From Hamiltosporidium tvaerminnensis FI-OER-3-3 (taxonomy: Eukaryota; Fungi; Microsporidia), in contig JAKIMF020000001.1 in assembly GCA_022605425.2 (NCBI GenBank), positions 1,240,001 through 1,304,000 on the forward strand: a DNA stretch of 64,000 nt, in the 5' to 3' direction. Shown here one piece after another: positions 1 through 64,000 of this stretch. The first letter of the stretch is position 1. Each line of letters starts with the position of its first letter. Both the position numbers and the translations under genes were made by a program. The notes below the pieces were generated by a model. It had not been told where the DNA came from and did not search any database. It saw nothing but the letters and a program-made list of their open reading frames with translations.

Positions 1-2907
1 CTACTGATTTATTAATCTTATTTACCCTATATATCGTAAAAATTTAAAAAGCAATGTATTTAGTTAAACACAGGGATAATTTTAAGTGTATAAGGCCTTT
101 TAGACAAAATTGTAAATTCTTTTAAAAGCAATCTAATGTCTCTTACAGGGTTATTCTATACTATTTAAATAGCTCAATATCATTAAAAGTCTATATTTGT
201 CGCTTCTTAAAACCTTCTTCAGAATTTACCGAATTATCTGATACTAAAGATTCGCTTTCATTCTTAAAATGAGCAGTTTTTTCAATAAAAGCTGGATTGA
301 TTTGCAAACGTTTGACATACAAGTTATTGCCTTATTTTCCGACTCTATTGGTGTTACGCCTTTTATTTTAAGCAAGTTTTCGGAAAGAAAAACACCTAAT
401 CATTCAAACTTCTCATACCAACAAAGCCTTTTCATGTTCAAAAATGATATTTAAGAAGAAACTAGGTATTTTGATATAAAATTTTAGCTACAGGCAGCAT
501 TTGGATATAAAATTCGCGCTTAATTATTGTAGACCAAATTAATCTTTGTAACTCGGGTTTATAGAAGATCGAATTATAGATTCAGTTAGATTATTTTTTC
601 ATTAAAATTTAAAAATTTATTTTTATCCTAATTTTTACATCTATTACCAAGCAGAAGGTTTAATGTTGTATTATCTTGCCATCTAAAGGAAAACCACAGT
701 AGTAGAACTCAAATGTCTCAAAGTACGACAAATTGGCTATATGAGTATCTAACACAAATTAATTAAATACATATTATACAATCTCATTCAATTTTTTTCA
801 AAAGCTTAAACTCGAAGTTTACAATTTGATCTTGATTACCAAAAGCTTAATATTATATCCTTAGATAAACAGAATAACCACAATCTTGTAACAGTATAAG
901 ATCGAAAAATCTTTTCAAAATTACTTTCTACAATAAACATCAAAGGTTTTATCCTAAAAATTTCACATTTGATTTTTCTTAACTAAAGGGTAGGACTGAG
1001 CAATCGCCCTGCTAAAGTTTAGATATAATCCACACATGATTTTCCTCCACCTTTGATTTAGAACCGATGGCTTTTTTTCGGTTTAGGGAATTTCTCGATA
1101 AGAACATGTTCGCAGTGAGTACCTTAAAATTATAAGTTTTCTTTTTCTTTTTCTTTCAAGCGAATCCGAAGTTTTTTTGCATCTTGCCAATCATAACATA
1201 TCCAGGCAGTGAGTATGGCATCCTTGGCTCAAATAACTGAGCTAGATAACGACGATTCTATAAATTAAATATTTTTAGATTTATGAGATAGAAATTTACA
1301 GTTTGCCGGCTCGTTTAAGTTTTCAATTAGAAGGCATTTTTGCGCTTTTATTCGAAGCTTCCTTAGATTTCACTCGAATATTAGTTCTTAGAGTATGTTG
1401 CTAAATAATTAAAGGAAATGAAATTCAAAATAGTGTTTTAAAACACCCTATATCTCTTTCCTTTTATTTAATTTTCTTTTTAAATTCGATTACATTGAAA
1501 TTGTTTTGCCAATCGAAATTTTTAGACAATTTTTTTTCAAAGTATGGGCAAATAAAGCTATTTTTTGAATCTTAATATGATTCTTCTGTATATTGTCAGA
1601 ATTGCAAAAAATACGTTATTAGATTCTTGATTTTCAGTTTCTATTAATTTTAAGCAAAGATCAAACCAAATTTGATTAAACTGGAACCAACATAAAAATT
1701 TGCGTTTATTGTCTGGTCAATTTTTCGAGGGCACGAAACAAAACGATGAAATGTTCACAGCAAAAAGATAAATAATTAGGTCTATTCCTCGTGTATATTA
1801 TGCTGCTTTGTAAAAGTATAAGAACCATCTTTTAGATGCAAGTGCATAAGTTTACAGATTAATCAACTTGAAAATTACAATTTATAATTTCTTATAAATT
1901 TTTGAGGGTTTTTTTGTAATTTCTAATGTTTTCTGCATAGTTTTTATATTCTTTATTCTTGAAATGTTCATGAATACTTTAATAATGCATCTGATACCTT
2001 TAAAATAATATAAGATTCATCCAAGTATTTCAAACACAATACGAAATGATTGAAAGCTCGTGCTGTAATCTTAGAATTACAAGCAGATTTTGCTCGATTA
2101 AAACACTGTCGAATTTATATAATGAGCTACTATCCATATACCCGCTTCATAATCATGAATTACAAAGTAAAATCATAAGAAATTCCTTCATCTTTCAAGT
2201 GTGCATTTTTTGTTCATATATCCTTTGTTCAACTTATATTAAAAAAGTATGCCTGTTCAAAGTTTTTTTTATATTCATTTTATCTATATCACAATACCCG
2301 TGTTTTTATTTAAGAATAATGCCTAGTTTTTACATTTAAATATAATAATTGAAAGTATTTTGTAAAGTTTTTTATTTTTTAATTGTATTATGTTTGTTAT
2401 TCGCCAGGATACTTACATAATATCTAAAAAGAACGAATACGTGAATATGACTAATAGAATGATAAATGTTTAAGACAAAATACCAAAGCAATATTCAAAA
2501 TTTTTTAAAATTGGATTTGGAATATCTCGCCTTAGACTTATATACAGATTATAATTATGTATTATTTATTTTTGTAATTTTGCCTACAGTAAATCCAGCT
2601 ATTTGTAGCCTATGAAACTATCAAGCTTTTACGCTTTATCTCGAAACTTTATATCTGCTATCTTGTCGTTAATAATATATTAAGAAAAATAGCAATATAG
2701 TTTACAAAAATTTGACTGAACAAAAAATGAATGAAGTGAGTTTTAGATATACGAATTTTATGAATCATCAATTCTTTTAAAACAGAAATTATTTGAAATT
2801 AATTAATTTATTTCGTTTCTAAAAAATATTTATAGATCAAGATTTTAAGATTAAAGTTTTTTTTTTGCGATTTGCAACAATTTTATTTCTAAATTTGTCA
2901 AATATGA

Positions 2908-2983
2908 TATTAAAAATTTTAAACTAGAATCAAAATGAAATCTAGATTCAGTAAAACAATTATATTGCTATAAATATAATTTT
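2908..2983 (+). promoter_or_regulatory. Conserved upstream element of ferritin-like gene copy 1
   Basis: TATTAAAAATT, then AATCTAGATT palindrome (ATCTAGAT at 2940-2947), then TATAAATATAATTT at 2969; the same order and spacing precede all five paralogues. Confidence 0.75.
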
Positions 2984-2998
2984 AAGAGCATAGCCAAC

Positions 2999-3514
2999 AT
3001 GTCGAAATACAATGCAGATAAAGAGAAATCTCTAACAGAAATAATAATAAAGACATCCGACTATGATATAATAGAGCTAGAATTTAAGAACATCTTAAAT
3101 TACTTATTTGAAACGCACTTTATATATATTCGAGCCATATGTGATACTCAAAATGGATTTCAGAATAAGCAGAAATATATAAAAATGGATGAGATTAATG
3201 AGTTGCTTATTTCTGTTGCAGAATATAAGTTGTTTCGGTTTGACGAAATATATCGTTTAGGGCTTAATACGAAGTATGAATGGAATTTTAATGTGAAATT
3301 GAAAATACAACCTTCTCATAATAACTTGGCGAGTATTCTAAATGTTTTTGTTTATCGAGAAACAGTGTATAATGAAATGTTATTAATTTTCAGCAGGAAA
3401 GCCTCGGAAATGAATAAATTAGAATTATTTAGATTACTAAATGGTATTATTGCTCAAGATATAAAATTCATGTCACAAAATTATAAGAAACTAAAAGAGC
3501 TTTTCCATTTATGA
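2999..3514 (+). CDS. Divergent ferritin-like four-helix-bundle protein, subtype A, copy 1 (intact, 171 aa)
   Basis: Intact ORF with four paralogues in the window. By-eye alignment to ferritin helices: LNYLFETHFIY (A), LISVAEYKLFRFDEI (B), RETVYNEMLL (C), LELFRLLNGII...KKL (D). The CDS is secure; the fold call is about 0.6. Confidence 0.8.
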   Translation: MSKYNADKEKSLTEIIIKTSDYDIIELEFKNILNYLFETHFIYIRAICDTQNGFQNKQKYIKMDEINELLISVAEYKLFRFDEIYRLGLNTKYEWNFNVKLKIQPSHNNLASILNVFVYRETVYNEMLLIFSRKASEMNKLELFRLLNGIIAQDIKFMSQNYKKLKELFHL

Positions 3515-4519
3515 TTGCTGATAATCATTAAATTTTTTATTTTATTCTTTTAATAGTGAAAATTGTCGAAGAGTATTTCGAAGTCTTTATATTTGAAGCA
3601 AGTTAAAATATAAACAAAAAACCCACGTTTATATAACTTCAGTATTAGTTCTATTTAACCATTGCTTGTTTTTACTAAAAAAAATTACACATATTTAATT
3701 ATAACGTCAAAAAAACATTTTACCGACAAAACACTGATATCAAGAAAAATTTAAGTCATTATAATCATTTTTTTGATGTTAAGTTTCTATAAAAAAACCT
3801 AATTTATATAAAATTCTAAATTATTGTATTAAAAAAATCAACATCTAATATCTAAATTATTGAAATTATTTTGATGTTTGGAAAATTATAATTATACTGT
3901 GAATTTAAACTAGCTTATTTCGCTTACAACCGTATAATTTATTTCGGACAAATTCTAAATCATAGCGAAAATAATAGTTAGTTTGGCCTATAAAAGAAAT
4001 AATTCTAAATTTTTTAGATAATTATAATGTGCAATAATATCTTAAGATAAATTTTTGGCATTTATTTACAGCGAGGAGCGAAAGATTTATATAAGGTTTA
4101 ATCAGTTTCAGCTATATTACTTTATTCTTTTATATTTTATATAAAAATGGTTTATCACAGATAAGATATTTCTTAGGTCCTCTTTAACCAAATAATAGTT
4201 CATTTTTAATGAGCAAAACCCTGTAGTTGCTCTATAGGAAGATATTAAAATAAAAAAATAAATAAAGTATTGCGTTGTTTTATTTATTTAATCGTAGACC
4301 TAGCCTAAATATTGATCGATTGAAAGTCTATGTATCCTATTTATATTTTCAAAACATTAGAACGAACGATCCCAAAATTAAGATTTAAACTGGCAAAATA
4401 AAACTTAATTATAAGTTCATTTTGAAAAATACGAAATTTCTCAAAATTTATTTTTTGATTTTATCGATCAAGTTAAATGATAATGCGTTGCAAATATAAA
4501 ATAAAATTGTATTTAATTT

Positions 4520-5330
4520 TAAGAGAAAGTTAACCGAGTCTTTTATTTATCCTTTTCTATCCCCCCCCCCCCCCCTCCCCCAAGCCTTTTTATTTCTTCA
4601 TCTTATCACTCTTTATCTATAATTATCATCGGTTCCTATATTGTGGTTCCGAATATTAAAAAAGGAACTGATATTTGTTGTTTCTACATTTTCTACACCA
4701 TATATCTAGTTATTTACTTGTCCTGGAGATATTATTCGTTACTCGCTCATCTCGAATGATCAATTAGCATCTTTTGATGCTTTTTTTCCAAATTAACTCG
4801 AGGAATTAATGATTATTCAAATTTATAAAATTTTTCGAAAAAATTCTCGACTTTCGTCTCTAGTATTATCGACTAAATCTATGCCTCATTTTTCATAGGC
4901 ATTTATGGTATATTAAGATATATCTTGGTATATTAGGTATCGATACAGTCTCATGCCATCGAATAAGGTTTTTGCCTTACATTTCACCTATAAACCTCGC
5001 TCACGATAATTAGGCTATATGATACAAATTTAATCTTTCCGTTTCAACCATTTAAATTGAATCCTAGGATGTAATTAGTAATTCGGTAAGTGTTTTCTTC
5101 TCTTACTTTTATCTAAAATAAATATATTTGGTCTATTATTCCTGATTTCGGCATCTTTTTTCCCGATTTTAATCTTTATCTCTGCATATTGTTCAAGAAT
5201 TTCCTAAAGTGAGACATTTCGCTTCTTTTCAAAGACTTAACTTATACCTATCTGGTAGAAGTGATTTAAACATCTTACAACTGATAATGTCGTATATTAA
5301 AGTCATGAAAAAGCATTTTATTCACAATAA
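4520..5330 (-). mobile_element. Degenerate 3' remnant of the RLE non-LTR family
   Basis: Minus strand reads ...atgcctatgaaaaatgaggcatagatttagtcgataatactagagacgaaagtcgaga... then ...ggaaccacaatataggaacc... and a G-run followed by atagaaa, matching 37090-37410 and 25040-25320. The poly-C at 4561-4580 corresponds to the element's G-rich 3' segment. Boundaries approximate. Confidence 0.6.
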
Positions 5331-5900
5331 AAGATCATCTAGATCAATTTAAAATAATAAACAAGAGTATTATAAAAATTATTGGCTATTATATATTGCA
5401 AGTATACTATTACTATTCTGAGATACTCATATAATGCCTAAAAATACCAAAAAAAATAACCTTTATAAATAGAATAGTACTACTAGAAACCCAAATATCA
5501 AATTAATAATCAGCAATATGTTTAAATCTCATGTTTTTTATATCTATAATTTAACGCACAAGTAATTTTATTATTAATTTTCGAACTGTAACTACAGTAA
5601 ATTCATTGTTTTTTAACCTATAAAAATACCGAGTAATTATTTATTGTTGAGAAACTCCAAATTCATCATCTAGTCATTAATATCGTTTAGAAAAAGTAAT
5701 CTACACATATTATAAAAAACAATTTTATAAAAAAAAATAGCTGTAATTTTTACATGCAATACGATTGTTGTTTATAATAAATATTTCTTTGAAAGTAGAA
5801 ATTTTATTTAATTAGGATTATTAATTTTCTTTTATAAAATATAAAGTTAAAAATTTAAATGATAATATAATTTAGCGGCGAAATTTTTAAATATTTTTAA

Positions 5901-5998
5901 TTCCTTATAAGTTAATTATATTATTAAAGATTAAAAAAAAGATTGGAATTTCAATCTAGATTAAGATATAACTCCATTATTTCGTATAAATATAATTT
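5901..5998 (+). promoter_or_regulatory. Conserved upstream element of ferritin-like gene copy 2
   Basis: TTCCTTATA..TATTAAAGATT, ATCTAGAT at 5954-5961, TATAAATATAATTT at 5985. Confidence 0.75.
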
Positions 5999-6013
5999 AT
6001 AATTTCTGCACTT

Positions 6014-6526
6014 ATGTTAAATTCCAGTGCAAATGAAGAGAAATGTCAACTCGAAAAAATCAATAAAAACACGAACAATGATACATCTGAGTTTCTATTA
6101 GAAGAATTGTTAGATTACTTATTTGAAACGTACTATATATACATAAAAAGCATTATACAGATCCAAAGTATTGAAATCGATGGATCGAATGATAAAGCCA
6201 GCGAGATTATGAGTATTCTGTCATGTAATGCACATCAAAAATTAGTGATTTTCAGAAAAATAGCAAGCCTTAATCTTGCACTGACATATTATTATGATTT
6301 TAATAAGAACCACAATACAGAAAGTTTGTTTTCTAGTGTAGATGATATTCCTCTTGCATTTTTTGCAAGAGAAACGGTTTTAAATGAATTAATGCTTAAA
6401 ATTTGCAGAAAAGCAACCGAAGAATCAAAATATAATCTGATAGATATATTCAATTCATTTATTGTAACCAATGTCAAAAACATGCAATCAGATTATAGTA
6501 AGATCAAGAACTTATGTCAACCATAA
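6014..6526 (+). CDS. Divergent ferritin-like protein, subtype B, copy 2 (intact, 170 aa)
   Basis: Intact ORF; LLDYLFETYYIYI, ILSCNAHQKLVIF and RETVLNELML are shared with the paralogues. Confidence 0.8.
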   Translation: MLNSSANEEKCQLEKINKNTNNDTSEFLLEELLDYLFETYYIYIKSIIQIQSIEIDGSNDKASEIMSILSCNAHQKLVIFRKIASLNLALTYYYDFNKNHNTESLFSSVDDIPLAFFARETVLNELMLKICRKATEESKYNLIDIFNSFIVTNVKNMQSDYSKIKNLCQP

Positions 6527-9500
6527 TTGCGATAAATAATTAAAAATTATTCATTTAGTTATAGATGTGTATTTCTATCAAAGAAAATGTATAAACATTC
6601 TAAAATAATCTACAGTATTTTTAAAATAAATTTAAGAATATTATTATTTTATTGTAGTCATTGCTAACTTACTTCTGCCTTGAGTTCTGTTTTATACAGC
6701 ATATCTCTTAACATTAAAAAGATTCTTTGATGTGGTCTAAACTTTGATCTAATAATTTCTATCTACGCATTTCACGCTCCTTGATTTTTGTGTTTTTAAT
6801 TATAGATATTTTTTCGTTGGTATGCCTGGGTTAAAGATGTATGTTTTTTTATGTATTAGGTTTGGTGCCTAAAATTCCAGTGATGTTTTTCCAGTATCAA
6901 TTTGATTTGGCTTTAACTCAAATTCCTTGATCGATCTAAGAAAGGCTTTAATTTTTCAAAGAACAAAAGACCGAATATAAATAGTAAAATTTGCTGTTAT
7001 ATTAGACTTTAATATAGTTTTTTTGTTGTCTAGTGGTAATCCCATTTAAATTCCACCTAAACAAGAAATTTCGCTTTCTTCCATAAACTAAGTGAACATA
7101 TTTGGCTTATAACTAGCATTCAATCGTTTTTGTTTCGGAATATTAAAAGCAATATCATATTGTATGTAGTCCATTGAATAGCATTATTTTTCTTGTTATC
7201 TCATGTAGTTATATTTTATTTTATATTCCAAATTCTAATAAGCGTTTTTATGCGCGGTATACACTTTTGTTTCCGCATATCCATTTTAGAATTACATTTA
7301 CAAGATCAGCCTTTAGTTCTTTTTATAGTCTCGATTTAGCATTTATGTGTAAAAAGTTGATTTAAACACTTAAAAATCACTTGATGGCGCCAAATTGTAT
7401 TGTACAAAAGATTATCTTAGACTTAATTTCGAATGAGTTAGACTTTTAAAGGATTATAACTAGGCGCTAACTTTTTTATATCGAAAACCCTATTTTACTT
7501 CTAAAAAAAGTAATATTAATTCTCACTTGGCTTAGTGTTTCTATTTTTAAGTGATTTCACAAAAAATCAATATTTTCTTTTTATTTATGAATTCAATACC
7601 AGTAAATCTAGTTTTGAGTTTTTTATATACTCATATATTTTCCAAAAGCTGAACTGGTTTTCCTTTAAACTCTTACTCACATGTTATTTTGATTCAAACG
7701 AAATATTTGTTATATTTTTTGATGCTAAAACCATTTAAATTCAAAATTGCTGCTGATTTGTTTATATTTTTATTAATTTCGATTATTTCAATATTTGCAT
7801 TATTATATATGTTTTTTATCGACATCTAACATCCTAATAAATATCTTAAGAATCAAATTTATATATGTTTGAGTATTCTACACAGCCCTAATTTAACCTT
7901 GCCTTATAGTGCAAGAATTCTACAGCACCATAGAATCAGGACTAGAGAACTTAGGTCTTTAAGTTCAAATTTGCCCCTACTAAGCTTTATTTTTAGACAT
8001 CGCATCCTTCATTCAGTGCATAAAAAAACTATTATTCGATCGGGACGAAATACAGATTCGATTTATCATTTTTGCACCCGTCGAATCCTCCAAAGACTTG
8101 GCTTAGAATTTTTTCTACTATCATTGACTATTTTATAGTTCGTAGAAATAAATTCACTTACGAATTCGAGGATTCTTTGATTGAAGTTTGATTGTGAAAA
8201 AAGAATTTATTTATATCTACTGGCTCAGAAATCGATAAAATTTATACAGGTTTGTCTATAATAGATAGATGCAAAAACTTAAAATGGCTAGTTTCGTAGT
8301 TGCACTTAATGCAAAGATATTATGAAATTCGCGTAAGTTGTCAGTATAATTTTTTTTTGATATTTTCATCGAAAGCTGCACTTATCGAATTCATAAAAAA
8401 TATGAACATAAAATTTTCAAAACTATTTAAATTAAATTTTATTTTATGTCTTATATTATTTGTTTTTGCTTCATTTAGATACCTTTATTGCATAAATTTT
8501 CGGTTTGGATTGAGTAAATATTGGTTTTTAATGTATTTTTTGGTTCATATAGAATAAATTAATTTATCTGCTCTTGACACGAATCAAATTATTTTTAGAA
8601 TTTTTGGATATTTTCATTTAGTTAGACATTACATAAAGTCTGCTGATTCGTTTTATCTGTTTTTTTTGTCCCTAAGTAATTTTGCCGAAAGAATTTTTTC
8701 CATATTAAAGTTAAGTTGTACCGTTTTTATGATACCTTCTTTTTAAATAGTAGACATTTTGCATACAAAAAATTGCTCTGTAATACATCTTTGTCGAGTT
8801 TTTTGGGATAGATACGATAATTTAGTATAATATATAAAAATACAAGAATTTTTCGTAAACATAAATTGCGGTATATCATATTGATTTTGTGTAGAGTTGC
8901 AATGCACTATACAAAATATATTATAAATACCTATTGATAACTGTGGCTTTCTACTAGAAAAGTGTATTGCAATATATAAACTTCGGGCATGAGGAATAGA
9001 CTCGTATAGTATATGATAGAAACAGTATAAAATACACATTCTTTAAAAAAATGTTATTTATCTTGTTCCAATTTCTTCATTATTGTAAATTTCAATTATA
9101 TTTAGCCATGCTTTCAAGACTATAATCAAGATACTTGACCAATCTATTAACACAGAATATCTCGAATATACTAAACTGTTGTTTCAAATTATCTACTTTG
9201 CCTGTATTTTTGTAAGATTTTTTAGAATGCAAACCAGGAATGATTTATATTACACCAAGGCTATGTAAATATCATGTTTAGACGTAAATTTTATTTAAAT
9301 GTTTTGTTATTGAGATATTTTTTTCAGGTATTAGCTTTCTCATGTCTATGAAAATTTCTCCAACAGAGCTTTGAAGATACTAATTTAGAATTTCCTTTTA
9401 ATGTGTCGATTTTTTCCGAGCTCGATTTCTATTTATTTTGTACAGTTCTAGAAAACCTGTGTACTGTTATAATTTTTGATATCCCAATTTGTTCTGATAC

Positions 9501-10145
9501 AATATTTTCTTCCTGATTCCCTGCTATTTAACTCCTTATTTTAGAAATATTTGTCTCGATCATTTTTTTAAAAGCTTCCTAGTTCAATAGTCGAATGTGC
9601 TTTTCCTATCACCATTTTTATAGTTAACAAAAAAACGAATGAAAAGTATATTTATCTTTATACGTGGCTGATGATATCACTTGTCATTTATTATCATAGC
9701 CATCAATTCTAATTGAGTTAAAGTAGCAATACTTTTATGTAATATGGAGGCATGTTGACCAATACTGCATCTTCGTGATACTCAATTTAAACAAACTATT
9801 CATGTGAAACCTCTGCATTTGTTAATCAAAAAAACTGAAATGTATTTTTACAACGTATTTATTTATGTACTCTTGTATAGAAAAAATGACGCCTTTTGAC
9901 TTTAAAAATCCCTAGGCACAATATAATTTCGCGAGAATTCAAAATTCGCGTTTATTATAATTTAAGTGTTTTGAAAAAAGTATCAATAAATTTAATTGAA
10001 ATTTTATGAACCAAGCTATTTAAGAGATTATTTGTAACATTTAAGTTGTTTTTTTAATAAATATTATCGAAATAAGAATGTTTTGCAACCAAATGAAATA
10101 ATCTCTGTTAAAATTTTAATTTAAAAAATTAATTGATAATCTAAT

Positions 10146-10272
10146 TTTTTTATTGATTTTTTAATAATGTTATTACCTAATAAGTCAAATAAAATATTAA
10201 GGATTTAAGAAAAGATTTTATTTAACATCTGGATTGAATTAAATTAAATTATATTTCTATATATATAATTTT
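10146..10272 (+). promoter_or_regulatory. Conserved upstream element of ferritin-like gene copy 3
   Basis: Closely similar to 23799-23926; ATCTGGAT variant at 10227-10234; TATA-like run at 10258. Confidence 0.7.
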
Positions 10273-10285
10273 AATTCTCTGCCAT

Positions 10286-10803
10286 ATGTCGAGTCATAGT
10301 GCAGAATACAGAGAATTGTCAAACGGCCATAAGTAGATGTCATCAGAAATGATGATATTTTCTGGATGGAATTTAATGCTATCTTGAATCACTTATTCAT
10401 ACCCATTTTACTATATATTCAAGCCCTGTTGTATTTTCGACGCAACACTAATGGTTTGATAAGTTCCAATATAAATTTAAACAGAATAACAACCCTTTTT
10501 ATATTTATTGCAAGATGTAAGCTGTTTTGTTTTATGGAAATAGATCGTTTTGGATTGAAAATGAAGCGTAGTTTTAAATTTAATGTAAATTCCGAAAAAG
10601 AAGTTCCTATAATTAGAGAAAATATTCTTGACATTTTTGTTAAACGAGAAACAATTTACAATGAAATGCTTCTATGCTTACAGAAAAAATCTCTGGAATT
10701 TCATAGATTTGAATTATTTTAATTTTTAAATGGTATAATTTCTCGAGATTTAGGACGTTACGAAAATAATTATAAGAAGCTAAAGAAGATTCTGCATTTA
10801 TAA
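10286..10803 (+). pseudogene. Ferritin-like subtype A, copy 3, disrupted
   Basis: ATG 10286 (MSSHSAEYRE), frameshift near 10330, body MEFNAILNHLF...ELF, in-frame TAA at 10720-10722, then FLNGIISRDLGRYENNYKKLKKILHL* ending 10803, collinear with the copy 1 C-terminus. Confidence 0.8.
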
Positions 10804-12559
10804 TAAAGTTTATAGAAAAGCTTTTAGTTTATGTGTCTCAAGACAACTAACCTTGGTAAAAAAATATGTCTATAGTCTCGCGAATTAAAAGTAAAATATA
10901 AATATATATAATTTTTTTGGCTCAATTCATTTTTTTCAGTTATTATTATAAAGCAAAAGCGAACAAACAATCTATTACTTTACGATCGAAATAAAAATGG
11001 ATATACCTTAAATTTAAATATTTAGATTGATCAGAGGAATACTTTTACCTTCAGCAAAATATGTGTTATATTCTGCCAATAGCTACGGTCATCTTAAAAT
11101 AGCTATTAACTCGTTAAAAAGAAATACTTTAAATTCAAAACAAATAAAGCTGAAAGCTTTATCGATCTTCATAAACTTTAATCCAGCCAGGTTTCTAATT
11201 TTTTAAATTCGGTATTATTACCTAATCTAGTTCGAGTATTCTGAGCATTTTATATGTAGGTATGTTTTTGTTTTTACGCTATTCTACTTCTATTTTTTCA
11301 AGAAGATTTCCGGATCTTTTTTAATTGGTATATTTTTCTGCTTTAAGGTCGATTCAATTTAAATTTTAGCTCTGACCTATTTTTTTTTATTTTTGCCGAT
11401 CTAAGTGTAGCATCTATATTTAGAACATTCTGCTTTTATTTTCGCTATATTTATTCTTCTTCTGCATTATTTTTTGTTGTAAAAAATTCTTTTTTTGTAT
11501 GAAATAATATTATTAAAAAAAATTTAGGATCTTACCACCTTTTTCTCTGGATAACAAATGTTTGAATAATAGCTAGAATGACCAGCATTCGAAAATATTA
11601 TTCCAAATAAAAATTTCAAGTGAATTATTACTTTTAGGGTAATCATATATAAAACGAAATACATGTTAGCATTGACCCTACTTTATTATTTGTTATGCAG
11701 CCGAAAATATCAGAACTAAAATTTAACAAATAATTTACCGTTAATTTCCTTCAAAAGTAGAAAAATATATGTTTATTATATAATTAGGATTTGATACAAT
11801 CTATCATGTTATTCGCCAAAGTTAGTGTGATTATTTTTTTAAGTAATTAAACCTTGGGAATGTTTCCTTCCTACTTCTAACTAATATTATTGCTTGTATA
11901 TGATTTATGAACAATGGCAAAAATTATTTCATGTTCGGAACACTAGTATTGGTGTCCGCGTTTTTCGAATGCATTAAATTTCGAAGTAAGTCAAATCGTA
12001 GTATTACTCGAAAATAATTAAACTAGATGTTAAGATCATAGAAAAGGATTTTATTTCATATCTAAGAATTCTATACTTATATTTTAAAAGTAAAAAACAA
12101 CTTAAAAATTTCATTCTATTATACGGTCTTGAAAACATTTGTTTTATAATAATATACTTTCGAATTTGAAAAGGGTGAATTTGCCTACAAAGCAGCTTGG
12201 AATATAAATACGATGCAAAGAATCAAAACATTCGAATTTTTTCAATAAGGAAAGATATCTAACTTAAACCGAAAAACATTAGAAAAAAATGTAATGTAAT
12301 GTAATTCATTTTTTCAGTCTTTTAGCTTTTACAAAAATATTTAATAAACTGAGAATTGAATTGGTATAGGGAAAAAAAATTTGTCAAGAATATCAAGAAA
12401 ATCAAAATAAAACTACAAACTACGCCAAAATAGGCAAATCAGGGAGAAAGGTGCAAAATTAAAATTCACACTCGCATGCGTATTTTGACCCTACCTTCTT
12501 CTACATATAATCATTTTACAAACACAAGCCAAACTTGCAAAAACACATAAGAAGCGATT

Positions 12560-12720
12560 ATCACATGATATGTCGCTAATATTAAATCCCTATTTCGAGT
12601 CGATCTTGCTGTGTGCGATCCAAAGTGCTACGTCAAAATCCTCCGTTTTATTGCTATTTCTTAAAGAACACGCTATTGCATTGGGATAATATGTGATTCC
12701 GTAACAGGGGTCCATCTGAT
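12560..12720 (-). mobile_element. Highly decayed reverse transcriptase fragment
   Basis: Minus strand gives atggacccctg (MDPL) and gaaatagggatttaatatt, resembling CMDPL and IGLEIN in the element at 35.6-35.8 kb. Confidence 0.3.
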
Positions 12721-15379
12721 TAACTTCTAATTATTTTGCTTGAAGTAGAGGTAGGTTTTAAAGGATTGATGCAGTAGCAAGACAGAGCTAATAAGATACT
12801 ATATGAGAAAGGATTGTACCGAAGCTTTTAAATGCTAAAAATATAGGCAAAACCCGACGGGAAGAAATAAAATCAAAAACTATGGAGAAAGAGGTATAAT
12901 TGCACCTTGTCTATTTGTTTCATGTTTCCGCGACATTTTGTAGTACATTAAACAGAGAGACAAGTTTTTGAATAAAATAAAAAAATCGCAGCGATGAAAA
13001 TTTGGGAATCGGTGCTCGACGCGAAAAAAAACACTCGAATGCCAATAATCTCAAGTACTAAACCCCATATTACGAATATTTAATATATATGCGCTTAATC
13101 GTGTTTTGGGGTAATTTCTGACGCCGTGCATATCATACAAGTTACTGAGATATACTATGACAAGAAAAAACGTAAAAAGAAGTCGGGATTCTCAGGAAGA
13201 AACATAAAGCGGAAAATATTAGAGAGCTCGTTCCAAAGAATCTTCGAGAAGGCTTGTATACAGGAAAAACAGTTTCCTTCTGAAAAATTTTTTAAGAAAT
13301 CTTTCGAGTGTATAATTTGAACTTAAATTGTACAGGAGATCATTCCGAGGCATTTGATATTAAAATGATTCTTGACGCCACAAAGCAAAAAAATTAATGA
13401 TTATATAATAAGGAAGCAGTTTCAAGAAATAATCATGTGTTCTAGCGGTCCCAAAGTCAATTTATCTTTGAATGTTATATCTTTTCATCTAAATAGTTGA
13501 CATAAAATTGTTATTTTATAACTTAGATTGTGACTCAAAAATGATAAAATAGGCCCGTACAATTTTTATTTGGTGAACCTGTATTGACTAACAATTCGAA
13601 ATCATACCTCGCTTGATGGTATTATTTTTATTAAAATTAACTTTCCAATAAGAAACCGCAAATTTATATCTAAAATTTCTTCATAGGGAAACCAATTACT
13701 CTTCACGAATATTTTATGCTATTAATAAAGTATAAACATCTTAAACTACCTAAACTGACTGATTCAAGTGCGGGCTTATATATTTGATTTACAAAAACTT
13801 CTCAAGAGGGCTTTTGCTCGAAGAGCAATTACCCGAATTCCAGATTACTTACACAAAGACGGTTTATTGTAATAATTTGGTTCATATGTAAAGGCAGGGT
13901 CAAGCATCTCTACGGAATAACATATTGGGTGCTTTAACTAGTGTTCATGAAGAAAATCTGCAGCTTTGTATTATGTTGCTTTTAATAAAGAATATATAAA
14001 CAGCCGAGGATGGCATGAATTTTTCAAAAAAAGACCTAGATATCATATAAAATGCTTATTGATGTCAAATTTTTAAAAACTAGGGTATACTTGATTACAT
14101 ACAGAAAGATTAAGGGATTAATATCAAAACGGAAAAGTGATATTTCGGTAGAGCCTTAAAAGATCATGAAAAATAAATCCGAAAGTAGATTCTGTATAAC
14201 GAATAATTTGTAAATATTGCTTTTCATGTTATAAACTGTCGTTCAGCTTAGGCTCTATAATATTTTTGCGAAAATTACACTACATTCTTATGAAATTTTT
14301 ACACTGACAATTATCTCTTCTTTATTAGTTATCTAACTTTTTTGCTATAGAAAACCTAATATTGGAATCAAGGACGGGATAGGTTATTGAACTGTAGATA
14401 AACAAAGAGAGTCACTAACAAATGATACATGTTTGAAAGACATTGCTATTTTCTATAAGATAATCACCCTATAAAATATTCGCATAATAAATGATAGCAG
14501 AAGTAAACATACACGTATCCAATTCGAAGAAGTACGGTCAAACTCATATACATAGTCGAAAGACATTGTTACACAAATTTTTAAGCCGTAAAATATATAT
14601 TCTACAATTTATCTTGATGTAATATAGTCAATAAGCTGCATATATGAGTAATTCATTTTTAGCAGGATTACTTCCTTGGTTTAGAGTATAGGGTATTTGC
14701 TGTGCTGGGAAGACAAGATAAACTTCAGATCAAAAACTAAAGAGGGTGTATTATCTTGTAAAGCATAAGACAATAGAAATCTACTGGTGTTGAGTTACAA
14801 AAATAGTATGTTTCACGGGGAGACTAAATTGTTCGGAAAAAAAGTATGGAACATAATTTAGAATAATAGCACTCCGCATGGCGAAAAATACCAACAACGC
14901 CTATCTTAAATGAAAAAAACTTTTCCAAAAAGAGAAACATGGGTAAGAAAAGTTAGAATGACGAAATTAGAAAAGAAAAACTGCAAAACAATATCGAAAT
15001 ATTAAAACGCAAAATTCGCTCAGAGTTTAGAAATACATGGAAGAACAAGGTATGAAGTGTTAATGACTCGTCAAGATGAATACAGAAAAAAGGTAAACGC
15101 TAATGAAATACTGTTCTTGTATATTCACCAAAGTAATAATTTCCGAGAAGTAGAAAATATTGATATACTCTTGAATTCGGCAAAAAAAGTAGATCATTTC
15201 TAAACTAATTGCAAAAATGCTTAAATTCGACCAAACTAAATACATAATAAAGTGCATAAGAGCTATAGTATACCCTTCGCGACTGATGCCAATTTAAGCC
15301 TATTATACAAATCAAGAATTACAAAAAAAATCCTTCAAAGCGAGTGTGCGCAAAACGAGAGGAAACTCAAGTGTAAAAA

Positions 15380-15720
15380 TCTATGCTTATATTATGATAC
15401 CAGACCAGAATATTTATTTTAGATGAGATAAAAATCGAATAATCACCGTTATTATAGGAATCGCATCTCATGACTCACCTCAATAAATGAGATTAAGAAA
15501 TTATGAAAATTGACACACTATACCTGTCTTGAATCTTGTTTTTATCCGGAATTATGGGTTAATGTTTTATGTGATAAACTGGAACAAAATTTGTAAAAAC
15601 GACGATAGAATGTACCTCTAGAAACCATACGATACCTTTGAATTAAAGGCATGCATTTAGTTTGCATTAGTTAAAAAGACAGTCAAGATATATTTCTGAT
15701 CGCCGAATAAGTCATAAACT
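15380..15720 (+). mobile_element. Decayed RLE endonuclease-region remnant
   Basis: agaccagaatatttattttagat...ataggaatcgcatctcatgactc and aaaaagacagtcaagatatatttctgatcgccgaa match 36858-36935 and 25080-25115. Confidence 0.5.
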
Positions 15721-17686
15721 AAAACCAAGGCCAAGTGACTTGAGAAAAGGCTTTATTGGTTGTTATTGAAGACCCCGGGAGGTATAAACAACGAACACTT
15801 CTCTTAAAGCAAATTAATAACCAAGGAAATGGTAACAAACATGATGACAAGAAATATTTTACAATTATTATAGATAGTGTAACCTAATTGAAAGAACCGA
15901 TAACTAACGTAAATGAAGAATCTGATTTCGATGAAGACGTTAAAATAGTCAATTTGGCTGAATAATTTATTCAAATACAAAAAAAACTGTAGCACGAATT
16001 CATATTCAATGAACTTAAGAGGCAAAAATTCTCGCTTAAATATATTGAGTCAAGAATATTGTATCAGACTGGATCATTATAGCATCAATTTTCTTGGTAA
16101 TTGGGTATTATAAAGATGTTTAAAGATCTATGTTCAATTCAGTTAAGTATTTATAGGAGGAATTTTTTTTCCAGAAAAAGCGATCACTCTTTTTAAATAA
16201 TACCACAATTGGTTTCTCCAAGTGAAAAATAGGAATGTGATACTTTCAAATTAATTAACAACACAGAAAAATACGGTCTTTTGATTTTAATGACAGAAAA
16301 ACACTATTATGTATAGAATAATCACAAAATGATAGGTTTTGTAAAAAATTTTAAGCATATAATAGTTTGGTTACAATGTAGTCAAAAATAAGATATTTAT
16401 GAATACCAGTACCTAAATTAAAATTTCCGTAAGCAATCAGTTATACAGTAAATTTATAGATTCATAAAGATGTATTAGAAAAAAATTTGTCATGAAGATA
16501 ATTCTTCAGGTAAGGTGAACAAATAATAGAAAATAAAAAGTTTAGAAGATGATATATAATGGGCTATCGTCTTTGACCAGTTTAAACTTATACGAGTTAA
16601 TACTTACGGTAAATTAAATCAAATTTAAAGCTGCCTTGCAACTATAAAATTTTAAGTTTTAATTATACGTTATAGCTAGAAAGTTTATTCAGCATAAGAA
16701 TAATAAATTTCTTTTAAAATAAGCAGATAATTGTTTGAATACAAATTATAAATAATACTTTATTGTTACTATGATCTGTTTTAAGTAAAATATCAAAAAA
16801 TGGCATCTAAATGAACCAACTTTTTTGATTGCATTTCGCAAAACTCACAAATCTTAAAGATTTAATTGATATATTTTATGTATTTAATAGATATTTCTGT
16901 TGATTATAATTTTTTTAAAACCTACATGATTGATCTGCTTTCATTTTATAGATCAGCCTCTAGAAGCCTCTTTTTTTTCTATTAACTTTGTGATTTTTGC
17001 AGTTCGCATATTTTCTCTTGCTTCTTCTTTCTACTTATAAAATAAAATATCTGTTTTTTATGTTTTATGAATAGAACATTTCAATTTTATAGCAATGTAC
17101 AGGGTCTTCGAAAGAGAATAATACCTAATAATCTATTCAAAAATAAAAATTGGAAGCATTATGTAAGATTCTGTTTTTTTATAAATTTTAACAAGTTGAT
17201 TCAAATCTGAGATAATTACATAATATACAAAACAGACCAACAAATCAACCGAAAGTAGAATGATAACTTTAATAGCAACAAAATCAAATTTATGTTGAAC
17301 AGTTTTTTCAAATCTCTAATTTTTTATATCTTCATTGGACTTGAATGGTCTTTTATTCCAAAAATAATATTTAGTTTTATTCTTTATTTGCGGTGAGTAC
17401 ACGAATCTCAACTAAAAACCACCAAGCCTTATTCTTTACAGAAAAAATCCAAAATCTGCCATTTTTCCGTTTAACCTATTGAGAAAAAAATTTTACATAT
17501 ACTTTACAAAAAAATTACGGAAACAAAAAATGGAAGATTTAATTTTTACTGCAATCAATGCTTACTGTTAAGTAAGTTTGCAATAGCATAAATTATATTT
17601 AATTGAACACTTTTTTTCCTCAATAAAAAATATAAATTGATCAAAATTAAAGATAACTTTTTTTTAAAGATTTTTAAAAATTATTA

Positions 17687-17783
17687 TTTCCTTATAGGCC
17701 AAATATATTATTAAAGATTTTATAAAAGAATAAAATTTATGATCTAGATTGATTCATATAGATTTATGCCTATAAAAACAATT
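17687..17783 (+). promoter_or_regulatory. Conserved upstream element of ferritin-like gene copy 4
   Basis: TTCCTTATA..TATTAAAGATT, ATCTAGAT at 17742-17749, TATAAAAACAATT at 17771. Confidence 0.7.
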
Positions 17784-17799
17784 CGTGAGTTCAGCCCTT

Positions 17800-18314
17800 A
17801 TGTCGAGTTGTAATGCTGATACAGAGGAAGGCCAAAGTGATAGATTTAATGAGAGAGAAAACAATGATTCTTTAGAGTTTGTATTCAACAACTTCTTAAG
17901 TTATTTATTCGAAACATATTTTGTAGATATACAGAACGTTATTCAATGTAAAAGAAATAAAATTATTGGATTGGTAGACCAAAAAATATTATCTAGTGAG
18001 ATAGAGGAAATTCTTTCACGAAATGCGAACCACAAATTAACTATATTTAAAAAATTTTAAGTTTAAATCATAAAATGGACTACGTTCAAAGTTTTAGTAT
18101 AAAATTAAATACAGAAAATTTGTTGAATGATGCCAAGGATATTCCTATAGCTTTTTCAAAAAGAGAAATGCATTTTTATGAGATGATACTAAAGGTTAGC
18201 AGAATGGCGACTAAAAAAATGAGATTTTCTTTGGCAAATTTATTAAAAGAAATACTCGAAAACGGTATTAGGACTATGCAAGAAGATTTGTATGAAATTA
18301 GAAGGATATGTTAA
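17800..18314 (+). pseudogene. Ferritin-like subtype B, copy 4; single-base frameshift (pseudogene or assembly error)
   Basis: ATG at 17800. ORFs 17785-18060 and 18075-18314 join if one A is added to the A6 run near 18050, giving KLTIFKKILSLNHKMDY versus KLVIFRKIASLNLALTY in copy 2. Confidence 0.8.
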
Positions 18315-21300
18315 TCATGCTGCCTTAAATGATTAAAAAGTTTTTTAAATTTGTTATAATTTGTAATTATACCTATAAATAATCTAAAAATATGCCGCAG
18401 TATTTTAAAATAATTTCGTTGTTAAAAGGTATAATGTTCATGTTTTCGCCTTATTCTTCAACTTCATGCTTCGTTTAAGTTTAACATTTTCTCGATTTCG
18501 AATCAATAAGTAGAATTTGAGGAGCTACAACGCAACGTGGGATCCATAGTTTCATATTTTATGCTTCAAATGTTCTTATACTCCGGCTTCTTTGTGTAAT
18601 AAGACCTTATGTCGGTTATGTCTCCAGATTTTCTTATGCCACTTCCAAATACCATTTCCGGTTTCCCCTGACCCTTCTCTAGATTCAATTTTCCTCTACA
18701 AAGAACTAAATCATTTAACTGCTTTTGTGGTACTATTGACTGCAAGTATATAAATTTTCTCGCTTTATAAAAACAATAAGGTACATTTTATATTATTTAT
18801 TATAATATAATATAATACAATACAATGCAGCACAATACAATGCAATATCAGTCTATCATATATGGGATCAGTCTCGATATTGCATTTATAAATAAGACTC
18901 AAACTGTCGATGTTAAAGCCCGTTCACCAGGTTTTTGATTCAAAAGATCCAAGAGAATTTTCCATGTAATTCTGACTCAAATATACGCAATCTAAATTAA
19001 TTTCTTTGCAGAAACATATTCAGTCTATTAATACTGATGTAGAAAAACATTTTTGGGTGACATACCAGAAAATAGAAAGACGAAAATAGGATGGATGAAA
19101 AGAGCGTAAACTTTTGTACAAGATTCCGCTCTAGTTTTCTATATTTTTTTCTTTCCAATAAACAAAAAAAGACTTTGGAAAATAATCAGGAAACGAAAAT
19201 GTAACTACATTTTAAGCTCAATACATTTAGCCAGCTATATAAACTACGCGTTCTCTTCATCTTTAGTTTCTTCCTGCGATACATCGAATTCATAAACCCC
19301 AATAGACCTGCATAATGGACGAAGAATAGCGTTCAATCTCACTAAACCCCGATGACCTTTTAAAAACCAAATAACGGAAATTGCAGAAATCTCGTTTGAA
19401 TACTGACAAGGATTTGAAAAATGACATGGATTAACATGAATAAGCCTTTAGGTTACAACTTATAATTTTTATACTGCAAGTATCAATGATTTATGAAAAT
19501 TTAAGACGCGATTTAATGAAAAAAATATATAAAAGATGAGAATATGTGCAAACTAGATTGACTTTTTATTAAATTTGCCATTTTTATTGACTGAAAAACC
19601 AGATAACCGTGAGAGATAAGATGAGAAATCAATTTCGAGAAACTTCCGAGAAGAAAATTCAATTCAGGGAGATCTGAAAAAGGTAAAAAAAAATTCTACG
19701 TATAAGACATCTTGATGTACTTTATTAGAATAATCCGTTAATACGAAAGCTTATTACGTGCATAATTACGGGTGTCCGCGCATCATAAAGCTGACAAGAT
19801 GTTATGCCAATTCAAAACATGAAAGATATTCAGATTACTAGAATGACAAGATGCAAATTAAAATTCAAGATATTATAGATTACATTTAGTCTTTATAACA
19901 TATAGATACAAATACTCACTATAGACAAAAGGAAATATCTGAATACAATAATATTTCGGTCTAATTTAAAAAGATCGGACTAAAAAATTATTTATCTATA
20001 TTTTAAAGAGAAGGTGTATGTTTTATGTACAAAAATATACTATCATAAAGGTAAAAATTAGTTCGAAAAATGAAAATTTTAGTCTTGAAATATTAAGATT
20101 TATTATTATGGATTTCTTCAAACTTATTAAAGTTTAGAATACAAAAATCTGATATGTGTAAGGTTTTAGACGCACAATTTTGAACAAAAAATTTAAGGAA
20201 ATAAAAATTGCATGGCTATGGACCGGATAATTATGAAGACATATCTTCTGTACAGAATAAGTTCATAAAAAAAATGTTCAAAATACCTCAAAGTTTCTAA
20301 AATTATCAGTATTGTTGGCTTGTTAGAAAGAAATTTGCGAATTCTAAAAGTATATTTATGATAGTACCAAACTTTCTTTTCAATGAAACACATTAGCTTA
20401 TCTGTATTATCTAACCAAAGTATTAAACTCTGCAAAAATCCAAAAGGAATCTCTCACGTTAAATGAGTAAGTTTAAATAAAACCTTTAAATGTTTATGGC
20501 GAGATATGTTACAAAAGTCGTTTAAATTAATATATGAGATGTTTTTGCTTCTAGCTCAGAATAAATATGAGCTGTAATCGTGATAAGGGGAACAAAAAGA
20601 TGGTTAATCGGACATTTATCTTCATTAAGTAAATGCTGAAGACTGGAAAAGAATATTGATTTATGCCAAAAAAAAACATATGATTAAATTAGACCCGTTT
20701 TCTTCCTAAAATGCACAATTCTGAACTTTCTATAACGGAGCCAAAACTCATTAAGAAGAATATATAGAAATAAAAAATTATATCTAGCGGGACCTAGGAA
20801 AAATGAAAAGTAATATTATGAGAACGTTATAAAAAAAGATAGTTTGCCACTTCTGCTTTTATACCTTTTTAAGCTGATAAAGAAATCATTTTTAGATTTC
20901 AGAAAGTTAAAAGTATTTTTGATGTATTTTATCACACGACTAATCAATTCTGGTTCCTTAATGATCTTGGGTTTCTTTATTCCAGTTTAAGACGTAAATC
21001 CATTAGAGTTGGTGTTGGAATCTTTAAAAATATCGCCTTATAACAAATAAAAATTTGGTATCAAATTAAAAAGTTTTGACAAAATCTATGCTGTATAAAG
21101 TGTTCCTGTTTGTAATTGTTTACGAAATAATGGAAGATACTAGGTGGTCCGATAATTAGCTAAATAAAGACATATAACCAAATCAAGATTGGAAAAACTT
21201 TGCTGGATAAAATGAAAAGCGAAAGATTAAAATTCTACAGTTGATCAATATGCTATATTGCAATAACTAGCACTTGGTGGCATTTGACACAAACTGTTAC

Positions 21301-22089
21301 ACTTCTTAGCGTTAATTTATGTGGTAAAGACTGTTATGAAGAGCAAAGGCTCGGTCTTGACCTATGATTTTATAGCGTTTGTATAATTCTGAAAAATAAT
21401 CATGAAGGGCTTATAAGGTTTTCAGTTATGAAAAAAAAAACCAAAATTTTCAAAACCTTGATTGCTTTGCTCAAACCAAAACTGTGTCAACCAAAAGAAC
21501 CGCGATTCACAAAGATAAAATGCAAACAAAATCCCCTTGTAGCAATAGAATGCTTCATAAAATTTAGATATAGTTTAGACAAAAAATTCAATAGAAAGAA
21601 TTTAGAAAAGTAAAACTTAACCAATAAATAACGAAATGAAAATAGGAAAACCTAATTTGAAGCCAAATAATCGAAGAAAAATATTCTTGTTTTTCCTGTT
21701 GACTAGCTTGAAAAAGTTGAAGAAGTAGAATATTTAGTTACGCGATGCAGCCCTTTTTAGCTTAGCTAGAATGAAATGAATTATAGAGAGCAGAAGCTGA
21801 TAAACTCGTAATGTTCTGGATGAACGTTAGATAAATTAGTAAGTAGATAAAAAAGGTTTCCCTGTAGCTAAATAAGATAACATAATGAATTACTTAGGTT
21901 TATACATCTTTTCTTTCTGAATAGAAACAAATTTTACTTTCTACACTGAATTTTCATCCACACATTTATTGTTATGCTTGAAAACGAATATGCAGAAATA
22001 GAAGTATAAACATAAGAAACAAAGAGGTTAATATTCGGAATAATAGAAAAGATATATCCATTTTAGATAAAACTAAAAATAAGATTAAT

Positions 22090-22350
22090 CTCATTAGAGT
22101 GGAAATTAATTCCCAGGATTTTCTCCAGAAAATTTATAATTCAAAACCCAAATTCTAACGTATTAAACAATAATCTGGTCTTATTTGTACATGAAATGAT
22201 GGGATACTTAATTATGCGTTAACCAGGGTCTGTATTATGATATAATAACATAGTATTATAAAAAAAAAGCATGTAACCGTAGATTTATTAGCATACAAGC
22301 AGTCTAGTTTATAAGGAAACAGTCGAATCTAATTTTTTTAATCGACAAAA
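22090..22350 (+). mobile_element. Decayed RLE 3' remnant
   Basis: ctcattagagtggaaattaattcccagga and agcatacaagcagtctagtttataaggaaacagtcgaa resemble 24851-24880 and 25056-25095. Confidence 0.4.
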
Positions 22351-22781
22351 TACATGGTTCCGGATAAAATTCCAAGGAAAGTTTTAAATCTTTTTCAATA
22401 ATTGATTCACAAAGATCCGAGCTGGATGAGAAACACATACCTTCGAGAAAACAAGCAAGTTCGCGAATATTATATTTCAACTAAAATAGAAAGAATGCGA
22501 TTATTTTTCTAGATTGGCTTGTCTATTTAAAATCCCAATATTAAATTCATATGTAAAGCTAGATTTACAAAGAGATGAAAATACAGTGATTAGGGCAATA
22601 GGAAAATAGAAAAAATGTTTTTTGCACGGAAATGGAATAAATAAATAAGATTTGGATTAGAATTTAAATAATTATATTTAAAAAATATTATCAGCTTACC
22701 ATTGTTATAGTTACAAAACGTAAAGATTCAAGCTTAAGTAAAAACATGTTAACAATTAACAAATGTAATTAGACTTTTTTA

Positions 22782-23027
22782 GCCCACCAAGTCGGGAGCA
22801 GAATTGGTTTGAGTATTCTCTGCTTGTCAGTAAGAAGCGACTAAAAGGGACTGGCCCTCTATGTTGAGATTAGGCGACAGGCTAATAACCCAACCATTAA
22901 AACTACCTTGTTACGAAACCCGAAAAGGTAATTAAATCCACTTAAAAAAGGCCATTGGAGGGAGGGTATTACAGAAGGGAAACCAAGGATAGTACAGGGC
23001 TTAGTTTCAAAGATGAATGAATGAATG
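22782..23027 (+). mobile_element. Short non-autonomous RTE-derived element (5'-UTR-like part fused to a 3'-end-like part, (ATGA)n tail)
   Basis: GC-richer island with hairpins (agcaga/tctgct; gtc...gac), a ggctaataacccaacc...gttacgaaa segment recalled from RTE 5' regions, a tggagggag...ccaagg...acagggc 3'-like segment and tail atgaatgaatgaatg at 23013-23027. Confidence 0.5.
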
Positions 23028-23798
23028 TTCAGGAACTTTATAAACAATTATCTCTTCATATATACTTTGGTTTTTATCGTTCAATAAATTCGTTGTTATC
23101 ATTAGAAATGTTATTTTATCCAATTAACTATTCAGGTTTATATGTTCTGTCAAGCAAACTGCCTATATAGTAAAAAGAACATTTAGTTTAAGGCATTCCT
23201 CAAAAAATACTTGTACAATGGAATAGACTTTTGTGTGATTAAAAAATATAAGGCTATATAACTATTGGAAAGTACTCATGAAACTATTTGTGAACAGTGG
23301 CAGATTATATATATTGCATTTATGTAGATTCCGTTTAAAACATTTAGTTTCTCTTAAAACTATACAACATATAACATGACTAAACAAAGAATATATCCTA
23401 GAAACAAAAATTTTCCTTGAATCAAACTAAATTTACCGTAAAAAATTTTCTTTTGAATAATTTGACATCTACTTTTAACATAATTTTTCTTATAATGCAC
23501 TGTTTATTTTCTCTTACATATTTTGAGGTAATAATTTATAAATCAGTAAAGTAGTCGATCTGTATTTTCAGTGGCTACCAAATTTGTTGCAATTTGTCAT
23601 TTAAAGCCTGCCAAGAAAAATTTTAATACTTTTAATACTAGATTATCATTTAAGAATAAAATCCATGTTAATTATTTTATTGCAATATAAGGTTGTTCCT
23701 TATTCAAACTTCCGATTGGAATGGAGAATCTATTGTATTTTTTACATTCATTCTATCATAAAAAACATTTAATTTATCGAAATTGATAAATGATTTCT

Positions 23799-23926
23799 TT
23801 TTTATTGATTTTTTAATAATATTTTTATTCCTAATAAGTTAAATTATATATTAAAGATTAAAAAATAGAATTAAAACGCTGATCTAGATTGCGTTAAATT
23901 AAATTATATTTCTATAAATATAATTT
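23799..23926 (+). promoter_or_regulatory. Conserved upstream element of ferritin-like gene copy 5
   Basis: TATTAAAGATT, ATCTAGAT at 23882-23889, TATAAATATAATTT at 23913. Confidence 0.75.
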
Positions 23927-23941
23927 ACAAGTTGACCTCAT

Positions 23942-24458
23942 ATGTCGCATTGTGAATCAGATTCAGAAGAAAGTCCAACAAAAAACACGAGCGAAAACTC
24001 GAAGGAATGTATATTCAATAATGAATTTAAAAATATATTGAATAACTTGTTTGAAACATACTCCATATATATACAGGCTATAGTAGATTTACAAAGTGGG
24101 AATTAATCATGAACCTAGATATATTAGTAAGAATGAACTAATAGAGATCTTAATTTCCATTGCTGAATTTAAATTGTTATGTTTTAAAGAATTGCATTTT
24201 CTTGAGCCTATTACGAAGTATGAATTGAATTTTTGTGTCAATATAAATTGTAAAACCCAATGTTCAAGCCAGGATTTGCAGTCTATTTATAACGTTTTTA
24301 ATGAGCGAGAACTAATGTATACTGAAATGTTATTTCGTTTCAACAAATTAGCCATTGAAATGAATAAATGCGAATTGTGTAAATTTTTAAATCGTACAAT
24401 ATCAGAAAATTTAGAATTTCAATCAGTAAATGTTAAAAAATTAAAAGAGGCATTTTAA
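23942..24458 (+). pseudogene. Ferritin-like subtype A, copy 5; single-base frameshift (pseudogene or assembly error)
   Basis: ATG 23942 MSHCESDSEE...EFKNILNNLFETYSIYIQAIVDLQSG. Removing one G from GGG at 24098-24100 joins it to GINHEPRYISKNELIEILISIAEFKL...ELCKFLNRTI. Confidence 0.8.
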
Positions 24459-24784
24459 AGAAAAGGTTTGTGTAATTAAAGGTTATATTTTATACGTCTA
24501 AACGAATGAAACTTTGCAAACTTTTTTATATGTTCTTCTATTCGAAAATAACATAAATTCTCACTTTAATATTCGTCAAGGTCTACTCGGGTAGTATTAT
24601 TTCCTATTTGCTTGCTTTTTATCCATAATAGAAAAAATTACGATCTATTGAACCTTCATTCATGTAAAATTTTACATTAAAACTATTAATATCTAGACAT
24701 ATTCAACTCGGAAATATCATTTATTTTGGGTGGAGTTGTTAAAAAAAACAATTTTATATCCAACTCTTGATTATTTTCTGACAA

Positions 24785-25430
24785 AATGTTCAAATTCGGA
24801 ATAACAGACCCGACATATATATTTTAGATAAGAAGAAGAATAAGATAACACTCATTGAAGTAGGAATAACCTCCCAATATTCAATTCAAATAGTTGAAAC
24901 TAAAAAACTTAGGAAGTATGACCTGCTAGCCAAATATTTGGGTCTTATTTATAAGTGTAGTGTTGAGATAATCCCTTATGTGATGACCTGGGACGGTATT
25001 GTGAAAATATCATAAATCTCATCTTAAAAGACTAGAAATACCCATGAATGTAGAGGCATACATTCAGTCTATAGTACTTAAGAAGACAGTCGAAACAATT
25101 TCCTTTGATCGACGAAGAGGACTTGAGTCAGGACTAAATGCCGAAGAGAGCTGGGAGAGAGCGTCAATGGGTGTTATTATGACAGCAGAGATGCACGGGG
25201 AACCAACACCCTCTTTAAAAGAAGAGAAGAGAGAGGAAGATGGTGCAAAAAATTTTAAACCGAAAAATAAAGCACCCCTTATTTCACAAGGAGGAACTAC
25301 TTTAGAGGAGCCGACCAATAACATAAATGAAGAGTCGGATTTGGAAGAAGAGACAAAAGTGGTTAAAGAGGTAGAAGAAAACATATAAAAATGGTAAAAA
25401 TATTTTAACCCAAAATTTTTTCAAATATAA
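24785..25430 (+). mobile_element. 5'-truncated copy of the RLE non-LTR element (endonuclease plus acidic tail)
   Basis: NNRPDIYILDK...LIEVGIT...KKLRKYDLLA...IIPYVMTWDGIV...KTVETISFDRRRGLESG; high nucleotide similarity to 36840-37460. Confidence 0.9.
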
Positions 25431-26339
25431 ATTTTCTGACAAAAAAAACTTTAGCCTCATTTAGTATTAATGCTATTTAAATTTTGTCTCATTATTTGAA
25501 ATTATAATTCAATCTGTATATCATAAATTACTGATTTGCTAGCAACTATACCTTACTTAGATACTTATTCCATTCCTAGTTTGCTTTTCGGTGTAGAGGA
25601 TGAACAACTGAAAATTTTCTATTTGTTTCTTTTGATATGTTTAAACTCGGAATTATAGGGGATCTGCCTATGAATCAGGTGTGGTTTATATCTCACTAAA
25701 ATATCAACATAATTTTCACACCAATTATAAGCATTCGTGGCATATCTGATGGTTTTTAATGTGGTTGTTCTCTCACCACCCTTGCAACTATATAATTTAT
25801 TTTAAATAAAGTCTGAGCTATAAAAAAATAATAATTTGTTTAGATTTAAAAAATTAAAATTCAATCTCGTTTGAATCAAAAACTTCAAAATTATTCATTT
25901 AAAACAAATTTTGGGTAGTTACTTACTCCTAAGCGTTAAATATTTTTACGGGGCTTAGCTTTCTAGCTATATTTCTTCATTATCTTCTATTCGCATTAAA
26001 CTTTTCTTTCACGGAAAAAAATGTCTGTTATATTTTTTTAACACCTACAAGTATATCATAGAAAAGCAAAAATTCATTATTTATATCATAGTAGAATATA
26101 TGTAATGAAAAAACGATAAAGTATCTCTTTGCTCTATCTATTCTTCATTATGAATCTATATTGTATTTTGATTATTTAAAGCTTCTCAGTTTTGTTTATA
26201 GAGAAGTCTAAACTAAAATTTTTCTTCCTAAATATAACCTAATAATTTTTTTAATATATTTTTTTTTGCTTAAATTTTACCTATTTAATAAAATATTATT
26301 GAATTGCACACACAAATTTTTTCATAAATTTCCCGTTGA

Positions 26340-27790
26340 AAACAATTGCAGTCCTTTAAATATTGATTTCCACCTCTTTAACCACCAAAAATTATTTTTC
26401 CAAATTCTACTTTTCTTTTATATCTCTCGTTAGTTTTTCTAGTGTGGTTCCATCATTTGAAATAGAGGTGTATTATTTTGTGTTTTAATATTTTTAACAT
26501 TATCTTCTCAATACTAGCTTATCTGAAAGAAAGTAGAGATTTTTTATACATTTTTGCTTTTTTAAAACATTTAATGACACTCGATTCTGGGTCTCATCAG
26601 CAGTTGGTTCCGACCCAGTGTTCTTCATTCTATAAAAGAAATTATTTGCACCGTCTTCTTCAGTACTATTTACTAATTGCATGCCTTTATTTCTGGGTAT
26701 TTGCAGTCTATTGACGTATTTCACGTGGTGTTTACAAATACAGTTCCTGGTCATCACATACGCGATTATATCAACACTAAATCGATAAATAAAACCCAAA
26801 TCATTGGATTGTAACCCAAATATACGGGTTGCCATTTAAACAACTAAATACAAATCTTTAATGTGATTCTAATCCCCCGTTTTAATATTATAGGATTTTT
26901 CATCTGAAATAAATATATCAAGTGTATAGTTCCGAATTTCGAAATCTGGTTTTACGTAAGTGTCCCCTCTTGGTTCCACATACTCACTTTAATAATTTCG
27001 TGAACTGGTGTGCCTTTTTATTAGTTTTGAGAAGCCAAATGTATGTGTGTTTAGAAGAAATTGAAGGCATCCAACCCTTCACTAAACGGTTTGATCTAGA
27101 CATCTTCGAGTATTTTCTCGCTTCCTGTCGCAAATTCCTCTAAGTTATTACTGGGCTTTCTGTTGCCAAATGTCTAGTGGTGAGGATATCGCAATTTAAT
27201 ATGAAGAGCCGGTTTCATCCCCAGTTAGTGCACTCTTATAATTCGTTCGAAAAGTTTGCGTGTGTCTGACAACTAAACTTATCAAAAGAAAATTGTATTT
27301 GGAACGCCTATAACTTGACGAACCTATTATTATTCGCTGGATTGAGCATCCGTGGGGAAGAAGCGATCTATTAGATAAATAAATTATCGGACTTATGGCT
27401 GTTTGATTCGTCTTCGTTCGCATACCAGAATACGTTTCTATCCTGAATATAGTAAACTTTGCTTGATATTTGAGCTTAATATTCTCTTTCTTTGGCCATT
27501 TTGGTTTTTATTTACACGTAATAATCTATTTCTTCTTGTATTATATAACTTGGAATGTTGTTTTATTTCTATATGGTTATATAATTTGCATGTGCTCTTT
27601 CTTAAAATTTTCTTGTGACTTCCCTTCCAAAGCTATGGTTTACTTTGATACGGCTCTTTTACCGGTGCATTATGCGTCTTTTTAATATTCTCAACCTTAT
27701 AGAATACTGCTTTTCGAGCTAATGTTTTTTTACTTTTTTTTGAGTACTTCATCAGTTTCAGAAGCGTGTTCCATTTTGCAACTAAAACAG
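26340..27790 (-). mobile_element. Decayed RLE element fragment
   Basis: Minus ORF 26500-26835 NDLGFIYRFSVDIIAYVMT...YVNRLQIP matches the element C-terminus; minus-strand caggatagaaacgtattctgg (QDRNVFW) near 27425-27445. Confidence 0.75.
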
Positions 27791-28199
27791 GCATAATTAC
27801 GATTTTCCATAAAATATTTTCGAGATGAAGATTAAAATATGGTATTAAGAGCTGTAATCTTAATGAGACACTTTCAAATGATGAATTATATAGGAATCAA
27901 TTTAGCATATCATACTGAAACATATGAAACTGTCATAGCAACTATTAAAACTAAAAAATACAAGAAATAAATTCTAAACATAAAATTTAAAACATATTCC
28001 TGATTATTACAAAAGATTCATTGATAAAAAAATGTTTGTAGGATTATACCCGAGAACGGATATAATATCACTTAAAATATATTCATACTAAAAGATTAAC
28101 ATATCCGAATAAAATTTTTGATTTTCAAATGTATAAAATATTTAATTATTTTCAAAGATAAGCAAGTCCTCAAAACGAATTAGAAGCCACTCACTTCAA

Positions 28200-28880
28200 G
28201 AAATTCGGGATAAAGAGTATGCAGAGATAAGTGTGAACACCGGAATAAAAACGGATCTCAAGATTTGTTGTAATAGAATCGACATATATATTTTCGACAA
28301 GAGACAGAATAATATAACACTCATTGATGTAGGAATCACACCCCAAGGACTCTCTTCAAATAGTTAAAACAGAGAAGCCTAGGAAATATGACCTGTTAGA
28401 AAATGGGAAGGGTCTTATATATAAATGCAGTGTAGAGATAATTCCTTATTTGATGACCTGGGACGGTATTGTGACAAAATATCATAAGCATATGTTAAAA
28501 GAATCACAAATACCTATAAATTTAGAGACATATATACTATCCATACCACTCGAGAAGAGGGTCGAAACAATTTCTTTTGATCGAAGATGAGGACTTGAGT
28601 CTGGCCCAAATGCTGAAATGGCTTAGAGAGCGCATCATTACGTAGTATTTCGGGAGCTGAGATGCATAAACAACCAACACCGCTTTAAAGCGCGTGAGTT
28701 CGGATGAATATGGTGGTAAATGTTGAAAAAACAAAACATATTGCACTTATTTTTTCAAAGGGAAGAACCGCGTTGAGAAACCGGTGATAAAAATAAAAAA
28801 AGCGTTGGATTTAGGCAAGATGATGAAGTAATCGAAATGGTGGAAGAAATTATTTACAGTACAATAACTTTTTAACAGAG
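28200..28880 (+). mobile_element. 5'-truncated, decayed RLE element copy
   Basis: gagtatgcagagataagtgtgaacaccggaataaaaac...gacaagagacagaat...ctcattgatgtaggaatcaca...tgatgacctgggacggtattgtgacaaaatatc is collinear with 36798-37300. Confidence 0.85.
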
Positions 28881-29739
28881 ATTTAAATTAAATACTGGCC
28901 TTTCAAACGATTTTAAAAGAGTATATGGCTGAATTTGTGTTTTCTAATTATAAAAATGAAGACTCCTTGCTATTTTGATTCCACGTTTAATTGAATTCAT
29001 TTCACGCAAATAAAAAATAATCATAAATTATGGATAAAAAGGAAATTTATAGTCTGCTGTAAATGTGAAAATTTAAAATTGACACAATTTGTGACCATAA
29101 ATTTTATATTATTGCATCTAGAGGTACTATTTTATTGTCAGTTGGTTTTTGTTTCTGTTTTGAATTTTATATTATGATCGTGGTAAGGAAGAAGCATAAT
29201 AAAATTTTAACAAAAACAAAACTAAGACAGCTTGTTAAATTATTGTTTTTTAATAAATTTCACGACCGTGTTCTATATTAAAGACACAAAGTTTTGATAA
29301 AACTCAAATATTTTCTTCCCGTGAACCTAAACACAGTTATTATATTATACAAATGAAATAAAAATCAAATGATAGAATATAAGAGCTCGAAAAATAGAAA
29401 CTTGATTACAAGCAAAAATAGGTTTATAGAGACGAAAACATGAGAATAAATAGATAAATCATGAGAGTTTGCAAGCTTTTTAACACTTGAAATATTATTG
29501 AATCACTTAAAATGTACAAAGTAAATCTTGTATTTGCCTTTGGTGCCAAAATAAGCCATTATAGTCTTCGTTCTGATTTCAAATCGTTGTATTCATAAAA
29601 ATAGTGCGACGTGAATAACCATATGCACTTTCTTTTTGGCAATAGTGTGTAGCATTGGGGCTAAATTATTCTTCAAGTTTTGATGTGTTATAAATCACAT
29701 TGGCAATATAAGAACCCATTCCTATAATACTGAATTACA

Positions 29740-30025
29740 ACAGATTTAAATAGACAAATAAAAATATAAAAGACTGGTTAAGAAACTAATGAACTGGCTT
29801 AAAAGGCGGATCATTACCTATCCTGTTTAATCTAAACATTCTGACCTGAAAATAGAGGAACATATGAATATTGAATTGATAAAATAAAACATACAGACTT
29901 CTCGTGGGAGAGGAATATGGCAGCATTAAATGCTTAGAGATGGAAAATCGATAAAATACGTGGACTTCTAATCCTTGGTCTTTAAACCGAGAACTAGAAA
30001 GAGAACTGAAATAAGTAAGTAAGTA
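29740..30025 (+). mobile_element. Possible decayed RTE-like remnant with (TAAG)n tail
   Basis: ggcttaaaaggcggatcattacctatcctgtttaatcta reads GLKGGSLPILFNL, similar to the RT GLRQG..LSPILFN motif; taagtaagtaagta at about 30012-30025. Confidence 0.3.
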
Positions 30026-31926
30026 TTTGTTGATATGGTTTCATAATAAACTCTAAAATGCTGATCCAACGTGTAATTATCTATTATTTTTCAATTCTTA
30101 GACTTTTATGGCTGTCATAGCAAAACGCATATTCTTCGAACAGGTTTTATGGGCTTTTCTAGCATTTTAAAAGTTGGCTTATGTATATCTTTTAATTGAA
30201 CATATGTGATGAAATCTTCGCATAGATTTTTTTGTAAATGTAATGCAATTAAAGTTTTTTAATAAATGATTATCATTATGATCTCCGGTTATTATATTCA
30301 TATAATTTTTGACTAGATGCTGATGTACTATAGAGTGGAGGTTTAAAAAGTTTTATTTTTATTATCTTATTATTTTTTTATTTTAAAAAACCTGTGTAAT
30401 AGCTATCATAAGAATATGTTTTCTAAGTTAGAAATACTCATCTGTTTACATATTTATTCTTAGTTTAATATTCTCATAGAAACTATTTATAATATTTATC
30501 ATGTTTTATTTTTAATCTCTTGTGCTAGAACTGTAAAAAATTAAAAAACATTTTTTTGAAAATATCTGATATTTTTATAGTATCTTCAAAATGAGAAAAT
30601 ATAAGTTTAATGTTTTTGAGTTTTGCCTTAATTACCTACTAAGTGATCTTATGTCACGTGCAACATGCTGCAAAATTTTATTTCTCTTTATATTAAGCTG
30701 TATTTTGTCTATGTGGTGTTTGTTTTCTTTTTCAAACATAGTTTTTTTCAATCTCAAAAAATGTTTGATGACATAAGTATTAGAAAAGAGAAATTTTATT
30801 TCAAACTTATAATTGATTTATTATCATCTATAATCAATAACAAAATTATTATATATTTAATCTGATAAATCAAACTAAGTGATTCTAAATATATCCTGAT
30901 CAAATTAAATTTACCGGTTATTAAATTTACTAAAAAGGAGTCATTTATAAAAAAATATATTTCATAATGCATTTTAAGCTTCAAATAAGTTCTTTTAATT
31001 TATTTTTTAAACATTTTTTATTTTAATTCGTTTAAACTGACTATTAAATTGTAAGTTAAAGCTAATTTAAATATAATTTGAATCAAGATTTAAATTTTGC
31101 TTAACATACAAATATTTATGAAGGAAATACTCAATAGATAGTAAATTAAAGATTTTTATAAGGATAAATAGAGAATTGATTGTATAGATATATGAAACAG
31201 ATGTCTAGAAAGTACTTAATTGCATTTTTGGTAAAATTATTAGCAACGCTTAGAAGTAAACATACATTTTGTTTATTTGTATCAAAACATATAATTCGAT
31301 TATATTAGTTGAATTTTAATTCTATATTTTAAAATTTTTATGTGATTTTAGATGTTTGATGAAATAAGATCAGAGTGTTTATTCCTTTAGAGCTCTTAAA
31401 AGAAATCCTTCCTACTAAAATAGAATAAAAATATTAAGTGCTCGTATAAAATTAAATAGAAGTCAAATATTAAATAATTTAAAGAAAACCAAGTTTAAGA
31501 TCTTTGAAATTTTAAAACTCTATAAAATACTAATCTTAAACAAGCATATTTTCATATTATTAGGTTCAATTTAATTCCATTTAAATATAATTTAAAAATT
31601 CCAAATTTAATGTTTAGTTTAGCTTTTTTTGATTATCAATGTTTCAAGAAGAAGATTGAAAATATCAAAAGAACATTAAAAGCCACATCTGAATTGATAA
31701 GTATAATATAAAAAATTTAAGTATTGACTAATATAGGAAATATTTAATCTTAAAAAAAGCTGGATATTCCTGATATTTAATTAAATAAAAGTTTAATTTA
31801 TATTAAAATTATTTAGGAAAGTAAAATTTCTTAGTGAACAAATTGAGATCAAATTTATAATCAATTTGTTTTCACTGCTGATTGTTTCCGAAAAAAAATA
31901 TTTAAACAAAAAAAAATGTAAACAAT

Positions 31927-33060
31927 ATGATAGGAAAAATAAAAATACAAGATGCTCTAAATAATTCAGCATATAGTGACGATTCATTAAACAAGACATT
32001 GCCATTTCAATCGGATGAATTAATTAGATTGTTTAATTCATTAGAAAAAGGTTCAATGATGAACAAAAAATTATTGCCAGTGCATAGGCATTTAAAGAAT
32101 CAGATGATAACCAAGACTGATGTGAGTGATAAATTAGCAGTCATATGTACAAAAATTGATGCTCTCGCAAATTTTAAGATTTTATTCTGTGAATTTGATT
32201 TAAAATATTTTGTTAGATCCAAAAACTCTATCAATAAATGCACTTCCATTGTAAAGATGGAAAATATTAGAGTGATAAATCAAAAAAACGTGCTGAAAAA
32301 ATATTGTAAAACTAGCTTGAGAGCACTTGAGTATAAAGAAACAATTCAATATTTTTATGATAAGTTAGAATATAATCAGCGAAAAAAAATTTCAAGTTAT
32401 TGTAGATTTAAGTTGTTAGAGAAGCCAAAAAAAAGATGTGATTGTTTTTTGGAAATGTTAAAAAATATTTTTTCATTAGGTAAAAATTCTAAGATAGATC
32501 AAAAAATACCGATAAATCCATTTATATATGAAATCGGAGAGCATTTATTGGCTAATGGTGTAGAGACTGAGGGCATATTTAGAATTTCAGGGAAGGCATC
32601 TGCCTATAGAACCGTTCCAAATGTCTTAAAGAACAACAAAAGATACAATTTAAATGACTTTTCAATCCATGATAATGCTTCCATATTTAAAGCCTATATT
32701 CGCGAAATACTTAACGGATTAATTCCAGAATACATTTGTGGCGAACTAATAGCGACAATCAAAGGGTTTCCATCTCACAAATCTTTATATAATCTCGTAT
32801 TTTATTCAAGATTTTGTTTTGACGAAGATGTACGAAAATTGATAATATTTTTAAAGAAAATGTTTATAACTATAGAAAAACATAGCAAATACAATAGAAT
32901 GACTTTCGAGAACCTTGTTAAAATTTTCACGCCTTCGCTTTTTCCTAACTATAAACATTTTGATATTACTACGATAAACACACAAATAGAGTTTATAGAC
33001 TCTTTATTAAGATCAGATTTGCACGAAGTTCCATTAGAAATAATGAATGATATAAAATGA
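31927..33060 (+). CDS. Rho GTPase-activating protein (C-terminal RhoGAP domain)
   Basis: Intact 377 aa; GVETEGIFRISG with the arginine finger, HDNASIFKAYIREI, NRMTFENLVKIFTPSL; AATAAA just after the stop. Confidence 0.92.
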   Translation: MIGKIKIQDALNNSAYSDDSLNKTLPFQSDELIRLFNSLEKGSMMNKKLLPVHRHLKNQMITKTDVSDKLAVICTKIDALANFKILFCEFDLKYFVRSKNSINKCTSIVKMENIRVINQKNVLKKYCKTSLRALEYKETIQYFYDKLEYNQRKKISSYCRFKLLEKPKKRCDCFLEMLKNIFSLGKNSKIDQKIPINPFIYEIGEHLLANGVETEGIFRISGKASAYRTVPNVLKNNKRYNLNDFSIHDNASIFKAYIREILNGLIPEYICGELIATIKGFPSHKSLYNLVFYSRFCFDEDVRKLIIFLKKMFITIEKHSKYNRMTFENLVKIFTPSLFPNYKHFDITTINTQIEFIDSLLRSDLHEVPLEIMNDIK

Positions 33061-33649
33061 AATTAATAAACTGACTATGTTTTCTATACTTTTATAATTT
33101 TTATTTTATTATACTAACAGGAATTTTTTAAATTATCAAACTTATCGTTGTTTTTAGCCATAAAATCGGCGTAAAATCTTTTATTTTTTCTAAACATAAA
33201 TATAAAATTTTTCGTTATTTAAATCAAATATAGGGGTAATAATAATCTATATAGGAACTGGATTGGAATAACGAATGAAGTCAATCTTTACTTTTAGCAT
33301 AAAATTAATCTATCCTAACAATTAATCACAAACTATATTTTAAAACGTTTAATATTTCACATCCTTTACTGAATATTTTTTTCACTATATTAAATAGATT
33401 TTATATAAATTATAAGTCAATATGATTGTAAAATAGGAGTATGAAATATAAATAGAATCAATTAATGGACATGTTTTATATCAAAAGAAACTTTTAAACC
33501 AGGTTTAACTCCTAGTTTTTTTATATAAATCTAAATTAATGATGTATAAAGCATAACCATCGTTCCTTCTTTTAAAGTAAGTATTTTTAAAAATGAAAAT
33601 TTATATTTAGAACCAATCTAAATATATTTTCTAAGCCATAATTTTTTCC

Positions 33650-36600
33650 ATTAGGTTATTTTATGAAAAAATAATATATAAAATACAGAAAAAAATAATA
33701 TAGGAGAAGAAAAAAAGTTGACCGCGAAAATATAAAAAATGAAGAAATAAAGGCTGTGAACAACTCGGAAATTCGTTTAAAAGAGACAAAAACGTATGAT
33801 AGAGCTGTAATGACTATATCCGAGACACTTCCACCACAACCGACCATCCATAATAACACCTACTCCCCAAATAGCAATACTTTTCGGGTTACTCAGTTCT
33901 GCCTGCTCGATTCAACACTCCCGTCTTCCTGTCCCGATCCTTCTGCGTGTAGACCAGCCAACACAATGGAAAACCTTAATGCACCTGCCATTCCAGAAGG
34001 AAATCGACTGATGCATTGCATTCAATACTTGACTCCGTCACAACCGTAGAGCAGGAATAAGCTAGATCTGCTATTCTAGCAGTGCAAAAGAGGTTTGAGA
34101 GAATGCCTAGAAATAGCTGGTCTGCAATTCTTAGGTACTATAATGGAAAATTTGGTCAGACTGTTGATATCGATGTGTTAAAAAAAATAACACATAATGA
34201 GGCAGAAGGGGAAATAAGGCAAGAAGAGAATGGAGAGCGACGTAGAATCGTCGCTTGTCTCACCGCACCATGTTCCTTAACTGACACTACACTCTATATG
34301 AACCTGAGAAAAAAATTCTTGTGTAAAATCAAGAAACTCTCTGAGAAGGAAATCGGAGATGTAGTAGTCCGAACTAGAAAACTTCCAAATGAATTAGTTG
34401 ATAGTAAAGTTTTGGAACTCATAAATCGGATCACAGGTGAATATGCTAAATTTCATGTGCCTAAGAATGTTAGTGATGCAGCTCGAATCATCCAGGGGGC
34501 CCAGGTATGCTATGACGAGGAAACGCGTAAGGAGAAGCCTAGATCTGCTTGGAAGGAAAACATAGAAAGTAAAATTTCTAAGTTAGTACTTTCCAAAGAT
34601 CTAATCGAGAAGGCTCGTAAACCGGAAAAGCTCTCTACTTCGGAAACGAAAAGTCTCAGAAAAATTATGCGAGAGTTTAATCTAGACTTAAGCAAAGTAA
34701 ATGATCTCTCTGAGGCTTTGGTTAAGAAGAATGAGGCTTAATGTGTACGAGAAAAAAATTACGATGTATGAAAGGCGGAGGAAATTTCGAAAAGAGAATC
34801 GTATGTTTGAGTTATTCTGAGGTCGATTCTATCGAGGGCTATCTGAGCGCGTTGAATCTGAGCATGTGGTTTATCGTGACGAAATTTCAGAATTTTGGTC
34901 TACAATGTGGAACAAAAATGATAAAGTAGTTACATATGATGAGTACTTGATACCTTTCGTGTCAGATACGCAACAGACCACGTTTACTTCACTTGAAGAG
35001 TTTATAGATATTATCAATTGGCTGCCTAACTGGAAAGCCGCTGGAATTGATGGTATTTATAACTTTTACATCAAGAAACTTACGAGCCTTCATAAATATC
35101 TTTACGATATTGTGAAAGCTATATGTTTAGAAGGAACGTTTCAAGCCGATTGGTATTATTGTGGACTTACTTATCTGATACCTAAAGGTACACCAAAGAC
35201 TGGCTCTGATTACAGGCCAATAACCTGTATGTCAAACCTGTATAAACTGACTACAAAATGTGTTACTAAAGTGGTACAGGTTGAGGTGAAAAGACGAGGA
35301 TTACTTTCTGATAATCAGTTGGGGCAGTTAGAGGAGTGCAGGGAGCAAAAAAACAGGCTCTATTGAAGTTGCCATAAATAAAGAGTATGTAAACAATCTT
35401 AAGGCAACAATAAATTGATGTCAAAAAAGCTTATGATTCAATAGATCATGCTTATTTGACCTAATGTATTGAAACCCTTAATTTACCTGATTGGATCCTG
35501 AAATTTTTTAAGGTAATTATATCAAAATGGAAAATTGATATATCAATAGGGCCTGAAAAAATCATGAGCAAGAAGATTGATAGAGGGATTCTGCAAGGAG
35601 TTAGTTTTTCACCATTATTGTTTGTGTTGTGTATGGATCCATTGAGCCGAAAGCTTAATGAAAAATACACAAAAGTGACAGTACAAACAGATGCAGAATC
35701 TCATTCTACCAATCATCTCTTGTTTATTGATGATATTAAGCTCCTTGCTAAATTTGGCCAAACATTAGAAGAAATGACGGAGGAAATTAAAAAGTTTATG
35801 AATAATATAGGATTAGAAATCAACAAAGAGAAGTCAACCACTAATGATCCATGTTGTGAAGATACTGCTACTCTTCTTGAAGGAATAGGTGTTTATAAAT
35901 ACCTTGGAATTATAGCAGATAGCAGAGGAATTCCAACAAGTAAGTCGTTTGAGGAAGTACAGACTAAACTTAGGACACGAGTAGAAAGACTTTGTCGGAC
36001 GAGATTTAATGCAAGAAAAAAATTTTCAAGCCATTAAACAACATGCAATTTCTTTACTAAACTATCATATAGGTGTATTCCGACTAGAACTGGCTGACTT
36101 CTCTAAGTTAGATTATGCGGTACGTGCAGTGTTAGTAAATAACAAAATACATCTACGCCCAGGATGCAAAGAACGTCTATACCTTCCACGTAAAGAACTT
36201 GGAAGAGGTTTACATAGTGTCGAGTTCAAAAGCGAACATATACTTTTGCAACTCTTGGATTGTCTGGAAAAACATAAAGATACATCGACCAGAAGAGCAG
36301 CAATCCTAAAGGTTGAAAATAATAATAAAACCCACCTTTCACTAATTAAAAACTTTTTAAAAATAAAATACGGGTTTGAAGAGGAACTCACAAAGAAGAA
36401 ATTGGAAGAAGCTCAACTAGCTAACCTATATAACGAAATCAAAAACCGAAAACTACATTCAAAGTCATATAGTGCTAGAAATAACGAGCTGGTAATTATA
36501 AATGACTGCTCAAGATGGTTAAAGAAAGGAAGTGTAAGACCACGTGATGAAGCAGTGTTCTGTTATATCCAGGATAGAAATGTATTCTGGGGTGCAGAAG

Positions 36601-37480
36601 GTATGTGTCAACACTGCAACACGTCTAGAAAAACAGTAGACCATTTAGCAACGAGATGTGAAAAAATGCTTGGTCATGACTATACTAGACGACTTAATGA
36701 AGTGGTACGATCTGTACATTTACTCTTCCTGAATAAATATAAGTTTAAGTCTTCGAAACGAATTAGAAGCTACTCAGTTCAAGAAATTCTTGATAACGAA
36801 TATGCAGAGATAAGAGTGGACACCAGAATAAAAACTGATGTCAAGATTCGGTGTAACAGACCAGATATATTTATCTTAGACAAGAGACAGAATATATAAC
36901 ACTCATTTATGTAGGAATCACATCCTAAGACTCTCTTCAAATAGTTGAAACAGAGAAGCTTAGGAAGTATGACCTATTAGCAAATGAGTTAGGTCTTATT
37001 TATAAATGTAGTGTAGAGAAATTCCTTATGTGATGACATGGGATGGTATTGTGACAAAATACCATAAGACGTATGTTAAAAGACTGCAAATACCCATAAA
37101 TGTAGAGGCAAATATACTATCCATACCACTCGAGAAGAGGATCGAAACAATTTCTTTTGATCGACGAAGAGGGCTTGAGTCTGGACCAAATGCCGAACAG
37201 AACCGGGGAAGAGAATCATTAAGTGTTGTTTTAGGAGCTGAGATGCATGAACAATCAACACCCCCGTTAAAGCAAGTAGTCAACGAGAAAGATGATGTTA
37301 AAAGGGAAAATACAAAAAATATTTACCCCGTATTTTGGATGGCATAACCACAGCAAAGGAACCAACAACTAATACAAAGGAAGAGTTGGAGGGGGAGGGG
37401 GAGATAGAAATGGTTGAAATGGTGTAAAGAATTATTTTAAAGAGAAAAACTTGTTAACTCCTAAAATTTTATTTAATAAA
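33650..37480 (+). mobile_element. Near full-length, inactivated single-ORF non-LTR retrotransposon with RT and restriction-like endonuclease (R4/Dong-like)
   Basis: RT motifs NWKAAGIDGI, DYRPITCM, IDVKKAYDS, RGILQG, LLFIDDIKL, YKYLG; CCHC knuckle CQHC...DHLATRC; RLE motifs RPDI...VGIT...KYDLL. Split by several frameshifts and stops. Ends approximate. Confidence 0.93.
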
Positions 37481-38089
37481 ATATAGAATATAATACACCC
37501 TTTATTAAACATTTTACAACTAAAAATATCTAAAATTAAATTCTTAAATGAAATTTTTATTAGAAATGTAAACTTAATTGCTTGTAAATAAAAACCATTT
37601 ATTTCTAAAATATATATAAAATTATTTTCAGAATTTTAGTCTTCATAAAATGATTTAATTATGTATTTATATTGGTAGTATATTCTCATAGCATTATATT
37701 TCTAGAAATTATTTTGATTTTCAAAAAATATAAAGTTTGTTTCAATAGATATAAATTTATTTTTAACTTAAAGAATTCGATGTGCCAACTGTTAACAAAT
37801 ATTTTATTTCTTATTTGCCTACTTTTTTTCTATTTCTACTTTATAACTCGAAGCCGAAGAATAAAAAATAGAAGTTTCCATTTGTATCTTATAATCTTTA
37901 TTACTTTTAATTAAAAAAATTGATGTATATAGAGTGTAGTTTTCATTCCTCAAAATTAGCAACAATTCTTTTAAACGATTCTACAATTTTACGGAAAAAC
38001 TGAAAATTTTAATTATCTTTGTTCTATTAATATTTCAATGTTGTCAGTTAAATTTAATAAATATTAATAATTATGATTCGTAATAATAG

Positions 38090-41000
38090 ACTTTTACCTT
38101 TCGGAACAGGGAGACTCGGCAAAATCTACTTTATATATATAAGTGATTCTTGATGGCCGATTTCTCATCGCGAAAGGTGAGTAGCGACTTAGGTTGACAG
38201 AAACCTGACCTACCAAAGATTTGCAGGCTTGGTGGCTTCAGAATGTGTTCCCTTCACCAATTCAAGCATCTATGGGCTTATTCTCTGTAATCCTGGAATT
38301 AAACATAAAAAAAAACAAATACTAACAAAACGGAATAAAACAAAAATAAATGATTGGGGTAAAATAAAACTATAACTTATGGAACATGTAATGTAAGACG
38401 CTTAACTAGAAAAACAAAAAAAGATGTTGATAATAGGCGAAACAAAAGTAAAATATCTCGCATTACTGAAATCAAAAGAAAGAACAGTGTTGTGGAATAA
38501 TCAAAAATTGTTTCTTTAATTTTTATTCTGGTGTCCTAAAAAATTAAAGATTAAAAACCAAAGTTGGATTTCTATTTCACAGATATAAAGTAAATTGCAT
38601 ATGTGTAGAAATTATTATGAAAAAATGATGAGTTTAATCATAAAGAAAAGGGAATCTGATATAACTTCAGGGGTAGTCTATGCAGCGAATGTACACTAAT
38701 TGAGGTAACTGGACAAAAAAAAATTATGAACAAAGCCAAGTCACAGTTATTAAAATGAAAGACAAGTTCAGGATACTATGAGTCCTTAATATGAGTTGGT
38801 TACAAAGTAGGCAATGTAAAAAGAGCGATGGGTATGTTCTGTGAATAATTCAGAATGAATCAGATCTATATTCTTACAATTTTGGATAGAAAATGCCGGG
38901 ATTATCATAAACGCAACACTTCCGCATAAATATGAGCATTAATTTACCAGAGCCTAACTTTCAAGAATCATAATTCTATGATCGATTACATAGTGAGAAA
39001 AGAAGCTTCCTTATAAAATGCAGTGACACTAGTGTAATTAAAGGCTCCTAAATAAGAAGAAACAATCATTTACGGGTTCTAAATAGATTTGTTAAAGCAA
39101 AAACACAGCAAAGAGAATCAATGCAAAAGTAAGAAAAATTTCAAAAATATAAAGACCGCCAAACTGAAAATTACAGAGAAAAAAGCTCCCTCTGGGATCT
39201 AATGAAAAAACAAGTAAAATTCACGAGAAAAAATGCTCAAGTGAAAACCCTGTGGCGACAGAAAATATATTCAAAACAATATTTCTGAATCTAGCTGATA
39301 CAGTATGCCCCAAATCAAAATGCAGTGAATAAAAAGTTTGGATGAAAAAAATAGTAGTCTTAATCTATAAAATCAAAGAAAAAAAGAATAAATGGAAAAA
39401 ATATTTAAGAAACAGATCCAAATAAACTTACCGGAATTACGAAACCAAACAAAAAAAGTTAAAAACCTAGTCAGAGAAGAAAAATTTGAGAAGATTTCGG
39501 GAAGTTTTTAAACGAAAATTTCCTAGAAAATCAAAAACTCTTCTACAAAGTCTTATAAGAATGAGAAACAGCAATAAAAGGCTTAAAATTTGTTCTTAGT
39601 AAAGAAGGAGAACTTTTAAGAGCTGAAAAAACAGGTTATGGAAAGTCAGAGAAATACCTTTTCATATTATTAAATGCTAGAAAATGAATGTAATTTTGAA
39701 GCCAACACCAATAATTAGTATTTAGTCTGAAAATTAAGAAAACCAGAAGGAATAACTAAGACTGGATTTAGAGAAGTTTTAGATTAAAATGAATATTAGA
39801 AAAGCTCAGGTATGGCTTATTCCTCCCGAGTTCTTAAAATATACATTCAAAGCGAGAAAAAGCTTCTTTTAAAGTGATAAAAAATCTAAGAGAAAAGCCA
39901 ATATTCCGAGAGACCGTAAAGCAGCTTTGATAACTCTAATCATAAAAAAGAAAATAGCAGAGACCACCCGAATCACGGAAGGATAACTTTGGCTAAGTGT
40001 TTCGGAAAAAAATACTCAAGGGTACTGAGAGAAAGCCTCAGGGGACAAATAGAACATCTTACTAAAGAGAAGAAATTTGATTTTAAAAAGTCTACTACAC
40101 ACAAGATCATATTTTAACAATACGGCTGCTCAAAAACAAGATTATGGAATATTGTAATAATGTTCATACCTCATTTCCAGATCCAGAGGAAGTATTGGAT
40201 ACTGTGCAGCAGTCTAAGCTTTAGATGGTTTTAGAAAAAGAGGTGTTTAAAATATTTTTATCAAACAAGTACAAAGCACCTATAATATTTTCCAAACTAT
40301 TAGGACGAAGAACTCATTTTCAGAAGAATTTATCAGATCTTCGGATGTAAGGCAAGAGAACATCCTTAACCTTTATTTATTTATCATTTTAATCAACCAT
40401 ATAACTAAGAAAAGCCTAAAACAAAATTTGACAGTTTAATATAGAAACATGTTTTTAGCAGCATTAAAGTTAGCAGTATTAGCATACACCAAAGACTTAT
40501 TCTTTCTTTCAAAGCCAAGAACAAGATTTGCAAGAAAATCTATAAATTTGGAATTTAGAGTTAAGAAACCGAAGATTAAAGGTGAATAACACTAATACGG
40601 ACTTAATGGTGATATCTACGATGTATACAAAACACTTAATGGAGTAAACGAAGTCGTTATAAAATAAATAGAAGATTTAAATACTTTAAATCCACACTAA
40701 GATTGATTGATGCTCTGATAAAGATCTTAAAGTCAAAAAAATACCACCGAAAAACTAAATAGAGCAATCAGTAAAGCATTTTTAGGTAAGAAAAAGCATC
40801 TATTAAAACCAAGATGGTTGTATACTTCTTAATTTATGTTTGTATCTACATATTATTGTCAGTCCTAAGTGCTCTATTGAGAAAGTCAGATTTCGAGCGA
40901 TTAAAATGAAATAAAGATTTTTATTTGAAAAAAAGGAAATAAGACAATCAAACAGTGTTCAAAACACAATTATTATTAGAAAACAGATATGCAAACTGCA

Positions 41001-41245
41001 CTGACTCCGAAAAATGAGCAGAATATAAAACGAAAAGCCCAAATAGAACACACAAAAGTAGATGCGATAGTAGACAACCAAGAGAGAGACCAAACTGAGT
41101 ATATTTTAACTAATTAAAACCGGCTTTTCATTAGAGAGGAATAGTTTTTAGAAAAAAATCCAGAGAATTGACTAGCGATAAAGATGTTGGCTGTCTCATT
41201 TATTCATCTTCAACACCAAGAAGTAAAAGAGAAGTAAAATAATGC
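38090..41245 (+). mobile_element. Heavily decayed APE-RT non-LTR retrotransposon (RTE-like) with structured 5' region
   Basis: TYGTCNVRRL and ITEIK (APE N-terminus) at about 38375-38475; IPPEFLKY at 39819; TQDHILTIRL at 40099; DVRQENIL at 40345; LAYTKDL (YADD position) at 40480; purine-rich gaagtaaaa tail near 41220. No long ORF survives. Confidence 0.75.
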
Positions 41246-41255
41246 ATAAGTATAC

Positions 41256-41591
41256 TTAACCCCTCTTTAAAACACTCCTATCCTCTCAAAATCCTATACC
41301 CCTTTACAACACTACTATTATAACTAACACTACCCTCTATACTTAATACCCCATTACTACCCTTTTAACTTAACACCCCCTTTACAAACATACTACTACT
41401 ACCCCTTTACAAACACTTATAACTAACACCCCTTTACTACCCTTTTAACTTAACACCCCCTTTACAAACATACTACTACTACCCCTTTATAATACCTCCC
41501 ACTAACACCCCTTTACTACCCTATATACTTAACACCCCCTTTACAAACATACTACTACCCCTTTATAATACCCTCCCACTAACACCCCCTT
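41256..41591. repeat. C-rich TAACACCCC/TACCCC minisatellite upstream of the helicase
   Basis: Repeated taacacccc and ctacccct with a ~79-nt higher-order unit present about three times; ends in cccccttATG. Confidence 0.9.
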
Positions 41592-44500
41592 ATGTTCCCA
41601 TACAACCTCCCAATATCAAAATACTCCACAAAAATATTAACCACTCTTAAAAATAACAACACTCTTATAATAACTGGCAGTACAGGAACAGGTAAATCAA
41701 CATATACACCACTACTTCTACATAACAATGGATTCAACAAAATACTTGTTATTGAACCACGTCGTATAGCAGTTAAATCTATTTACAATACGTTATATCA
41801 TATTATTACAGACACAGGATATAACAAAGAGAAGTTTAAAGAAAATAGAGATATTAAAGAGAATGGAGATAATGGAGAAGATAAGAGGGATACTAAAGAA
41901 AACAGAGGTAGTAAAGAGAATAAAGGTATAAGTAAAGAGAATAATAAATATATAAGGGAAGAGAATAATAGAGATAATAAGAACCATACCAATACTTATA
42001 CTAATACCAATACTAATAATATTCTTGGTTATAAGATGAGATTTGATAGTCATAACAGTAAGAATTGTAATATTAAAATAGTAACAGATGGTACGTTTCT
42101 TAACGAGGTACTTAAGAGTAGTAAAGGTAGAGAAAGTAAGAATAGTAGATGTAATAATATATATCCTAACCCTACCCCTAACCCTAATAAATGCATAAAC
42201 AACTGTAATACTGATATATCTATTAGTAATAACAAATATCATAACCCTAACCCTAACCCTAATAGATGCATAAACAATATAAGTAATAACCCTATATCTA
42301 CTAGTAGTAATATATATCCTAACCCTACCCCTAATATATGCATAAACAACTGTAATACTGACATACCTATTAGTAATAACAAATATCATAACCCTAACCC
42401 TAACCCTAACAATATAAGTAATAACCCTATGTCTACTAGTAGTAATATATATCCTAACCCTAACCCTAACCCTAGTATATGCATAAACAATATAAGTAAT
42501 AACAATACCAAGAATAATATAACTATTAATAATATTCTTCCTTACTCTGTTATTATAATAGATGAAGTGCATGAACGTTCTATACGTACAGATATTATAA
42601 TATCATATCTTAAATATATAAATTTTAAAGGTAAATTAATACTTATGAGTGCTACTCTTAATACACATATATTTATAAAATATTTTAATTGTAATATTAT
42701 TACTATAAATGATATTTGTTATCCTATTAAGTATATTTATAGTGAATGTGCTGTTAGTGATTATATAATAGAAGCATACCAGAAAATAAAGGGTATAGTA
42801 AGTGGTAAGGATATAGATATGTTTAAGGGTGGTGAGGGTGTTAATGATAGTAGTAGGTTAGAGGGTGTTAATGATAGTAGGGATAGAGTAGGGGGTGTTA
42901 GTAAGAGTAGTAGGTTAGAGGGTGTTAATGATAGTAGTAGATTGGAGGGTGTTAGTAAGAGTAGTAGGTTAGAGGGTGTTAATGATAGTAGTAGGTTAGA
43001 GGGTGTTAATGATAGTAGGGATAATTATAAGGGTGTTAGTAAAAGTATAGATAATTATAAGGGTGTTAGTAATAAAGATAGTGTTATAAAGGGTGTTAGT
43101 CATAGTAGGGATATGATAGAGGGTGTTATTAATAATAGTAGTAAACAACAGGGTGTTATTAACTGTATAGATAATTATAAGGGTGTTAATGATAAGAGTA
43201 GTAAACAACAGGGTGTTAATAACAGTAGTAATAATTATCACCCTGTTAATAATTTGAATAATAAAGATAACCTTATAGATAACACTAAAGATAATAACCC
43301 TAATACCATTAAAGACATTCTTGTCTTCCTTCCTGGTGAAGATGATATCAATGACTTATATAAGTTATTAAGACGTATACCTAATATAAGTGTTATTAAG
43401 ATGCATTCTACACTAACAGATACAGAACAGTCAATAGTATATAACGATAGTAGTAATAGAGATAATAAGAATATTAATAAGGATAGTACTGGTAATAAGA
43501 TATACAATAATATACCTAACCCTAACTTAAACGATTATACTAATAACAGTAGTAATACTATATTACCTAACCCTACCCTAACCCTAAATAAATGCATAAA
43601 CAATTCTATTAGTAATACTAACAGTAGTAATACTATATTACCAATACCTAACCCTAACCTAACCCTAAATACATGCATAAACAATTCTATTAGTAATACT
43701 AACAGTAGTAATACTATATTACCTAACCCTACCCTAACCCTAAATACATGCATAAACAATTCTATTAGTAATATTAACAGTAGTAATACTATATTACCTA
43801 ACCCTACCCTAACCCTAAATAAATGCATAAACAATTCTATTAGTAATACTAACAGTAGTAATACTATATTACCTAACCCTACCCTAACCCTAAACACATG
43901 CATAAACAGTTCTACCCTAACCCTAAATACACGTGTTATTCTCTCTACTAATATATGTGAAACCTCCCTTACAATACCAGGTATACGTTATGTTATAGAC
44001 TGTGGTATATCAAAAATAAAAGTAACTTATAATAATGTTAATTATATAGGTTGTATAATAAGTAATAAATTATCTTCTGATCAAAGAGCAGGTAGATGTA
44101 ATAGAATGAGTAGTGGTATATGTTATAGGTTATATACCAAGGAGATGTACAATATGATGTGTAGTAGTATATATGATAATAATAGTAAGAGTAATACTAA
44201 GAGTATTATGAGTAACACTAATACTAAGAGTAATACTAAGAGTAATACTAAGAGTAATACTAACACTAATACTAAGAGTAATATCACCAACCCTAATATA
44301 ACTAACAACCCTAATACCACTACTCCTCTTGTTAATACTACTCCTGAGATACAGAGGTGTAGTGTTATTGATACTTTATTATTTCTTATTGTTAATTATA
44401 TAGATGTTGGTAAGTATTGTTATATAAATAAACCTTATAAAGATAATTGTAAGGAAAGTATAAGAAGGTTATTAGAAATAGGATGTATTACAGTAAATAA

Positions 44501-46217
44501 AGGGTATTTTGGTAACACTGGGGTTATATTAGAGGGTGTTAATCATAATAGTAGTAGGTTAGAGGGTGTTAGTAACAGTAGGGATAGAGTAGGGGGTGTT
44601 AATGATAAGAGTAGGTTAGAGGGCATTAATGATAAGAGTAGGTTAGAGGGCATTAATGATAAGAGTATGTTAGAGGGTGTTAGTAACAGTAGGGATAGAG
44701 TAGGGGGTGTTAGTAATATGAGTAGGTTAGAGGGTGTTAATCATAAGAGTATGTTAGAGGGTGTTAGTAACAGTAGGGATAGAGTAGGGGGTGTTAATCA
44801 TAAGAGTAGGTTAGAGGGTGTTAATCATAAGAGTATGTTAGAGGGTGTTAGTAACAGTAGGGATAGAGTAGGGGGTTTTAGTAATATGAGTTCAAATAAA
44901 CAACAGGGTGTTAATTATAGTAGTAGTGATTATAACCCCTTTAATACCAGTATTAATGAACAAGACCCTATTAGTAACAGTACCAATGACCGACACCCTT
45001 TATATATAAGTACTCATAAACAACACCCTCTTAACACCCCTACTAATAAACAACACCCCTTTAACACCACTACTATCACACCCATACCCACTAACACCCC
45101 TACTAATACACCCACCTCTACTAACACTACCATTAACACCCCTAACTATAATATACCCTTTATTCCTACTACTTATGGTATTTCCTTACTAAAACACCCC
45201 TTTGATGTTAATACTTCACATTTCTATTCTTTAAGTATAAATAATAATATAAATAACGTATCAATACTATTATTATCTTTAATATCACAAGATAGTTTTA
45301 ATTTTCTTAGTAAAGCTAATAAGTATAAATGTAGTAGTGATATAGAATATCTTATAAATATAATGAGTGAGTATATAAGAGTAATGGATAAGAGTAATAA
45401 GGGTGAGATAAGTGATGTAAGTGAGAGGGATGTGGGTGATAAGAATAATAAGAGGAATAGGAGTAATAAGGATGAGATAAGTGAGAGGGATGTGGGTGAT
45501 AAGAATAATAAGAGGAATAGGAGTAATAAGGATGAGATAAGTGATAATATAGGTAACAGTAATAAAGGTGATAATAATAAAGGTATAAGTAATAGTACAA
45601 ATATAAGGGATAAGTATGACTTTTGTAGAGAATATAACTTACCTGTTAAAGGTATGGATACAGGGTATCGCTTATACAAGCATCTTAGTAGGAAAGGTTA
45701 TAGTAATAGAGGTAGGGGTGTTAATAATAGAGGTATATTAGAGGGTGTTAGTAACACTAAAGATAAACAAGAGGGTGTTATTGATAGTAAAGATAAAGAA
45801 CAGGGTGTTAATGATAAGAGTAATAAGGAAGAGGGTGTTATTAAAACTACTAATAAACAACAGGGTGTTATTAAAGGTAAAGATACAGAAGAGGGTGTTA
45901 ATAACAACAATATAAAACAACACCCCTTTAAAAAACATCCATATGAACAACACCCTCTTAACAACAACAATATAGATAAACACCCCTTTAACAATACTGA
46001 TACTTTTACATTACATAAAGTGTTTAGTAAGGCTTTTAATTATAATATAAGTTTAAGACAGAAAGATGGTTCTTATATTTGTATAAGAAGTGGTGTTAAA
46101 GTATATATACATCCTAGTAGTGCTTGTTATAATAAAAGGTATAAAAAGATAGTTTATGTTGATTTGTATGGAGGGGATAGGATATATACAAGGATAGTAA
46201 GTAGGTATTATGGGTGA
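41592..46217 (+). CDS. DEAH/RHA-family RNA helicase (Dhr2/DHX33- or Prp43/Prp22-like) with about 8 in-frame repeat insertions
   Basis: Motifs in order: GSTGTGKST, EPRRIAV, GYKMRFD, TDGTFL, DEVHERS, MSAT, LVFLPGEDDI, STNICETSLTIPGIRYVIDCG, QRAGRCNR, PEIQR, IHPSS; uninterrupted 1541-aa ORF. Confidence 0.95.
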   Translation: MFPYNLPISKYSTKILTTLKNNNTLIITGSTGTGKSTYTPLLLHNNGFNKILVIEPRRIAVKSIYNTLYHIITDTGYNKEKFKENRDIKENGDNGEDKRDTKENRGSKENKGISKENNKYIREENNRDNKNHTNTYTNTNTNNILGYKMRFDSHNSKNCNIKIVTDGTFLNEVLKSSKGRESKNSRCNNIYPNPTPNPNKCINNCNTDISISNNKYHNPNPNPNRCINNISNNPISTSSNIYPNPTPNICINNCNTDIPISNNKYHNPNPNPNNISNNPMSTSSNIYPNPNPNPSICINNISNNNTKNNITINNILPYSVIIIDEVHERSIRTDIIISYLKYINFKGKLILMSATLNTHIFIKYFNCNIITINDICYPIKYIYSECAVSDYIIEAYQKIKGIVSGKDIDMFKGGEGVNDSSRLEGVNDSRDRVGGVSKSSRLEGVNDSSRLEGVSKSSRLEGVNDSSRLEGVNDSRDNYKGVSKSIDNYKGVSNKDSVIKGVSHSRDMIEGVINNSSKQQGVINCIDNYKGVNDKSSKQQGVNNSSNNYHPVNNLNNKDNLIDNTKDNNPNTIKDILVFLPGEDDINDLYKLLRRIPNISVIKMHSTLTDTEQSIVYNDSSNRDNKNINKDSTGNKIYNNIPNPNLNDYTNNSSNTILPNPTLTLNKCINNSISNTNSSNTILPIPNPNLTLNTCINNSISNTNSSNTILPNPTLTLNTCINNSISNINSSNTILPNPTLTLNKCINNSISNTNSSNTILPNPTLTLNTCINSSTLTLNTRVILSTNICETSLTIPGIRYVIDCGISKIKVTYNNVNYIGCIISNKLSSDQRAGRCNRMSSGICYRLYTKEMYNMMCSSIYDNNSKSNTKSIMSNTNTKSNTKSNTKSNTNTNTKSNITNPNITNNPNTTTPLVNTTPEIQRCSVIDTLLFLIVNYIDVGKYCYINKPYKDNCKESIRRLLEIGCITVNKGYFGNTGVILEGVNHNSSRLEGVSNSRDRVGGVNDKSRLEGINDKSRLEGINDKSMLEGVSNSRDRVGGVSNMSRLEGVNHKSMLEGVSNSRDRVGGVNHKSRLEGVNHKSMLEGVSNSRDRVGGFSNMSSNKQQGVNYSSSDYNPFNTSINEQDPISNSTNDRHPLYISTHKQHPLNTPTNKQHPFNTTTITPIPTNTPTNTPTSTNTTINTPNYNIPFIPTTYGISLLKHPFDVNTSHFYSLSINNNINNVSILLLSLISQDSFNFLSKANKYKCSSDIEYLINIMSEYIRVMDKSNKGEISDVSERDVGDKNNKRNRSNKDEISERDVGDKNNKRNRSNKDEISDNIGNSNKGDNNKGISNSTNIRDKYDFCREYNLPVKGMDTGYRLYKHLSRKGYSNRGRGVNNRGILEGVSNTKDKQEGVIDSKDKEQGVNDKSNKEEGVIKTTNKQQGVIKGKDTEEGVNNNNIKQHPFKKHPYEQHPLNNNNIDKHPFNNTDTFTLHKVFSKAFNYNISLRQKDGSYICIRSGVKVYIHPSSACYNKRYKKIVYVDLYGGDRIYTRIVSRYYG

Positions 46218-47523
46218 GAGGAGTAGTGATAGAAATAAGAGGGTGTTGATTACAATAACGATGTATTAGAGGGTGTTGATTATAGAGGTAATTAATAAGA
46301 GGGTGTTAATGAAAAGTAGTAATAAATAAGAGGGTGTTGATGATAAGTAGTAATAAATAAGAGGGTGTTGATTACAATAACGATGATTAGAGTGGGTTAA
46401 TTATAGAGGCAATTAATAAGAGGGTGTTAATGATAAGTAGTAATAAATAAGATGGTGTTAGTAGTATAAGTAATGAATAAGAGTGTGTTAATTATAATAT
46501 AGTATATTATAAGGGTGTTAATGATAGAGGTAATGAATAAGAGGGTGTTAATGATAAGTAGTAATAAATAAGATGGTGTTAGTAGTATAAGTAATGAATA
46601 AGAGTGTGTTAATTATAATATAGTATATTATAAGGGTGTTAATTATATGTAGTAATGTATTGGAGGGTGTTAATTATATGTTGTAATGAATAAGAGGGTG
46701 TTAATTATATTATTAGTATATTATAAAGGTTTTAATTATATGTAGTAATGTATTAGAGGGTGTTAATTATAAGTTGTAATGAATAAGAGGGTGTTAATTA
46801 TAATATAGTATATTAAAGGGTGTTAGTAATGGATATAATAAATAATAGGGTTTTAATAATAGTAGTATGATAATAGAAATATTAAAGGGGTTAACTTGTA
46901 TATCACTACTAATAATAGATTTAAAGTAATTTAAATAAAAAATATAAAATTTAAAGTCTTATTTATACAATTATAATATTAAGGGTGTTAGATATAAGGA
47001 GTAATAAATGGGTGTTAGTATATAAGTAAATTGTTTATGTTTTAAAGGGGTGTTAATTACTATTACGATTTATTATATATTATCACCTTTTAATACATTC
47101 TAATAATATTGATGGTTAAAGGGGTGTTAATTGCTATTGGGATTTATAATATATTAACACCCTTTAAAACATTTACAATCTACCTATATATTAACACCCT
47201 TTAAAACATTTACAATCTACCTATATATTAACATCCTTTAAAACATTTACAATATACTAATCTATTAACACCCTTTAATACTTTATAAATCTACTTGTCT
47301 ATTAACACCCTTTAATACATATACAATATACTTATTTATTAACACCCTTTAAACCATAAACAATATATTTATCTATTAACACCCTTTAACACCTTTACAA
47401 TATACTAATCTATTAACACCCTTTAAAACATATAAATCTACTTATCTATTAACACCCTTTAATACTTTATAAATCTAATTGTCTATTAACACCCTTTATA
47501 ATACTCCCTTATAGATTAACACC
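46218..47523. repeat. Bipolar intergenic array: GAGGGTGTTA units (46218-47130) then TTAACACCC units (47153-47523)
   Basis: Read directly; polarity flips at about 47060-47155 between the convergent helicase and PAP2 genes. Confidence 0.92.
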
Positions 47524-49944
47524 CTATATTTTTATACCTTTAACCTTTAATTCCTTACAAAGTAAATAAAACATAATAACACTACTACATATACCTAATA
47601 ACCCTCCACATACTACATCATGCATATGATGTCTATTATCATATATACGACTAACACCTACAGCACTACTTATAGAAATACCTATAAATATTATTAAAAT
47701 TAAAGGTATAAACCTAAGTATTTTAGTATTCTTTAAAGTAATTCTATTTATGCGAGTTTCAAGGGTTAGGGAAGGGTTAGTAGGGTTATTGGTAAGGTTA
47801 TGGTTAATACTTTTGTTAGAAAGGTGATAGTTATTACTAACACCCTGTTGTTTATAGGTACTATCAATAACACCCTGTTGTTCATTAGTACTGATGTTAA
47901 CACCCTGTTGTTTATGTGTACTATCAATAACACCCTTATAGTCATCTATACTGTTACTAACACCCTTATAACCATCAATAGTATCATTAACACCCTCTTC
48001 CATACCTTCGAACTTACTACTAGTATTAACACCCTTATAATCCTCTATACTGTTATTAACACCCTCTTCAATACCTTCTAACTTATTACTAGTATTAACA
48101 CCCTTATAATCATCTATAATGTTATTAACACCCTCTTCCATACCTTCTAACTTACTACTAGTATTAACACCCTTATAATCATCTATAATGTTATTAACAC
48201 CCTCTTCCATACCTTCGAACTTACTACTAGTATTAACACCCTTATAATCCTCTATACTGTTATTAACACCCTCTTCCATACCTTCTAACTCTTTACTACT
48301 AGTATTAACACCCTTATAATCATCTATACTATTATTAACACCCTCTTCCATACCTTCTAACTTACTACTATAACTATCCCCTCCATACTTCTTATATATA
48401 ACAAGTATTATATATACAATACTACAAAACATAGAAGATGTATGTCCAGAAGGAAAACTCTTTCTACCTTCTCTTATAATAAAAGGTTTACCTGTACATA
48501 TACCTAATACTGGTATACATCTATCTATAAAGTCAGGTCTTAATTCTCCTATAATTATTTTTAAAATACCTATCAGTGCATTGTTAAGTGTATATGAAGT
48601 TATAAAGTAAAGAAGAAGTAAATAGATTGCAATATTATTATCAGGGTTGGGGTTGTTAGTACTACTCTTATCAATAACAGGGTGTTGTTTGAAAGTACTG
48701 TTGCTAAAACCCTCTTCTTTACTACTCTTCATATTAACACCCTGTTGTTTATTATTATTGTTAATAACACCCTCCTCTTTACTACTCTTCATATTAACAC
48801 CCTGTTGTTTATTATTATTGTAAATAACACCCTCTTCTTTACTAATCTTCATATTAACAACCTGTTGTTTATTATTATTGTTAATAACACCCTCTTCTTT
48901 ACTACTCTTCATATTAACACCCTGTTGTTTATTATTATTGTTACTAACACCCTCTTCTATACTAATAGAGTTATTAACACCCTGTTGTTTATTATTATTG
49001 TAAATAACACCCTCTTCTTTACTAATCTTCATATTAACAACCTGTTGTTTATTATTATTGTTACTAACACCCTCTTCTTTACTACTCTTCATATTAACAC
49101 CCTGTTGTTTATTATTATTGTTACTAACACCCTCTTCTTTACTACTCTTCATATTAACAACCTGTTGTTTATTATTATTGTAAATAACACCCTCATCTAT
49201 ACTAATAGAGTTATTAACACACTCTAATACACTACTATCACTAACACCCTTTAATACATTACTCTTATAATTAACACCCTCTTCTTTACTACTATGACTA
49301 ACACCGTTATAATTACCACCCTTATAATTACTCTTATAATTAACACCCTCTTCTATACTAATACAGTTACTAACACCCTTATAATTACTACTATCCCTAA
49401 CACCCTCTTCTATACTAATACAGTTACTAACACCCTCTAATACACTACTCTTATAATTAACACCCTCTAATACACTACTCTTATAATTAACACCCTCTAA
49501 TACACTACTATCATTAACACCCTCTAATACACTACTAGTATTAACACCCTCTAATACACTACTCTTATAATTACCACCCTTATAATTACTCTTATAATTA
49601 ACACCCTCTTCTTTACTAATACAGTTACTAACACCCTTATAATTACTACTATCCCTAACACCCTCTTCTATACTAATACAGTTACTAACACCCTCTTCCT
49701 TACTAATACAGTTACTACTAATTGACCTGTTAAATACCTTTTCTATAACAATAATAAGAATAATAGGTATTATAAAAGAAATAACAATCAATTCATTATT
49801 ATTAATAATTTCTTTATTCTTATATTTATATTGTATAGAAATATCTGTTATTTTATAATGTCTATGTCTTGGTTCTATATAATTCGTTATTAAAGAAATA
49901 AGTGTTGTAGATATTAATAATATGTAAAGATTGTAGTTTACCAT
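47524..49944 (-). CDS. PAP2-family lipid phosphate phosphatase (DPP1/LPP1-like) with two large in-frame repeat insertions
   Basis: C1 KIIIGELRP, C2 SFPSGH, C3 SRIYDNRHHMHD; hydrophobic TM segments; intact 806-aa ORF. Confidence 0.95.
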   Translation of the reverse strand: MVNYNLYILLISTTLISLITNYIEPRHRHYKITDISIQYKYKNKEIINNNELIVISFIIPIILIIVIEKVFNRSISSNCISKEEGVSNCISIEEGVRDSSNYKGVSNCISKEEGVNYKSNYKGGNYKSSVLEGVNTSSVLEGVNDSSVLEGVNYKSSVLEGVNYKSSVLEGVSNCISIEEGVRDSSNYKGVSNCISIEEGVNYKSNYKGGNYNGVSHSSKEEGVNYKSNVLKGVSDSSVLECVNNSISIDEGVIYNNNKQQVVNMKSSKEEGVSNNNNKQQGVNMKSSKEEGVSNNNNKQQVVNMKISKEEGVIYNNNKQQGVNNSISIEEGVSNNNNKQQGVNMKSSKEEGVINNNNKQQVVNMKISKEEGVIYNNNKQQGVNMKSSKEEGVINNNNKQQGVNMKSSKEEGFSNSTFKQHPVIDKSSTNNPNPDNNIAIYLLLLYFITSYTLNNALIGILKIIIGELRPDFIDRCIPVLGICTGKPFIIREGRKSFPSGHTSSMFCSIVYIILVIYKKYGGDSYSSKLEGMEEGVNNSIDDYKGVNTSSKELEGMEEGVNNSIEDYKGVNTSSKFEGMEEGVNNIIDDYKGVNTSSKLEGMEEGVNNIIDDYKGVNTSNKLEGIEEGVNNSIEDYKGVNTSSKFEGMEEGVNDTIDGYKGVSNSIDDYKGVIDSTHKQQGVNISTNEQQGVIDSTYKQQGVSNNYHLSNKSINHNLTNNPTNPSLTLETRINRITLKNTKILRFIPLILIIFIGISISSAVGVSRIYDNRHHMHDVVCGGLLGICSSVIMFYLLCKELKVKGIKI

Positions 49945-50553
49945 ATGTGTGTGTGTTATGTAGGAGAATAGAGGGGTAGTGTGTTACTAAATAATAATGA
50001 GGGGTGGTGATGTGGGTATAGGGGTATTAATTAAAGTATCCATAGATAAAGGGGTATTAAGTATAAGGATAGTAAATAAAGGGGTATTAATTAAAGTATC
50101 CATAGATAAAGGGGTATTAAGTAAAGGATAGTAAATAAAGGGGTATTAAGTATAAGGATAGTAAATAAAGGGGTATTAAGTATTAGTATTAGTAGATAAA
50201 GGGGTATTAATTAAAGTATCCATAGATAAAGGGGTATTAAGTATAAGGATAGTAAATAAAGGGGTATTAAGTATAAGGATAGTAGATAAAGGGGTATTAA
50301 GTATTAGTATTAATAGATAAAGGGGTATTAATTATCTGTATTAATAGATAAAGGGTAAAATTTTTAAGGATAGTAAATAAAGGGTCAAATCTATAAGAGA
50401 TATAATTTATATTGCTAACACTCCTTTATATCCTATATCACCCCTCCTACATCCTATATCCTATATCACCCCTCCCTCATATCCCTCATATCCCTCATAT
50501 CCCTCATATCCTATATCACCCCTTCTCCTTAACCCTTTAATTTAACAACCCCT
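49945..50553. promoter_or_regulatory. Divergent promoter region built from mirrored repeats
   Basis: AAAGGGGTATTAA units at about 50020-50385, short AT core at about 50386-50415, ATATCCCTC/CACCCCT units at about 50416-50553; CCC motif before both ATGs. Confidence 0.7.
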
Positions 50554-51294
50554 ATGTTTCAAACAGAAGAACTTACAGGAACAACAATAATGGCTATATC
50601 TTATAAAGATGGTGTTATCTTAGGAGCAGACACACGTACAAGTATGGGTAATTATATACCTAACAGAATAACAGATAAAATAACTAAAATAACACCTAAT
50701 ATATACTGTTGTAGATCAGGATCATCTGCAGACACACAAGCTGTATGTAGAGTAGTTAAAGGGTTAATAGAGAAGTACATATATATAGAGGAGTATGATA
50801 GTAGTGTTGTTGGTAGGAGTGGGAGTGGTAGTGGTAATGGTGGTAGTGGTAATAACAATAGTACTAACACCCCTTCTACTAACAGTAGTACTAACACCCC
50901 TCACCCTCACACTAACACCCCTCACACTAACAACACTAACAACACTCCAGTTCGCACTGCTGCTATCCTTTGTAAGAATGTTATTTACAAATATAAAAAC
51001 CTTTTAGCTTCTTTAATAATAGCAGGTTATGATAATATAGAAGGTGGTAGTGTATATGTTATAGGATTAGGTGGTTATTTAATAAGAAGAGAATGGGCTT
51101 TAGGTGGTAGTGGTTCTCCTTATATTTATGGTTATGTAGATAAGATGTATAGAAATGATTTTACTTTTGAAGAAAGGGTTATGTTTGTTAAAGAGTGTGT
51201 TTCTATGGCTATTGGTAGGGATACTTCTTCTGGTGGATGTGTTAGGATTATGGTTATTAGTAAGGAGGGTATTAAGAGGTATTATAGTGAGTAG
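50554..51294 (+). CDS. PRE3: 20S proteasome beta-1 subunit with a ~50-aa in-frame repeat insertion
   Basis: Short propeptide ending G/TTIMA (catalytic Thr1), GADTRTS, NRITDKIT, CCRSGSSADTQ, GGSGSPYIYGY, RDTSSGG. Confidence 0.95.
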   Translation: MFQTEELTGTTIMAISYKDGVILGADTRTSMGNYIPNRITDKITKITPNIYCCRSGSSADTQAVCRVVKGLIEKYIYIEEYDSSVVGRSGSGSGNGGSGNNNSTNTPSTNSSTNTPHPHTNTPHTNNTNNTPVRTAAILCKNVIYKYKNLLASLIIAGYDNIEGGSVYVIGLGGYLIRREWALGGSGSPYIYGYVDKMYRNDFTFEERVMFVKECVSMAIGRDTSSGGCVRIMVISKEGIKRYYSE

Positions 51295-52450
51295 GTGAGG
51301 GAGGGTGTTATAGTGAGTAGGGTGAGGGAGGGTGTTAGTATAAAGGGTGAGGGAGAGGGTGTTAGTATATATGTAATAAGATAGTAAAGGTAATAGGTGT
51401 TAGTATATATGTAATAAGATAGTAGAGGTAATAGGTGTTAGTAATATAGTATGGTAGTAGTAAAGGTAATAAAGACTTTCTTTGTTAATAATCAGTAATT
51501 TATACTAATAGGTGTTATTTATACTACTAGGTGTTATTTATACTACTAGGTTTTATTTATATTACTAGGTGTTATTTATACTAATAGGTGTTATTTATAC
51601 TACTAGGTGTTATTTATACTACTAGGTGTTATTTATACTAATAGGTGTTATTTATACTAATAGGTGTTATTTATACTACTAGGTGTTATTTATACTACTA
51701 GGTGTTATTTATACTAATAGGTGTTATTTATACTAATAGGTGTTATTTATACTACTAGGTGTTATTTATACTACTAGGTGTTATTTATACTAATAGGTGT
51801 TATTTTACTGTTATTTCTCTTTTACTGTTATTTATACTACTAGGTGTTATTTATACTACTAGGTGTTATTTTACTGTTATTTCTCTTTTACTGTTATTTA
51901 TACTAATAGGTGTTATTTATACTAATAGGTGTTATTTTACTGTTATTTCTCTTTTACTGTTATTTATACTAATAGGTGTTATTTATACTAATAGGTGTTA
52001 TTTTACTGTTATTTCTCTTTTACTGTTATTTATACTAATAGGTGTTATTTATACTACTAGGTGTTATTTATACTACTAGGTGTTATTTTACTGTTATTTC
52101 TCTTTTACTGTTATTTATACTACTAGGTGTTATTTATACTACTAGGTGTTATTTTACTGTTATTTATACTAATAGGTGTTATTTATACTAATAGGTGTTA
52201 TTTATACTACTAGGTGTTATTTTACTATTATTTATACTAATAGGTGTTATTTATACTAATAGGTGTTATTTATACTAATAGGTGTTATTTTACTGTTATT
52301 TCTCTTTTATTGTTATTTATACTAATAGGTGTTATTTTACTGTTATTTATCTATTACTGTTACTTATATTACCTACAGTCTTATTACTTATATTTATACT
52401 ACTTACTTACTTATACTACTTACTTACTTATATTACCTACAGTCTTATTA
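51295..52450. repeat. G/T-rich array downstream of PRE3, including a 20-nt satellite TATACTA(A/C)TAGGTGTTATTT
   Basis: gagggtgtta units at 51295-51470; 20-mer tandem units at about 51500-52340, interleaved with tactgttatttctctt. Confidence 0.92.
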
Positions 52451-52572
52451 CTTACTTTGTATTTTTTGGTGTTTAATTAAATATTTTATTTTAAGCTTTA
52501 TTTATATAAATAACTCTAATATAATTTATATTCTTAAGTACTATTGAATGTCTTTAATATTTATATCAATAG

Positions 52573-52678
52573 GTTAAATACTATTGAATAACTAACTAGG
52601 ATGTAGTAGTTAAATACTATTGAATAACTAACTAGGATGTAGTAGTTAAATACTATTGAATAACTAACTAGAATGTAG
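52573..52678. repeat. 36-nt tandem repeat x3
   Basis: gttaaatactattgaataactaactaggatgtagta repeated head-to-tail with no spacers. Confidence 0.9.
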
Positions 52679-53221
52679 TTTAAGAAAGTTATTTTTTAAT
52701 AACTGATTTTAATTATATTGAGAATAATTATGAGATAATAAAATAAATAAACTATTAGTGAATCCTAGAGATATAAATGAACTATTAGATTAGGATATAA
52801 ATATGTATTTCAAAGTATTTGAGAAGAATAGACTTTAAGCTCGTAGAAACGAACTTTTTATCACCTGCATAAGAAAAATTTGCCAAAAATAATCTTAACT
52901 TTTATTATCTGGGCTATAGTTTCTTAATCTTTTCAATAAAAACTTCTTGCTCAACTTGTCTGCTTTCCTTATATTTTTGAAGTCTTTTATTCTCAAATTA
53001 TTATCTGCTTTTGAGAAATTGGCGAATAAAAATTTAGGTTTTTTAAAAACGATTTCTCTGTTTCTTTGTTAATTTTTTTAAATTTTTCAACAGTTTAACT
53101 TCGCTTTTTCTGTTTATTCTGCTCAATTTCCACACATTTTTATTATATTCTGTCTTTTTTTCTCAAAGAAATTTATCCATGTGAAGAATTTCCTGTGTCT
53201 AAAAAAACCGTGGTTTTTAAC

Positions 53222-53399
53222 GATGTTGCATTGATTAATCTATTTATTGTATAAATTCTTAGTCATTTTTATAAAAAAATCTTTTGATTTAAAAAGTATA
53301 AAGTTACATGGATGTTGCATTGATTAATCTATTTATTGTATAAATTCTTAGTCATTTTTATAAAAAAATCTTTTGATTTAAAAAGTATAAAGTTACATG
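53222..53399. repeat. Perfect 89-nt tandem duplication
   Basis: 53222-53310 is identical to 53311-53399. Confidence 0.9.
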
Positions 53400-53899
53400 A
53401 AGATATTCAGGCAATATTTGTTTTGTGCAATTATTATTGAGAATATAAATATATTACACAGAAGAAAGGTAGAAAAACATCATTTGTATCATTCAATTTT
53501 TTATGCAGCTGTAAATTCTTAGAAAAGAAAACTTAACCAAGTGATTTAATTTTTTTTTAAACAGAATACTTTAGAAAATGAAAAAATATATTTATTTGTT
53601 TTTCCTTCCATATTAATACAGTCTAGAAGGAATGTTTACGATTTTTATTTAAATCTTTTTTTGAAGCAATGAATCTTTTTAATTGTTTTATGTTTGGTTC
53701 TACTCACTATTATTGGTTGCATAAGATTTATGAACAAATAGAAAGAGACATATCTTAATTAGAGCACGCATATTGGGGTTATATTATTTTAACCATTAAA
53801 CATTTAGAGTGAGTCTCATTAGAGACATTACTGAATTATATAAATGATAATTGTGTATTTTTATTGATAAAGTAAGTATTTGAATTTAAAGAAGTTTAT

Positions 53900-54120
53900 A
53901 TTAAAAAGAAAAGAATTAAAAGTAGAATAATAAAGATGGAAGATATAGAATTATAGAAGATATAAAGATAGAATAATTAGAGAATACTAAAACACTAAAA
54001 CTATTAAATACTAAAACTACTAAAACTATAAAATAATAGAATACAAAAACTACGAAATACTAAAAAACTACAAAATACTAAATACTAAAACTACAATACA
54101 CTATACAAGATAAGAATATA
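53900..54120. repeat. Low-complexity tract switching from AG-rich to AC-rich
   Basis: agaataataaagatggaagatatagaa... then atactaaaacactaaaact... at the 3' end of the minus-strand 87-aa gene. Confidence 0.6.
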
Positions 54121-54130
54121 AATATGTGTT

Positions 54131-54394
54131 TTAGTCAGTATTATCATCAATGAAATATAAATTAGATTTTTCTAAAGAACAATAATCTTTATCATCAATA
54201 CTTACATACTTATTGTTAGTTGTATTGTCAATGATCATAGAATCTTCTATATACTTTTTAAGACATATTAGTTTTGCTTCTTCTTTTTGTAAAAGACTTA
54301 TTTCATTTAATATGTTAATACGTCTTGTTCTTAGTTTTCTTTCTAAATCTTTTAATTTTTGTATTGTTGGTAATATACATTCATTGGATAGCAT
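54131..54394 (-). CDS. Small coiled-coil protein, possibly SNAPC5/SNAP19-like
   Basis: ATG preceded by a CCCC motif on the minus strand. IQKLKDLERKL...ILNEISLLQKEEAKL aligns without gaps to the recalled SNAPC5 helix LQELRKEEETL...LHDQLNRLKVEELAL; acidic tail. CDS likely, identity tentative. Confidence 0.65.
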   Translation of the reverse strand: MLSNECILPTIQKLKDLERKLRTRRINILNEISLLQKEEAKLICLKKYIEDSMIIDNTTNNKYVSIDDKDYCSLEKSNLYFIDDNTD

Positions 54395-54421
54395 TTAAAA
54401 GAGGGGATTGGGTTTTTTACT

Positions 54422-54570
54422 TTTGAAAAAATGTAAATTAATAACGGAAGAGTATTTTTATATTTGAATTGAAATTTATATTTTAAAAAAGTGGGAAAAT
54501 ATTTGAAGAAATGCAAATTAATAACGTAAGAGTATTTTTGTATTTGAATTGAAATTTATATTTTAAGAAA
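54422..54570. repeat. Imperfect ~80-nt-period duplication upstream of the 87-aa gene
   Basis: tttgaa(a/g)aaatg(t/c)aaattaataacg(g/t)aagagtattttt...gaaatttatatttt at 54422 and 54502. Confidence 0.8.
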
Positions 54571-57500
54571 TTATATACGAATATATTGAATTATTAAAAT
54601 ATAAATAAATAACCGAGGTAATGAGAATGGATTTGAGAAAGTAAATTAAATATTATTAACGAAGAAACGAATGGATTTGTTAATAAATTATTTTTGATTC
54701 AGAATTTTGGTGTATAAAAATATTTTATTCGGATGTATTTGATTAATTTTTATTTCTTTTGGTATTTCTTTTAGGAAATAAAATTTTAAACTTTTCAAGA
54801 AATTTATAATTATTTAATATTCCTGTTAAATATTCTATTTCATACTGTATTAATATTAGAAAGTTATTATAACTAAAATATTATATAATCATTTTTTTAA
54901 GCTTGTATTGAGATTTATTATAGAATTTTTAGTAAATGTCTTAATATATGATCTTTTTAAGAATGGAATTATAAAAAAAAACTTAAAATATTATTAATTG
55001 TGAATATATGTGTTAAAAAGGACTTAAGTATTCATTTGTTCTTTATTACTGAAGTGTCTTTTCAGTTGAAAAAAGTATATTATAAATTAAACATAACAAA
55101 TGTCTATCTATTTTTAAGCTATGTATTAAAAACCATTCTGATTTATTTAATTAACTATTTGGGAAATAGTTGACAAGAATGTTTAAAGTACATATATTGA
55201 ACCTGTAAAATGTTTTTTAAAGGTAAAATATATTAATTAAATTAAATTAAATTCTTTTGGTTGGTTCAATTAAATTCTCGATAAAAGAAATGAAATACTA
55301 TATTTGTATTTTGATTTCAAATACAGATAAAGAAATTAATGGGAAAAGTTTAGTTTTAGATTTTAAAGCCCTAAATTATATAATATATCAGAAATACCGT
55401 ATTTTATAAACTTAAATCATCGAAAATTTTTTAATTCATCTTTACATTGCATTAATATATACTCATTGGTTTTATTAAGTTTGATTTGAATATTTTGGAT
55501 ACTATTTTATAATCAAGGTCGATATTTTTTATTTTATCTTTGATGATTATTTTTTGATAAATTAAACTATCTATAATAATATATTGTGTACAGACTTTAA
55601 TTTTTTTTGGTATTCTTTCTTGTGTGTATGTGTTATCGTACTAGTTTTTTTTTGAATATGTTACGACAATAAGGAATATCTCTGTCAATATACAAGGCAG
55701 ATAAGATGTTATTGAAAGTATTTTAGATTTTAATGTAAAATTGGCAAATAAATAAAATGAGTAAGATTGAAAAAAAAAGAATAAACATTGAAATACTATG
55801 GATCAAGGAATAATGTCATCTTTTGGCAAGGTGCACTGATTTTTTATTTCAATCACTTTATATCCGAACTAGAAATAACTTACATAATCAAAATTAATCA
55901 CATAAGTTGGTATGTGAGAGCATTTGTAAAATTTAAAAGCTATATGTGAATTCGTTTAGAATAATTTCTGAAGTAAACTACACAAACCTTGGAATGTGTT
56001 TACTCAAAAGTGTGTAATAGCTTTCAGAATGAATATGGCATAGAATCACATAATATCATTCCCTTTTGAAATAATATAAAACAGCACATACAAAGATTTC
56101 AAAAAACTAAGATACTAACACTTAACTATCTATAAATTTACTGATCAGCTTGATCCAGCTTTATTGATGAATATTTTGCCTTTTTTGTTGATCAAATACG
56201 GATATGGCGCAGATTAGAGTAAGACTATAGAGGGGGAATAAATCTTTTATCAAACTCACAAAGGATTTCGAATCGGCTTTTTAGTCATTGAAGCAAAAAA
56301 ATCCAAAAGACTATTTTTATATCTAGTAATGAATTCTAATGAGACGTAATGTCTGGCTTAGTGTAATTTAAATCTGCATTTTATATAATAACGAAGGTCT
56401 TGGTAGAATATCTGACTAACAAGATTCAAAAGAGCGAAGAACTAGTTCTTAACAAGACAGGTCTAGGAATTAAAAAGAAAATCTATTGGTTCTTTATCAA
56501 ACTAAAATGTTTAAGATTTTGATATTTATGTCATTTTTAAGAATTTAATATATTTATTTTTTTGTAACAATATCGTCAGAAACCTTAGATGTCGACACTT
56601 TTAAAATACATAAAACATGATTCTTAGATGGGAATATTAAAAATCAATAATTAGCTCTTGTTTAATGAATGTAAAAACAGGCCTTTTATTTGATAGCAAG
56701 ATGAGAATAGTTTAGTTTCTAGATTGATTACCTAAGGTAAACATTTTTTACAAAAGAAACAGTCTTTATAGGTATGTTACAATTAAAAATTATGTATTTA
56801 TTTTACAATCTATTTATATTTCAAAATATAGAAGTTAATCTTAGGTATTAATTACAATATAAATTTCTTATGACCTCTCATATGGAAGAAGAACCTGTTC
56901 TGAACTGTAAATCTAAAGCAAAAGATATATGAAGTGGTGGTTAAACGTAAACAGGTCATAAAAAAGCTGGTTTTTTGGGTAGTAATAGAAGTTAATTCAC
57001 TCAATAACTAAATTAATATCTAATAGAATTCTTTTAAAACAAGTATGCATTTCAGCTGAAATTTATTGAATGAGAATCTCGATTCTTTTATTTAAATTTT
57101 ATTCTTAGAAGAAAAAAACTGGAATGTAATTTTTGCAACCAAAAACTTTCGTCTAGATAAAATGAACTGTAAAAAATATCAAATCATAAAGTTAAATCCT
57201 ATTTTAGCACAAAAAATTCTTAATTTTTTGACGGCAATCGAAAAATTTCTTTTGAAAAGTCTTTACGATCAACTAAGAAAACTCTTAAATATGTTTTATG
57301 GATGTTGGTGGCCTCGAAAATATGTAATAGCAGCAAAAAAGAATAACCCTGCTATTTAATTTCATATAAACAAATCTTCCTGGTCAAATAGCCTGGAAAA
57401 TATTGCATCGAGTAATAAATGAAGTTAATTCTGGTTTATGCCGGAAAAAAAGACAATTACCAAAGATATTCTAGGATACAAATACTATGTTGTTTTAGAG

Positions 57501-59348
57501 CGTAATAATACACTTAAAATAGTATCTTCTTATCATAATTCAGCAATTTCCTTGGGGAACTTGTTTATATGATTACTTGCTGCTTGTGGCTTTCAGTTTG
57601 AATGAATCTTGCAAATACTGAAGGTACAGATACTGTTTCTAGTTTGGATATAATTGTGAGAATTATTAACAGATGTAGTGAATATTACCCTTGAAAGCCT
57701 CATTTTTCGCAAAATACGTTTTTTGCTTGAAACTCAACAAATACAATGGATTTTTAAAGTGTCTGATAATAAAAATATAGCCGATTCACGTTATTATTTG
57801 ATTTCTTATCAGCAGTGTATTTACAGAATTAAGGATAATTCTAACTATTCAATCAAATAATTATTTAAAAATAGCAATATATCGGAGAATATATAACTGT
57901 AATGGATGATTTTCTTATACAAAGTAATTGCCTAGGCACAACAGCCATGCAAATTACAGGCAAAAAAGTAATTATTTAATCATTTAGTAGGTTTGTATAG
58001 GCAAAAAAATACACTTAGAAAAATATGTAATTTTTATTAGAATTAATTTTTTTATATCAAGGAGATATATTGAACTTACATTTATAAGCCATGATTAATT
58101 TAAATTGAATAAAGATACATTGTGTGTAAAAAATCTGAGCAATTCAACGTTCTCTGAATTTTTTACTAAATATCCAGAGAACTATTTCGCTGGTATTTGA
58201 AAGTATACGGAATCAAATCGTTTATTTAAAATTTAGAATTGGATTTTATCATTTACAAACAAATTTTTTTAACAATCAGACAATAGAATCGGAAAATTAT
58301 GGTTTTAAAGATTAAAATGTCAATTTAGGTTCTAAAAAAAGAAGACAAAACATATAAATATGATGTACCTAAAAGCCAAAAAATTTTAACAAAAACAAAG
58401 ACCAGAAGTAACTTTTACGAAATTACATCTCTTGACAACAATATGATTAGTAAATGTTTCTTTTAAACCTATATTAATCATCTATCAGTGTAATATTTCC
58501 AGCATTTTAATGACAAAATTTTTGTGATCATTTTTTTATTTACTAATGTCTTTTCTATTTATTAGAGTTATATATAATATGAAAGCCGAGAACGAAAATA
58601 AAAGGTATCAAGAATGGAGTTTAGTATGAAATATCCGTTTAGTATATTGAATTATTTAATATTTTTTTTTGAAATAAAATTCGCAATGATTATAGTTTCG
58701 ACAATATATTCAATAAAAAAATAAATCAAAAAAGAACTATAAATATAGGATAATTTATTGGCAGAAAATAATTGTTTTGTCATTTTATTAAATAAAATCA
58801 AACGTAGAAAGGTTTATGATATGAAATAGTTTCGTTAGATATTTATATTTTAACTAAATTGGAGTATAAAGTACTTTAAATTTAATTTAGGTCTCTAGTT
58901 TCAAAAATTATTTCTTAAGTTAACAAATATCTAAATACAAACAGGTTAGATTTGTTACTAGTGAATTAAATTTAAATGATTCTAAATTCTTAATACTGAG
59001 AGGTCATAATCAAAGAAAATATTCGATATTACCAGAATATTTGCTACTTATTAAATTTATTTTTTAAAATAAGAAAAAAACTAGGTCTTATCTTAAAACG
59101 ATTTCATTTTTTGATGTTTTTTATGTATATTAATACTATGTGGTCAACTTCATGTATCACTCATTCAAAGACAACACCTTAAAACTTTTCCCCTATGTCT
59201 AAAACCATAATATAAGCATTTGAACTTTGGTTCTAGAAGAAAAAACAGATTTTAATTAATGTACTTTTTTTAAAAAAATTCAAAGGTCTAGAACTCAAAA
59301 GTAATTTATTTTTGACAGAATCGTTTTATCCAAATATATTATATCAGA

Positions 59349-61620
59349 ATGAATTATGGAGTTATACTTATTTTAAACAATATATTCGATATAAGAGCAA
59401 TCGTTTCTTGCAATATCTACTTGAAAAAATATCTTTATTATGGCAATAATTTCGATAGCGATTTAAAAACACTAAAATTTCAAACAGAAAAAAATTCTTC
59501 CGATGAAGAGACATGTACTTACAATCTTAGAAAAAGGATTAAATTAGAAACAAATAAACCGGTTGATTATTCAAAATATCAATTATTTACACTAAATGAC
59601 GTTGAAAGTTTACCGTTCGTTTTTAATAAACTTAAGAAAAATGGTAATGGCACTGTTTATGAAGGTGATATTATATTAGAAAATATAATCTACAGTGATT
59701 TTGTTTTTTTTTATGAGTTTATTATGAATTTTTATATTCCTTTGAAAAAATTATCTGCGTCTGAATTCGAATCTGTTTTAAATATCATGGTGATTTTGGA
59801 ATTTGTGGAGAATTATAAGTTGATAAAATTTCTTGAAAATATAATATTTTTTTCTATTTTTAATATTGAAACACTTAATGATATGTTAATCACATAAAAT
59901 ATAGGAAAATTTGGAGCGGGATAAAGTTTTTTAATTTAGGGGAATTGCTTGCGAAAGCTTTTTTTCGTTTAACCTTTCAAAATGATAATTTATATCCAAG
60001 TTTCGTTTTACGGGAAAAGAAGGCAGATCCACATAGTCCCTTGAATTTTGATTTTTTTCATTGTATTATACTTCAAAATTGTTTGGATAAAAATTTTATT
60101 TTAAAATTGGCTAATGATATGTGTTTTTTAGATCAACTCAGAGTGATTTTTAGTTTTAATTAATGAAAAAAATATGTTTATATGAATTAGGTAGTACACA
60201 CATTTCCGTTAAAAATCTTCTGCTCGTAATTTCAAATCATCTAGAAAGAATAGAATTATTTTCTTCTAAAATTAATATTGAAATGTTAAACTTTTTAAAC
60301 CAAAAAGATATTTTGGTCAGTTTGAAGTCAATTTATTTTTTGAATCCAATTAATAAAATTTCTGAATGTGCTTTCACAGGATTTAATAATAATTTAGAAG
60401 TATCGTTTTCTAAGAATCTCAACGATTTTATAGTTTTAAAACCCGAACACGAGAATATGACATTATTTGGTATCTTTCATACTAAATTCGATAAAAATTT
60501 CCGAAAGAATATTATTTTGTCTGAAAACTTTGAATATAGTTTCGATTCTAATGAAAGCAATGTAAATATTGATTTAGATAGTTTTAAAAATGATGAAATG
60601 GTTAAATTATTTTATATTGTCTCTAATAATAATATATATATAGAAAAAACAATATATTTTGTCAATGAATGTAACGAAAAAGATTCTTTCATATTGATTT
60701 ATAATGGCATAAAAAAGAGTGACTTCGAATTTTTCAAACCATGGGATCGACCAATTCAATCCATAAGAATATATGGTTGTTTTTTAGAAACCGATGATTT
60801 ATTCCAAATTATACGTTTTAAATCTCTAAAGACAATGCACATAGAAAACTCGATTCTAATAAATAATTTAAAGGAGCCTATATTTCACGATAATAATATT
60901 GAAACTGTTTCTTTTAAAAGTAACATTATTTACAATTTGGATTTATTTTTTTCTTTCTTAGATTCCTTTAAATTAAATACGAGGTTTAAATTGGATATAA
61001 AACAGAATTCTAGTATTGGTTTAGAAAATTGAACATTTAGTAACAAAATATTTAACGCTTTTTTATTGTTTAAAGATCTGAAAAATGAAAATTTTGCAAT
61101 AACTATCGAGAAATCAAATTATATTACTCTTATAATTCATTTTAAAATATTGCTTGATAAATTAAATAATATTTTTTCTGCTGAGGTAAACTCACAAATG
61201 TCAACTTTAAATCTTTACGATTGTGAGATTCTTAAAAATTCTCGATTGAGTCTAAATAGATTTAAGAATTTAAGAAATCTCGAATTGAGTGCTTCAAAAC
61301 AAGAAATAAACTTTTATCAACTGTTCGATCTAGCTTGGGGTCAAATACTAGCAAGGATTGAATTGAAAAATTTCAAAATTGAACAAAGAGATATAATTCG
61401 CATTTTTTTATTTAAGAACTTGGTTTTTTTAAAGTTTTCTAATTGTAATTTTGCTGAAAATATACAAAAATGTTTTAAAAGGAAAAAAGGTTGTTGTTTG
61501 AAACGTTTAATTTTATCATTTAACCCCGAAGTTAATTATAAAGAATTGTCAAATTATTTATTTAAAGAATTTAATAATATATTTTCTTTGGAGATTTATC
61601 ATCCGGTACCTCCAAATTAA
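59349..61620 (+). pseudogene. Disrupted lineage-specific leucine-rich-repeat-like gene (~750 codons)
   Basis: Four abutting same-strand ORFs with frame changes near 59900-59945 and 60163 and an in-frame TGA at 61030. LxxLxL motifs: FKSLKTMHI, FKNLRNLELS, FKNLVFLKFSNCNF, LKRLILS; AATAAA after the end. Confidence 0.7.
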
Positions 61621-64000
61621 TATTTTCTATATTTTATAAAAATTTCGACTTTTTTTATTTTAGAATTAAATAAAAATCAATTTGTTTCTTTATATTTTCA
61701 ATTCTTAGATCGGTAAAAAAAACATTCAATATAGAGAGATTTGCTTGTTATCTTTTTTATCCTCTTTGTTTAAAATGACGTGTTTTTTATATCTATATAA
61801 TTTCTATCGTTATTCTTAATCATTTTTAGTAAAAATTAAAAATAACGTTCATTTTGTATTAAGTTAAAGTGTATTGACACTTAGTTCTAATTAGTTTATG
61901 TATGTAAAGATATTAAAGCTTGTTCAAATACCTCTCTTGTTGTATTTAATTAGTTACTATAATTCCCGCATCTAGTCTAATGTGTTGATTAGTAGCCGTA
62001 ATTTTCTTCTTAATAAAAAAATTGGAATATCGTCATACCACTAAGCACCCATAACCTGTCTTTTGACGGGATTTAAACTTTTCAAATATAAAATTTAGGT
62101 AGTTTCTTAGTTTTTGATTGTGTGACTAGGCGAACTTTTCTCATTATTAATATAAAATCAATATTATAGTTTTAACTTTTGAGTTATATGCTCTAGTTTT
62201 GAATAATACTCAATTATATGTAAATATATCGCATGATCAAATAATCCCGGATAATTTTATTATTTTATCAAGGCTTTTTCATTAAAAATTTTGATATGCC
62301 TGTTTCATAACACATTTTTTCCGTTTAATTAGATTGTTAAAAAGACTTCGGGTTGTAAATTAAATCAAAATATTTGCGAATTAAATTTCCAAAAGTTACT
62401 AAAATTTCAAATATGAATGTATTTTTGGTGGCGAACTGGAAACACAATTGTAAGATTCTTTGAAATGCATAATAACTTAACTCTGTCGAGTTACAGTCCC
62501 TTGGAGAGCTTGCGCTTTTTTAATTCAAATACATATTTGTTCATATCCAAGGGAAATTATTTTATTAATTTTACCTCGAAAAAATCAAAACAACTAATAG
62601 TAAATGAAAAAAATATTGGTGAAGAGTATCTAAAATTGCTTAAGGTTATATTTTACGGGAATACAGATGCCACAACTGGTGATGATAATAATCTATTAAA
62701 CGATAAAATAGAAGGACATGTGCTAAAGATGAAGATAAAATTATTTTAAAATATATTGTAAACGGAAAAGAATCAGATTACACCTGAGCTGATAAAAATA
62801 GGTTAGAAAGAAGAATTTGCCCGTGGCGATCTTTAGCATAGTTTGAATCTATACATATAAGAATGCATCCGAAAGAAATTCACTTTTCAATATTTATAGA
62901 GAAGAAAAAAGCTCAACAGTAAGTCTAAAAAGTAAGTTTTAGTGTTGTAACGTTTAAGTGTTGGTTTCTTTGATAATAGACTATAGCGTTATAATAAATG
63001 GAAAAATTGCACAATAAAAGAAGATAGAAAGGTTATCAAAAGGTCATTGCAGTTTGTCTCAATATAAATTAGATGAAATGGTTACTTTTTATATGGAAAG
63101 TGCATATTATAGCAAAATTTTAATTTTCTACTTGTTAAATGACATCTCCGGGACTAATATCATAAAATATGATCGAAATAATATATTGAAATCTTACATT
63201 GATCCGTTTTAATGAAATAATTTCATAAAAGACAACACTTCAAAAGCATTAATATGATTTTTTTACCGTAATATTTGCGATAAATTGTTCGAAAACAGCC
63301 AAAAATGTCATAACCCAGGCACGTAATATACTTTAGAAGAACTCTTATTTTCGAGTAAATATAGATTTATATTTGCAGCAATACTGCCAAAGAGGCCTTG
63401 TTAGGTTATGAATAAATTTGTGCCAAGTATCGAACATCGAACGCAAATAAACGGTAAAAGCACCACCTTTCATATATCAGAAAAAACAAAAATAGGACTT
63501 TTTCGAAACTACTTTGTAAATATTTCGGGTTTAAACTTAAGTGGTTGTCTACATGGCGTTGTAAAATCGTAACGAAAGATAGCTTTTTGACGAAGAAAAC
63601 TCTTAGCAACACAAGTGTTGCACAAAAACACCTCGAGTTAGAAATACGAAAAGAGAGAATTAAAAATATATTTGATGCTAAAAATGATGATATAGTAATG
63701 CTTTATTCGAAAATTATTAAACTGCTATTGATATCTTACAAATGTAGAAGTTTATATAAAATGTACATTTACATACTTGCCAAGATTAATTTGTAACTGG
63801 GAAAAAATAATAAATCTTTAACAATAACCAGTTTCATAGTAAAATAGAGTGTATTTTGGTGTGACATGACTGATCAAGTGACAATGAAATATACCACAGA
63901 ACCCAAATCTTGCGGATGGTTGATTTAAGCACTTTTTAATCTTCTTAATTTAGCATTTATAGATTCACGTATTTTGTACATTCAATCAACAAGAAAAATA

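What the first reader, a model, noticed from the sequence alone, without database searches (positions are those of the whole stretch)
41256..52450. Bipolar telomere-like repeat system: arrays read G-rich then C-rich, like end-to-end telomere fusions, inside and between housekeeping genes
Seen: one motif family (GGGTGTTA/TAACACCC, plus TTAGGG/TAACCC) fills this 11-kb island and forms no arrays elsewhere in the window. Both intergenic spacers flip from G-rich to C-rich (about 47140 and 50400). So do nearly all intragenic insertions: helicase about 41820-42020, 42118-42535, 42810-43305, 43445-43930, 44160-44340, 44500-45150 and 45695-46005; PAP2 about 47765-48385 and 48630-49720; PRE3 about 50795-50950. 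Each conserved gene segment therefore has C-rich repeats at its 5' side and G-rich repeats at its 3' side, whichever strand codes. Known: telomerase extends 3' ends with the G-rich strand, and joining two such ends gives a G-rich then C-rich junction. Inference: recurrent breaks may be extended at both ends by a telomerase-like or templated polymerase and rejoined, with in-frame products surviving. Plain slippage would not impose this polarity. Caveats: units are spaced by AT-rich linkers (about 24-33 nt period), the array at 41256 lacks a G-rich partner, and insertion 45385-45605 is mostly G-rich only.
Basis: partly seen in the sequence, partly recalled or inferred. Interest (0 to 1): 0.93.

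Follow-up and report, generated by a model that had tools for sequence, protein, structure and literature searches.

The report
Bipolar mutation field around in-gene repeats
In a water-flea parasite, essential genes are stuffed with repeat insertions that each run G-rich then C-rich, and the same strand bias rewrites the silent codon positions 100-200 bases either side, which points to repeated DNA damage centred on each insertion rather than to fused telomeres.

Summary
The window is from the microsporidian Hamiltosporidium tvaerminnensis. The polarity is real: 74 of 79 in-frame insertions on 10 contigs, and 155 of 161 in proteins of two species, start G-rich and end C-rich. The fusion model fails. 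Chromosome ends are pure TTAGGG without GGGTGTTA. In-gene junctions keep one orientation and register with GGG changed to CCC (42 such junctions genome-wide, 0 head-to-head). 22 of 25 insertions without the motif are polar too. The bias also continues into synonymous sites of conserved codons (G and T before an insertion, C and A after, still seen 30 codons away). This is the footprint expected from deamination of single-stranded DNA exposed on both sides of a recurrent break or stalled fork (inferred; breaks not shown), with minisatellite units copied between loci. A telomere link survives only in a minor unit: CCCTAA runs with a fixed 13-nt tail at 22 loci. I found no paper describing this; only Asn-rich MCM expansions and fungal gene-end skew are published. 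The scan noted the same pattern earlier on other DNA of this genome.

The parts
41256..41591 (+). C-only array (27-nt unit, 80-nt higher period) ending in the CCC start element directly before the helicase ATG; no G-rich partner upstream
41592..46217 (+). DEAH-box RNA helicase, 1541 aa, 9 non-repeat segments (six verified as consecutive parts of a helicase profile) split by 8 in-frame insertions; third positions run C then G within segments
41862..42020 (+). helicase insertion 1, polar without octamer; switch about 41981
42117..42518 (+). helicase insertion 2: short G part, then CCCTAA runs with the fixed tail (NPNPNKCIN peptide); switch about 42151
42828..43307 (+). helicase insertion 3: 27/30-nt octamer units (LEGV, YKGV, KQQGV) then an in-register CCC unit; switch about 43228
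43443..43931 (+). helicase insertion 4: 75-nt repeats carrying the telomeric unit; 306 nt shorter in one other sample; switch about 43499
44175..44324 (+). helicase insertion 5, 12-nt unit, no octamer; 36 nt shorter in two other samples; switch about 44254
44532..45146 (+). helicase insertion 6, G units then same-orientation C units; switch about 44928
45375..45602 (+). helicase insertion 7, G-rich only (exception to the rule)
45702..46004 (+). helicase insertion 8, 30-nt G units then in-register C units; switch about 45897
46218..47523 (.). spacer between convergent genes: 31-nt G array, then 37-nt C array; the one clearly inverted pair; switch about 47141
47524..49944 (-). PAP2 lipid phosphatase, 806 aa, two large insertions (about 47765-48385 and 48630-49720; switches about 47830 and 48703); an insertion-free ortholog lies in the same divergent arrangement with PRE3 in another microsporidian-like contig
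49945..50553 (.). spacer between divergent genes: 30-nt G array (variant core GGGGTATTA), then C tract ending in the CCC start element; switch about 50414
50554..51294 (+). proteasome beta1 (PRE3), 246 aa, one insertion of about 48 aa (about 50795-50950) absent from 11 orthologs; switch about 50849
51295..52450 (+). downstream array, 19-nt unit with core AGGTGTTA, G-rich with a short C-rich end after about 52331

Best explanation
Each insertion and each spacer in these gene islands is the centre of a local, strand-symmetric mutation field, and the arrays are minisatellites growing inside it. SHOWN: the strand that runs 5' to 3' into an insertion is enriched in G and T and depleted of C and A, in the repeats and at silent and replacement sites of the flanking conserved codons, fading over 100-200 nt. 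SHOWN: a small set of 27/30-nt units with the core RGGTGTTA is shared by unlinked loci, lies in a fixed order along each insertion, turns over fast between isolates and species, and flips its central GGG to CCC in place. INFERRED: the field comes from recurrent exposure of exactly those strands as single-stranded DNA, as the 3' tails of a resected break centred in the insertion or as lagging-strand templates of forks pausing there from either side. C-to-T and A-to-G deamination then pushes the exposed strand towards G/T-only words, which is why the result looks telomeric. INFERRED: with no Ku, repair runs through homology; G/T-rich tails slip, duplicate and copy units from other arrays, and template switching at the near-palindromic core flips GGG/CCC, each form surviving on the side where it is not exposed. 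Purifying selection keeps in-frame products in tolerant positions. Telomerase may have seeded one minor unit but does not make the polarity.
For: Polarity 74/79 insertions, 64/69 outside the window, p 4e-14; 22/25 without any motif; 59/61 in H. magnivora and 96/100 in H. tvaerminnensis database proteins. Four-fold G:C 19:82 just after versus 53:4 just before an insertion; G at NNR sites 0.18 to 0.43; C at NNY sites 0.32 to 0.11. At 20 or more codons from an edge, stratified by codon family and next base: G:A z -5.1, C:T z 7.8, A:T odds ratio 2.2, z 6.9; 56 of 63 segments agree. Same geometry as mutated C left and mutated G right of resected breaks in yeast (PMC6786661). In-register junctions. 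GGG/CCC differences and unit gain/loss between orthologous arrays while flanks are about 99.5% identical. Ku absent, Y-family polymerase present, weak Spo11-like match. SNP density 2.8-fold higher within 45 nt of edges, p 0.03, only 20 sites.
Against: No break, ssDNA or fork-pause data; direction of mutation could not be polarised (no close outgroup). Deamination alone does not explain why one 7-mer, GGTGTTA, is over-represented in conserved codons in all three frames (36 versus 21 expected, and TAACACC 19 versus 3), which hints at selection for a binding site or patchy conversion; some of those hits may be undetected mini-insertions. Published recombination rates for the genus are very low (PMC6944219). 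Why only some gene clusters are affected is unexplained. Loci outside the window were picked by motif searches, not at random.
Confidence: 0.45

Rival explanations
1. Oriented binding sites: TAACACCC is an extended form of the microsporidian CCC start element. A general factor binds it, insertions behave as ectopic bidirectional promoters or nucleosome-free regions, and the skew is the fungal gene-end skew repeated at each of them, partly kept by selection.
For: CCC elements precede most start codons examined, in two genes as the full octamer (PMC5499648). The motif is the top enriched 7-mer in conserved codons. Fungal genes are C-rich at 5' and G-rich at 3' ends (PMC3315797).
Against: Polar insertions without the motif. 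Four other PRE3 loci from relatives have the CCC element but no arrays and no strong field. Non-template-strand deamination from a bidirectional promoter predicts the opposite sign (my inference). No T-box or other obvious binder annotated. In the published fungal pattern A/T skew is flat; here it flips.
Confidence: 0.22
2. One reading: telomerase or a templated polymerase extends both ends of a break with G-rich repeat and the ends are joined head to head.
For: TERT domain in a 911-aa frame. CCCTAA runs with a fixed tail at 22 loci on 13 contigs, in the predicted orientation where I could read them. Seven of eight chromosome-end flanks examined are unrelated to each other, as after healing. 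Precedent: TERC-ITS (PMC8537989).
Against: Octamer absent from eight telomere loci. 0 head-to-head junctions against 42 same-orientation ones. TTAGGG/CCCTAA not enriched in conserved codons. Synonymous gradient outside insertions.
Confidence: 0.1
3. Transcription-phase mutational bias (initiation versus termination, sense plus antisense R-loops) resets at each insertion because polymerase pauses or restarts there.
For: Known gene-level pattern in fungi (PMC3315797). The G part of insertions tends to be longer on the coding strand.
Against: The field has the same sign on both sides regardless of coding strand and resets every 200-450 nt inside single ORFs.
Confidence: 0.1
4. A short mobile element with an ordered G-arm and C-arm (foldback or MITE-like) inserts in frame; polarity is its anatomy.
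For: Unit types have a fixed order (LEGV 0.30, YKGV 0.40, QQGV 0.60, HP types 0.73-0.80). 14-18-mers are shared by up to 14 of 23 unlinked regions.
Against: No common ends or fixed length. Arms are not inverted repeats in genes. Motif-free insertions are polar. It cannot explain the synonymous gradient.
Confidence: 0.07
5. Protein-level selection for an acidic/Gly-rich then Pro/Thr-rich linker, or protein splicing (inteins, as floated for MCM).
For: Insertions are hydrophilic and in frame; the amino-acid order is reproducible.
Against: Same polarity in non-coding spacers and at synonymous sites. No intein domain in Pfam scans.
Confidence: 0.03

Closest known systems
Opposite GC skew at 5' and 3' gene ends in unicellular fungi (McLean and Tirosh 2011, PMC3315797)
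   Same: C-rich coding strand at starts, G-rich at ends, reaching four-fold sites and amino-acid choice; makes every spacer read G then C
   Different: Here skew reaches plus or minus 1, resets at every in-gene insertion, includes an A/T flip, is limited to islands and comes with repeat expansion
Single-switch mutation clusters at bidirectionally resected breaks (PMC6786661)
   Same: C lost on the top strand left of the centre, G lost on the right
   Different: One-off kilobase events with an added deaminase in yeast; here an evolutionary equilibrium over 100-200 nt; breaks not demonstrated
Interstitial telomeric sequences and TERC-ITS (PMC8537989, PMC2246262)
   Same: Short TTAGGG runs inside chromosomes; one unit has a fixed non-telomeric flank
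   Different: Only a minority unit; the main octamer is not telomeric; telomerase RNA unknown; arrays are translated
Asn-rich in-frame expansions in Hamiltosporidium MCM proteins (PMC6944219); low-complexity insertions of Plasmodium (from memory)
   Same: In-frame low-complexity insertions splitting conserved domains
   Different: No polarity, shared unit family or flanking substitution field was reported
Recombination-driven GC-rich minisatellites (PMC2599865; hotspot-centred skew in mouse recalled from memory, paper not retrievable)
   Same: Shared G-rich core, unit transfer between arrays, fast turnover
   Different: Here inside essential ORFs, bipolar, with in-place core flipping
Microsporidian CCC/GGG-like start element (PMC5499648, PMC2803860)
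   Same: CCC just before ATG, in two genes embedded in the octamer
   Different: Hundreds of copies inside ORFs and at 3' ends in the opposite orientation

Membership tests
Head-to-head telomere fusion | Repeat identical to the species telomere | tested here: not met
   Eight chromosome-end loci: TTAGGG only, 0 octamers
Head-to-head telomere fusion | Right arm is the reverse complement of the left arm | tested here: not met
   Direct identity 0.62 versus inverted 0.45, 29/31; 42 versus 0 genome-wide; exception: spacer 46218-47523 aligns best inverted
Interstitial telomeric sequence (minor unit only) | At least 2-3 perfect telomeric hexamers at internal sites | tested here: met
   also window 42242-42262 and 42389-42410
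TERC-ITS | Flank matches the telomerase RNA; one-step insertion against an empty ortholog | not testable with these tools
Fungal gene-end GC skew | C bias at 5' and G bias at 3' including synonymous sites | tested here: met
   Window genes: NNY C 0.36 versus 0.00, NNR G 0.07 versus 0.47
Fungal gene-end GC skew | One gradient per gene and flat A/T skew | tested here: not met
   Gradient resets at each insertion; A/T flips
ssDNA deamination footprint at breaks | G+T excess on the strand with its 3' end towards the centre | tested here: met
   All three synonymous classes
ssDNA deamination footprint at breaks | Breaks or ssDNA physically mapped there; polarised C-to-T and A-to-G flux | not testable with these tools
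   Only contigs of DNA runs available; 20 SNPs unpolarised
Intein | Hint domain and splice motifs | tested here: not met
   No such Pfam match in the three proteins
MITE or foldback element | Terminal inverted repeats, common ends, target-site duplication | tested here: inconclusive
   In-gene arms not inverted; ends not shared by eye; no empty-site allele available to test duplications
Minisatellite | Tandem 10-100-nt units with copy-number polymorphism | tested here: met

The most novel reading that the evidence does not exclude
Hamiltosporidium runs a self-reinforcing break-and-repair process at fixed sites inside essential genes: the same process that sets gene-end skew in fungi, here visible at single-insertion resolution. 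It rewrites neighbouring protein sequence in a position-dependent way, and telomerase occasionally copies its own RNA (template plus a 13-nt flank) into these sites, where it is translated.
Probability: 0.2. Interest if true: 0.9.

Novelty: new variant of a known kind. Interest (0 to 1): 0.72.

Why it matters
The cause of opposite GC skews at fungal gene ends is open. Here the same skew is far stronger and restarts at insertions in the middle of ORFs, which separates it from transcription start and stop and makes break-, fork- and promoter-based explanations directly testable in a parasite kept in the laboratory with many sequenced isolates. The field also shifts amino-acid composition in conserved domains (Pro, Thr, His, Leu after an insertion; Gly, Glu, Val, Arg, Met before), a non-adaptive force that can mislead phylogeny and selection tests. 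In the affected ORFs sampled, insertions make up about 49% of the residues. The fixed tail beside the telomeric runs is a concrete lead to the telomerase RNA, which I did not find described for microsporidia.

Tried and rejected
Counting close G..C versus C..G motif pairs (258 versus 58) is inflated by a coincidental match in a non-LTR retrotransposon coding region; replaced by a unit-specific count (42 versus 17) and by edge-based tests. A self-training amino-acid segmentation drifted and called G-halves conserved; replaced by one that groups residues without regard to G versus C. Helicase homolog search returned only distant HrpA/DHX34 proteins. TTAGGG as attractor of synonymous choices: above shuffles but ranked about 30 of 658 hexamers, and the hexamer itself is not enriched. 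Rev1-driven C insertion: Rev1 is reported lost in microsporidia (10.1101/2025.09.02.673565); the single Y-family gene was not typed. T-box binding (resemblance recalled from memory): no T-box in the published domain table. Canonical G-quadruplex motifs are few (3 with loops up to 7). Rfam blank. The mouse hotspot-skew paper could not be retrieved.
Full report
Source. The assembly has 21,638,905 bases in 17 contigs. This matches the published Hamiltosporidium tvaerminnensis assembly (21.64 Mb, 17 contigs, telomere TTAGGG; PMC10542269). The window's PRE3 clusters with an H. tvaerminnensis protein and lies on a contig of 2,681,470 bases, the length of scaffold 1 in the published table. The organism is a parasite of Daphnia.

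Observation. The octamer fills 41256-52450 and is nearly absent from the rest of the window. GC skew swings between -1 and +1 while AT skew does not mirror it inside the arrays. Both spacers and 10 of 11 listed insertions go from G-rich to C-rich. The ORFs are open through all insertions. Six helicase segments between insertions map to consecutive parts of a helicase profile. The PRE3 insertion is missing from 11 orthologs. An insertion-free PAP2 ortholog sits divergently next to PRE3 in another contig, so the insertions are derived. Independent assemblies and contigs of four runs carry the same blocks with in-frame length differences, so this is not an artefact.

Extent. One 10-mer of the family occurs 1353 times in the genome against 12 for the reversed control. 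In loci from 10 contigs, segmented without regard to G versus C, 74 of 79 complete insertions are more G-rich at the start than at the end (64 of 69 outside the window); 52 start G-rich and end C-rich, and 1 does the reverse. The background rate is 0.50. These loci came from motif searches, half of the junction-based ones chosen for the contrary order, so they are not a random sample. In database proteins the same order shows at amino-acid level in 59 of 61 H. magnivora and 96 of 100 H. tvaerminnensis insertions (partly the same genes). All 55 proteins that matched the repeat peptide were from these two species (only the top 8000 candidates were scored). PRE3 loci of four other organisms have the CCC start element but no arrays and no strong skew.

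The fusion model fails. (1) Eight chromosome-end loci are TTAGGG with no octamer. (2) In genes, the first C core follows the last G core at the unit period (21 at 30 nt, 6 at 60 nt), and its flanks match the G unit directly rather than inverted in 29 of 31 cases. Genome-wide, the KQQGV unit is followed by its same-orientation CCC variant 42 times on 15 contigs, 33 of them at exactly 30 nt, and by its own reverse complement 0 times; the reverse order occurs 17 times, many in tandem doublets. Selection against hydrophobic inverted frames could thin inverted junctions in genes but not in spacers. The core AACA-GGG-TGTT is a near-palindrome, so changing GGG to CCC mimics an inversion of the octamer. 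Intermediates are rare (79 GGG, 23 CCC, 9 others), and orthologous CPSF1 arrays of the two species differ by such swaps in otherwise identical units. (3) 22 of 25 insertions with no octamer and no telomeric run are polar. The helicase-PAP2 spacer is the exception that does align best as an inverted pair.

The polarity is a substitution field. In 75 conserved segments between insertions, four-fold sites have G:C of 19:82 in the first fifth and 53:4 in the last (p 7e-21). G at NNR sites rises from 0.18 to 0.43 and C at NNY sites falls from 0.32 to 0.11. The effect persists 30 codons from either edge, and from 12 codons inward the A:T ratio flips in the same sense (odds ratio 2.2, z 6.9 at 20 codons, stratified by codon family and next base). 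So the strand running into an insertion is G+T-rich and the strand leaving it is C+A-rich. Residue usage follows. Control genes without insertions show no such gradient, though samples are small. G+T enrichment is what C-to-T and A-to-G deamination of single-stranded DNA produces (established knowledge from mitochondrial and bacterial strand asymmetry). The exposed strands would be the 3' tails of a break resected from the insertion centre, the geometry shown in yeast (PMC6786661), or lagging-strand templates of forks pausing there. GGGTGTT contains no C or A and is therefore a sink under this pressure, which would explain the telomere-like look by convergence (inference).

Second layer: units that move between loci. 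14-18-mers are shared by up to 14 of 23 unlinked regions. Unit types keep an order along the insertion from most G-rich to most C-rich. Arrays differ strongly between species while flanks differ at 20 of 3458 sites. Copying between arrays during homology-based repair fits the absence of Ku (also PMC1851970 for Encephalitozoon). One result is not explained by deamination: GGTGTTA is the most over-represented 7-mer in conserved codons even when the next base is held fixed, in all three frames, while TTAGGG is not.

What remains of telomerase. TERT is present. Runs of 2-5 CCCTAA followed by a fixed 13-nt tail occur 55 times at 22 loci on 13 contigs, 7 of them in this helicase gene, and in the polarity-consistent orientation wherever I could read the context. 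Twelve of the loci read were selected for the hexamer, but the tail was not selected. The tail contains a G on the C-rich strand, so it was copied rather than evolved by skew. It could be telomerase RNA next to the template, as in some TERC-ITS (PMC8537989), or one ancestral unit spread like the others. I could not test this.

Comparison and novelty. The literature found reports Asn-rich in-frame expansions in Hamiltosporidium MCM proteins of unknown nature (PMC6944219) and opposite gene-end skews in fungi of unknown cause (PMC3315797). Searches found no description of bipolar insertions, a shared unit family or a flanking synonymous field. It works like a break-centred strand-asymmetric mutation footprint combined with recombination-driven minisatellites. 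It is not a telomere fusion and not an intein, and it meets only part of the definition of gene-end skew. Earlier scan notes on other pieces of this genome describe the same polarity and the core flip; they are not independent evidence, and they show the feature was noted before.

Limits. Segment edges are model-based and some conserved segments may hide small insertions. No RNA run held the region.

Noticed in passing
L035, L036, L039, L042, L046, L048, L050, L057 (chromosome ends): Telomeres abut unique-looking sequence with no shared subtelomere; only L042 and L057 share about 1.4 kb (99.9%) and seem to differ in the last few dozen bases before the repeat, as if telomeres were added at different points.
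   Followed up: partly
window 51280-51294: PRE3 stops after RYYSE, about 8 residues earlier than most orthologs (YFVPGNEI), inside the G-rich zone; the field may erode gene ends.
   Followed up: no
L020 and L021 (G000 C1 near 1,171,000 and 1,268,000): Two island loci about 97 kb apart share an identical 53-nt junction in inverted orientation and mirrored motif spacing, suggesting an inverted segmental duplication; one was left out of the statistics.
   Followed up: partly
L001, L004, L006; window 34082-37347: Abundant non-LTR retrotransposon with a restriction-like endonuclease region; its coding sequence holds a chance GGGTGTT..AACACCC pair. A reverse transcriptase fragment lies at window 35564-36037.
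   Followed up: partly
L001, L004, window 31927-33060: Housekeeping genes beside retrotransposon fragments (histone H3, ERO1-like, a WD40 protein, RhoGAP) have no insertions and no skew field, so the phenomenon depends on region, not on gene class.
   Followed up: partly
L014, L015, L019, L032-L034 (G000 C1 852,000-865,400): A large gene resembling the spliceosomal protein Prp8 (by eye) is riddled with polar insertions and appears in several reading frames in the assembly, either polishing errors in repeats or real frameshifts.
   Followed up: no
island G-rich strands: Dinucleotide signature unlike the rest of the genome: TA, GT, AG, GG up; AA, TT, GA, TG, GC, CG down.
   Followed up: partly
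G000 C13 589,958-590,140: Weak Spo11/Top6A-like match (25.5 bits, just under cut-off, 320-aa frame) although the published domain table lists none for this species.
   Followed up: no
L069 (SRR23617210): Compact 51% GC contig with CCC start elements and PAP2-PRE3 synteny, probably an unnamed microsporidian; its PRE3 is the closest non-Hamiltosporidium hit.
   Followed up: partly
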